Source of the DNA: the human T2T-CHM13v2.0 reference genome, Homo sapiens
Reading direction: 5' to 3' (one strand)
Assembly (NCBI RefSeq): GCF_009914755.1
Contig: NC_060934.1
DNA: 64,000 nucleotides
The notes under the pieces were generated by a model, which was not told the DNA's origin, made no database searches, and worked only from the letters and a program-made list of their open reading frames with translations. Made by a program: the position numbers and the translations under genes. Below, piece after piece: positions 1 through 64,000 of this stretch (position 1 is its first letter; each line of letters begins with the position of its first letter).

Positions 1-249
1 GTGCAGTGGCATGATCTCAGCTCACTGCAATCTCCGCCTCCTGGGTTCAAGTGATTCTCCTGCCTCCGCCTCCTGAGTAGCTGGGATTACAGGTGGGTGC
101 CACCACACCCAGCTAATTTTTGTATTTTCAGTAGAGACAGGGTTTTGCCATGTTGGCCAGCATGGTCTCGAACCCCTGACCTCAGGTGATCCGCCCATCT
201 TGGCCTCCCACAGTGCTGGGATTACAGGTGTGAATCACCGCGCCTGGCC
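1..249 (-). mobile_element. AluS, cut by window edge
   Basis: Reverse Alu consensus ending ...cgcctggcc. Confidence 0.95.
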
Positions 250-459
250 GAAAAAAATTCTTAAACTCTACTTAGCACCATTCGGGAGGTGTTTTGTTAA
301 TTTTGTTATTCAGAGACGGTTGTTGGTGTATTATATAATAGATCACATGAATAATTAAACTGGCATCACTTAGAAAAGGAATGTTTAGTTTGGGAGGAAA
401 AATATGTACGTAAGATTTTTTATGTTAAGTAAAAAAATCCAGTGTACCTGGGTTTGTAA

Positions 460-655
460 GATTCATGTCATATTTTATCTTCAAAATATATACACAGTAT
501 CCATGTCATCTTCCTGGTTTTAATATTGTACTACAGCTATATAAGATGTCACTATTTGGGGAATTTGGATGAAAAGTACACAGGATCTTTTCTGAAATTT
601 CTTGTGTCTATAGTTGTTTCAAAATATGCCTGAAATGTAAAAAAAAAAAAAAAAT
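460..655 (+). mobile_element. Old L1M (L1MC/MD-like) 3' end fragment
   Basis: Resembles L1M 3'UTR (gatgtcactatttggggaatttggatgaaaagtacacaggat) and ends in an A-tail; same family as 13266-13645. Confidence 0.6.
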
Positions 656-1818
656 GAGCTAATAAAAATTCTAGTAGTACTTGAATAGGTTGCAGTAAAC
701 CAAACTGTGGGTCAAGGTGGGCTGAGTGGTATCATGGGCTGAGAGGTCTCTTGAAGTTTCATGAGAAGATATGTAAATCATCAAATCATTTGCAACGAAG
801 AATTTCTGGAGTCCAAGTCCTCTCTCCATGGATGCGACTGGAAGTAGTTTAGGAAAAATCTCAGAAGCCAAGAAAATAGTTTTCATACAGTGGTCAGAAC
901 ACTGAGAATTACATTCCTCAGAAAATAGGCTATAGCTAAAAATATCTTTGTGATTGAATACATTCAAAAGAGTATATAACATGTAATTAGCAGAGATATT
1001 CCAATTGTTAAATGTTAAATTATAAATTAAAAAGAGAAATATCTAGAAACCTGACTTTTATAATTAAATGAAAAACGTGAGGAAAATCAAAGATGCAGGA
1101 ACATGGAAATGGATTGATCGATTCAGTCAAGCCTTTGGTTTTTATGATTCTAGCATGAAAGCATCTTGTGTGTCTTTCATGTCACTACAATGCCTTCATT
1201 TAACTATGATTACCAAAAAACAAGTACAGTAGCAACTTCTGCAGTACAAACTGATGGAAAGGACTGCTGAGGAGACAGAGAAGCCCAAGGAAGTAGTACC
1301 ACCTAGGGGCTGAATTTGTTTCTAACAAGAAATCAGCTTTTCATTAGGTAACCAGATCACTAGATCCTATTCTACCTGGCCATTAGCAAGCTGATAAGAG
1401 ATTTTAGACTACAAGAGATGACCCTGGAAAAGACAGGGGAAATTTCTATGGAGCCCATTCCTTAATAAGTTGTGATTGGATATTTGAGACCCTTCAGCAG
1501 AAATGGCTTAGCATTTGTCCATATTATCATATTATAATTTTTAAAAAATACACTCAGAATAACATTCTTTTTCCATATCATCCTGTGAATGAAGAAGAGA
1601 CTAAGGAATTCATTACCCATTGTGTAGGTGAGGAAACAAGGCATTGAGTCGTAAAATACTGAATCTGGGCCTCACAGAACAGGAAGTGGGTCCAGGGATT
1701 GAGTCCCATATCTCTCAGTCAGAGAATTTCAGACATACAATAGACATTAGGGATAATTGAGGCCCTGGTTCCCGGCTCAGGGCGCAGGTCTACATCAAAA
1801 TCACCTGAAGATTTCTTT

Positions 1819-2127
<309 letters not shown>

Positions 2128-2451
2128 CTGAAGATTTCTTTTTAATACTGAGCCAGAGGCCTGTACCTAAGTATATGTTCAATTGTTCTGGAATGGGCAT
2201 AGTTAGCATTATTTTTGAGATTTACCTGGCTGATTCTAATGTGCAGTGAGGGTTGAGATCTGCCAACCTATTCCAAATGACTTCTCAGCTGAGGAAATTG
2301 AGATTCATAGAGGTGAAGCAGTTTATCATAACTGGTCAGTCCCTTGCAGAGCCCAGCTTAGACTCCTGGGAATGAACTCACAACCTAGTGCTGAAATTTC
2401 ATTTTCTAAATGTTTGATCCTCTCTGGTTCCCATTTTCTTTTTTATCTGTA

Positions 2452-2473
2452 AACACACACACACACGCGCGCG
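2452..2473. repeat. (CA)n(CG)n microsatellite
   Basis: acacacacacacacgcgcgcg. Confidence 0.9.
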
Positions 2474-3069
2474 ATTGGCTTTTCTTTCCTTAATGCTGTT
2501 CTATCCTGTGTCCCTCATGGGTTTGTTTAGCCCAAAGAGGACACTAAGCAAGATTCTGAATACCTAATCAGCCTGGGCCATAGCCCCGTAGAACCAAGAC
2601 TGCTGCCAAATTCACAGCAATGGCAAGATAAACTTTTTGTTCATATCTCTGCATGCTATCTAGTGCATTGGCAAATTGAAAACCCATTTTTTCCCATAAG
2701 AATTCCAAAGACATCTTGCTCCCCAAAAGATGTTTTCTAATTCATCTGTTTCAGCATTTGCTTATGGCCTGATCATGTATCTGAGTGCAAGACAAAACCT
2801 GTCCTATTAATTCAGAAATTCTTATTTGTGTAGAACTTTCTAACTAGTTGTTGAACTCTCTGTGGAAGCTTACAGAATTGGTGAGAGCTGACATGGGAGA
2901 TGAGTCTGGCAGGGAGTTGAGCAGAAACTGTTTAGATCTGGCAGTGTGCCCAGTTAAGTGTTTCCAAAAGGAAAATACTCTTGCACCTGCTCCTCTTCTG
3001 CTTCTTATTTTAAAAGACAAAGTAGGTAGGTTTTTTTAAAGGAAACATTGTTTTTATATATTGTTATGA

Positions 3070-3686
<617 letters not shown>

Positions 3687-4347
3687 TAACTTGATGACTG
3701 AAAATAATAATAATAATAGTTACCACTTATTTGCATGCTTCTATGTGCCAGGTAGTTGCTAACTATTTAAACTCAAATTCCATGAACTGTAGTGGAGGTT
3801 GTACTGGAATTTGATTCAGAATGACAGTGTCCATGATGGAGCAATAGAGGGCTCTCTATTTCAAACCATACCTCCTTGCTTTTACCTCCTGCCTAAGTCA
3901 TCAGGGGTTAGAAGGCTTTCTAGGTATTGGTCTCTTTCCTTCATTCCTAAACCAGATTGGTTGCTTATTTCCGTCAAGCTGAAACCAAAAGTAAGCAACC
4001 AAAAAGCAACCAGCAACCAAAAGCCTTGTTACTCAATTAATTAAGAGTAGATTTTTATATTTGATAGTAGGTTCCTTCTAAATATAGAAACTGAAAATAG
4101 AGCTATCTCCTTCAATTCTCCTTTTTCTGTGTATTCATCCAGAATCCAGCCACCAACTGCCACAATAGGCAGCAATGGACTGATGTTCTTTAGGGAGGAC
4201 GTGAATCTCGTTCCAAATGCTGGCCAGTCATTGGGTTTCTGCAGCACTAGAAACATCTATGGTTGCAGGTCTGCAGTTTATCTGTTTTAAAATAGAAACA
4301 AAGTTTCATTCCCCACCCCCCCCCGTCAGCAGGAATTCCGCTAGCTT

Positions 4348-4384
4348 TAGTTTCACTTTCCCCTTTCGGTTTCCCTAGGTTTCC
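4348..4384 (+). promoter_or_regulatory. IFIT1: IFIT1 (ISG56) tandem ISREs
   Basis: TAGTTTCACTTTCCC (4348-4362), CTTTCGGTTTCCC (4363-4375) and a GGTTTCC half-site; the classical ISG56 ISRE pair. Confidence 0.97.
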
Positions 4385-4415
4385 AACTTGCAAGGACACA
4401 CCCACAGCTTACACC

Positions 4416-4444
4416 ATTGGCTGCTGTTTAGCTCCCTTATATAA
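4416..4444 (+). promoter_or_regulatory. IFIT1: IFIT1 inverted CCAAT box and TATA box
   Basis: ATTGG 4416-4420, TATATAA 4438-4444; TSS expected at ~4465. Confidence 0.85.
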
Positions 4445-4556
4445 CACTGTCTTGGGGTTTAAACGTAACTGAAAATCCACAAGACAGAATAGCCAGATCT
4501 CAGAGGAGCCTGGCTAAGCAAAACCCTGCAGAACGGCTGCCTAATTTACAGCAACC

Positions 4557-4561
4557 ATGAG
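4557..4561 (+). CDS. IFIT1: IFIT1 coding exon 1 (ATGAG)
   Basis: gcaaccATGAG|gtaagg; joins exon 2 in frame to give MSTNGDDHQVK; typical IFIT 5-nt first coding exon. Confidence 0.97.
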
Positions 4562-5290
4562 GTAAGGATTTCTTTGCTCCTCTGCCATAATGTCTAAAGT
4601 TTTTGAAAAAATGGTAATTAAATACTATTTCAACAGGTTAGATCTCAGTGAGGTCAGGTTTTCTAATTCCTCGATTTGAGTATCTGCTTATGGACTGAAT
4701 GTGTGCATGCATGTGTGTGCACGTTCACACATACATAAATTGTTTAATGCATTTTTATGTTTGTTAGCATGAACTTGAGGAAGCTTACCTCATGCTATAG
4801 CCCAAAGAAGGGGAGGGAAATGGGAAAAGAGTTTTGCAGGAAGGGAGAAAATGATCCCAATCTGAGAGATTCTTTCCCATCAGATTCACTTCTGTCTGAT
4901 ATGGGGAAGGAATGGACAGCTTGTCTGAGTAGAGGCATTGCTTTCTGCAGGTTCTTTACCACAGAGAAAAAGCAGGACCCACAAGAATGTGAAAGCCTCA
5001 GTCTTGCAGCCTCTCTGATGTCTTGTGGGTAATACAGTGGAGATGTGGTAGGAAAAGCTCACAGCCTTCCTCCATAGGCTTCTGGTCTCACTTTCTGCAC
5101 TGCTGGCCTCTTACAACAGGTTTTCGCAATCAGGCTGAGCTTAAGATAAACAGATTGCCTCCTCCCTGGAAAATCTAGGCTCTTGGTACGTCCTTGACTG
5201 AAGATGATCCACATCTGCTTGGGAAGATCCGTATCTTCCTTACCTAAAGGGCCTAATGTGGGAATTTCTCAGCTGATTTAAAAACCATTA

Positions 5291-5605
<315 letters not shown>

Positions 5606-5880
5606 TTAATACTGATTTGTAAATTTTCCCCTCAGTGCTCCAGTTGGCAAAATTTTGAAGAGGTAAAAATTCCAGAAAATGCACATTACAGGCCTATGAT
5701 GAACCCTCCTCTGTAAACAGATGGAGTTGGTACTGATAATTAAAATAATAATAATATTAAATGTTATAAAGGTAGTTATCACTTCCTGAATTCGTATTAA
5801 GTGACAGCCTGGCTTCTAAAAGTGTTATGTAAATTATTCCATTTAATTCTCAAAAGATACTTATAAGGCAGGTACTTACA

Positions 5881-6195
5881 CAGTCATGCATCGTGTAACA
5901 ATGGGGATACACTCTGAGAAATGCAGCTGTTAGGCAATTTCATCATTATGCAAACATCAAACCTAGACGGTATAGCCTACTACACACCTAGGCTATAAAC
6001 CTGTGCAGCATGTTACTGTGCAGCATGTTACTGTACTGAATACTGTAGGCAACTGCAATACAATGGCAAGTATTTGTTTATCTAAACATATTTAAACATA
6101 GAGTACAGCAAAATTGTGGCATTAAAATCTTATAGGACCACCACCAAATATGTGGTCCTTTGTGGACTAAAATATCATTACGCAGTGCATGGCTG
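5881..6195. mobile_element. Tigger3-type non-autonomous DNA transposon inside a MIR
   Basis: Inverted termini CAGTCATGCA...TGCATGGCTG followed by TA; MIR-like flanks. Confidence 0.75.
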
Positions 6196-6433
6196 TATGA
6201 TCCTGATTTTACAATAAGGAATCTTAGATTTAGAAATGTTAAGATCACACAGACAATAAGTGGTAGCTTTGAGATATGGATCAGGATCTCTACATTCAAT
6301 GATATTTCATTAAACCTTTAAATCAATGTTTCCCAAAGGGTGTCAGTGGGGGCTCATGTGATTATTTCAGATGGCAAACTCATTTGCTTTTATGTTTTCC
6401 TGCTTTTATGTTTATGTCAATATGTACTACAGG

Positions 6434-6436
<3 letters not shown>

Positions 6437-6470
<34 letters not shown>
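6437..6470. repeat. (TA)n microsatellite
   Basis: About 16 TA units. Confidence 0.95.
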
Positions 6471-6472
<2 letters not shown>

Positions 6473-6788
6473 CTTGTAGAATTTTATTCAGGTTAGCAAT
6501 GTGATTTTTTATTGTGATAAAATACATGTAAAATAAAATTTATCATTTTAATTACTTTAAAGTATACAATTTAGTAGTATTTAGTATATTCATGATACTA
6601 CTGTGCAATCATCATCACTATCTAGTTCAAGAACATTTTTCTCGCTATGTGGAGAAACTGCATAGCCATTAAGCAGTCACTCCCTACTTGCCTCTTTCCC
6701 CAGGCCCCAGCAACTGTTAATCTGCTTTCTGTCTCTATGGATTTGCCTATTGTGGGTATTTCATATAAATGGAAACACATACTATGTG

Positions 6789-7682
6789 GTTATATTGAAT
6801 TTTTATAATTTTATATTTCCTAAGCATCCCTTTTTGAATATTAAGTTGGACTTTCTCATTCCAGAAGCAGGGCTCAGTCACCCTTGAGACAATTTCTAGT
6901 TCTCCACCTTTTTCCAGTTCCTCAATGTGATTGATCCAGATATCTGCTTTATATAACTACCTCCTGGTGACCACTTCCCTATAGCATAGCAGGGTATGAC
7001 CTATTTGACTTGCCCCCACTGACCCCACCCCCACCCCACATGGACCAGGCAGATGTGCTGCAGTGACCACCTCTCAGTCACAGCATGACCCCTTGGCAAA
7101 ATTGCACCTGCTTGCTCTAAACCCACCAAATAGAACTCTCCACAGGAAACCCACCTAGGTAACGCCCTGGCCTCCCATAAAGGCTTGGGCCCACATTCCC
7201 CACTCGCTGGTTGAGCAGGCATGTCCTCAATGGCTCCCCCTTTCCCATTGGCCCTGCAAGGCATATTACCCTCTTCTCTCTGGATCTGTAAGTAATAAGC
7301 TGCTTCTGTTATTTCACATACTATTTTTTTCAATTGCCTCCTTTGTATTTCACCTGACCAACACACTCAAACTCTTCTTTACTGGTCATGGCTTTCCGAG
7401 AGAGTGGCTGTCTCAGTAGAAATAAACTAAACACAGGTCAGGCAAGAACCACAAGGGCATCTGCCTGATATAAACAAGTTTCCTATAAAAGGGGACACCT
7501 AGACATAGATCAGACGCTTAGGCATTAGGCTGTTCATCAAAATAAAGAAGTATCCCAAGAAAGGCACATTGTAAATATCCATGACCAAATACCCTGAAGC
7601 TCTTTCAAGGCAGGGCTGTAGATTGTAGCCACTCTCACAGGAGAGACCTCAAGACAAAATTAGGAAAAAAAAAAATACAACA
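6789..7682. mobile_element. Solo ERV LTR (family unresolved) inserted in L1M
   Basis: About 0.9 kb ending in CA; splits the L1 motif tatgtg|gtgaccttt; LTR-like aataagctgcttctgttatttc. Confidence 0.6.
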
Positions 7683-8098
7683 GTGACCTTTTGGATCAGT
7701 TTTTTTCATTTAGTGTAGTGTTGTCAAGGTTTATCCATGTTGTGTCATGTATCAGTACTTCATTCCTTTTTATGGCTACATAATATTCCACTTTATGGAT
7801 ATATTACATTTTTTTATCTATCAGTTGGTGAACATTTGGGTTGTTTCCATTTTTTGGCCATTATGAATAGTGCTGCTATCAACATCTGTGTGCAAGTTTT
7901 TATTTGAACACCTGTTTTTAAGTATCTTAAGTATATATCCAGATGTGGAACATCCAGGAATGTATACCCAGGAATGTGTCATATGGTAATATTATGTTTA
8001 ACTTATTGAGGAACCACCACATTGTTTTCCACAGCAGCTGCATCATTTTACATTCCCACCAGCAATGTATGAGGGTTTCAATTTCTCCACATCCTTAT

Positions 8099-8561
8099 TG
8101 CCTTAGTCCTTTTTGTGTTGCTATAGAAGAATAAGCAACAATTTCTAAGGCTGGGCAATTTCTAAAGAAAAAAGGTTTATTTAGCTCACAGTTCCGCAGC
8201 CCATACAAGAAGTATGGTGCTGGCATCTTCTCAGCTTCTGGTGAGGGCTTTGGTGCTGTGTCAAAACACACTGGAGAAGGTCAAAGGGGAAGCACATACA
8301 AAGAGGGTCTAAACCCAGGGGGCATCCTCACATTATAACAACCCATTCTCAAAGGATTAATCCATTCCCCCAAGAACCAATCCAGTCTCACAAGAATGAG
8401 AATTCACTCACTACTACTAGAATGGCACCAGGTCATTCATGAGAGACCTACCTCTATGATCCAAACACATCCCACTAGACCCTACCTCCAAAATTGTGAC
8501 ACTAGAGATCAAATTTCCGTAGATTTGGTGGGGACAATCAAACTGTATCCAAACCATAGCA
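8099..8561 (-). mobile_element. MaLR MST-type solo LTR
   Basis: TGccttagtcc...aaaccatagCA; 5-bp TSD CTTAT/CTTGT. Confidence 0.85.
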
Positions 8562-9387
8562 CTTGTCAATACTTGTTCACCTATTCTCCTTTTCTAAAAT
8601 TATTATTGTAGCCAACTTACTGGGTGAGAAGTGATAGCTCATGGTTTTGGTTAGCATTTTTCTAGTAGCTAATGATGTTGAGCATCTTTTCATGTGTTTG
8701 CTAGTCCTTTGTGATTCTTCTTTGGAGAATTGTCTACTCAAGTCCTTTGCCCATTTTTAAATTGGGTTGCTTATCTTTTTGTTGATGAGCTGTAAATATA
8801 CTTACATATATTTCTCCATACATGAGTAATCACATACATACAAATATATAAGGATTTGGTTCTTTATAAAATAGGGTCGTGTTTTGGACACTTCTTTACA
8901 ATTCACTTTTCTTGATATATATGAAAGTCCATCAAACTCAAGTAGTTTTGATCTAATTCATGTAGTCTAGTGGCTACATAATATTCTATGGTATAGATAT
9001 ACCTTTATTTAACCGTTCCCTATTAATATTTCCAGTTTGTTGCTAATATATACAGTGTTGGTAATGAATATTCTTGAGTATACATCCTTATGTACTGGTT
9101 ATTTTTTTCTGGGAGATAGATTCTGAGGAGTGGAATTACTTTGTTGAAGGAAATGTAATTTTAATGACCACCATTAATTTTAATTTTGATTTTAAAATTA
9201 AAATTTTAATTTTAATTACTATCAATTTTCATGGCTGTCATCAGACTGATCTTGAAGGCCATAATAATACATGGCTTCAGAAATTGTGTCCTCATCCATT
9301 TAAACTCTTGCCAATCTGAGTGGAATAAAGTTATAAATTATTGCTTCTTTAATTTGCATTTCTCTAATGGCTAGAGGCTTAGGGCAT

Positions 9388-9520
9388 CTTTTTTCTTTTT
9401 ATAGAGACAGGGTCTTACTATGTTGCCCAGACTGATCTTAAACTTCTGGCCTCAAGCAAATCTCCTGCCTTGGCCTCCCAAAGTGCTAAGATTATAGGCA
9501 TGAGTCATTGTCTTGATCCA
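9388..9520 (-). mobile_element. FLAM/AluJ monomer
   Basis: Single Alu left arm. Confidence 0.8.
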
Positions 9521-9933
9521 GAGCATTTTTTTTCATATTTATTGGCCATTTATATTGGCTTTTCTACAAATTATCTATTCACATAGATTTCCAGTGGTCT
9601 GTTGAACTATACCAATTTACAAAAACACTTTGTATATTACAGATGAGAGTCTTCTCTGTATTACAAACATTTTCCACGTTTTTGTTATTTTTCTATTTAC
9701 TTTGTTTGGAGTACCTTTGCCATAAATAAATCACAAATTGTTTTATTATGGTAAAACATATATAACATAAAATCCACCATTTTAACCATTTTTAAGTGTA
9801 CAGTTCTATGACATTAAATACATTCACTTTATTGTGCAACCATGACCACCATCCATCTCCAGAAATTTTTCATCTTCCTAAACTGAAATTCTGTACTCAT
9901 TAAACAATCATTTCCTATTCCCTCCTCCCCCAG

Positions 9934-10387
9934 TGTGGAGGATCAGTCAGAGTGACGGGAAAAACTATAGGGAAAGAATGCAAGCCTTCTGAAAGGTCAG
10001 AAGGTTCTGCAGAGCCCTGGGGGAGAACAGCTGAAGGCAGCTGTTCTATAACTCTGAGGCAGAGGGCAAGGAGTAGGTACAAGGGAGTGTGGGGGAATGT
10101 ATCTTAAACAGGCTTGTTTATTTATGTTGACCAGGAACTGACCTTTGATCATCCACATGCGTGATGTTCCCTGAAAGGGGAACAATAAATGTTAATTCCC
10201 TACAGGTTGTGTTGGCTCCAGGTTTTCGGCATTGTGCCTGCACTGAATAAAAGTAAGCAGCTCCAGCTTCTCGGGGATGTTCTCTGGCCACTAGAGCCAG
10301 GCAGTCACCTAGCTGCTCTTACACTGCATACCTGTGTCTGAGTACTCATTTCATCCATCAGCCAGGGTCTGTGGGACAGACCCGGCA
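9934..10387 (+). mobile_element. LTR22A-like (HERV-K HML-5) solo LTR
   Basis: TG...CA ends, 6-bp TSD CCCCAG/CCCTAG; LTR22-like start gatcagtcagagtgacgggaaaaactatagggaaag. Confidence 0.75.
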
Positions 10388-11523
10388 CCCTAGTCCCTGT
10401 TAATCACTATTTTACTTTCTGTCTTTATGAATGTGCCTACTCTAGGTAGCTTATATAAATTGAATCATACAATATTGTCCTTTTGTGACTGGCTTATTTC
10501 ACTTAACATAATACCTTCAAAGTTTATCCATGTTGTAACATGTATCAGAATGTCTTTTCTTTTTTAAGGCTGAATATTCCATTGTATGTATATACCACAT
10601 TTTGTTTATCCATTCATCCATCAATGGACACTTAAGTTGCTCCTACCTTTTGCTATGTGAATAATGCTGCTATGAATATGGACAAATAAATAATCTGCTT
10701 GAGTCTCTGCTTTCACTTCTTTTTGGGTATAAAACCAAAAGTGGAATTGCTGGATCAAATGGTAATTCTATGGTTAATTTTTCTGAGGAATTACCATACC
10801 ATTTTTCACAGCACTTGCCCCCTTTTACATTCCTACTAGCAGTGCACATTTCTCTAGATTCTCACCAATAATTGTTATATCCTGCTTTTTTTTTAAAATA
10901 ATAGCCAACCTAACAGACATGAAGTGGTATCTCATTGTGGTTTTTATTTGCATTTCACTAATGATTAGTGATATTGAGCATCTTTGCATATGTTTATTGG
11001 CCATTTGTATATTTTCTTTTGGGAAATGTCTATTTAAGTCCTTTGCCCATTTCTTAATCAGTTGTTTGTTTTTTGTTGCTGAGTTGTAGAGGTTCTTTAT
11101 CTATTCTGTATATTAATCCCCTATCAGGTACAAGATTTGCAAATATTTTCCTTCATTCTGTGATTTGTCTTATCACTCTGTTGATAGTATCCTTCCATGC
11201 ATAAAAGTTTTTAATTTTGGTGGAGTCCAGCTTAATTATTTTTACTGTTATTGCCTGTGATTTTGGTATCATATCTAATGAATCACTGCCAATTGCCAAA
11301 TCCAATGTTACAAAGCTTTTTCCTTTCTTCTGAGTTTTATAATTTTAGGGCTTACATTTAGGTCTTTCATCCATTTTGAGTTAATTTTTGTATATGGCAT
11401 AAAGTAAGGGTCCAACTTTACCCTTTTTCATCATATATCCAGCTTTCCCACACCATTTGTTGAAAAGACCATCCTTTCCCCATTAGATGGTCTTGTCATT
11501 CTTATTGAAAATCATTCCACCAT

Positions 11524-11925
11524 TGTTATGGAATGAATTGTGCACTTCCCACCCACCCCTGCCCAAAATTCTTAAGTTGAAGCCTTAACCCTCTTATGTT
11601 GAACTGTTGTTTGGAGATAGAGTCTAAAAAGAGGTAATAAAGGTTAAATAAAATCGTAAGAGTGAGGCCTTAATCCAACAGAGCTGGTGTCCTTAGACAC
11701 CAAAGCTCACTCTCTCTCTCTCTGTGCCACTGAGGAAAGGCCACTTAAGGATGCAGCAAGAAGGAGCCATCTGCAATCCAGGAAGAAATTCCTTGCCAGG
11801 AACCAAATTGGTTGTCACCTTCATCTAGGACTTCTAGCCTCGAGAACTGTAAGAAAATAAATTTCTGTTGTTTAAGACACCCACTCTGTTATATTGAGTT
11901 ATGACATTCTGAGCTAACTAATACA
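11524..11925 (+). mobile_element. MLT1A/MST-type MaLR LTR
   Basis: tgttatggaatgaattgtg...aaataaatttctgttgtttaag...actaataca. Confidence 0.85.
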
Positions 11926-12959
11926 GTCAGATAAGTAAGGGTTTTTTTCAGGGCTTTCTATTCTATTTCACTGGTCTATACATCTGTCTTTATACCAATG
12001 TTGTAATATTGTGATTACTGTAGCTGTGTAGTAAGTTTTGAAATCAGAATGTGTGAGACATCCAACTTTGTTCTTCTTTTTCAAGATTGCTTTGACTATT
12101 TGAGATCCCTTGACATTTCATATGAATTTTAGGTTGAATTTTTCTATTTCTGCAAAAAATGTCATTGGGATTTTTATTAGGATTGCATTGAATTTGTAGA
12201 TCACTTTGGGTAGTATTGACATCTTAATATTATGTCTTCTAATCCACGAACAAAGGATGTCCTTCCATTTATTTATTGCTTCTTTAATTTCTTTCAGCAG
12301 TCTTATAGTTTCCAGTGTACAAGTCTTTTGCCTCCTAGGTTAAGTTTATTGCTAAATATTATATTCTTTTTGATGCTATTTTTGTAAATGGGATTGTTTT
12401 CTTAATTTCCTTTTGGGATTTTTAAATTGTTACTATATAGAAATATGACTGATTTTTCATGTAGATTTTGTATCCTGCAATTTTGCTGAATGTATTTGTT
12501 AATGTGTAGAATCCTTAGAATTTTCTACATATAAAATTATGCCATTTGTGAACAGAGATAATCTTACTTCTTCCTTTCCAACTTGGATGTCTTGTATTTC
12601 TTTTTCATTCCTAATTGCTCTGACTAGAATTTCCAGTACCATGTTGAATAGAAGTGGTGAAAGGAGCATCTTACCTCATTCCTGATCGTGGAGGAAAAGC
12701 TTTCCCTTTTTCACCATTGAATATGATACTAGCTATAGGTTTTTCATATATGGCTTTAATTGTGCTGAGATAGTTCCCCTGTATTAGTAGTCTATAGTCT
12801 GTTTTTTTTTTCATAAAGGGTGTTGAATTTTGTCAAATGCTTTTCCTGCATCAATTGAGATGGTCATGTATTTATTCCCTTCATTCTGTTAATGTGGTAT
12901 ATTACATTGATTAATTTTTGTATATTGAACTATCCTTTTATATGAAAGTCTCCATTTAG

Positions 12960-13265
<306 letters not shown>

Positions 13266-13645
13266 TATATGACATTCTTGAAATGACAAAATTACAGAGA
13301 TGAAGAACAAATTAGTGGTTACCAAGGGTTAGGGGAGTACAGGTGAGGAGGTGACAGATGTGACCATAAAGGGGTAATATGAGGGAGATGTGGTAGTGAA
13401 GAGGAGTTTCGTTTCTTTATCAAAGTGGTGGTCTCATAGGCTTACGTGAAAAAAATGACATAGCACTATACAAAAGCATTGTTGTACCAATGTCAATTTT
13501 CTAGTTTTGAGCTACTGTATTATAGTTGTGTAAGATATAATCATTGGAGAAAGTGGGTGAAGGATACACTGGATCTCTGTACTGTCTTTGCAACTTTCCG
13601 TGAATCTGTAATTATTTCCAAGTAAAAAAAAAATGAAAAAAAAAA
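13266..13645 (+). mobile_element. L1MC/MD-like 3' end
   Basis: L1M 3'UTR motifs followed by an A-tail. Confidence 0.7.
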
Positions 13646-14124
13646 ACCCGGGTCAAATATTATCTGTTTCATGTGGTCTTAATTTGTTGCATTACATGCA
13701 GAGTAAGGTCCTGAAGTCAATGTTTCCTAAGGTTCTGCATTTCTAACTGACCTCTGTCCTAATTATCTTAATATTAAAATAAGAAACTCTTATATAGCAT
13801 ATAATATGCTCTAAGTGCTTGACACATATAAGTTTATTAATCCTCACCAAACCCAGTGTGATAAATACTATCATTATCTCCATTCTACAAATAGGACTCA
13901 TAAGTACAGAATAGTTACTTGGCTGGAAATTGCTCTAGCCAGCATATGAAGCCAAGCAAACAATATCAACAGTCCATGAATAACTTAAAAATACATTAAC
14001 TTTAATGAAACCTAAGTAAGTTGATCCTTTCAAGGATAAGCACTAAAATACAAGGTATTTTATCTGACTTTTTTCTTTTAGCTGTTCCTCACCTAACAAA
14101 GAAAATCTGTTTTTGTTTTTACAG

Positions 14125-15556
14125 TACAAATGGTGATGATCATCAGGTCAAGGATAGTCTGGAGCAATTGAGATGTCACTTTACATGGGAGTTATCCATT
14201 GATGACGATGAAATGCCTGATTTAGAAAACAGAGTCTTGGATCAGATTGAATTCCTAGACACCAAATACAGTGTGGGAATACACAACCTACTAGCCTATG
14301 TGAAACACCTGAAAGGCCAGAATGAGGAAGCCCTGAAGAGCTTAAAAGAAGCTGAAAACTTAATGCAGGAAGAACATGACAACCAAGCAAATGTGAGGAG
14401 TCTGGTGACCTGGGGCAACTTTGCCTGGATGTATTACCACATGGGCAGACTGGCAGAAGCCCAGACTTACCTGGACAAGGTGGAGAACATTTGCAAGAAG
14501 CTTTCAAATCCCTTCCGCTATAGAATGGAGTGTCCAGAAATAGACTGTGAGGAAGGATGGGCCTTGCTGAAGTGTGGAGGAAAGAATTATGAACGGGCCA
14601 AGGCCTGCTTTGAAAAGGTGCTTGAAGTGGACCCTGAAAACCCTGAATCCAGCGCTGGGTATGCGATCTCTGCCTATCGCCTGGATGGCTTTAAATTAGC
14701 CACAAAAAATCACAAGCCATTTTCTTTGCTTCCCCTAAGGCAGGCTGTCCGCTTAAATCCAGACAATGGATATATTAAGGTTCTCCTTGCCCTGAAGCTT
14801 CAGGATGAAGGACAGGAAGCTGAAGGAGAAAAGTACATTGAAGAAGCTCTAGCCAACATGTCCTCACAGACCTATGTCTTTCGATATGCAGCCAAGTTTT
14901 ACCGAAGAAAAGGCTCTGTGGATAAAGCTCTTGAGTTATTAAAAAAGGCCTTGCAGGAAACACCCACTTCTGTCTTACTGCATCACCAGATAGGGCTTTG
15001 CTACAAGGCACAAATGATCCAAATCAAGGAGGCTACAAAAGGGCAGCCTAGAGGGCAGAACAGAGAAAAGCTAGACAAAATGATAAGATCAGCCATATTT
15101 CATTTTGAATCTGCAGTGGAAAAAAAGCCCACATTTGAGGTGGCTCATCTAGACCTGGCAAGAATGTATATAGAAGCAGGCAATCACAGAAAAGCTGAAG
15201 AGAATTTTCAAAAATTGTTATGCATGAAACCAGTGGTAGAAGAAACAATGCAAGACATACATTTCCACTATGGTCGGTTTCAGGAATTTCAAAAGAAATC
15301 TGACGTCAATGCAATTATCCATTATTTAAAAGCTATAAAAATAGAACAGGCATCATTAACAAGGGATAAAAGTATCAATTCTTTGAAGAAATTGGTTTTA
15401 AGGAAACTTCGGAGAAAGGCATTAGATCTGGAAAGCTTGAGCCTCCTTGGGTTCGTCTACAAATTGGAAGGAAATATGAATGAAGCCCTGGAGTACTATG
15501 AGCGGGCCCTGAGACTGGCTGCTGACTTTGAGAACTCTGTGAGACAAGGTCCTTAG
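14125..15556 (+). CDS. IFIT1: IFIT1 exon 2: interferon-induced TPR protein 1 (ISG56), cap0/5'-ppp RNA binder; 478 aa in total
   Basis: Acceptor ttttacag|TACAAAT; CHFTW motif; TPR repeats; C-terminus YYERALRL...SVRQGP; 5+1432=1437 nt. Confidence 0.99.
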
Positions 15557-15677
15557 GCACCCAGATATCAGCCACTTTCACATTTCATTTCATTTTATGC
15601 TAACATTTACTAATCATCTTTTCTGCTTACTGTTTTCAGAAACATTATAATTCACTGTAATGATGTAATTCTTGAAT

Positions 15678-15870
15678 AATAAATCTGACAAAATATTAGT
15701 TGTGTTCAACAATTAGTGAAACAGAATGTGTGTATGCATGTAAGAAAGAGAAATCATTTGTATGAGTGCTATGTAGTAGAGAAAAAATGTTAGTTAACTT
15801 TGTAGGAAATAAAACATTGGACTTACACTAAATGTTTAATTCATTCATTTTATTGTGAAATAAAAATAAA
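15678..15870 (+). terminator. IFIT1: IFIT1 proximal polyadenylation signals
   Basis: AATAAA at 15678, 15808, 15859 and 15865; the first is followed by a GT-rich element (gttgtgttc). Confidence 0.8.
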
Positions 15871-16515
15871 ATCCTTAGCTCCTCCACCAACTGAACAGAC
15901 CCTCTGGCCAAGGAGACCCCAGAAACCTTAAAAACTAAGTTTCCCAACCATGACAAGATGAGAGATCATTCACACCTCATTATATTCCCTCCCTTGCTAA
16001 CTGCCATTGGACTTTTTCCACTGAGTTAAACAGAAACCCATGGAAAACAAAGAACAGAAGACTCACTCCTTGGCTGACTTCACCTAGCTCACTCCACGTA
16101 GCGCCACAGCCAGACTCCCCTCCCCTCTTGCGGTTTCCACATGACAACTGATCAGCCTTCCCTCCTGATAAGTGACCACTGCCCACAGACTGGTTCTGGC
16201 CAGTCCATGGAGGCTGCACACAGGGTGCCTCTATGTCCTTTGTTTCACCTTTTGACATAGAAAGGCTAATTTTGCTGTATTTTAATGTTAAGTCTCCACC
16301 ACAGAGTGAACACAGAATGCATGTGACATACATGTTTACATACCACTATTGTGTGACTGCCCCTCATGAATATTCATAGCCCCCCATAACCTGTTAACTA
16401 TGTGTGTCTAGCCAATCCACCAACCATAAAACTTCTGTAATACCCTCCCTTCCTCCAAGAGCCTGCTTTTGGTTGCTGTGGTAGGCTCTGCTTCCCAGGC
16501 TGCAGGTTGCAGGAG
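15854..16515 (+). mobile_element. ERV1 (MER4-group-like) solo LTR
   Basis: tgtgaaataaaaataaaatcc...ggccaaggagaccccagaaacctt start; catgaatattcatagc motif. Confidence 0.65.
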
Positions 16516-16518
16516 AGG

Positions 16519-16815
16519 AGGCTGCAGTGGCTCACGCCTGTAATCTCAGCACTTCGATGGGACGAGGCAGGCAGATCACCTGAACCCAGGAGTTCGAGAG
16601 CAGCCTTGGCAATGGCAAAACCAACCGTCTCTACAAAAAATGCAAAAACTTAGCTGGGTGTGGTGGCATGCACCTGTAGCTTCAGTTCCAGCTACTCAGG
16701 AGGCTGAGGTGAGTGGACTGCTGGAGCCAGGGAGTTCGAGGCTGCAGTGTCGAGATCTTGCCACTGCACTCCATTCTGGATGATAGAACGAGACCCCATC
16801 TCAAAAAAAAAAAAA
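16519..16815 (+). mobile_element. AluJ
   Basis: Diverged Alu dimer with A-tail. Confidence 0.9.
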
Positions 16816-17286
16816 GTTCTCTCCAATTGTATATAGCTTGTGATTTTATGTCAACACTATCAATAAATAGCTTTCAGTGCAAGAAACCAAAAATACTGTA
16901 ATAAACAGGCACATATTCTTCCCAAACCTCATGCAGTTTACAATCTAGTGAGAGACACAGATAGCAGTACAGAGTCAATTAAAGGTTAGTTTTCTTCATG
17001 AAGATGTTTTAATTTTAATTCAATGTGAAAGGGTTCCAAGGAGTTTATCTTGTTTTATGCCATTTTATTTGAAGCACTACTTACTAAGTCATTTGCTGAT
17101 ATTAATCTAGTTAAATCAAGAAATATTACATGAAAATGTTGCTAAATCAGAGATCATGGGTAACAATCACCTTTGATTATGAATAATCATATTTTATTGA
17201 AAGGCAAGGCACAACAAATAATAAGAAGGAAAAAATAAATAAGCAATGTTATTGATCTTTCATTCTGTATATGTTTTGGGGGGAAT

Positions 17287-17761
17287 ATACTAGTTTCTTT
17301 TAGTGGCTGTAACAAATTACCACAAACTTGGTGACTTAAAATTTCACAGATTTACTCTTTCTTACAGTTCTGGAGGTCAGAAGTCTGAAATGGGTTTCAA
17401 TGAGCCAAAGTCAAGGTATTGATGACGCTACACTCCTCCGGAGGCTCTAGGCAGATAGCCTTTTCCAGCTTCCAGAGGCTGCCTGAATTCTTTCATCCAT
17501 CTTAAAAACCAACAGTGTAGTAGCCTCAAATCTCTCTCTCTGCTTCCTTCTTCACATCTCCTTCTCTCCTCTGACTCTTTTGCCTCTTTCTTCTAAGGAC
17601 GCACCAGGTCCACCTGCATAATCCAGAATAATTGCCCCATCCGCAAATCCTTAATTTAATAACATCTGCAAAGTCCCTTTTGCTATGTAAAGTAGCATGT
17701 TCACAGGTTCTGGAGACTTGGCCATGGATACGATTGCGGGGGGGGCATTATTCTTACCACA
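17287..17761 (-). mobile_element. MLT1 (B/C-like) MaLR LTR
   Basis: gctgtaacaaattaccacaaacttggtgacttaaa...cagttctggaggtcagaagtctgaaat. Confidence 0.85.
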
Positions 17762-18059
17762 GAGCACCCCAAGAAAATCTCCAAATTTTGGGCTTCCAAT
17801 CCATTTTGCTTCAATTATTTAATATTTTTACTCCTTCCAGTAGATACTGATTTCATCCATTGCCCTTAAGAAGGTAGGACAGAGATTATGGCACATCTCA
17901 CATTAAATGCTATATTTTCGTTGGAAATACATTTTTTGCTTCAACTTTTATTTTAAATTCAAGGGTACATGTGCAGGATGTTCAGGTTTGTTACACAGGT
18001 AAACGTGTGCCATGGCGGTTTGCTGAACAGATCATCCCATCACCAACAGATCATCCCAT

Positions 18060-18681
18060 TGAGAGGTGAAGCCGGCTGGGCTTCTGGGTTGGGTGGGGAC
18101 TTGGAGAACTTTTCTGTCTAGCTAAAGTATTGTAAAATGGACCAGTCAACACTCTGTAAAATGGACCAATCAGCTCTCTGTAAAATGGACCAATCAGCAG
18201 GATGTGGGTGGGGCCAAGTAAGGGAATAAAAGCAGGCCACCCGAGCTGGCAGCGGCAACCCGCTCGGGTCCCCTTCCATGCTGTGGAAGTTTTGTTCTTT
18301 CGCTCTTTCAATAAATCTTGCTGCTGCTCACTCTTTGGGTCTGCACTGCTTTTATGAGCTGTAACACTCACCACGAAGGTCTACGGCTTCACTCCTGAAG
18401 CCAGCGAGACCACAAACCCACCAGGAGGAACAAACAACTCCCGACACACCACCTTTAAGACCTGTAACACTCACTGCAAAGGTCTGCAGCTTCACTCCTG
18501 AAGTCAGCAAGACCACAAACCCACCAGAAGGAAGAAACTCTGGATGCATCTGAACATTGAAAGGAACAAACTCTGGACACACCACCTTTAAGAACTGCAA
18601 CACTCACTGTGAGGGTCCGCAGCTTCATTCTTGAAGTCAGCGAGACCAAGAACCCACTGGAAGGAACCAATTCCAGACAAA
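18060..18681 (+). repeat. 5' LTR12 (622 bp)
   Basis: 2 intact CCAAT boxes; AATAAAA TATA-equivalent at 18225; poly(A) signal AATAAA 18310-18315; U5 tandem repeats. Confidence 0.95.
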
Positions 18682-18684
18682 TTT

Positions 18685-18702
18685 TGGTGACCACGAAGGG
18701 AC
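18685..18702 (+). other. Primer-binding site, tRNA-Arg
   Basis: TGGTGACCACGAAGGGAC, one mismatch to the tRNA-Arg 3' complement TGGCGACCACGAAGGGAC. Confidence 0.85.
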
Positions 18703-19945
18703 TATCGCCTATCACCTATCGCCAAGCAGTGAGTACCATCGGACCCCTTTCACTTGCTATTCATCCTATTTTTCCTTAGAATTCGGGGGCTAAATACTGG
18801 GCACCTGTCGACCAGTTAAAAGCAACTAGTGTGGCCGCCAGACTAAAGACACGGGTGTCAGGCTTTCTGGGAAAGGGCTCTCTAACAACCCCCGACTCTT
18901 TGGAGTTGGGAGCGTTGGTTTGCCTGGAACCAGCTTCCATTATTCCTGTACTTCCAGGCTGAACCAAGGGTTGACAGGGAGGAAAGCCATTCAGCTCTGG
19001 GGTCCTGACAACAAGTTCATTGACCCTGCGGCCATGAGTGAAACTCTCAAAGTCATGTCGCCCAAGTGAGACTCACCTATCTATTCTATCTACCCTAACC
19101 CTTGCCTCCTGGGTCCTAATGCCTGCCAGACAAACTTCCTCTTGCTTCTCTTCTCCGAGGCTAGTCCCGCTTCTAAAAACCACTCCCTGTCTCTGGTGCT
19201 TTTCTAGTTTCCCCTATAAGAATGATTTCTAGTATAAACTTCCGGACTCTGTTACCATCTTTAGGCACCCAGGCTCACCAATGAGAAAGACATAATTTTT
19301 GCCCAAAGCCCCATCGTATGGGGGACTATCTGGAATTTTAGGATCCCTCCTCAGACAAGCAGGCCTAACAAAAGCTATTCCTGAAGCTAGAATATGGGGA
19401 GCCTCAGAAATTGTATCCTTCCTATTCATATAAATGAAGACAAAAGGCATTACGCTTCCAACTCTGGAGCTCCCTTCCCTCCCTCAGGGTATGGCCCTCT
19501 ACTTCATTTTTGGGGCATAACATCTTTATAGGACACAGGTAAGGTCCCAATACCAACAGGAGAATGCTTAGGACTCTAACAGGTTTTAGAGAATGCGTCG
19601 GTAAGGGCCGCTAAGTCCGATTTTTCTCGGTCCTCTTTGTGGTCTAGGAGGACAGGCAAGGGTGCAGGTTTTCGAGAATGTGTAGGTAAGGGCCACTAAA
19701 TCCAACCTTCCTCAGTCCTCCTTGTGGTCTAGGAGGAAAACTAGTGTTTCTGCTGCTGCATTGGTGAGTGCAACTATTCCAATCAGCAGGGTCCAGGGAC
19801 CATTGCGGGTTCTTGGGCAAGAGGTGTTTCTGCTGCTGCATCAGTGAGTGCAACTATTCTGATCAGCAGGGTCCAGAGACCATTGCGGGTTCTTGGGCAG
19901 GGGGAGAAACAAACAAACCAAAACCATGGGTGGTTTTGTCTTTCA

Positions 19946-21401
19946 GAAGGAAAACACTCAGGTATCAACAGGCTCACCCTTGAAATGCATCCTAAGCCAT
20001 TGGGACCAATTTGACCTGCAAACCCTGAAAAAGAGGTGGCTCATTTTTTTCTGTGCTATGGCCTGGCCCCAATATTCTCTCTCTGATGGGGAAAAATGGC
20101 CACCTGAGGGAAGTATAAATTACAATACTATCCTTCAGCTTGATATTTTCTGTAAGAGGGAAGGCAAATGGAGTGAAATACCTTATGTCCAAGCTTTCTT
20201 TTCATTGAAGGAAAATACACAACTATGCAAAGCTTGCAATTTACATCCCACAGGAGGACCTTTCAGCTTATCCCCATATCCTAGCCTTCCTATAGCTCCC
20301 CTTCCTATTAATGATAAGCCTCCTCTAATCTTCCCTGCCCAGAAGGAAATAAGCAAAGAAATCTCCAAAGGACCACAAAAACCCCAGGGCTATTGGTTAT
20401 GTACCCTTCAAGCTGTAGGGGGAGGGGAATTTGGCCCAACCTGGGTACATGTCCCCTGCTCCCTCTCTGATTTAAAGCAGATCAAGGCAGACCTGGAGAA
20501 GTTTTCAGATGATCCTGATAGGTACACAGATGTCCTACAGGGCCTAGGGGAAACCTTCCATCTCACTTAGAGAGATGTCATGCTAGTGGTAGATCAAACC
20601 CTGGCCTTTAATGAAAAGAATGTGGCTTTAGCTGCAGCCTGAGAGTTTGGAGATACCTGGTATCTTAGTCAGATAAATGATAGAATGACAGCCCAAGAAA
20701 GGGACAAATTCCTTACTGGTCAGCAAGCCATCCCCATTATGGATCCCCACTGGGACCTCAACTCAGATCATGGGGACTGGAGTCGTAAACATCTGTTGAC
20801 CTGTGTTCTAGAAGGACTAAGGAGAATTAGGAAAAAGCCCACGAATTATTCAGTGATGTCCACCATAACTAAGGGAAAGGAAGAAAATCCTTCTGCCGTC
20901 CTTGAGCGGCTACGGGAGGCCTTAAGAAAATATGCTCCCCTGTCATCTGAATCACTAGAGGGTCAATTGATTCTAAAATATAAGTTTATTACCCAATCAG
21001 CCACAGATATCAGGAGAAAGCTCCAAAAGCAAGCCCTGGGCCCTGAACAAAATTTGGAGGCATTATTAAACCTGGCAACCTCGGTGTTCTATAATAGGGA
21101 CCAAGAGGAACAGGCCGAAAAGGAAAAGCGAGATCAGAGAAAGACCGCAGCCTTAGTCGTGGCCCTCAGACAAACAAACCTTGGTGGTTCAGAGAGGACA
21201 GAAAATGGAGCATGCCAATCACCCGGTAGGGCTTGTTATCAGTGTGGTTTACAAGGACGCTTTAAAAAAGACTGTCCAAACAAGCTGCCCCCTCACCCAT
21301 GTCCACTATGCCAAAGCAATCACTGGAAGGCACACTGCCCCAGAGGACAAAGGTTCTCTGGGACAGAAGCCCCCAACCAGATGATCCAACAACAGGACTG
21401 A
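19946..21401 (+). pseudogene. HERV9 gag, disrupted
   Basis: MA-like WPQYSL, MHR-like GKEENPSAVLERLREAL, zinc knuckles CYQC..C (His lost) and CPLC..H..C; stops at ~20568 and ~20640. Confidence 0.9.
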
Positions 21402-22660
21402 GGGTGCCTGGGGCAAGCACCAGCTCATGTCATCACTCTCACTGAGCCCCAGGTATGTATAACCATTGAGGGGCAGGAAATTGACTTCCTCCTGGACACT
21501 GGTGCAGCTTTCTCAGTGTTAGTCTCCTGTCCTGGACAGCTGTCCTCAAGTTCCATTACCATCCAAGGAATCCTGGGACAGCCTGTAACCAGGTGTTTCT
21601 CCCACCTCCTCAGATGTAATTGGGAGACTTTGCTCTTTTCACATGTCTTTCTTGTTATGCCTGAAAGTCCCACACCCTTATTAGGGAGGGATATATTAGC
21701 CAAAGCTGGAGCTATTATCTAAACGAATATGAGGAATAAGTTACCCATTTGTTGTCCCCTACTTGAGAGGGGAATCAACCCTGAAGTCTGGGCATTGGAA
21801 GAAACAAACTCAAGCTCTAGCCTTAAGCCTTCCCAAAGGATGAAACTTTTCTTTAAACATCACAGAGAAAGCAGAAATAGCTCCTGGGGTCCTTACTCAG
21901 ACTCGTGGGACAACCCCATGACCAGTGGCATACCTAAGTAAGGAAACTGATATAGTAGCAAAAGGCTGGCCTCACTGTTTAAGGGTAGTTGTGGCAGTGG
22001 CCATCTTAGTGTCAGAGGCTATCAAAATAATATAAGGAAAGGGTCTCACTGTCTGGATACTCATGATGTAAATGGCATACTAGGTGCCAAAGGAAGTTTA
22101 TGGCTATCAGACAACTGCCTACTTAGATACCAGGTGCTACTCCTTGAGGGACCAGTGCTTCAAATACCTATATGCGTGGCCCTCAACCCTGCCACTTTTC
22201 TCCCAGAGGTTGGGGAACCAATTGAGCATGACTGCCAACAAATTAGTCCAGACTTATGCTGCCCGAGATGATCCCTTAGAAGTCCCCTTAGCTAATCCTG
22301 ACCTTAACCTATATACCGATGGAAGTTCATTTATGGAGAATGGGATACAAAGGACAGATTATGCCATATTTAGCGATGTAACCATACTTGAAAGTAAGCC
22401 TCTTCCCCCAGGGACCAGCACCCAGTTAGGAGAACTAGTGGCACTTACCCGAGCCTTAGAACTGGGAAAGGAAAAAGCAATAAATGTGTATACAGAGAGC
22501 AACCATGCTTATCTAATCCTACATGCCCATGCTGCAATATGGAAAGAAAGGGAGTTCCTAACCTCTGGGGGAACCCCCATTAAATAACACAGGGAAACCA
22601 CGGAGTTATTGCACGCGGTGCAAAAACCCAAGGAGGTGGCAGTCTTACACTGCTGAAGCC
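21402..22660 (+). pseudogene. HERV9 pro and pol remnant (RT and IN deleted, RNase H retained)
   Basis: Protease FLLDTGA at ~21486; RNase H LYTDGSS...ELVALTRAL; stops and frameshifts. Confidence 0.85.
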
Positions 22661-23466
22661 ATCAAAAGGTGAAGGAGAGGGAAGAACAGCAGCATAAGCC
22701 ACTGGCAGAGGCAGGGAAACACCAGCAGAAAGGAAAGCAAGAAAGAGACAGAAAGTCAGAGAGAGAGAGACAGAGAGAGGAAGAGAGAGACGAAGAAGTC
22801 AAAGAGAGAGATAGAAGTAGTAAAGAAAAAACAGTGTACCCTATTCCTTTAAAAGCCAGGGTAAATTTAAAACCTATAATTGATAACTGAAGGTCTTCTC
22901 AGAAACCCTATAACACTCCAATACCACCTTGCTGTCAGTGTAAACAAGGGCGTAGCCTGAAAGCACTGAGGCCACTGACAACCAGTAGCCTTCCTATCAA
23001 AAATCCTTACCCAGCAGGTTTCCTAACAGGGGATCTAAATCTTAATTAATTCCCATACAAAGGTCTGACCAGATCTAGGAGGAACTCCCTTCAGGACAGG
23101 ACGGATAGATGGTTCCTCCTGGGCAATTAAGGAAAAAAAAAACACAATGGGTATTCAGTAAATAATAAGGAAACTCTTGTAGAAGCAGTGTTAGGAAAAT
23201 TGCCTAATAATTGGTCTGCTCAAATGTGTCAGCTGTTTGCACTCAGCCAAACCTTAAAATACTTACAGAATCAGGAAGGAGCCATCTATACCAATTCTAA
23301 GTTAATATGGACTGAACGAGGTCTTACTAATAGCAAAGAATAATTGAAATCCCAAACTTACAAGGTTTTCAACTAACGTAAAGTTTGCTAAAAGTTAACA
23401 GTGTAACATGCATTATCCTACTACCATACACTCTCAAAGGATTTCTCAGACAGTTTGCATGAAATA

Positions 23467-23901
23467 ATGAAATCTATCCTTACTCTACAATCCCAAACAG
23501 ACTCTTTGGCAGCAGTGACTCTCCAAAATCGCCAAGGCCTAGACCTCCTCACTGCTGAGAAAGGAGGACTGTGCAGCTTCTTAGGGGAAGAGTGTTGTTT
23601 TTACACTAACCAGTCAGGGATAGCACGAGATGCCACCCGGTGTTTACAGGAAAAGGCTTCTGAAATCAGACAACACCTTTCAAACTCTTATACCAACCTC
23701 TGGAGTTGGGCAACATGGCTTCTCCCCTTTCTAGGTCCTGTGGCAGCCATCTTGCTGTTACTTGCCTTTGGGCCCTGTGTTTTTAACCTTCTTGTCAAAT
23801 TTGTTTCCTCTAGAATTGAGGCCCTCAAGCTACAGATGGTCTTACAAATGGAACCCCAAATGAGTTCAACTAACAACTTCTACCGAGGACCCCTGGACTG
23901 A
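23467..23901 (+). pseudogene. HERV9 env TM remnant, 144-aa open frame
   Basis: ISD LQNRQGLDLLTAEKGGLC, CX6CC (CSFLGEECC) and membrane anchor; SU missing. Confidence 0.85.
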
Positions 23902-24054
23902 CCTGCTGGCCCTTCCACTGGCCTAAAGAGTTCCCCTCTGGAGGACACTACACCTACAGGGCCCCTTCTTCGCCCCTATCCAGCAGAAAGTAGCTAGAGC
24001 AGTCATCAGCCAAATTCCCATCAGCAATTGGGGTGTCCTGTTTAGAGGGGGGAT

Positions 24055-24790
24055 TGAGAGGTGAAGCTGGCTGGGCTTCTGGGTCAGGTGGGGACTCAGA
24101 GAACTTTTCTGTCTAGCTAAAGAATTGTAAACGCACCAATCAGCACTCTGTGTGTAGCTAAAAGTTTGTAAACGCACCAATCAGCACTCTGTCAAAATGG
24201 ACCAATCAGCACTCTGTAAAATGGACCAATCAGCACTCTGTAAAATGGACCAATCAGCACTTTGTAAAGTGGACCAATCAGCTCTCTGTAAAATGGACCA
24301 ATCAGCAGGATATGGGTGGAGCCAAATAAGGGAATAAAAGCAGGCCACCCCAGCCAGCAGCGGCAACCTGCTCGGGTCTGCTTCCACGTCGTGGAAGTTT
24401 TGTTCTTTCGCTCTTCGCAACAAATCTTGCTGCTGCTCACTCTTTGGGTCCACACTGCCTTTATGAGCTGTAACACTCACCACAAAGGTCTACGGCTTTA
24501 CTCCTGAAGTCAGTGAAACCACGAACCCACCGGGAGGAACGAACAACTCCGGACGCGCCACCTTTAAGATCTGTAACACTCACTGTGAAGGTCTGCAGCT
24601 GCACTCCTGAAGTCAGCAAGACCACGAACTCACCAGAAGGAAGAAACTCCAGACACATCTGAACATCGAAAGGAACAAACTCCAGACACGCCATCTTTAA
24701 CAACTGTAGCACTCACAGCGAGAGTCCGCAGCTTCATTCTTGAAGTCAGCAAGACCAAAAACCTACTGGAAGGAACCAATTCCGGACACA
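24055..24790 (+). repeat. 3' LTR12 (736 bp)
   Basis: Preceded by PPT AGAGGGGGGA (24044-24053); 7 CCAAT boxes; AATAAAA at 24333; poly(A) position reads AACAAA (24419-24424). Confidence 0.95.
24634..24694 (-). CDS. LIPA: Putative LTR-derived antisense coding exon (MACLEFVPFDVQMCLEFLPS-G), probably an alternative N-terminus of LIPA
   Basis: Strong Kozak AAGATGG, 61 nt, then consensus donor CTG|GTGAGT; acceptor ttccttccag at ~24766; LIPA assignment from recollection, not verified. Confidence 0.6.
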
Positions 24791-24990
24791 CCATCACCTA
24801 CGTATTAAGCTCAGCATCACTTAGCTATACTTCTTGATGCTCTCCCTCCCACCACCCCCAACTCCAACAAGCCCCAGTGTGTGTTGTTCCCCACTGTGTC
24901 CGTGTGTTCTCATCATTTAGCTCCCACTTACAAGTGAGAACATGCAGTGTTTGGTTTCTGTTCCTGCATTAGTTTGCTGAGGATAATCAC

Positions 24991-25175
24991 TGGAAATACT
25001 TGCTCTGTATTTAGATTTCATAAAATTTGCAACTTATAAAAAGCAGATTCGTATACCTAAGTTATTCCAAATGTAAGTTTTCTATTAACTTATCAGTTTT
25101 TAAATTTATATTAAATTAAAAATCAGGTTCTTAATAGCCACAGGTGACCAGCAGTTTCTGTATAAGACAGTACAA
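24991..25175. mobile_element. Charlie1/MER33-type hAT fragment (other part at ~17900-17930)
   Basis: ggaaatacttgctctgtatttagatttcataaaattt...tagccacaggtg resembles the Charlie1 terminal region. Confidence 0.6.
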
Positions 25176-25305
25176 CTGTTAGAAGTGATTGCTTTAAATG
25201 AGGCACTCGCTTCAGGCACTAAGTTTTGAGGGGTGGGGTGCCAGAAGCTCAGTGATCAAGGTAGACAATATTTCAATGCAATATGTTTTTAAAAATTCAA
25301 AATCA

Positions 25306-25626
25306 GGCCAAGCATAGTGGCTCATGCCTGTAATCCCAGCATTTTGGGAGGCCACGATGGGCGGAACAATATTTAAGGTTTAGAAAAATATTTGTGCCCA
25401 GGTGTTGGAGACCAGCCTGGGCAACATGGCAAAACCCCGCCTCTACAAAAAATAAATTAATTAGCCCGACATAGTGGTGCACACATATAGTCCCAGCCAC
25501 TCAGGAGGCTGAGGTGGGAGGATCGCTTGAGCCATGAAGGTTGAGGCTGCAGTGAGCTGTCATCTCACCACTGCACTCCAACCTGAGTGACAGAGTGAGA
25601 CCCTGTCTCAAAAAAAAAAAAAAAAA
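25306..25626 (+). mobile_element. AluJ with an internal non-Alu insertion
   Basis: Alu consensus, TSD CAAAATCA; foreign insert at ~25366-25391. Confidence 0.9.
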
Positions 25627-26109
25627 CAAAATCAATGCAAAAGATGAATTATGGACAGGATATTGAGGTTTTGAATACAGACATTAACTCAATAAGGGTA
25701 AGGCCCGTGTCTGTTTTCTTTATTGTTATATTGACAGTACTTTGAACAAAGTCTGGCTCTTACAGTTGTTTGTCAATATTTGCTGAATGAATTCAAAGGG
25801 GACAAAATGTTTAAGGTATGGGTGTTTGACATTTTCTGCCTAGATCCCCAATACCACTCTTGTCTTTATTGGGTCCTTATTACAAAGCACCATTGGCGAA
25901 GGTATGGAAGAGAAGCAGTCTCCTACAATTGTGGGTAAGAGTGGATTTTTAAAGCTATTTGGCAATATCCGTCAAAACTTAAAATGTATATAGATTTTAG
26001 CTCCAAATTTCTCAGTTTACACCCAACAGAAATAACAGCATAGATGTATAGCATTGCAGTGTTGCTTGTTGAATCAAAAGACTGGAGTGGAAGCAGGGAC
26101 TTAAGTTTC

Positions 26110-26218
26110 CGCCTGTAATCCCAGCACCTTGGGAGGCAGAGGCGGGCGCATCCCTTGAGATCACGACTGGGTGACACAGTGAGACGCTATCTCAAACAAA
26201 CAAACAAACAAACAAACA
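26110..26218 (+). mobile_element. Alu monomer fragment with (CAAA)n tail
   Basis: gcctgtaatcccagcac...gtgagacgctatctcaaacaaac. Confidence 0.75.
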
Positions 26219-26363
26219 GTTACACGGGCAGCATGCGAACTCAGCGTACTCAGGGAGGCAGATAAAAGCCGAGACCAAAGTGAAGGAGCCCAGCTGCAAA
26301 TTCAACTCCGAAAGACCCTGGACTCCGCAAACGTCTGGCCGCGGCTCTTGAGCTCTTCTATTA

Positions 26364-26417
26364 AGTTTCGGTTTCTGAAGCTTACGTTTAGTTTCGATTT
26401 CTTAAGTTTCAGTTTCT
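26364..26417 (+). promoter_or_regulatory. IFIT5: IFIT5 triple ISRE
   Basis: AGTTTCGGTTTCT 26364-26376, AGTTTCGATTTCT 26390-26402, AGTTTCAGTTTCT 26405-26417. Confidence 0.95.
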
Positions 26418-26641
26418 GAGCGCTCGGCATCTGATTCAATCTCCAGTTTCCTGTTCTTGCTGGGGCTGGGGTCTCTCCTTTAACAAAGACACGCCGCGCG
26501 GCCGAGTCCAGGGGCTGCAGAGGCCTGGCGCGCGCACGCGCACGCGCACGCCCACCGCGCGGCTTCCCGCGGTCCCCGGTGCTGAGGAGAGAGCGATCCG
26601 AGGGACTGCGCCGCCCGGACGGCCTGCAGAGCGCTGCCATC

Positions 26642-26646
26642 ATGAG
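26642..26646 (+). CDS. IFIT5: IFIT5 coding exon 1 (ATGAG)
   Basis: gccatcATGAG|gtaagg; in frame with exon 2 (MSEIRKDTLK). Confidence 0.97.
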
Positions 26647-27774
26647 GTAAGGGTTTTCCTTTGCCTCTCCTCCCAAGCCCTGCGTCGGCCTTGGTTTCAA
26701 ACCGGGCTGCTTTTATTCATTTCCAGCGCAGTTCTGCGGCCTTTTCAGGGGCCGAGCCCCTCGCGCCCAGCAACCGGGCATCTGCGTTGGGGACCCTCCC
26801 CGGGCGCTCTGTCCCGGCGCGCGGCGTCTGAAGTCGGGCCTGCCGGGGAGGGTGGCCGAGTGGACGCTTCTCCGGAGTCCGGCCCCTCCCCAGCGCCTAA
26901 GAAGGCCGGTCAGGGAGGAGGAACAGGAGATGCTCCCCGGGAGCCTGTCCCATCCCTGGCGTCTGCGGTCGGGACTGTCAGGGTATGTGCCGGGCGACGC
27001 TCCCCCGGAAGGCCTGTCCACCCATCGCGACCCGACGGCTCTTCTCGGCAGCGGCGACGGTGACCGTGCTGGGTCCGCGGCCGCCGCCTCCGGGAAACTG
27101 GTCAGCGCCTGCAGAGCCCCCAGGCGCTGTTCCGGGGGCAGCTGCTACGTGCCACGGGTCTCCTTAGGCCTGTCGCGTGCCTCTCTTTCCAGCTGCCATT
27201 CCCTCGGTGTGGCATACGCGGTTTCGCCGCAGCCCTGCAGGCGTCACATTCGCCTGCCACTGCCAGTTTGCGTTTCTGATTTCTGGGTCTGAGTTCTTCC
27301 CTTCCCAGGAGCTACCTCTGTACCAAGCACAGATTGTTATCGTCCCACCCAATCCGCTGTTTTATGAGGATTTCTTTATCTGTCTCCTTTACTGATTTAG
27401 TATGATGGCGTCCTTTTCTTGATCATTTTGTATCCCCAGGGGCTAGCACCCCGCCCTGCACGTGGTTAGTGAACCTTCCGCATTTAATGAGTTGAGGAAT
27501 GAGATGTTAAGGTCTTGGGCTCTAAAAGCAGATAGTCCCTTGTTCTAAATCCGGACTGAACTCCTACTAGTTGAGTGATCCCAAAGTTTCTCAAACTCTG
27601 TGAGTCTGTTCCTTATTTGTAAAAATTAATGGTGTCCATCTCTTGGGACTGTGGAAAAGGACAGTAATAAATCCTATCAGTTGACTGCTTAGCACATAAT
27701 ACTTGCACAATAAATGTTAATTATTCCCATTATAAGTTTAAAAAAAAAGTTTAAGTGCCACCCACACATCTAAC

Positions 27775-28066
<292 letters not shown>

Positions 28067-28113
28067 ACATCTAACATTTGTAAGAAAGGAGAGTGCTATC
28101 AGGAAGGGGCTTG

Positions 28114-28151
28114 ACAACAACAACAACAACAAAACAACAACAACAAAAAAC
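28114..28151. repeat. (CAA)n microsatellite
   Basis: acaacaacaacaacaac aaa acaacaacaac. Confidence 0.85.
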
Positions 28152-29045
28152 AGAAAAAGACGGTGGCGTGCACCGTATATATGCAGGATGGGGAGGAAAA
28201 GGGCTCAGCCCCATTGGGGACTGTCTCCCAAGGACAATGAAAGTCTGCTTCTTCCTAGCAGAAGAACAGAATTACCGAAAGATACGTGTTACCTCTTCTG
28301 ATGCAATAGCTTCTCTCTTATCAGCTTCCCAAAGACAAAGTTACAAAATTAAGTAGACAAAGTTTAAACAATAAAAATTCTCATGGTGTCCAGTTGTGCA
28401 TAAATTCCAGAGCCTGGACAAACCACGTCAGTACCTGATTGAATGTCCCTTTGAGATCTTACAACCAAATCCATAATACCTGAGCAGCCCTCCTCATCCT
28501 CCTTGGGCTGGGCTGGTAGAGACCTTCAAAACAGGTGTTTGTTTTAGGCAGGGGGCTGGTAAAGCCATGTTGTTGTGGATTTAAGCAGGCTGTAAGGACA
28601 TGGCATGTCTTGCCCATATTTTTGGTACAATTACACTAGAGAAAGGAACAATTACCAAGGAGCAATTTTACCAGGTTTCCTAGTCAGGATCAGTACTCAT
28701 AATACAAAAATGGAATTTTCATATTAATTATTGAATATGTATATATTCATTCCTAATTTTCAATGGTTTAGTGATTGCCAAAAGGAAATAGATACATGTA
28801 ATACAGAAAGCTCTGTCATCTCTCCAGAACTGTTTTTGCAATAAATAGTGAGAATTTAAATGAAATATTTCTAGGACATAACTGTATATAGAAGAAACTC
28901 TAGTATAAAGTTATGGGAAACTTATGTTTTAACTGTAAGATCAAATAGGGATAAAATTAGTTGTTATGCAAAGAACAATATTTAAGGTTTAGAAAATTAT
29001 TTCTTGTATTTCTTCAAAAATTAAAAAGTATTTTATCTTTGACAG

Positions 29046-30489
29046 TGAAATTCGTAAGGACACCTTGAAGGCCATTCTGTTGGAGTTAGAATGTCATTTT
29101 ACATGGAATTTACTTAAGGAAGACATTGATCTGTTTGAGGTAGAAGATACAATTGGGCAACAGCTTGAATTTCTTACCACAAAATCTAGACTTGCTCTTT
29201 ATAACCTATTGGCCTATGTGAAACACCTAAAAGGCCAAAATAAAGACGCCCTTGAGTGCTTGGAACAAGCAGAAGAAATAATCCAGCAAGAACACTCAGA
29301 CAAAGAAGAAGTACGAAGCCTGGTCACTTGGGGAAACTATGCCTGGGTGTATTATCACATGGACCAGCTTGAAGAAGCTCAGAAGTATACAGGTAAGATA
29401 GGGAATGTCTGTAAGAAATTGTCCAGTCCTTCTAACTACAAGTTGGAGTGTCCTGAGACTGACTGTGAGAAAGGCTGGGCACTCTTGAAATTTGGAGGAA
29501 AGTATTATCAAAAGGCTAAAGCGGCTTTTGAGAAGGCTCTGGAAGTGGAGCCTGACAATCCAGAATTTAACATCGGCTATGCTATCACAGTGTATCGGCT
29601 GGATGATTCTGATAGAGAAGGGTCTGTAAAGAGCTTTTCTCTGGGGCCTTTGAGAAAGGCTGTTACCCTGAACCCAGATAACAGCTATATTAAGGTTTTT
29701 CTGGCACTGAAGCTTCAAGATGTACATGCAGAAGCTGAAGGGGAAAAGTATATTGAAGAAATCCTGGACCAAATATCATCCCAGCCTTACGTCCTTCGTT
29801 ATGCAGCCAAGTTCTATAGGAGAAAAAATTCCTGGAACAAAGCTCTCGAACTTTTAAAAAAGGCCTTGGAGGTGACACCAACTTCTTCTTTCCTGCATCA
29901 CCAGATGGGACTTTGCTACAGGGCACAAATGATCCAAATCAAGAAGGCCACACACAACAGACCTAAAGGAAAGGATAAACTAAAGGTTGATGAGCTGATT
30001 TCATCTGCTATATTTCATTTCAAAGCAGCCATGGAACGAGACTCTATGTTTGCATTTGCCTACACAGACCTGGCCAACATGTATGCTGAAGGAGGCCAGT
30101 ATAGCAATGCTGAGGACATTTTCCGGAAAGCTCTTCGTCTGGAGAACATAACCGATGATCACAAACATCAGATCCATTACCACTATGGCCGCTTTCAGGA
30201 ATTTCACCGTAAATCAGAAAATACTGCCATCCATCATTATTTAGAAGCCTTAAAGGTCAAAGACAGATCACCCCTTCGCACCAAACTGACAAGTGCTCTG
30301 AAGAAATTGTCTACCAAGAGACTTTGTCACAATGCTTTAGATGTGCAGAGTTTAAGTGCCCTAGGGTTTGTTTACAAGCTGGAAGGAGAAAAGAGGCAAG
30401 CTGCTGAGTACTATGAGAAGGCACAAAAGATAGATCCAGAAAATGCAGAATTCCTGACTGCTCTCTGTGAGCTCCGACTTTCCATTTAA
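29046..30489 (+). CDS. IFIT5: IFIT5 exon 2: interferon-induced TPR protein 5 (ISG58), 5'-ppp RNA/tRNA binder; 482 aa in total
   Basis: Acceptor tttgacag|TGAAATT; ECHFTW motif; TPRs; ends CELRLSI; 5+1444=1449 nt. Confidence 0.99.
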
Positions 30490-32409
30490 ATACATACTCT
30501 AGGAAATTAGCTCTAAGTTTTTCCCTTCATTTTGGGTTCTCCTGTTTGTTTTTTTTTTATTATTTTAATCCCTTGTTTATTATAGAGCTAATATTTATTG
30601 AATAGTTATTGTGTACCAAGCATTGTGCTAAATACTTTATATGCATTATGATGAATCTTGTGCGGTTTTCTTTCTTTTTTTCTTTTTAATTAAAATACTA
30701 TAATCCATTGAGAAATAGCAATATTCTAGCTATTGTAACTTCTAAAAATGGTATGGCCATTAGATCTGTGCTTTTTATCTCTGCTCTTTGAATTTCTCAT
30801 ATTATATAGTAAATATATTCCTACGTAAACCTTTGATACCTAGATCAGGAATACTCTTCCAGGAGTACAAAATTACATTATTGATAGTTAAGCTCTTAAT
30901 TGTGTAGCTTGCAAAAGACAGCACTTTTTAGTTACAGATGTTTTGACTTTGATGAGGATATTTAGCTATCAATCTAATAGTCACCTAAAATATCTTTTTT
31001 GTTGGAAAAAAGTTTATAATAAAAAAGTTTGTCATCTCTAGTGACTTCAATAAAGAAAAAACTAGAAGAGGAGAAAAAGGATTTCCTCAAATTTTAAATA
31101 TGTAACTTCAGGGATTCAATCCCCAAATGTTTATTAAGTAGCTAGAAATAATTATGTGGAAAAAAATGAATAATGGAAAATAGTGAGTCTCAAATTGTTC
31201 TTTTTTTTTAACTAAAATCTGCAATGAATCTAGATGCAATTAATTTTATTCCTTCCAACTAAAATTACAATATTTTTAGGTTAAAATTATTGAGATATAA
31301 AGCAGCCATTGGGAAATTGGGAGAAATGATAAACAAATGGAAAAAGAAGATGTCCCTAACCTACACCCATAGATTACCAAGGTTTCAGTGTACTAGTTTT
31401 GAATCTGTTCTGAATGGAGTTTTTATACCCTCAATTTCTGGCCTTTGGCTATTTTAGCATTTCAAAGTGACTTCTATGAAGCTTTTTTTTTAATGTGAAA
31501 TTTTCAGAATGTTGTTTTTTTCATGTAGATACTCCAGGAAGAGTTAAGCACTGCTTTCAGTTTTAATATCCACCTTGAGGGGTCGCTGCTTGAGGGCTCT
31601 TATCCCAGGGGACTTTTTAATTCGGATGTTACTTAATGTGGCTTCTCTAATGTAGTTTCTTTGATTACCGACTACACAATTATGTACCATCACAGTATTA
31701 GTGGAAAAGTACCATGTGATTTAATTCTCCATTCCTCCAATGTAACTCTTAAAATTATTATGTATGTGTATGTGTTTTACTTTTTGTTTTTTATCATCTT
31801 TAAAATTTCTATTATGGTTTGATTATTATAAAAATAATGAATTCTCACTGTAAATTTCAAAAAAAAAATTACAAAAGTATGTGAATTTAAAAATGAGAGC
31901 AGTCCCCTCACCCTACCACAGTTCCACACCCTCAAGGTAAACTTATAACTTATAATTTGATATGTAAACTTCCAGATCTTTTTTCTATGCGTAATCAGAC
32001 ATACATATATACTGCAGTGTATCTCACGTATTAATTTTTAAAAATCTTTTGTTTTACTTAATTCTGTTTTTATTATTATTATTATTTTGTTTGATCTATT
32101 AAGGAAGAACAAGGAAGGGAATGATCTTTACTCAAGAATTTCAGAAAGTCAGCACTGAAGTCCTGACCTATCAGTAGACACATTTGTCCCTTTCAGATAT
32201 TTTAGGATATTCTAGCAAAGCAGGCCATTTCTCCCACCTGAAAGTACATAACTTCTATCACTTGCCACATAATTAAAAGAACTCACATTAAGCGGTTACT
32301 CAGACAGTTAATCATAGAAAAGATTATTTGCTTCATCAGTTCATAGAAAAGATTATTTGCTTCATCAGTTAACTTGTTTTTATAAATCAGGGCTGTGTTC
32401 ATACACAGA

Positions 32410-32675
32410 AGGGGCCTGAGATTTCTGCACTTTAAACAAGCTCCTCCTAGGTGAGGATGCTGTGGCTGTTCTAATTACATTTTGAGTAGTAAGGTCTACA
32501 GCATTGTTCCTCAAACTTGGCTACGTATTGGAATCACCTAAAAAGTTAAAACAAAACATGGATGTCTGGGTCCCGCCCCATAGAGAATGACTTAATTGGC
32601 ATGGGGTGCAGTCCAGGCATCATGATTTTTAGATTTCCCAGTTGGAACTTGTGCAGCAAAGTTTGGGAGCTACTG
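32410..32675. mobile_element. MER5A/MER5B-type fragments in the IFIT5 3'UTR
   Basis: ggggcctgagatttctgcactttaaacaagctc; ctcaaacttggctacgtattggaatcacc. Confidence 0.7.
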
Positions 32676-32809
32676 ATGGACATGTGAAAAGTAAGTATAA
32701 ATGGAATAAAATTAATTAGGCTAATAGGCTTAACCCAGGAAATCCTAAGTTCCTTGAATATCCAGTTTGCATTTGGACTCCTCATCATATACTTGGTATA
32801 TAATACTCT

Positions 32810-32815
32810 AATAAA
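32810..32815 (+). terminator. IFIT5: IFIT5 distal poly(A) signal (others at 31018, 31049, 32705)
   Basis: AATAAA followed by T/GT-rich ttgtatattgtcc. Confidence 0.75.
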
Positions 32816-33854
32816 AGCTGCCTGAGTTGAATTGTATATTGTCCTGCACCTACCTCTGAAAACTGCCCTTATCAACTGACTCAAAGTCTCTGAAATGGGT
32901 CCAAATCCTACTTAGTTAGATGAACTCATCCTGTCAAGCCTGATAAGAATCCTATGATGCCAGGCCCAAGTTGTTTTGTTGCCTATTAGACAAACTCATA
33001 AATATGCCCAGAAAAGTGGCTGTGATTGCTCTTCAGGGTAATTTGACCCTTCCGGAAAAGAAGTGCTGCCTCTCCAAATCTTGAAGGTGCTCTTGGAAAC
33101 TACTTCATTGAGCACTAAAGGTACGCTCCCTGACTCACAAAAGCTGAGAAAAGCCCTTTCAACAAATGATAAATCAGCTGGCAGAAAAACTGGTTTCCCA
33201 GTCATGGAGCTCTTAAAGATATTTGCTTCCTCTCTGGGTGCAGAAATAGTCTTACCTGTTGATCACATGCTATCAGCCAGTTTCAAAAGCAATATAAGCT
33301 GTTACTATTCCTTTCTAGATTGAGTCAACGATGCCGATTACTTCAGTTCAGGAACAACCTTGTAGACAACACAGAACTTTAAAATCAGGAGGACCTTGAG
33401 AAAATCCCTACTCCAACCAACTTTATTGATATGAAGATTGAGACCAGGACTGGTGATATGACTTAAGGTTTCACAACTAATTTGTGGACCATAATTTCTT
33501 TCTCCTGGCTGCTGGTTCAGTAGCACTCATGCCCATTTTACAGTTTCTACCGATAATCATTTGTTGGAGGCAACAAACTCCATTTGTTGGAGTCTGTCAA
33601 ACTCAATTGACAGAGTTTATCTGGCCATGATGTGACTATGCTTATGTGACATCACCTACAACACAGGCAGGCCCAAGGATAGTCCCTTTATGGAATATGT
33701 TCATTACTGAGATTAAGGAACATGGCAGACCTATAAAACAATGTGGCATGTTTTTATATAATTGGTGAATTACAAGAAATGAAAATCCATTTGGCCTTGA
33801 CAATTAGAACAGTCTCCTTTGAGTAGTTCAAGTGTAATAACATTGTAACCCTAA

Positions 33855-34272
33855 TGTGGTAGCAATGAGAAGCACCTCTCAGATCTCTAGCTACAAGGAT
33901 TATAATTGTCTGAAGGTCCCATCTCTACATATTGAAATCTATCACTACATTTACACTGAGGCCATGCTTCCCAGTGTGGCAAGGTTACTAAGTCATGTCC
34001 TCTCCTGAGAGATGCAGTACTCCTCTGATGAGCAATTTAAACTCAAGGACTCCCCACCAGCCTTGCCAAATATTCCTTAAAACAATACTGTAATCTAAGA
34101 TGTTTTTACCCAACTTTTATTCCTTCTGTCTCTCCTACATATGGGGTCAGACCTGCATCACAGTTGGATGGCTCTCCCAGCCTCTGTCTGCTCTCTTCCC
34201 GTTTTTTCTCAGAGGTGTTTCCATTACATTTCTTGCATGTTCAACATCCCATCTTGGATCAAACTGACACAT
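33855..34272 (+). mobile_element. LTR16-like ERVL LTR
   Basis: tgtggtagcaatgagaagcacc...ggggtcagacctgcatcacagt...actgacaca. Confidence 0.65.
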
Positions 34273-34397
34273 CTAGTGAAAGAAATTTAATTAGAGGACT
34301 CTAATTGGCAGTAGGTGAATAATGTTTACATAATATAAATGTCATTTATTGTTCTTCAACTTTCTGGATGAGTAATTATGATTAAAGAACAAAACAT

Positions 34398-34710
<313 letters not shown>

Positions 34711-34760
34711 TTATAATATTTGATTTGGAAAAGAGAATGGGGAAGAGAGGTAAGGGAAAT

Positions 34761-35156
34761 TGTCTTAGTTTCTGGTGTGCCGCTATAATAGAATACCTAA
34801 GACTGAGTAATTTTAACAAGCAGAAATTTATTTCTCACAGTTCTGGAGACTGGAAGTTCAAGATCAAGGAGCTGGCAGGTTTGGTGTCTGGTGAGGGCCT
34901 GGTCTCTGCTTCCAAGATGTCACCTTGAATGCTGCACCCTCTGGAAGGGAGGAACTCTGTTCCTCACATGGCAGAAGAGCAGAAGAGAGCAAGAACTCAC
35001 TCCTGCAAGCCCTTTTCATAAGACCATTAGTCTAGTCATGTGGGCAGAGCCCTCAGGAACATCTCTCCTTAGGCCTCACCTCTCAATACTGTTGCATTGG
35101 AGATTAAGCTTCCAATCTATGAATTTGGAGGAGACAAAAACATTCAAACCATAGCA
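34761..35156 (-). mobile_element. MST-type MaLR LTR
   Basis: tgtcttagtt...aaacattcaaaccatagca. Confidence 0.85.
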
Positions 35157-36079
35157 GAAGAATAGAGACTCAAAAGATACAGTTAAGGTTTTATGGAGTA
35201 AGAATTAAATATGTTAGTATAACTTATAAAACAAATTAAGTAAAAATTGAGTTGTGGGATGAGAAGAGTTCTTTAAATTCAGTTAATTAAATCCTAACAA
35301 CATAGCAGAAAACCAATAGATAAAGTCTATATTAAACAGATCAAAAAATAACATTATAAAACGTACCATCACAGATTGGGATAGCCCCTTCTCACAAAAC
35401 TAACTTTCTTCCTCTTTCTATCCCTTCAGAACAACATAGCAAGTGTATATTTAAAACAAGTTTATCACTTAGCTTTCTGCTCATACATCCCCTCTCTTTC
35501 TGCTTGTACATCCCCTTTTCTCCCAGGACTCCAGCCTCCGCATTCCTCTCTACTTCTCTTCTGAGCCAAAGTTCCCTGCCTCACTGGGATGTGGTTTCTT
35601 CTTCTTTAGCTTTCTCTTTTCCTAAGATCAAGCCACACACACTGGATCCCACCCCAAACACAACTACCCCCTTCTTCGGAAACTTCATATTTACTAAGTT
35701 GAATTTGTTCATTCAACATTTTGTATTTCACTTTGAGGAATAAAACAGCATCTAATTACTAGAAATGTACTAGAAATGCCATGTATATATTCCCAAAACT
35801 GTCTGAACTGAGGGGTTCCTCTGTAAGTGATGAACTGGATTTCTCAATACCTCCTTTCATGATGGCACCTAGCTGAGTAACTAAAGAAATAATGAAGGTG
35901 ACATGAATAAGCTTTGGGAAAGCCATGCCTCAATGGGAGCACACAGGTGCCTCACAGACAACAAACTCTGAAGGGCAAGCATAGACTGAGGCCACTTGGA
36001 TTGAACACTTAACATAGAACACTAGCGTTCTTGACTCCGGTGATGCAATGATAGTTATAGCTAACTCTTACATAGTACA

Positions 36080-36300
36080 CAATATCTGCCGGGTGCTGTT
36101 CTAAGTGCAGGGCATGTAGTAATCTTGTAAAATCCTTACAAACCCCCCTAAAATAGGCATTTTTATTCTTTCCTTTCGCACATGAGTAATTAGGATTTAG
36201 ACACATTAAGCAAGCCCAAGGTCGCATACCTAATAAGAGGTGGGAAAAGGATTCAAACTCTGGGTGTCTGGTTCTAGAATCTAGCACTTAACTACTATAT
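36080..36300. mobile_element. MIR
   Basis: MIR core-like (cccaaggtcgcatacctaataagaggtgg...ggattcaaactc). Confidence 0.65.
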
Positions 36301-39300
36301 AATACTTTCTAAATAGTCTTAAAATTTGGAATGAAGGATATGGGAAGATAGGACCAAATCTTTACAGACCAGAGGAGAGAGATTCTAGAGGATCACACCA
36401 AGCCCACATTCTACAATCATAGGTCACCAGACACTATTGTACACAGAACCCCGAAATTCCCTGGAAGGAACTAGGAAAGGGAACTATTTATGTACATTAG
36501 CTGCCTCTTGATGCTGGGATTAAAAGCTGTTCTGAAACCTCAGGGAGAATGACCTAAGAAACTGACGGACTCCATCTAAGTGAGGGTTTGTTTCCAGAAT
36601 TGGATTTTGGAATTCAAAGATTTGGAATAAATTCCTCAAAAAAAGGAAGCCACATATTTTGGAAGACTGAAGAACCAGTAAACAATTAGAAGCCAGAACA
36701 CGTACCCAGTCCTTTGTCCTTGGAAGGAAGGATATATCCCTTGTGCACACACCAACCAGCATCAGACCCTCACCCAGTGTGGAGAGCAAAATAAGAAGGC
36801 AAGGAGATAGTTTGATATGGCCATTCCACAATGTATACATATTTTAAAACATCATGTTGTACATGATAAATATACATGATTTTTATTTGTCAATTTAAAA
36901 AGGAAAGGGAAGGGGCGGGGAGGGGATGGGGAGGGGTGGAGGGCGCTGGAACACGTGTAACAACTAGGGCTGGGGTCACCTGCGCTTTAACATCCCCTGA
37001 GTTTGCCTTGAGCCTCCAGGCCATGGACTTTGGAATGTGGCTGCGAGTCCCTAATTCTATTAAATATTAATTTTGTTCAAGAGTAACTTCATCTCTCTTC
37101 ACATGCTTTTCCTTTCCATACCACATCAACTCCAGCAAATCTCACCAAAGCAAACAAACAACAACAAATATAAAAACCAAAACACCAAAACTAAAATCAC
37201 TTACAGGTCATTTCTATATAAAAACCCTTTATTGAGAAGATCTTAGGAGACAGAAGAATCTACAACTTTAAAGTTAATATTAGGTAATCTCTGTTTTTCA
37301 GAAAGAAAAAGGGAGAGAAGTGAGAGGGAGGGATATTGGGAGAGGGGAGACAGGAAACAAAAAAGAGGAATGGAGGGAGCAAAGAAAGAAGAAAAGAAGG
37401 AAAGATCCCCAACCATTTATTGATATGCCTGCCTCTTTCTGTGATTCTGAGCTTTGCCTGTTTCCCTGTGTCTCTTCTCCCTTCAAAACCGTTCCTCCAT
37501 TTTTCTTAAACAGAGCAATTCAGTTCTAACTCTTATCCTCATACTCAGTCACAAACCCAACTATGAGTTGCTTAGTTCTTAGTTCTACATAAGAACTTTC
37601 ATTTTAACATGATCCACTCTCCTTTGAAAGCAATTTCAGTTATAAATAAATAGAATCCCCACGATTTCACATGCACTACACATTTAAAGTAAATTTAATC
37701 ACTTTGTCATATTTGCTGTACAGTATAATCCGATATTTTATGTTTTCAAATTGACATGGAATCCATTCTTCTATATCATTTGGTTTCAACATTTTCTAAC
37801 ATTTGGCTTCTGGTATAACTTTGAGATTCTGTGTCTCACACTTTAACTCCTTTATCAACTCACATCAAATAAATTAACACATTAGTAGGGGTCACAGTGG
37901 GAACAAGAATGGAAGGCTGACAATCTGGGTTCCAGAGAAAGGCAGAGGACTTCAAATTTTTTTTACGTTATGTTTTACCAATGGCTATCCCTAGTCAAGC
38001 CAGTCAAAATCATCATTCATATTAACTTTGATACTCTATGTTACAGAACTGATATAGGTAACCAAAAGCTGAAAACTGCAACACAGCATCTTTATCCCCG
38101 TGTTTATACTTGCAAGAGGAACAGGATAAATGTGGGATGGGTAACGAGCAAGGGGGAGTTGGAAGAGGAGGAAACAATGACAAACTTTAATGTTTGTGCC
38201 TTTAAGGTAGGCCTTGGGGAGTTGAACAATTGGAGATTCCCCTACTCCTGGGAAGTGTTCTTGCTAATTCCAGCAGATGGCAGTGCTGCATAATATGTCA
38301 ATTTTAAAACTCTTTTCTGTGCTTAAGGATCCAAACTTTGGATCCTTAAGAAGAGAATGACACTCTTTACAGTTGAGAGATGAATATTGAATTATAACCC
38401 CATGCCCTGAAAATCCCTGCTTTGTACTTAAAGAAGGCAACTGCAATCCCCAAAAGTCCCAGACACCTTTATGGACCCGTCATCGGAACATTTATGTCCA
38501 CGTGTGCTTGGTTCTGCACTGGCCTGAGATGCCTGCTGGAACCTCAAGGAGCCACACAAAGCAGCTGCCTCACATCTCTTTCCCTCACTCCCAGCCTCTT
38601 GCCCTGAAAAAAGTAAGGGCTGATTCCAATCTGTTCAATCCTGTCTTCAAATTCCCCAGAATCAAATTTCTTCAACCCATAATGAATTCTTCCTCTCCTA
38701 ACCCTCAAAGTACTACACATGCCCTTAGCCTCAGGTCAACATTTAATAACTTCTTGGTGTTGTTCTAACCTGAGTTGGTTTCAATTTACCAATTAGGTAG
38801 TAAATTTGAGATCATGGAGGGGGTCCTATGTGTATTTTTAATTCTCCACCATATGTAACATGGTTCCAGATTCCAAAGAGGTGCTTGATAAATAGTTGGT
38901 TGATTAACTCCTTTCACCATCTCTTAAAAATGTCTGCCAGCATACTGTCTAATTTTCAATAATGCTTTATGAGTTAGGGGCAGCCATAGGTCTGGTCAGG
39001 ACAAAGATTTCAGTCAGAAACATCTTCTGCACCTAGCAAAACCCTGGCATAAATATTTTGTGTAAAAGCAGTTTGTGTGGTGCCTGTAATTGAAACCCTG
39101 TCTTTTCAGGTTTGGGGCAGGTGCAATCCACATTTTCCCAACGTTCCAGGGCTCCCTTGTGTGAACAGTTCCTCTTCCCTTGGGTTTCCGTTCATTTGTG
39201 CACAACAGCTATTTAATTAAGCCTGTCTGGGTTGAACACAGTAGTATCATTTTTTACATTCAGGCCTCAATCCAAAGTTTGTTATTTAATATCTTTTGAT

Positions 39301-39549
39301 CAACTCTTTACTTTGCCACTTTTATTCCCTTTCCAAAACCTGCTCCATAATGGTCAATGCTCCAGAGCTTCTACTGTTTTTGTGACACTTCTAACAAGGT
39401 GTCCTATTTTGACACACCAAATTAGGAACATCTAATGTATCCTGTCTGTTCTGGGTACAAGAGCAATTTGCACCCAAACAAACCTGCACCCCAACCCTTC
39501 AATCCGCCCCACCCTCGCTAATGTTACAATTCTCCTTAGCAGTTTTTTC

Positions 39550-40000
39550 ATTTATTTGTTCTTTACACTCATTTATTCATTGACCAAGTATTCATTGAAT
39601 GCCTACTCTGGGTCAGGCACTGCTCTAAATAGTGAATGAGTCAGTATGATCCGTATCCTCAGAAAGCCTGTGGTTTTGTGGAGCAGATGAAATTTAAAAA
39701 TAAAAACACACATCAATATATATGATCATAACTAAAAGATGTTCTTTGAAGGAAAATAATAGAATGCTATGAGCATGAAGAATGTGGGTGGTAGTGGCGG
39801 GGGAGGGATGTATAATTTAGATAAGGGCAGTGGTTAAAGATGGACTCTCTAGGGCAGTGACATTTAAACTGAGACCCAAAATATGAGAAGAGAGTGATCA
39901 CAGGGATCAACATATGCAAAATGCCCCAGGGTCAGGGGTATAAAGGGGAGGCTTGGTACTTGAAGGAACTGATAGAAAAACTGGGCGCTAGATTGTAGTA
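39550..40000. mobile_element. L2 fragment
   Basis: cattcatt/tattcattgaatgcctactctgggtcaggcactg motifs. Confidence 0.65.
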
Positions 40001-42151
40001 GAAGATGGGGGATGTAGCCTAACGTCAGGAACTACACCCTGTGAGACTTCGTAGGTCCAGTGTGGGCACTGAATGCTCACACCAGCCCTGTCAGTTCTGC
40101 GATTCTGAAAAAGGCTTTGCTCTTCCCTGTTTGAGCTTTAGAAAGCTGTTTGAGCTGTTTGCTCTTCCCTGTTTGAGCTTAGGGTCAGAAATCTGGATTC
40201 ATCCACCTGCACGTGGGCCGGAACCTCAGGTAACCACACAGAAGCTGCCCCCCAACCTTTCTCCCACTCCCGAACTCTTCCCTACCTTGACCTATACCCA
40301 CACCTTGCTCTGCCCACAGTTGCAAAAATAAGCTATCCAAGAATGAACATAGGTCTTCATCTTTCGTAGGACAAGGTCCTTGAACTCTTCCATCATTACA
40401 CTGGTCAGTGGGAAAAGGCCTAACTTGTCATCACAAAAGAAACATATTTATGGAAAAATGTGAAAAGGGCTGCATTTGAAATGCTAATTCTAAAGCCTTT
40501 TAGTGCCAACTCAACTCAAAAATAAACTGCTTTTTACTTAATTCTAGACCAATCTTAGGTCCCAGATCCCTCAAAAAGACCTCTGACCCTTAAACAATTA
40601 AGAGCAATAATGAGAGTAATAATGATCACTCTCATCTAAACCTCAAAATCCCTTTTCATTGGTTTGACTCTCTTGGGTCAGGAGAGAAAAAAAAAAAAAG
40701 CCTCTTTTAACTTATTTAATACAGCCCTGGGCCTCAGGTAGATAGATCCTTAGGGGCTGGGGAGAAAAGGAGAAAATTTTAATCTTCAATTGAGACACTC
40801 AAAGCCCATATCAAGAAAGGAGCCCCAATCAGCTTTGTAAGTAATGATGTGGCTCATTAATAGGTGATACTAACCACACATGTCCCCGTTAGCAGGAACA
40901 AATTATTCTTGCCAAGTTCAGGCATTCCCTGGCAGCTGAAGGAAACATGAGCTGCCCACATGTTAATATACTTCAAATTGCTTCTCAAGGGAGAGGATAA
41001 TGGGTAGATAATTGTAGATGTGGGGGGATAGGTACCTCAAGTTCTTTACACTATTCATTCTACTTTTGTATATGTTTGAAAAGTACCATCATGTTTTGTC
41101 TTAAATGTCAGTCCTTTTATCATTATTTATATCTTCCCACTCCCCAACCAAATAGTTTTCCGTGCTATGGGACAAAACCTCAGTTATCTGTCATTGGTAG
41201 CTACGCTGGCAACAGATATAAAAATCTATTGCTTGACGGAGTTAAAAAAAAAAACAAAAAAAAAACTTTTTTTTTTTTTTACTCAAACTTTCAAGTGTGA
41301 GAAAAGAAACTCAGATATCCACCCTGAATTTGTACTATTTCATTTCAGTAAACAATTTCAGAATTAGACCTACTGGGACCAGGAAGGGGAGTGTCAAATA
41401 GACATTACCATTTTCATTATCACTGGCAGTGGTGAAGGCAATTCAAAAAGAACTCAACTCCTAACTGAGAAAGCCTGACTTTGGTAATGTGGAAAGCAGA
41501 CAGTGGAACTAGCTCACTTTTGGGACAAAATATGCTCCCCAATTCACCCCCTCAACCCTAAATGCTCCCCAAAAGAAGCCTGGATCAATCAACAGCAAAT
41601 TAAACCACTGAGCCTGAAAGTAGTGGTTTTGATAGATCCTCTTGGGAAAACTCTTGGAAATCTCCAATCTAGAATCTTCCTTCAATATTGATTAGAAGAC
41701 TGAAGCATAATCCAAAGGATTTTATCTGTCCAAGGGAGCGTCGGTTTCCCAACAGCTTCTTGAACCCACATAAGATAATCCAAGTAGGCACAGGGGAAGG
41801 ACACAGGGCTTCAGCATCAGCAGCATCCCAGTTTTACAGGATTTCACACTAGAGGATACTGAGCTGTGGGAACTGGTGCCTCAGTTTCCACATCTACAAA
41901 ATGATAATAATAGAGGTCACTATGGGGATTAAATTCGACAATGACAATGCATAGGAAGTGCCTGGCATAATAGCTCACACATTGGAAGAACTCAATAAAG
42001 ACTTCTGGTTTTTGTAAATCATTTGATTATTTAACACATCTTAAAATGCTGACCACATCTTAGCATGATCCAGACAGGCCCACTCACCATCCAGTCCAAA
42101 CCTCTTGTCCGAGGGAAAAATGTCTTTCCAAACACAGGACAATAAATTCAT

Positions 42152-42157
42152 TTTATT
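42152..42157 (-). terminator. SLC16A12: SLC16A12 poly(A) signal (3'UTR ~42140-44895)
   Basis: TTTATT on + strand; GT-rich downstream element on - strand (tgtcctgtgttt). Confidence 0.7.
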
Positions 42158-42764
42158 TTGCTTTTGAAATAAGAAAATATTAGCATAAATATTTCATCTA
42201 TTAATGAAATTACAATCTGAACAAAAAGCCCAATCATACAGTGTATCTACAAAGTTAGATAATGTCTTCTGATTTTCTACTCAGATAATTCCAAAGTAGA
42301 GCTTACAGTAGTAGAAAGAAATATTTAAGATGTAAAATTATCCCACTATAATTTTGTTCTTGATTCCACAAAATACATCATTCCCATGAATTTCTCAGTT
42401 TTGAAATAAACAGTATAGACACATGGAACATTAACACTAAAATTCTGTGTAGAAATGTAAAATAGTAGACCTTAAGATGTACATTTTTCTTACTGATTTT
42501 CTAAAAATGCTGCCTCAAAAGGGAAAGTAAAATGCAAATCTATGCATGTATAAAGTCAAATCTCCCAAATGTTTTTATACAAAATCTTTAAAATTTCTGA
42601 TCACTATGCTTATTTTTCATAAATACTTGTAATACTTCACAGAAATTATATTGCAGAACCACATAAACAAAATTTTGTTGTGATCATGATAAAAAATATG
42701 TATAAGAATATTTGTAACTATTCATATTTTTAAACATCTTTAGGCTTGAAAATTCAAGAAATGA

Positions 42765-43130
<366 letters not shown>

Positions 43131-44895
43131 CAAATATTTTTAAAATTGCAAATGACAAAGTCAATGGGGTTCAAAACTAAATTCTTAAACTAAGTAAGGA
43201 GATAACAGACAACATTTAAATTTGTCTTTGGAAAACAACTATGAAATATTACCATTTTCTCCTATCAGATCAAGTCAGTATTTCATTCTGAAAGCAATGT
43301 ATTAACATGTGATTTTATGAAATAATCAAGGTATAGGCAAGCTCTCTTGCGGAGCATACACATTAACTCAGGATCATCCTCATTGCTGTTTTTTTTCCCC
43401 CAGCACTTGTGAGGCCTTGTAGGGGACAGTGGATTAAATAGCCTTCAGGGTCAAAACAGTTCCTTGACATTTGGATTTTAAACTCCTGGTAATTAAAATT
43501 GATTGCATAATTTACTCCTATTACAGGTGTGACACACTGTGAGATTCAGGATTATAATTCTTTGGACTTAAAATGGTTGGAAACAAGCTGGGGGATCTGG
43601 ACTTTTTCTTCCCTCCATGCCTTCCCTCTTCAATCTGAAGACTCAGAAATTATCCCAAACCATAGAAAAGTGGAGTATTTGAGAATGAATAAACTTATAA
43701 TCCAATGAGTAGATTTCTAATTATTATCTATAAAGAGATGAAGAGCAGTGGATAGTGGAACAAGAATTAACACAGGGAGAAAGGAATCTCACCTTTAGAA
43801 TATCTCTAGGATAATATTTTTCAGACAACTGACTCCCTCCAATCCTCTTTTGGGTAATGATAAAACTAAATGTCTGATCTGCAAAGAAAACTCTCACCAG
43901 AGACCTGCTGATTCAAGAATTCAGTTCCTGCCCAATTGGAATACTGCCAACATTTTTCCAACCTAACAGGAATGCGTCTGCAGTCTAAGTAAGAGCTTCT
44001 TCTCTGAAGGTAAAAGACGGGAAGTTTTGGTGTTGTTGACATTTCAGGTAAGATTGAGAGGTTGTCCTTGTGACTAAGTGTGTTCTGCTAAATTTAGAGT
44101 AAGTATTATATGTGATGGTAACAAATGTGAGAGCCTGGAACCCAGTCTTAGGAAAAGAGCTTTCGGTTTCCAGTGGACAATTTCAAATGGATCTTACCAG
44201 ATGCCCTTTAAGATCTATTCCAACCATGGCATTCCATGATTATTTGGATTCTCATAGTGGTGTCTACCCTTGGGCAGAGGCAAGGGCTGGCTGGAAGACT
44301 AAGAGAAAAAAAAATAAGAGTTTCTTTCTATATTAATCACCACTTTTTGAAGAATCTCAAGTATTCTTTAACAATCCCAAGTAAAACCCTAATGAGAAAC
44401 TCCACCATGAAAAAGTATGGCATCTTCACTCTTCACCACCACACCCAAGCTGACCTCCCTTCTCTAACCAGAACAAGGTAAGCAAAGCTACACGTTAATG
44501 TTTCCATTTTCTTTCTGAGGAGGGAACATGAAGGGCCTGAGACTGGAACAAAGCTGCTGCCCAGTGTCATCTGCTTTGGTTATGCTTTGAAATTATCCCT
44601 AATTACAGCTAATTATATCAGCTGTGTCCTTACATTTCTTACAGAGCTATGCCCATTGACCAAAAGATACGAGTTCAGTTATGAGCACAAATCCCAAATG
44701 AGAAGGCTCTGGGCTAGTCCAGCTTTCCTTATTATGTGCTGTTTTCCCTTATAAATATTAATATGTTAACAAAACAATAATAATAATTTCCTTGGAAGGC
44801 AATCCTTCTGCCAAAATAAAAAGTTTCAGAAACATGAAGAATCTGGTGGCCCCACCTCTCTCAAACCTGAAGATTCTGGGGCTCAAGGCCTTTGG

Positions 44896-45158
44896 TCATG
44901 TGAGGCTGTAGCCAGGCACTGCTGTAGCCACAGGCTCCCCATGTTTCTGATCTAATTCTCTTGCCACAGAATAAGCCACTGATCCATTGGTCCATAGCTG
45001 CAGCTTAGGATCAGATTCTTTGGCAATGAACTGCAACTGGGTTTTTCTCATTCTCTTTATAAGTCTAGCAAAGCCAAGCAACACAGAACTAAATATCATT
45101 GAAAATCCACAGAGGAGGAATGCTGCAGTGTAGCTGCCGGTGGTATCTACCAGCCGTC
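44896..45158 (-). CDS. SLC16A12: SLC16A12 last coding exon (263 nt)
   Basis: Acceptor ttacag|GA CGG; GRLVDTTGSY...VPGYSLT*. Confidence 0.97.
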
Positions 45159-46614
45159 CTGTAACAAACAACAGCAAAATTTTATTTTTGAGTTGAAAAT
45201 TCAATTGCTTACCCACTCTCAAATTCTAATGATTTGTAAGGATAATAATAGATCGATAGCACCACCAATTGTAACTTTGAAACAAAAAGAGGTCACCTAA
45301 AAATATTGTGCAGCAACTGAAAAATACATTCTGTTTTCCAGGAAAACTTCTAGAGTGAATTGATTGTTGTTCTGTAAAGTGCTTGGAAAAGCATCACGTA
45401 CTTAGTAGTCACAACGTAAATATTAGTTACTATTAACCCCATGAAATCTGGTAAAAAGATAAAAATAGCATCATTTAAATTATTAAGGTTGGAATAATTT
45501 ACCTAGGGTGTTAAGAGAACATATTTGTACAAAATGCCAGTAGTATTCACAGCACCCATACACTGTTTTGAGTAACATGACATGCTTCAAAGCAGTATCA
45601 CATTTTCAACTGGATTCAGTCATTGTACTCTATCCAGTTTGAAAATCAGAACTTTCAGCTATTTTAGCAGTTGCAAATGCAAACTAGCTTTTTTTTCTTT
45701 ATCTCTTGTTGCAACAAATTAATCTCAATATCTATCTCAGCTCTAAATTTTGAGGAAAACCGGGCATATGATATGCAAAATAGGGTCCACAATGACAGAA
45801 AACCAGTGGAATAACATTATACTTCGTCAGGCAATTATTTTATAATTAACAAAGGTTTTTTTAAATTCCTTCAAACTTTCCTTATCTGCCAAGAAAACCC
45901 ACCAGAGAAGTATATGATTTCTTCTCTTACCCACTTCAGATCCATTCGTCAAAAATAGCATGTAGAAGTTGTTATAAGCCCCACAAAATTTCCTGAATTT
46001 AAACTGCTCTCAAATATTTTAGTTATTGTTTGATTTACTTGTGCAATTCTATAGCACCAAACAAAAAAGACTGAGTACACAGTTGTCATTTGAAAGGTAA
46101 ATAAATAAGAAAATGATACAATAAGAATTAATCCTCGAATTCCCAGTAATGAGTATCATGTCTGATTTGCCAATGAAGGCCACGAACTGAATCCCAATTT
46201 CATTTGTGTCCTGTGACCTTTGATAGAATGACACTGTTTCTAAAGGTTGGTGAGCACTAAAATAAGCTATGAAAGGAGGATGTGGGAATATTTTGGGGGC
46301 AGTTTTCAAAAATGGAGCATTAAACATAAAGATCTGTATCATGGAGTTCAAACTGAACAGGGTTTTGTCATCTGCACCACTCAAGCGGCCACAATTTCCC
46401 CTAGTTTGCTGTTTTTATTCCACCCCAATTGCTGGATTTGGAAATAGCCTGAAACTGTCTATTCACAATAATAGCTAATAGCAGAAACTCTGCCTTCCTC
46501 AAAAAAATTCCTGCCTTCTTTCTAGGCAAAGTTTTGGGTTATTTCTCTTTTGCCTGTCTTCAGAGAACTTGTTCACTCTCTCAGTTTTAATTTAGGCAGA
46601 TAATAATATGGAAC

Positions 46615-46790
46615 AGTCATTCTCAATATTTACCTCGCATGAGCATCACAACAAAGCTGGTTGAAAATGCAGATTTCTGGAACTCATCCTCAACATTCAG
46701 ATCACAGGTGGGAGTGTCAAGGAATCTGCATTTTTAACAAGGTCCCTAGGAGACTCTGATGCAGGTGGTGTAGACCACATGCTTTAGGAA
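46615..46790. mobile_element. MER5A-type
   Basis: aaaatgcagatttctgg...ggaatctgcatttttaacaag. Confidence 0.7.
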
Positions 46791-47891
46791 GGAGAAACAG
46801 CTTCTGACCTGTTTACTCCTGTCTCTCCAGCATGATAAACACAATGCTAGTTACACATGCAATATGTATTTGTTGAATTACTTGTTTAATGCATACAATA
46901 AATATTTGTCAAATTGTTTAATCATGCTTCACTCTATAGCATTTTAGAGTTTATAAAACATTCTATGTGCTTTATATGATGATTCCCAAATCTATATATA
47001 AACCAGGCCATCCACTAAAGCTCATATTTCATCTTTAAACAGCTCTATTGAGCATTTTTACCTGTATATTTCAGAAATCTCAACATATCTAAAAACCATA
47101 TTCATTATTTTTCAGGCAAAGCCACTTTCTCGAATTTCCTTATTTTCTCAACCACGACATTATTTTCTAAGTCATCCTTGACTTCTTTCTCTCATTCACC
47201 TCTGTATGCTAAATTCTGCTGAATTTTGTTTTGAAAACTTCTTCCTTGCCCCCAGAGCTCATCTTTATTTCTGCTGCAGCAGCCCTAGCTCAGGCGTTTA
47301 TCAGCTGCCTCCTAAACTATTAGAATGGAATCTTAGCTACCTCTCTCCTAAGTTACTAGATCAATTGCTAGATCACATTTTCTAACATATATACTTTACC
47401 ATATTATCCTTTTACATAAAAACTTTAATACTATCCATAGTCTCTGAAGAATAGAGCCCAGTTCCTCTGTCTGGCACCCAAAACACTCCACTATGACACT
47501 GGCGTTTATAATTTCAGCCTCATCACCCACTGCCCCCTGTTGGAATCCTGTTCTCCCCTGAGACTTCCCTCTGAATGCACCCTACTTATTTATAAGGCTG
47601 AACAACTGCTCCATCCCCCTGCTCCCATCATTAATATGGAAAGGAATCAAGACCCTAATTTGGGACTTACTCTTTCCAGGTAGGCTAAGGTTCTTACTTG
47701 GTTGGAAGAAGATTATAAAACAAGGATGTAGGTGGGACCATGATGGTTTTGGGGGCTCTTATATCCCTTTTCTCTTTCACTCTTCCCCAACTCTCTTGAC
47801 AGTCCTTCTCATTGACTGCATGTGGGTTTGCTGTTTTCACATCAATATGCCAAAGAGAAAAGGTGGTTGGGGTTTCTCTCTGGAAACTTAC

Positions 47892-48151
47892 CTGCGATGG
47901 GTGGGCTCACCAAGTATGGCACTGCGTGAAGGAAGTATACCACACCAAGCGCTGATGACAAAGAGGTGGTCCCCACTATCTCTGTGGTCACTACTGGGAT
48001 CAAAGTCACATAGGCACCATCAAAGTAGCCAAAGGTACAAGAGAAAGGCACGAGCAGAGGGAGACTTTGAAGCATTGGGAGGCAGAGATAGCAGAGCCCA
48101 TCCATTCCCACGGCAAAGAGGTAGCAAACATACTGGTAATTCTTCAGACAC
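47892..48151 (-). CDS. SLC16A12: SLC16A12 coding exon (260 nt)
   Basis: ctacag|G TGT CTG...GCA G|gtaagt; [18 protein letters not shown]...SPPIA. Confidence 0.97.
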
Positions 48152-48511
48152 CTGTAGATTTGAAGAACAAGAATAAGTGCAGGAGGTACACATTCTGTAA
48201 AAGAGCTTTAGAGCCACGGCTATGCAGCAGTAAGCATTGCAGTTATTTACAGAGATGGCTTTCCCATTGTGTGTTATGTATGCTGTCTTCCTATCTTTCT
48301 TTTTTGCAAATGCAAGAATTCATCTCTCCAGGAAGCATGGTGTGGTAGAAAGAATATATACTTCAAAATTAGAAAGGTAGAATATTAAAACTAGTCCTGC
48401 CACCCACTGCCTGCCTAACTCAATTTCTTTAGCTATAAAATGGAAAGGTTACTTATCTCACAGGGTTACTCTGAAATTAGTCGTGAAATAAAATAGAAAT
48501 AAAATGTAAAA

Positions 48512-48701
48512 TGGGGTCTCCAATCTTTTGGCTTCCCTGGGCCACATTGGAAGAAGAAGAATTGTCTTGGGCCACACATAAAATAAACTAACACTAATGA
48601 TAGCTGATGAAAAAAAGAAAGAAAGGAAAGGAAAGGAGGAAGGAAGGAAGGAAGGAAGGAAGGAAATAAGGAGAAAGAAAGAAAAGAAAGAAATAAAGAA
48701 A

Positions 48702-48749
<48 letters not shown>

Positions 48750-48869
48750 AAAAGAAAGAGTGCATAAATCTCAAAATGTTGTAAGAAAGTTTACAAATTT
48801 GTGTTGGACCACATTCAAAGCCATCCCAGGCCACAGGCAGCCCATGTGCCACAGGTTGGACAAGCTTGA
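48512..48869. mobile_element. MER30 containing an expanded (GAAA)n/(GGAA)n tract (48610-48759)
   Basis: ccaatcttttggcttccctgggccacattggaagaagaag...ggttggacaagcttg. Confidence 0.85.
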
Positions 48870-49969
48870 TGTAAAGGATCAGAAGGGTAATTTTCCTAGC
48901 AGTCTACCTTATTAGATACTTTTAGGTATGTTATCCATTGGTATCTGGCATGTCATAGATCATAAATACTCAATAACCCAAGTGGTTACACAAAGGGGAA
49001 ACTGTAATACAAAGACATTAAAATGATTTGCCAGAGATGATGGAGGTCTTGGACTAGGATGAAGTCTAATATATTTCAAGATCTCCCAAGTGGTATTCCC
49101 ATTAATTTTCCTGATAACTCCAAACCCATTTATGATACCAATAATTTCAAAGAATCTGTATAATGTCAGCTCCAACAGCTTATGCTTTACAAACATTTTT
49201 CTACTCACAGCCTCATTTGAACATCACAAAATAGTATAAGGTCAACAGGCAAATATTGCACTGGCTCATTTTACAGATAGAGATCATTGTGGATCTGAGG
49301 GTTAGGTGACTTTCTGTAGGTCACAGGGTTAATAAGGAGCAAAGCCAGTGCAAGAACTTAGGTCTAGTATGCCTCAGAGTAGAGATGCCTCCATTAGACC
49401 TACACCTGGCTGCTTCTTGCTGAGTTATTTGATTGTGAAAATAGGTAATCTTTGCTCTTCCACTTCTTCTTTAACCATTAAAAATGTGGAATCAATACTA
49501 AATATCATATTCATAACACTGGAGAATGGCAGTTGGATCCTGATTAATTACCAAAAACATAATTTGTGAGAAGCTACATGATGGTATTAGCCCTGCAGGT
49601 CATATCTCAAGTGTGAATGGTTCATCATTTAGGAGAATATGAGTAGCCTGCACTCTTCAGTCCAAACAGATGAGCATTTGCTGAAGAAATTACTTGGTAG
49701 ATTTCTTATAACTTTGGTTTCTAAGCCTGCAATTACAAGGAAATTACTTGCAATTTGCATTGTCAAACATGAATATGTGGCTACAGACAATGTGTTATCA
49801 TTGCACCTGGCCCTCCTGCCTAAACTGAATTCTGCTCCTTTTTCCATTGCCAGTCAGGACTGGTTCAAAAGAAACTAACACCACCACACCCAGCCAAAAG
49901 TTGTCTTGCTTGAGGACTGACTTGTCTTGGGATGGAATTAAATCTACCGCCAGAACTTGTAGTTACCCT

Positions 49970-50289
49970 AGGCTTCTGCAATTTAGACACATCTGGCCCA
50001 TGACATCTTTTTGTACTACCTGTGAATTAAGAACGGTTTTTCCGTTTAAAAATGGTTGGAAAAAATCAAAAGAACAATATTTTGTGACACATGAAAATTA
50101 TAAGAGAAATTCACATTTCAGTGTGCATAAAGTCTTATTGGAACGTAGCCACTCTCTTTTGTTTACATATTGTCTGTGGCTGTTTTGTACTATAATAGCA
50201 GAGTTGGGTAGTTATGATGAACACTTGGCCTACAAAGCCAAAAATGTTTACTATCTGTTCCTTTACAGAAAATTTTGCCAACCTCTGAT
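49970..50289. mobile_element. MER58-type hAT element
   Basis: ttattggaacgtagccactc...tttacagaaaattttgccaacctctg. Confidence 0.75.
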
Positions 50290-50439
50290 CTAGAAGTACC
50301 AGCAAGGGAGATGCCTTCAGATACTGCAGACTTGTTAACATTATTCAGACCTAGGTACTCCACAGGGTAAGGGGCTGAGGAGAAACTCAAGGCTTAAAGT
50401 CCCCTGGTGGGGAACCAATTGTGGTTTCATGAATTTTAC

Positions 50440-51019
50440 CTTCTGTCGGTCAGCCATCCAAATGTGATATTGCCAATAATGTCAATCACTCCAAGTATGG
50501 ACATAAGAAAAGCAGCTTGCTGATGACTCACTCCAACACTCAAAGCATAAGGCACCAAGTACACAAAGAGAGGGCTGCAGCCATAAGCCATAAACAGAAC
50601 GGAGACGGCTAACACAACAAAGTCTGACATGAGTAAAAAACTGTACTCTTGCTGCAAACAGCAACAGAGGCAAGTCTGTGCCCATTCTTTGGTCAAAGAT
50701 GAATAGGGAGACACCCGCTTAATGTCTTCTTTCTGAGTTCTACACACATGGTTCTGCTCTGGAGTTGTGTGGTCCTCTTTAAGAGTAATTGGCCTCATCA
50801 AGGCACCACATACACAGAGATTCAAGACAAAGCCCCCAAGAATGAGTAAGGCTCCCCGCCAGGAAAACTGTTCAATAAGGAGCTGAACCACAGGAGCCAG
50901 GATGAAGGTGCCAATGCCACTTCCTGACATGGCGATACCATAAGCAAGGGCTTTCCGTCTGCTGAAGTACTTGCCAACCATGGCAATAGCTGGAGAGTAA
51001 CAAAGTGCAAATCCAAGAC
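50440..51019 (-). CDS. SLC16A12: SLC16A12 coding exon (580 nt)
   Basis: cctcag|GT CTT...AGA AG|gtaaaa; MCT motifs [13 protein letters not shown] and SWRGA. Confidence 0.98.
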
Positions 51020-51618
51020 CTGAGGATAAAGAGAACTCTATGAGTGCTGAAGTACCATAAACAGCCAATGATATCTCAGAATACAATGATTTATATTAAA
51101 GAGAATCTGACCTCTCATTAAACCCTTTTAAAGCTGCTTTTTACACCAAGCTTAAAATGAGTCTCCCCTCACCAGTCATTCACAATTTGGAAAATGTAGA
51201 ATATATATGACTTTCTTTTTAGGGAGAACACCCTTAAGGAAATATGACTTCATAAACAAAATTAAATGAAGAACATAAAAATAATTACACAAACTAAATT
51301 GGAATTCACTAGAAAATCTGGATAATGCCAACCAAAGAAACTTATCACTTCCTCCATTTTTTAACTTAAATTATCCAGACAATTCCCTAAACGCTTCACT
51401 GCCTATGAAGACACAACACTGACAATCTGCACCACTCTGGAATTTGGATTCAAATAGCATGTACAACTATGAAAATTCCAGGGTAATTTTACATAGTTGG
51501 GAAACATCATGCCAATTTTATATGTGAACATAGCAATGTATATTTTCATATATGTGAAAATATCTCTTAAGGTCAGCAGACAAATGTTGACACTTTAGAA
51601 AGTTTTTAGAGACCTTCA

Positions 51619-51940
<322 letters not shown>

Positions 51941-52945
51941 TCAATTTCTATTACTTTTTAAGTGAAGAAAATCTGAGGGGCTGTGAGCCTGGATTTTATG
52001 GCAACTAGAATGTCAGAGAAGGAAAAAGAGAACCACCTTCAGAAGCTCCTGCTTCCAACTGCAGTGCACAGTAGCCAGCAACCCAGAGTTGCCTGGACTG
52101 AGGGGTTTCTGGATGTGGGACTTCCAGTGTTAAAACCAGGACAGTGCCTGGTAAACTGGGATCCATTGGTCACCATAGCAGCAGTCAGGGTCTTTGGGTT
52201 ACTAGGGGTGGGTGTACCTTCTTTAGCTAACATAGCCAAATTTATAGCCTCACTATGAGGTTACGTCCTTTATTGACCTTATTCACGCCACACCAATGGC
52301 ACAATGCCCAGACAGGAGTTGGCGCTACTCTCCACACCCCTTTGAGTGATAGGCAAACTCCCATTGCAGTCCCACAATCCTATGCAGTCTCTGTAAGAGT
52401 GATTTATTGAATGTACATGTTGCTTTTTTCCATGGCATTTATTATGATTTGCTAAAGTGATACTTCCACAGCATTGAGAAAGAATGTGTAATATAAGAAT
52501 ATTCACAATAAAGGGTTTTTTAAAATTAGAAACTCCCATTTATTGGACAGCAATATTCATTATAAAGCAGGAGCAACTCAGATTGACCGTCAATAGTATT
52601 TTAATGTCTTGGCAATGGCTGGAAGAATGACCATTGCTGAAAATTCATGTTGCCCTGGGTAATATCTTGTTTCTTCTGAGTACAGAATCTCAGTCATACA
52701 CTAATTCCAAGGAGAAAGCTGCAGTTGCTTTTACCATCTGGCTGAATTACAGTGGAGATGCATTTTCATTAGGGTAATGTAATCTCATTTCTAGCTCTGT
52801 TTAACTGCTAGGTAGGTAGACATAAGCTAGGTCAACTAAATTATGCATCTAACAAAATGAATATTTTATGAATTACTTCTCTGTTGATGTGCTTGGAAAC
52901 CCCTGAATGGAGTGGGGTGAGACAGGTGGTACAAAGTGCCCTTAC

Positions 52946-53089
52946 CTGTAAGAACTCCCAGAGTGAGGTAGAGATGCTTCAGACTCGTGGCAAATGAGCT
53001 CAGGATGAGTCCAGTAGATGCAAGCAAGCCACCCAGCATGATTCCCACTTGACAGGATAAATGGTTACTGACAACACTCCCAAGTGGAG
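52946..53089 (-). CDS. SLC16A12: SLC16A12 coding exon (144 nt)
   Basis: ttgaag|CT CCA...ACA G|gtaagg; [14 protein letters not shown]...GVLTG. Confidence 0.97.
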
Positions 53090-55593
53090 CTTCAAAAACA
53101 ATAAGAAATAGGTTCAACAGAAAGGCCTTGAGGGCACTGTGAAAGGCTGTGATGTGGCATTGACAGAGGAGAGAACCTTTAAAGCATTGAGCCCACCCTA
53201 TTAATTCTGCAGCTTTGGAAACTGAGGCCCAGAGAAAGGAAGTGATTGTCCATGGTCCCACAGATAATAAGCAGCAGGGTTGGAATAGAACTCAAGTCTC
53301 CTGACCTGCATTTCAGGGCTCAATCCTCTTCATTCTATTATAGTCATAATGGCAGGACGGTAGGGTGTTTTTTAAACAGTGGATCAACTTTCTCTAAATT
53401 ACATGTCATTTGCACAGGGATGCTTACTATAGTGTTGATCATATATCATTAGCAATAATGGTGACAGTTAATTGCTGGAGAAAGAAAGTGGATAACACCA
53501 TGTGACCAGCAGGGTTATGCAGTAAAAGACCAGGGAGAGAGATCATAGACAAATTCCACAATCTGGCCCAGTTTTCAGGCTTCAGCACACCCTGTGGTTG
53601 AGATATCAAAGCCCAGAAAATCTAAGAAAAATGCTTCATGCCCATGGTGACATTCTGGTTGGTCTCACTTGGTTTGTGGCTTACCAGTGTATCAGAATTA
53701 TGTTGGCCTCAAGGCTCATAGAATATTAAGTAAAACCAGAGACCAAAATGGAACTGAAGTTCAGGGGTATATGGCATGGCCCAAGGTCACCAACAAGAGC
53801 ACCTAACACCGAGTGTGAGGTTATTTCACGCCCTTACTCTTTGGGTCTCTCAGACTAATGGCAGGAGTGATGGGTGAGGAAGGCATGTGAATTTCCTTCT
53901 AAGGAAAAATTCATGCTGACATCAGTAACTCTTAGTAGCAAGATCAGAAGACCTGATTTTCCAGGTGTCTGAAGAGTATGATCATTTTTGTATTGATCAG
54001 ACTGAAATTGGGGGTCAACTGTTACCTTCTCTGTTCATCACAGAGCAGATCTGTTCCCAGTGGGTGTCCCACATGTGATTCTGCAGACTCTCATCCATAC
54101 TCTGAACTTTAATGTTCTAATATTATGTTACAAGGTGAGCAGGTAGGTATATGGTAATTGTGTACAACAGGCCTCTTGGTCTTGCATAGAATTTAAATAT
54201 GTTGCTTCTGACATAACCCTACTCAAAGCTTGACTGTGTGAACCATATTGACTGTGTGACCATATTGGTCACCTAAGGTCATTTCCTCCTATTTGGGGGA
54301 TTATGAATATCCTCCAAAAGATAGAAATGAGGGAAATTAGTCACTTTTATCCTCTGAGAAGACAAACATGGCTTCTTTGGTGTGCTGATGCAAATGCTGT
54401 GACTAATAATGTGACCCTGAAAATCAAGTGGTTTCAAAAAAAAGACAAGCTCTATAACTCGAATATATGATTTTTTGATCCCTTAAGACCTTCTTCTTAG
54501 TTGAAAGAGTTGAGTTGATTTAGCCTTCTCATGAAACCTGCTTTTAGTCTTAGAACTGCTCTCAACTTCCTCCCAACCAAACAAATATTATACATTTCAG
54601 TACAATTTAACTGATTCATGAGTAAATGAATTTTTTTTCCAAAAAGAAATATGAGTCAGTGCCTAGAATGGAATAAAATGGTTATTATGAGTTACTGAAT
54701 ACAGGTATTATTTCCCTTTTGCCACTAAGACATGGCTTGAAGAGATGAAAATTTCCGAAAATACTCAGAACTCATTGAAATGAATGGATTAAGTGGGTCT
54801 AAGCTACAAACAATTTGATTTAATCTTAGAAACTCTCTAAGACATCAATTTAATAACGTGAGTTTGAAATTTATTTTAAATAAATGCCAGGTTTGTTGTC
54901 CTCTACTACACAGATGGAATGTTAATTCCATACATTTCTAGAACACCCTACATACCTTATATAACACTTTCGGAGTTCCTTGAATGAAATTACACCCATA
55001 ATGAATATGTTTATCTCATGACGACATAATCCTATCCTTCCCCAATACTTCTCTAAGCATGAAGATTTATATATGAAAAAGATGAAATCCATGAGCCAAA
55101 TGTCAAGCCCTGGGGGAGGAACAGAATGCAATCCAAGACTTGAGATGTGATACAACACTGTTGGCACTTATGACTATGTAAAAATGGCTCATGGTACTAT
55201 CAATAACTATTTACACAACTTGAGAATGAGAAGGCCATAGCATTTGGAAGAGAGAAGCCAAGCATATACTATAAATTGCTTCCAAAATCAGGACGTGTTC
55301 TAGAATGCTCAGCGTCCTATCTCTATATGGAAGAACCAAATCTTACGTGTTCTTTTGAGTGTATTATCTAACTGTTCTACCTGACATCAGCCAAGACCAT
55401 TAATTACAAGAGCAAGTCTGGTTGGCTTTGGCTGAAGATAGGATTGATCTTTTCTTTATATTATATAGTCCTAGCCAGTTTTTAATGTAGCCCTTCTACT
55501 TAGGAAAACTAGTAATCAAAGTCAGTGGAATGTCATTGTCATATACAGTTCAAGAGTGGCCAGTAATTCCCTATCCTAGTAAGTAATACTCAC

Positions 55594-55697
55594 CACAGAG
55601 CATGGTCACACAATCTACAATGGAATGGATCCATGCCGTTTGTGCGTAATCCTGAGTGAAGTATGTCTGGAACTCCACAAAAAAAATTGAGATACAT
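55594..55697 (-). CDS. SLC16A12: SLC16A12 coding exon (104 nt); upstream exons lie beyond the window
   Basis: tttcag|A TGT ATC...TGT G|gtgagt; [34 protein letters not shown]; phases chain with the downstream exons. Confidence 0.95.
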
Positions 55698-56479
55698 CTG
55701 AAAAATACAATGCAGGCATTTTATACAAAAAATGAATGAGCATGCATTTGAGCCAGAACTTAAAATGTTTGGTTCAATTAGCTGCTCCTGTTTCCAAGGG
55801 TTTTAATTGCTAGACCATAATAAGTGGGAAATCAGAAGCTGACCATTTGGGCCATGCTGGATAACAAGAAGAACAAGTGTTCAACCACCACAGGGGCTAC
55901 TAAAGCCAAGTAGATGTGAAAACTACTGCTCTAAGGAAGGTTTTATGGAAACAAAAGCAGGTCAGGAACATGGATTCTTATTTATTTTTGTATTTTGCTA
56001 ACTTCTTCTGAGAGGTTATTATACAAATTAAGATTTGACAATAAAGAATTATATATCACCAGCAATGTCACCTCTAGGATTTATATAAAGGAAATAATCA
56101 GGTGATATTGATGATAGATAGATAAAAGGATATATTCTGGAGAACTAATTTAGTCTATAAAATTATATATATGTGTATATAAAAGGATATATTCTGAGGG
56201 ATATAATAATAATAGATATATAAGAGGATATATTCTGGAGAATAGCCAAATATCATAACCAATGTAACTGTTCATCAATAAAGGAGTGGCTAAATAAATT
56301 ATGGCATATCAATAAAATAAAATAGTAAGTCTTAAAAATGATGATGTTGATCTGTATATATTGATTTGGAAATAAATTTGCAATATAATGTTAAGTAAAA
56401 AATAAGTTAGTTACCAAACAGTTCATATAGTAGGAACTTATTTTTGTAAAAACAGTTTATGTAAATAGAAAATTTCCTG

Positions 56480-59400
56480 GATGGCCGAATAGGAACAGCT
56501 CTGGTCTGCAGCTCCCAGCGTGATTGATGCAGAAGACAGGTGATTTCTGCATTTCCAACTGAGGTACCTGGTTCATCTCACTGGGACTCGTTGGACAGTG
56601 GGTGTAGCCCATGGAGGGGGAGCCGAAGCAGGGTGGGGCATTGCCTCACCCAGGAAGCACAAGGGGATTTCCCTTTCCTAGCTAAGGGAAGCTATGACAT
56701 ACTGTACTGGGAAAATTGGGGCACTGCCACCTAAATACTATGCTTTTCCAATGGTCTTAGCAAATGGCACACCAGGAGATTTTATCCTGTGCCTAGCTCA
56801 GCAAGCCCTACGCCCATGGAGCCTTGCTCACTGCTAGCGCAGCAGTCCGAGATCAAACTGTGAGGCGGCAGCCCGGCTGCGGGAGGGGCATCTGCCATTG
56901 CTGAGGCTTGAGTAGGTAAACAAAGTGGCCAGGAAGCTCAAACTGGGTGGAGCCCACTGCAGCTCAACCAGACTTCACCTCTGGGGGAGGGCATAGCTGA
57001 ACAAAAGGGAGCAGAAACTTCTGCAGACTTAAATGTCCCGGTCTGACAGCTCTGAAGAGAGCAGTGGTTCTTCCATCACAGTGTTTGAGCTCTGAGAATG
57101 GACAGACTGCCTCCTCAAGTGGGTCCCTGACCCCCGTGTAGCCTAACTGGGAGACACCTCCCCGTAGGGGCCAACTGACACCTCATACAGCCAGGTGCCC
57201 CTCTCAGACAAAGCTTCCAGAGGAAGGATCAGGCAGCAATATTTGCTGTTCTGCAATATTTGCTGTTCTGCAGCCTCTGCCGGTGATACCAGGCAAACAG
57301 GGTCTGGAGTGGACCTCCAGCAAACTCCAACAGACCTGCAGCTGAGGGACCTGACTGTTAGAAGGAAAACTAACAAACAGAAACGAATAACATCAACGTC
57401 AACAAAAAGGACATCCACACCGAAACCCCATCTGTAGGTCACTAACATCAAAGACCAAAGGTAGATAAAACCACAAAGATGGGGAGAAACCAGAGCAGAA
57501 AAGCTGAAAATTCTAAAAACTGGAGCACTTCTTCTCCTCCAAAGGATCACAGCTCCTCACCGGCGACAGAACAAAGCTGGACGGATAATGACTTTGACAA
57601 GTTGACAGAAGTAGGCTTCAGAAGGTCAGTACTAACAAACTTCTCCGAGCTAAAGGAGGATGTTCGAACCCATCACAAGGAAGCTAAAAACCTTGAAAAA
57701 CGATTAGAGGAATGGCTAATTAGAATAAACAGCATAGAGAAGACCTTAAATGACCTGATGGAGCTGAAAACCATGGTATGAGAACTACGTGACGCATACA
57801 CAAGCTTCAGTAGCCGATTTGATCAAGTGGAAGAAAGGGTATCAGTGATTGAAGATCAAATTAATGAAATGAAATGAGAAGAGAAGTTTAGAGAAAAAAG
57901 AATAAAAAGAAATGAACAAAGCCTCCAAGAAATATGGGACTATGTGAAAAGACCAAATCTACATTTGATTGGCGTCCCTCAAAGTGACAGGGAGAATGGA
58001 ACCAAGCTGGAAAACACTCTTCAGGATATTATCCAGGAGAACTTCCCCAATCTAGTGAGGCAGGCCAACATTCAAATTCAGGAAATACAGAGAACAACAC
58101 AAAGATACTCCTTGAGAAGAGCAACCCCAAGACACATAATTATCAGATTCACCAATGTTGAAATGAAGGAAAAAATGTTAAGGGCAGTCAGAGAGAAAGG
58201 TCGGGTTACCCACAAAGGGAAGCCCATCAGACTAACAGCAGATCTCTTTGCAGAAACCCTGCAAGCCAGAAGAGAGTGGGGGCCAATATTCAACATTCTT
58301 AAAGAAAAAGAATTTTCAACCCAGAATTTCATATCTGGCCAAACTAAGCTTCATAAGTGAAGGAGAAATAAAATCTTTCACACACAAGCAAATGCTGAGA
58401 GATTTTGTCACCACCAAGCCTACCTTACAAGAGCTCCTGAAGGAAGCACTAAACGTGGAAAGGAACAATCGGTACCAGCCACTGCAAAAACATGCCAAAT
58501 TGTAAAGACCATCGATGCTAGGAAGAAACTGCATCAACTAATGGGCAAAATAACCAGCTAACATTGTAATGACAGGATCAAATTCACATACAACATATTA
58601 ACCTTAAATGTAAATGGGCTAAATACCCCAATTAAAAGACACAGACTAGCCAATTGGATAAAGAGTCAAGAGCCATCAGTATGCTGTATTCAGGAAACCC
58701 ATCTCATGTGCAGAGACACACATAGGCTCAAAATAAAGGGATGGAGGAAGATCTACCAAGCAAATGGAAAGCAAAAAAAAAGCAGGGGTTGCAATCCTAG
58801 TCTCTGATAAAACAGACTTTAAACCAACAAAGATCAAAAGAGACAAAGAAGGCCATTACATAATGGTAAAGGGATCGATTCAACAAGAAGAGCTAACTAT
58901 CCTAAATATATACGCACCCAATACAGGAGCACCCAAATTCATAAAGCAAGGACTTAGAGACCTACAAAGAGACTTAGACTCCCACACAATAATAATGGGA
59001 GACTAACGCCCCACTGTCAATATGAGACAGATCAACGAGACAGAAGGTTAACAAGGATATCCAGGACTTGAATTCAGCTCTGCACCAAGCAGACCTAACA
59101 GACATCTACAGAACTCTCCACCCCAAATCAACAGAATATACATTCTTCTCAGTACCACATCACACTTATTCCAAAATTCACCACATAGTTGGAAGTAAAC
59201 CACTCCTTAGCAAATGTAAAAGAACAGAAATCACAATAAACTCTCTCTCAGACTACAGTGCAATCAAATTAGAACTCAGGATTAAGAAACTCACTCAAAA
59301 CCACTCAACTACATGGAAACTGAACAACCTGCTCCTGTATGACTACTGGGTAAATAACGAAATGTAGGCAGAAATAAAGATGTTCTTTGAAACCAGTGAG

Positions 59401-62400
59401 AACAAAGACACAATGTACCAGAATGTCTGGGACACATTTAAAGAAGTGTGTAGAGGGAAATTTATACCACTAAATGCCCACAAGAGAAAGCAGGAGAGAT
59501 TTAAAATCGACACCCTAACATCACAATTAAAAGAACTAGAGAAGCAAGAGCAAACAAATTTAAAAGCTAGCAGAAGGCAAGAAATAACTAAAATCAGAGC
59601 AGAACTGAAGGAGACAGAGACAAGAAAACCCCTTCCAAAAAATCAATGAATTCAGGAGCTGGTTTTTTGAAAAGATCAACAAATAGATAGATCACTAGCA
59701 AGACTAATGAAGAAGAAAAGAGAGAAGAATCAAATCAAATAGATGCGATAAAAAATGACAAAGGGGAAATCACCACCAATCCCACAGAAATACAAACTAC
59801 CATCAGAGAATACTATAAACACCTCTATGCAAATAAACTAGAAAATCTAGAAGAAATGGATAAATTCCTGGACACATACTCCCCAGACTAAACCAGGACG
59901 AAGCTGAATCCCTGAATAGACCAATTACAGGCTCTGAAATTGAGGCAATAATTAATAGCCTACCAACCAAAAAAAGTCCAGGACCAGAAGGATTCACAGC
60001 CGAATTCTATCAGAGGTGCGAAGAGGAGCTGGTACCATTCCTTCTGAAACTATTCCAATCAGGAGAATAACAGGGAATCCCCCCTAACTCATTTTATGAG
60101 GTGAGCATCATTCTGATATCAAAGTCTGGCAAAAACACACACACACACAAAAAGGGATCTTTAGACCAATATCCCTGATGAACATTGATGCAAAAATCCT
60201 CAATAAAATACTGGCAAACCAAATCCATCAAAAAACTTATCCACCAAGATCAAGTTGGCTTCATCCCTGGGATGCAAGGCTGGTTCTACATACGCAAATC
60301 AATAAATATAATCCACCATATAAACAGGACCCAAGACAAAAACCACATGATTATCTCAATAGATGTAGAAAAGGCCTTTGACAAAATTCAACATCCCTTC
60401 ATGCTAAAAACTCTCAATAAACTAGGTATTGATGGAATGTATCTCAAAATAATAAGAGCTATTTATGATAAACCCACAGCCAATATCATTCTGAATGGGC
60501 AAAGACTGGAAGCATTCCCTTTGAAAACTGGCACAAGACAGGGACGCCCTCTCTCACCACTCCTATTTAACATAGTGTTGGACGTTCTGGCCAGGGCAAT
60601 CAGGCAGGAGAAAGAAATAAACGTTATTCAATTAGGAAAAGAGGAAGTCAAATTGTCCCTGTTTGCAGATGACATGATTGTATATTTAGAAAACCCCATC
60701 GTCTCAGCCCAAAAGCTCCTTAAGCTGATAAGCAACTTCAGCAAAGTCTCAGGATACAAAATCAATGTGCAAAAATCACAAGCATTCCTATACACTAATA
60801 ACAGACAAACAGAGAGCCAAATTATGAGTGAACTCCGATTCACAATTGCTACAGAGAGAATAAAATACCTAGGAATCCAACTTATAAGGGATGTGAAGGA
60901 CCTCTTCAGGGAAAACTACAAACCACTGCTCAACGAAATAAAAGAGGACACAAACAAATGGAATAACATTCCATGCTCGTGGATAGAAAGAATCAATAAC
61001 TTGAAAATGGCCATACTGCCTGAAGTAATTTATAGATTCAATGCTATTTCCATCAAGCTACCAATGACTTTCTTCACAGAATTGGAAAAAACTACTTTAA
61101 AGTTCATATGGAACCAAAAAACTGCCTGCATTGCCAAGACAATCCTAACTCAAAAGAACAAAGCTGGAGGCATCATGCTACCTGACTTCAAGCTGTACTA
61201 CAAGGCTACAGTAACCAAAGCAGCATGGTACTGGTACCAAAACAGAGATATTGACAAATGGAACAGAACAGAGGCCTCAGAAATGACACCACACATCTAA
61301 GACCATCTGATCTTTAACAAACCTGACAAAAATAACAAATGGAGAAAGGATTCTCTATTTAATAAATGGTACTGGGAAAACTGGCTAGCCATATGTAGAA
61401 AGCTGAAACTGGATCCCTTCCTTATACCTTATACAAAAATTAATTCAAGATAGATTCAAGACTTAAATGTTAGACCTAAAACCATAAAAACCCTAGAAGA
61501 AAACCTAGGCAATACCATTCAGGACATAGGCATGGGCAAGGACTTCATGACTAAAACACCAAAAGCAATGGCAACAAAAGCCAAAATTGACAAATGGAAT
61601 CTAATTAAACTAAAGAGCTTCTGCACAGCAAAAGAAACTACCATCAGAGTGAACAGGCAACCTGCAGAATGTGAGAAAATTTTTGCAATCCAGTCATCTG
61701 ACAAACGGCTAATATCCAGAATCTACAAAGAACTTCAACAAATTTACAAGAAAAAAATCAAACAACCCCATCAAAAAGGTGGCAAAGGATATGAAGAGAC
61801 ACTTTTCAAAAGAAAACATTTATGCAGCCAACAGACACATGAAAAAATGCTCATCATCACTGGCCATCAGAGAAATGCAAATCAAAACCACAATGAGATA
61901 CCATCTCACACCAGTTAGAATGGCCATCATTAAAAAGTCAGGAAACAACAGGTGCTGGAGAGGATGTGGAGAAATAGGAACTCTTTTACACTGTTGGTGG
62001 GAGTGTGAACTAGTTCAAGTATTGTGGAAGACAGTGTGGTGATTCCTCAAGGATCTAGAATTAGAAATACCATTTGACCCAGTGATCCTGTTACTGGGTA
62101 TATACCCAAAGGATTATAAATGATGCTACTATAAAGACACATGTGCACGTATGTTTAATGTGGCACTATTCACAATAGGAAAGACTTGGAACCAAGCCAA
62201 ATGTCCATCAATGATAGACTGGATTAAGAAAATGTGGCACATATACACCATGGAATACTATGCAGCCATAAAAAAGGATGAGTTCATGTCGTTTGTAGGG
62301 ACATGGATGAAGCTGGAAACCATTCTGAGCAAACTATCGCAAGGACAGAAAACCAAACACTGCATGTTCTCACTCATAAGTGGAACTTGAACAATGAGAA

Positions 62401-62601
62401 CACTTGGACACAGGGCAGGGAACGGCACACACTGGGGCCTGTCGTGGGGTCAGGGGATGGGGGAGGGACAGCATTAGGAGAAATACCTAATGTAAATGAT
62501 GAGTTAATGGGTGTAGCAAACCAACATGGCACATGTATACATATGTAACAAACCTGCATGTTGTGCACATGTACCCTAGAACTTAAAGTATAATAAAAAA
62601 A
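56480..62601 (+). mobile_element. Near-full-length L1PA (about PA5-PA6), ORFs broken, antisense to SLC16A12
   Basis: 5'UTR from GATGGCCGAATAGG; ORF1 57479-58505, ORF2 58569-~62390 with stops and frameshifts (LFADD motif); A-tail; TSD AGAAAATTTCCTG at 56467-56479 and 62602-62614. Confidence 0.97.
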
Positions 62602-63156
62602 AGAAAATTTCCTGAAAGCTTATACACTAAAATGTACCTAATCATTATATGTAAATGGTGAGATTAGAAATAATTATTTTAATCTTTATAGAGCATTTTC
62701 AATTACTTTACAATAAACATGATTTCTTATGTAACCAGAAATGTGTATATATGTGTGTGTATGTGTGTATGTGCAGAGAAAGAGAAAGAAATATTTATAT
62801 TGAAAAATAGTTAATTACTTAGAGAAAGACATGTGAACCAGAAGCAATAGTTTGCATCACTGTGCAACTTGGAAAAGCCTTATATGGATTAGCATGGCGT
62901 CCTCATTCAGGCAGGAAGCTTTTATAGCCCGGTGATAACAGTAGGGAAGAAATCAGGCCTGTGGCTTGGGGATGAGATAAGAGGTTATTAATCTCTTTGG
63001 AGCTAAGTTCCAATTAATTGTGCTTTAACAATCCATAGTAACCTGTTATGTTCACTCTCCCTCTCCTCCCCAGTTGCTGCTGGGTGTGAAAGTAGGTGGT
63101 GAAGAGCTTGGAGAAGAAGGGAGAGAACCAGGTATAAACAAGACTGCCATGTTAGG

Positions 63157-63800
<644 letters not shown>

Positions 63801-64000
63801 CCCCAAGAGGCTATGCTTTCCTTTTGAACCAAAACCTGCTTCAAATGCAGAAAGAAGGCAGTGGTGTTATAAGAATCACAAAGGACCAAGGATTTCTATC
63901 ATATCCTTTTTCATTCATATCACTTCCTTGTATTAACAAACCACTAATGTTGAGGGTGATGGCATAGAAGGAAATGGAAAGATCAGCCAACCCATATTTC

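What the first reader, a model, noticed from the sequence alone, without database searches (positions are those of the whole stretch)
18060..26420. Candidate system: the two LTRs of one HERV9 provirus have split roles between IFIT1 and IFIT5
Seen: LTRs that must have been identical at integration now differ at functional positions. Poly(A): AATAAA (5', 18310) vs AACAAA (3', 24419). CCAAT boxes: 2 vs 7. Antisense ATG and donor: GTG and GTGGGT (5') vs ATG and GTGAGT (3'). Known: LTR12 elements are NF-Y-driven promoters exapted at GBP2/GBP5 and TP63. Inference: the 5' LTR terminates IFIT1, while the 3' LTR acts as promoter/enhancer for IFIT5 and as an antisense exon donor, wiring the provirus into the interferon response.
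Basis: partly seen in the sequence, partly recalled or inferred. Interest (0 to 1): 0.8.

Follow-up and report, generated by a model that had tools for sequence, protein, structure and literature searches.

The report
Old ERV9 provirus between IFIT1 and IFIT5
A long-dead retrovirus copy lying between two interferon-induced genes supplies the annotated end of the IFIT1 messenger RNA and a small upstream exon of LIPA transcripts, but the differences between its two ends look like ordinary decay, not a division of labour.

Summary
A defective ERV9/LTR12-type provirus lies at 18060-24790. It has two LTRs (622 and 736 nt, 90.0% identical), a tRNA-Arg primer site, a polypurine tract and a 4-nt target duplication, all inside one L1.

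Two of the three proposed roles fit the RefSeq table. IFIT1's selected transcript ends at 18330, 15 nt after the 5' LTR's own AATAAA. Three LIPA variant exons (24765 down to 24481, 24584 or 24634, minus strand) have their acceptor and all donors inside the 3' LTR, antisense.

The third role, 3' LTR as IFIT5 promoter or enhancer, has no support. IFIT5 starts 1621 nt downstream at its own triple-ISRE promoter, and neither LTR has an ISRE-like motif.

The "split roles" reading is not supported beyond drift:
- Differences fall in promoter and poly(A) motifs at the chance rate, 4 seen against 3.7 expected.
- CCAAT counts of 2 and 7 both lie within the range of 2-10 in 55 sampled copies.
- The antisense ATG and two of the three used donors are family-wide features.

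A 2025 review says no LTR12 is known to supply a cellular poly(A) signal or an antisense splice event. This locus is therefore a modest new example of a known kind.

The parts
17925..18059 (+). Left half of the L1 fragment that the provirus split; includes a 19-nt local duplication (18026-18044 / 18045-18059, continued at 24791)
   Evidence: 40 L1-like matches in the own genome; in 9 of 9 paralogues this flank abuts the right flank.
18056..18059 (.). Left copy of the 4-nt target-site duplication, CCAT
   Evidence: sequence read directly
18060..18681 (+). 5' LTR (622 nt), short LTR12-type. U3 has 2 CCAAT boxes; AATAAAA at 18225-18231; variant TSS motif GCTGGCAGCGGC at 18245-18256; U5 holds 103-133-nt repeats
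18310..18315 (+). The LTR's own AATAAA, used as the poly(A) signal of the RefSeq-selected IFIT1 transcript (3' end at 18330)
   Evidence: and the RefSeq table (NM_001548.5 last exon 14125-18330). The same hexamer is present in 45 of 55 family copies.
18685..18702 (+). Primer-binding site, 17 of 18 complementary to the 3' end plus CCA of a tRNA-Arg(CCG) gene of the same genome
18682..24054 (+). Defective internal region. Holds Gag MA (weak) and p30, protease in the same frame just after the gag stop, RNase H, and Env TM. RT, integrase and Env SU give no Pfam match. Many stops.
24044..24053 (+). Polypurine tract AGAGGGGGGA just before the 3' LTR
24055..24790 (+). 3' LTR (736 nt). U3 has 7 CCAAT boxes, a 41-nt repeat x2 and a 24-nt repeat x5.5; AATAAAA at 24333; TSS motif GCCAGCAGCGGC at 24353-24364; AACAAA at 24419-24424 in place of the poly(A) hexamer
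24481..24765 (-). Antisense exon of LIPA transcript variants, wholly inside U5 of the 3' LTR. Acceptor AG at 24767-24766. Alternative donors GTGAGT at 24480-24475, 24583-24578 and 24633-24628.
   Evidence: RefSeq table (exons 24481-24765, 24584-24765, 24634-24765); splice-site sequences
24791..24794 (.). Right copy of the target-site duplication, CCAT
24791..24990 (+). Right half of the split L1 fragment
26250..26522 (-). First exons of the LIPA variants (donors GTACGC after 26250, GTAAGC after 26386). They start head-to-head with IFIT5 in its CpG-rich promoter.
   Evidence: RefSeq table
26366..26416 (+). Three ISRE-like motifs (TTTCNNTTTC) at the IFIT5 start. They are not LTR-derived and lie 1.6 kb from the LTR.
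   Evidence: tandem repeat

Best explanation
An old, defective ERV9/LTR12-type provirus inserted in sense orientation into an L1 fragment about 2.5 kb past the IFIT1 stop codon and 1.6 kb before the IFIT5 start. Each LTR is used passively, according to where it sits, through signals that the whole LTR family carries.

(1) IFIT1 transcripts that run past the upstream hexamers reach the R region of the 5' LTR. There the retroviral AATAAA and the following T/G-rich stretch direct cleavage at 18330, which is the RefSeq-selected 3' end.

(2) Divergent transcription from the IFIT5 CpG-island/ISRE promoter runs on the minus strand through the 3' LTR. The antisense U5 of that LTR offers a pyrimidine tract plus AG, and several perfect GTGAGT donors. 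A 132-285-nt exon is therefore spliced into long LIPA variants.

The sequence differences between the LTRs are neutral decay of about 10% plus repeat-number slippage. They are not adaptation to separate roles.

Shown here: the provirus anatomy, the coincidence of annotated ends and junctions with LTR signals, and the family-wide frequency of those signals. Inferred: the mechanism, how much each use contributes, and any interferon inducibility of the LIPA variants.
For: Anatomy.

IFIT1 end: 18330 lies 15 nt after AATAAA at 18310-15, with CTCTTTGGGTCTG...TTTT downstream and no A-run.

LIPA exon: the three annotated donors read GTG|GTGAGT, ACA|GTGAGT and CTG|GTGAGT. The acceptor reads TTGGTTCCTTCCAG|.

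Family background, 55 other copies:
- AATAAA is present in 45 of 55.
- Antisense GTGAGT is present at the homologues of 24480 in 46, of 24583 in 39 and of 24716 in 47.
- The antisense ATG is present in 49.
- The acceptor AG is present in 16.
- CCAAT counts run from 2 to 10.

Drift:
- 4 differences fall in 35 motif nt against 3.7 expected, P = 0.52.
- Rare-state changes number 17 in the 5' LTR and 28 in the 3' LTR, with 15 unresolved; binomial p = 0.135.
- The own LTRs are sisters with end branches of 0.085 and 0.11, against a family median of 0.087.

Literature: van de Lagemaat 2006 (PMC1794541, passages) predicted in silico that antisense LTR12C exonises strongly through splice sites in the LTR.
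Against: - No expression data were available here. How many IFIT1 mRNAs end at 18330 is unknown. Seven AATAAA (15678-17234) and two ATTAAA (16978, 17902) lie upstream in the 3' UTR.
- I could not see whether the LIPA variants are curated or only predicted models, nor how abundant they are.
- The 5' LTR carries the same acceptor and three of the donors, and it lies in the same long primary transcript, yet no exon is annotated there. My account does not explain this.
- The 17 against 28 asymmetry, and the CpG counts of 12 against 21, could hide weak constraint or a methylation difference.
- The 55 copies were picked by similarity to the two LTRs. They include non-independent pairs: L004/L016 lie 7.4 kb apart, and L009/L020 are near-identical.
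Confidence: 0.75

Rival explanations
1. After integration the two LTRs were shaped by selection into complementary host functions. The 5' LTR kept the poly(A) signal and lost promoter strength. The 3' LTR kept the promoter, lost the poly(A) signal, and gained an antisense donor and ATG.
For: The pattern is superficially reciprocal:
- The 5' LTR has 2 CCAAT boxes and a TSS motif changed at 18247-48, states seen in 0 of 55 copies.
- The 3' LTR has 7 CCAAT boxes, an intact GCCAGCAGCGGC motif, and a poly(A) hexamer state seen in 1 of 55 copies.
- The 3' LTR also has a new GTGAGT at 24633, seen in 1 of 55 copies, which is an annotated donor.
Against: - Motif hits are at the chance rate, P = 0.52.
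- The 3' LTR also carries a rare state in the GT/Sp1-like box (18212/24320: 50 of 55 copies match the 5' LTR).
- The ATG is the family state, and it is the 5' LTR that changed.
- Two of the three used donors are unchanged in both LTRs.
- CCAAT number is length-polymorphic across the family. The short and long forms are scattered on the tree: 13 changes against a shuffled mean of 13.4.
- Loss of a sense poly(A) signal has no evident effect on antisense LIPA transcripts or on IFIT5.
Confidence: 0.08
2. The 3' LTR is an NF-Y-bound enhancer, or an upstream alternative promoter, for IFIT5. It would work like the LTR12C promoters at GBP2/GBP5 or the LTR12F enhancer at HERV-K102.
For: The 3' LTR has seven CCAAT boxes, AATAAAA and an intact TSS motif, in sense orientation 1.6 kb upstream of IFIT5. 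There is precedent for LTR12 promoters and for an IFN-gamma-responsive LTR12F enhancer (PMC11853044, passages; PMC7641743, abstract and one passage).
Against: - RefSeq lists one IFIT5 transcript, starting at 26411, and no + strand transcript starting in the LTR.
- The RefSeq enhancers listed lie at 26268-26577 and beyond, not in the LTR.
- There is no ISRE, GAS or AANNGAAA core in either LTR.
- IFIT5 has its own triple ISRE.
- Absence from an annotation table is weak evidence.
Confidence: 0.12
3. Both annotated uses are marginal. The LTR poly(A) site is only the most distal of several IFIT1 sites and carries a minority of transcripts. The LIPA variants are rare by-products of divergent promoter transcription with no function.
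For: Nine canonical hexamers lie upstream in the IFIT1 3' UTR, four of them within 310 nt of the stop. The LIPA variants are among 25 transcripts, and their first exon is antisense promoter output. Two exon-1 donors and three exon-2 donors suggest loose splicing.
Against: The transcript ending at 18330 is the one marked 'selected' in RefSeq. The donors are perfect GTGAGT.
Confidence: 0.3

Closest known systems
LTR-derived polyadenylation of cellular genes (HERV-H LTRs for HHLA2/HHLA3, Mager 1999; HERV-K-T47D-related LTRs, Baust 2000)
   Same: A sense-oriented LTR downstream of a gene supplies the R-region AATAAA that ends the host mRNA.
   Different: Here the LTR is LTR12-type. [quoted passage not shown] The host gene is a major interferon-stimulated gene. 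I saw the two older papers only as entries in that review's reference list; their content is recalled.
Predicted antisense exonisation of ERV9 LTRs (van de Lagemaat et al. 2006, PMC1794541) and the LTR12C splice acceptor in CHM
   Same: Splice sites lie inside an LTR12-type LTR. [quoted passage not shown]
   Different: That was a simulation on a consensus. [quoted passage not shown] Here RefSeq annotates an exon with both its acceptor and its donors in the antisense U5.
LTR12C promoters of GBP2/GBP5 and TP63-type LTR12 promoters
   Same: Same ERV9 LTR family, with CCAAT/NF-Y repeats and an AATAAAA plus GCCAGCAG-type start region, next to immunity genes.
   Different: No transcript is annotated as starting in either LTR here. 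These LTRs lack the long U3 of LTR12C (622 and 736 nt). The TP63 case is recalled, not read.
LTR12F IFN-gamma-responsive enhancer upstream of HERV-K102
   Same: A short LTR12-type element tied to an interferon response (PMC11853044, passages).
   Different: That element is reported to bind IRF1 through an AANNGAAA core. Neither LTR here has that core on either strand.

Membership tests
ERV9 (HERV9) provirus with LTR12-type LTRs | U3 tandem repeats (about 41 nt) carrying CCAAT, a G-rich GTGGGGA motif and a TCTG..CTAGCT motif | tested here: met
   The 3' LTR has a 41-nt repeat x2 at 24110-24192 and a 24-nt CCAAT repeat. GTGGGGA and TCTGTCTAGCT are present in both LTRs. The motif list comes from PMC11853044 section 5. 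The GATA core of that motif is not intact here.
ERV9 (HERV9) provirus with LTR12-type LTRs | AATAAAA about 30 nt upstream of a TSS within GCCAGCAGTGGC | tested here: met
   In the 3' LTR, AATAAAA lies at 24333 and GCCAGCAGCGGC at 24353-24364. The 5' LTR has AATAAAA at 18225 but GCTGGCAGCGGC.
ERV9 (HERV9) provirus with LTR12-type LTRs | Repeated units in U5 | tested here: met
   There are three units per LTR, spaced 103 and 133 nt apart (family D1, period 133). The review gives 72-nt B elements, so the unit length differs.
ERV9 (HERV9) provirus with LTR12-type LTRs | tRNA-Arg primer-binding site (this feature of ERV9 is recalled, not read) | tested here: met
   18685-18702 matches 17 of 18 positions of the 3' end plus CCA of a tRNA-Arg(CCG) gene.
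ERV9 (HERV9) provirus with LTR12-type LTRs | Gamma-type gag-pro-pol-env order on the LTR strand | tested here: met
   Gag_p30 1.1e-19, RVP 2.2e-12, RNase_H 1.3e-9 and TLV_coat 3.2e-40, all on the + strand in that order. Gag_MA scores below its cut-off.
ERV9 (HERV9) provirus with LTR12-type LTRs | Named subfamily (LTR12, LTR12_, B, C, D, E, F) | not testable with these tools
   No repeat library was available. The length (622-736 nt) and the absence of a long 5' U3 extension exclude a typical LTR12C/D/E, going by the lengths given in the review.
LTR-derived poly(A) site of a host gene | The host transcript's 3' end falls 10-30 nt after the LTR's own R-region hexamer, on the same strand | tested here: met
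   RefSeq end at 18330; AATAAA at 18310-18315. This rests on annotation, not on reads seen here.
Exapted LTR promoter/enhancer of a neighbouring gene (GBP2/GBP5 type) | A transcript start inside the LTR, joined to the gene's exons | tested here: not met
   The RefSeq table lists no + strand transcript starting in 24055-24790, and the only IFIT5 transcript starts at 26411.
Exapted LTR promoter/enhancer of a neighbouring gene (GBP2/GBP5 type) | Enhancer activity or chromatin marks over the LTR | not testable with these tools
   No ChIP, ATAC or reporter data were available. No RefSeq functional element lies in the LTR.
Functionally diverged (subfunctionalised) LTR pair | Differences concentrated in functional motifs, or asymmetric constraint | tested here: not met
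   4 differences against 3.7 expected in 35 motif nt, P = 0.52. The 17 against 28 split gives p = 0.135.

The most novel reading that the evidence does not exclude
The provirus rewired two host genes in catarrhine primates. Its 5' LTR set the long 3' UTR of IFIT1, which would be the first LTR12 shown to provide a cellular poly(A) site. Its 3' LTR let the interferon-responsive, bidirectional IFIT5 promoter feed spliced, interferon-inducible transcripts into LIPA about 200 kb away, coupling lysosomal acid lipase to the interferon response through an antisense LTR12 exon.
Probability: 0.15. Interest if true: 0.55.

Novelty: new member of a known kind. Interest (0 to 1): 0.33.

Why it matters
IFIT1 is one of the most used read-outs of interferon signalling. 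If its standard mRNA ends inside an ERV9 LTR, two things follow.

First, every interferon response will register as "LTR12/HERV9 induction" at this locus in repeat-expression analyses. A paper on HIV-activated ERVs already lists IFIT1 among genes near activated ERVs (PMC7641743, one passage). I could not see whether this locus is the one meant.

Second, the length and content of the human IFIT1 3' UTR would be a primate-specific trait.

The locus also gives annotated counter-examples to two statements in a 2025 LTR12 review: that there is no LTR12 poly(A) donor, and no antisense ERV9 splicing. It does not show a new kind of mechanism.

Tried and rejected
- Recombinant or converted LTRs. I asked whether the short 5' LTR and the long 3' LTR came from different elements. 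I rejected this. The flanks are one L1 with a CCAT duplication, and the two LTRs are sisters on the R-U5 block. The tree is star-like (39 of 54 inner branches are open), so conversion limited to the repeat zone cannot be excluded.
- Direction of the CCAAT change. The nearest rows, L021 and L051, are long forms, which hints at loss in the 5' LTR, but support is weak. I left this unresolved.
- Interferon motifs in the LTRs. I found none for GAAANNGAAA, TTCNNNGAA or AANNGAAA.
- Earlier findings of this scan were not open.
- Literature on this locus. Nine searches and passages in PMC8963717, PMC12714223, PMC13709765, PMC7912025, PMC10896070 and PMC13081750 gave nothing on an LTR at the IFIT1 3' end or on a LIPA-IFIT5 link.
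- The one supplement of PMC7641743 held as text has no IFIT1 or IFIT5 entry. Other supplements that I could not see may list the locus.
- The library holds open-access papers only.

Full report
**What is there**

Direct-repeat search finds two copies of a 0.6-0.7-kb element about 6 kb apart. Pairwise alignment sets them at 18060-18681 (622 nt) and 24055-24790 (736 nt). They show 62 mismatches in 622 aligned columns (90.0% identity). There are three indels of 88, 24 and 1 nt; the two long ones lie in the CCAAT repeat zone.

Both copies begin with TG and end with CA or AA. A primer-binding site lies at 18685-18702, three bases after the first copy. It matches 17 of 18 positions of the 3' end plus CCA of a tRNA-Arg(CCG) gene from the same genome. 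A polypurine run, AGAGGGGGGA, precedes the second copy.

CCAT flanks the element on both sides. In 9 of 9 paralogous L1 copies, the sequences left and right of the element are contiguous. This is therefore one integration into an L1 fragment.

The interior (18682-24054) reads gag p30, protease, RNase H and Env TM in that order on the + strand. Protease sits in the gag frame directly after the gag stop. Gag MA scores below its cut-off, and there is no match for RT, integrase or Env SU. The interior has many stops. The provirus is long dead.

**Family**

The LTRs carry the features that a 2025 review lists for LTR12 (PMC11853044, section 5 read whole):
- U3 tandem repeats of about 41 nt with CCAAT and GTGGGGA.
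- AATAAAA upstream of a GCCAGCAG-type start motif.
- Repeated U5 units.

The window's own genome could be searched and gave thousands of first-look candidates (4733 and 4691, of which 40 were scored each time). I used 55 other copies: 28 found with the 5' LTR and 27 with the 3' LTR. I dropped the three rows that are the window's own LTRs and two duplicates (L033 = L028, L037 = L025). The subfamily could not be named without a repeat library.

Every item is present:
- AATAAA at 18310 against AACAAA at 24419.
- Two against seven CCAAT boxes in U3, plus one more in each U5.
- Antisense GTG against ATG.
- Antisense GTGGGT against GTGAGT.

**Which LTR carries the unusual state**

I counted states in the 55 copies at the 60 differing positions outside the repeat zone. 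The 5' LTR holds the rare state at 17 positions, the 3' LTR at 28, and 15 are unresolved, mostly CpG sites. The binomial p is 0.135.

For the named positions:
- The T of AATAAA is shared by 54 of 55 copies, and the whole hexamer by 45 of 55. The 3' LTR is the odd one.
- The antisense ATG is shared by 49 of 55 as the whole triplet, and by 55 of 55 at the differing base. The 5' LTR is the odd one.
- The GTGAGT at 24628-24633 is shared by 1 of 55. The 3' LTR is the odd one.
- CCAAT counts in the family run from 2 to 10. The numbers of copies with 2, 3, 4, 5, 6, 7, 8, 9 and 10 boxes are 8, 12, 9, 13, 5, 3, 1, 2 and 2.

U3 lengths like that of the 5' LTR (138-141 nt, 12 copies) and like that of the 3' LTR (245-254 nt, 19 copies) are both common. 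The two forms are scattered on the tree.

**Are functional positions hit more than chance?**

I took four motifs named in the review: the GT/Sp1-like box, AATAAAA, the start motif and the poly(A) hexamer. Together they cover 35 nt. Four of the 60 differences fall in them, where 3.7 are expected (P = 0.52).

Each LTR has taken a promoter hit: the start motif in the 5' LTR and the GT box in the 3' LTR. This is what about 10% neutral divergence predicts (JC 0.107; non-CpG 7.8%, JC 0.082).

**What the LTRs do, according to the annotation**

*IFIT1.* The RefSeq-selected IFIT1 transcript ends at 18330. That is 15 nt after the 5' LTR's own AATAAA. A T/G-rich stretch follows and there is no A-run that could mimic a poly(A) tail. 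Seven AATAAA and two ATTAAA lie earlier in the 3' UTR. The LTR site is therefore the distal one, and its share of transcripts is unknown.

*LIPA.* Transcript variants start on the minus strand at 26522, head-to-head with IFIT5. They splice from 26250 or 26386 to an exon that begins at 24765 and ends at 24634, 24584 or 24481.
- All three ends sit on perfect GTGAGT donors.
- The acceptor is TTGGTTCCTTCCAG.
- Every one of these sites lies in the antisense U5 of the 3' LTR.

Two of the three donors, and a fourth unused GTGAGT, are family-wide. They are seen in 46, 39 and 47 of 55 copies, and they are also intact in the 5' LTR. The acceptor AG is in 16 of 55 copies and in both LTRs.

So the exon exists because the 3' LTR lies just downstream of a divergent promoter, not because it changed. 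This does not explain why the 5' LTR, which has nearly the same sites and sits in the same long primary transcript, has no annotated exon.

**IFIT5**

I found nothing that ties the 3' LTR to IFIT5.
- The single IFIT5 transcript starts at 26411, 1621 nt past the LTR.
- It starts beside three ISRE-like motifs at 26366-26416.
- No ISRE, GAS or AANNGAAA core is in either LTR.
- No RefSeq enhancer lies in the LTR.

An NF-Y-type enhancer effect cannot be excluded without chromatin data.

**Against what is known**

LTR poly(A) donation and LTR exonisation are known kinds. The review states that its authors know of no LTR12 acting as a cellular poly(A) signal. It also states that ERV9 repeats are not known in antisense splicing events.

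A 2006 simulation had predicted strong antisense exonisation of LTR12C (PMC1794541, passages). Nine literature searches found no description of this locus. The library holds open-access papers only.

**Verdict**

It is a new example of known kinds, of moderate to low interest. It carries one practical caveat: interferon-induced IFIT1 will read as "LTR12 activation" at this locus.

Noticed in passing
18026-18059 with 24791-24798: The L1 target carried a 19-nt tandem duplication (AACAGATCATCCCATCACC twice). The provirus sits inside the second copy. The 9 L1 paralogues examined have the unit once.
   Followed up: partly
19580-19737 and 19744-19903: Two adjacent tandem duplications lie in the proviral leader, upstream of gag: 85 nt x1.9 at 84% and 80 nt x2 at 93%. 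I did not check whether they are typical of ERV9.
   Followed up: no
22657-22890: A purine-rich AG-repeat stretch gives a Lys/Glu/Arg-rich open frame where integrase would be expected. It has no Pfam match and looks like low-complexity filler in the deleted pol-env region.
   Followed up: no
18060-18681 vs 24055-24790: The 5' LTR keeps 12 CpG in 622 nt and the 3' LTR 21 in 736 nt. Seven TG/CA doublets between the LTRs look like one CpG decayed in opposite directions. This may reflect different germline methylation: a transcribed 3' UTR against a site near a CpG island.
   Followed up: partly
18366-18371, 18469-18474, 18602-18607, acceptor 18657-18658: The 5' LTR has three antisense GTGAGT sites and the same acceptor context as the exonised 3' LTR. 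It lies within the same LIPA primary transcript, yet no exon is annotated there.
   Followed up: partly
26364-26418 and 26250-26522: The IFIT5 start overlaps the first exon of the LIPA variants head-to-head by about 110 nt. The three ISRE-like motifs lie inside that minus-strand exon. Whether the LIPA variants are interferon-inducible is open.
   Followed up: no
L009 (C23:87974299-87974918) and L020 (C24:2866143-2866763): Two family copies, one on contig 23 and one on contig 24, are nearly identical (end branches 0.004 and 0.019, support 100). This is as expected for a recent transfer between those two contigs.
   Followed up: no
25306-25615 and 26100-26190: Alu-like sequence lies between the 3' LTR and the IFIT5 promoter, recognised by eye only.
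   Followed up: no
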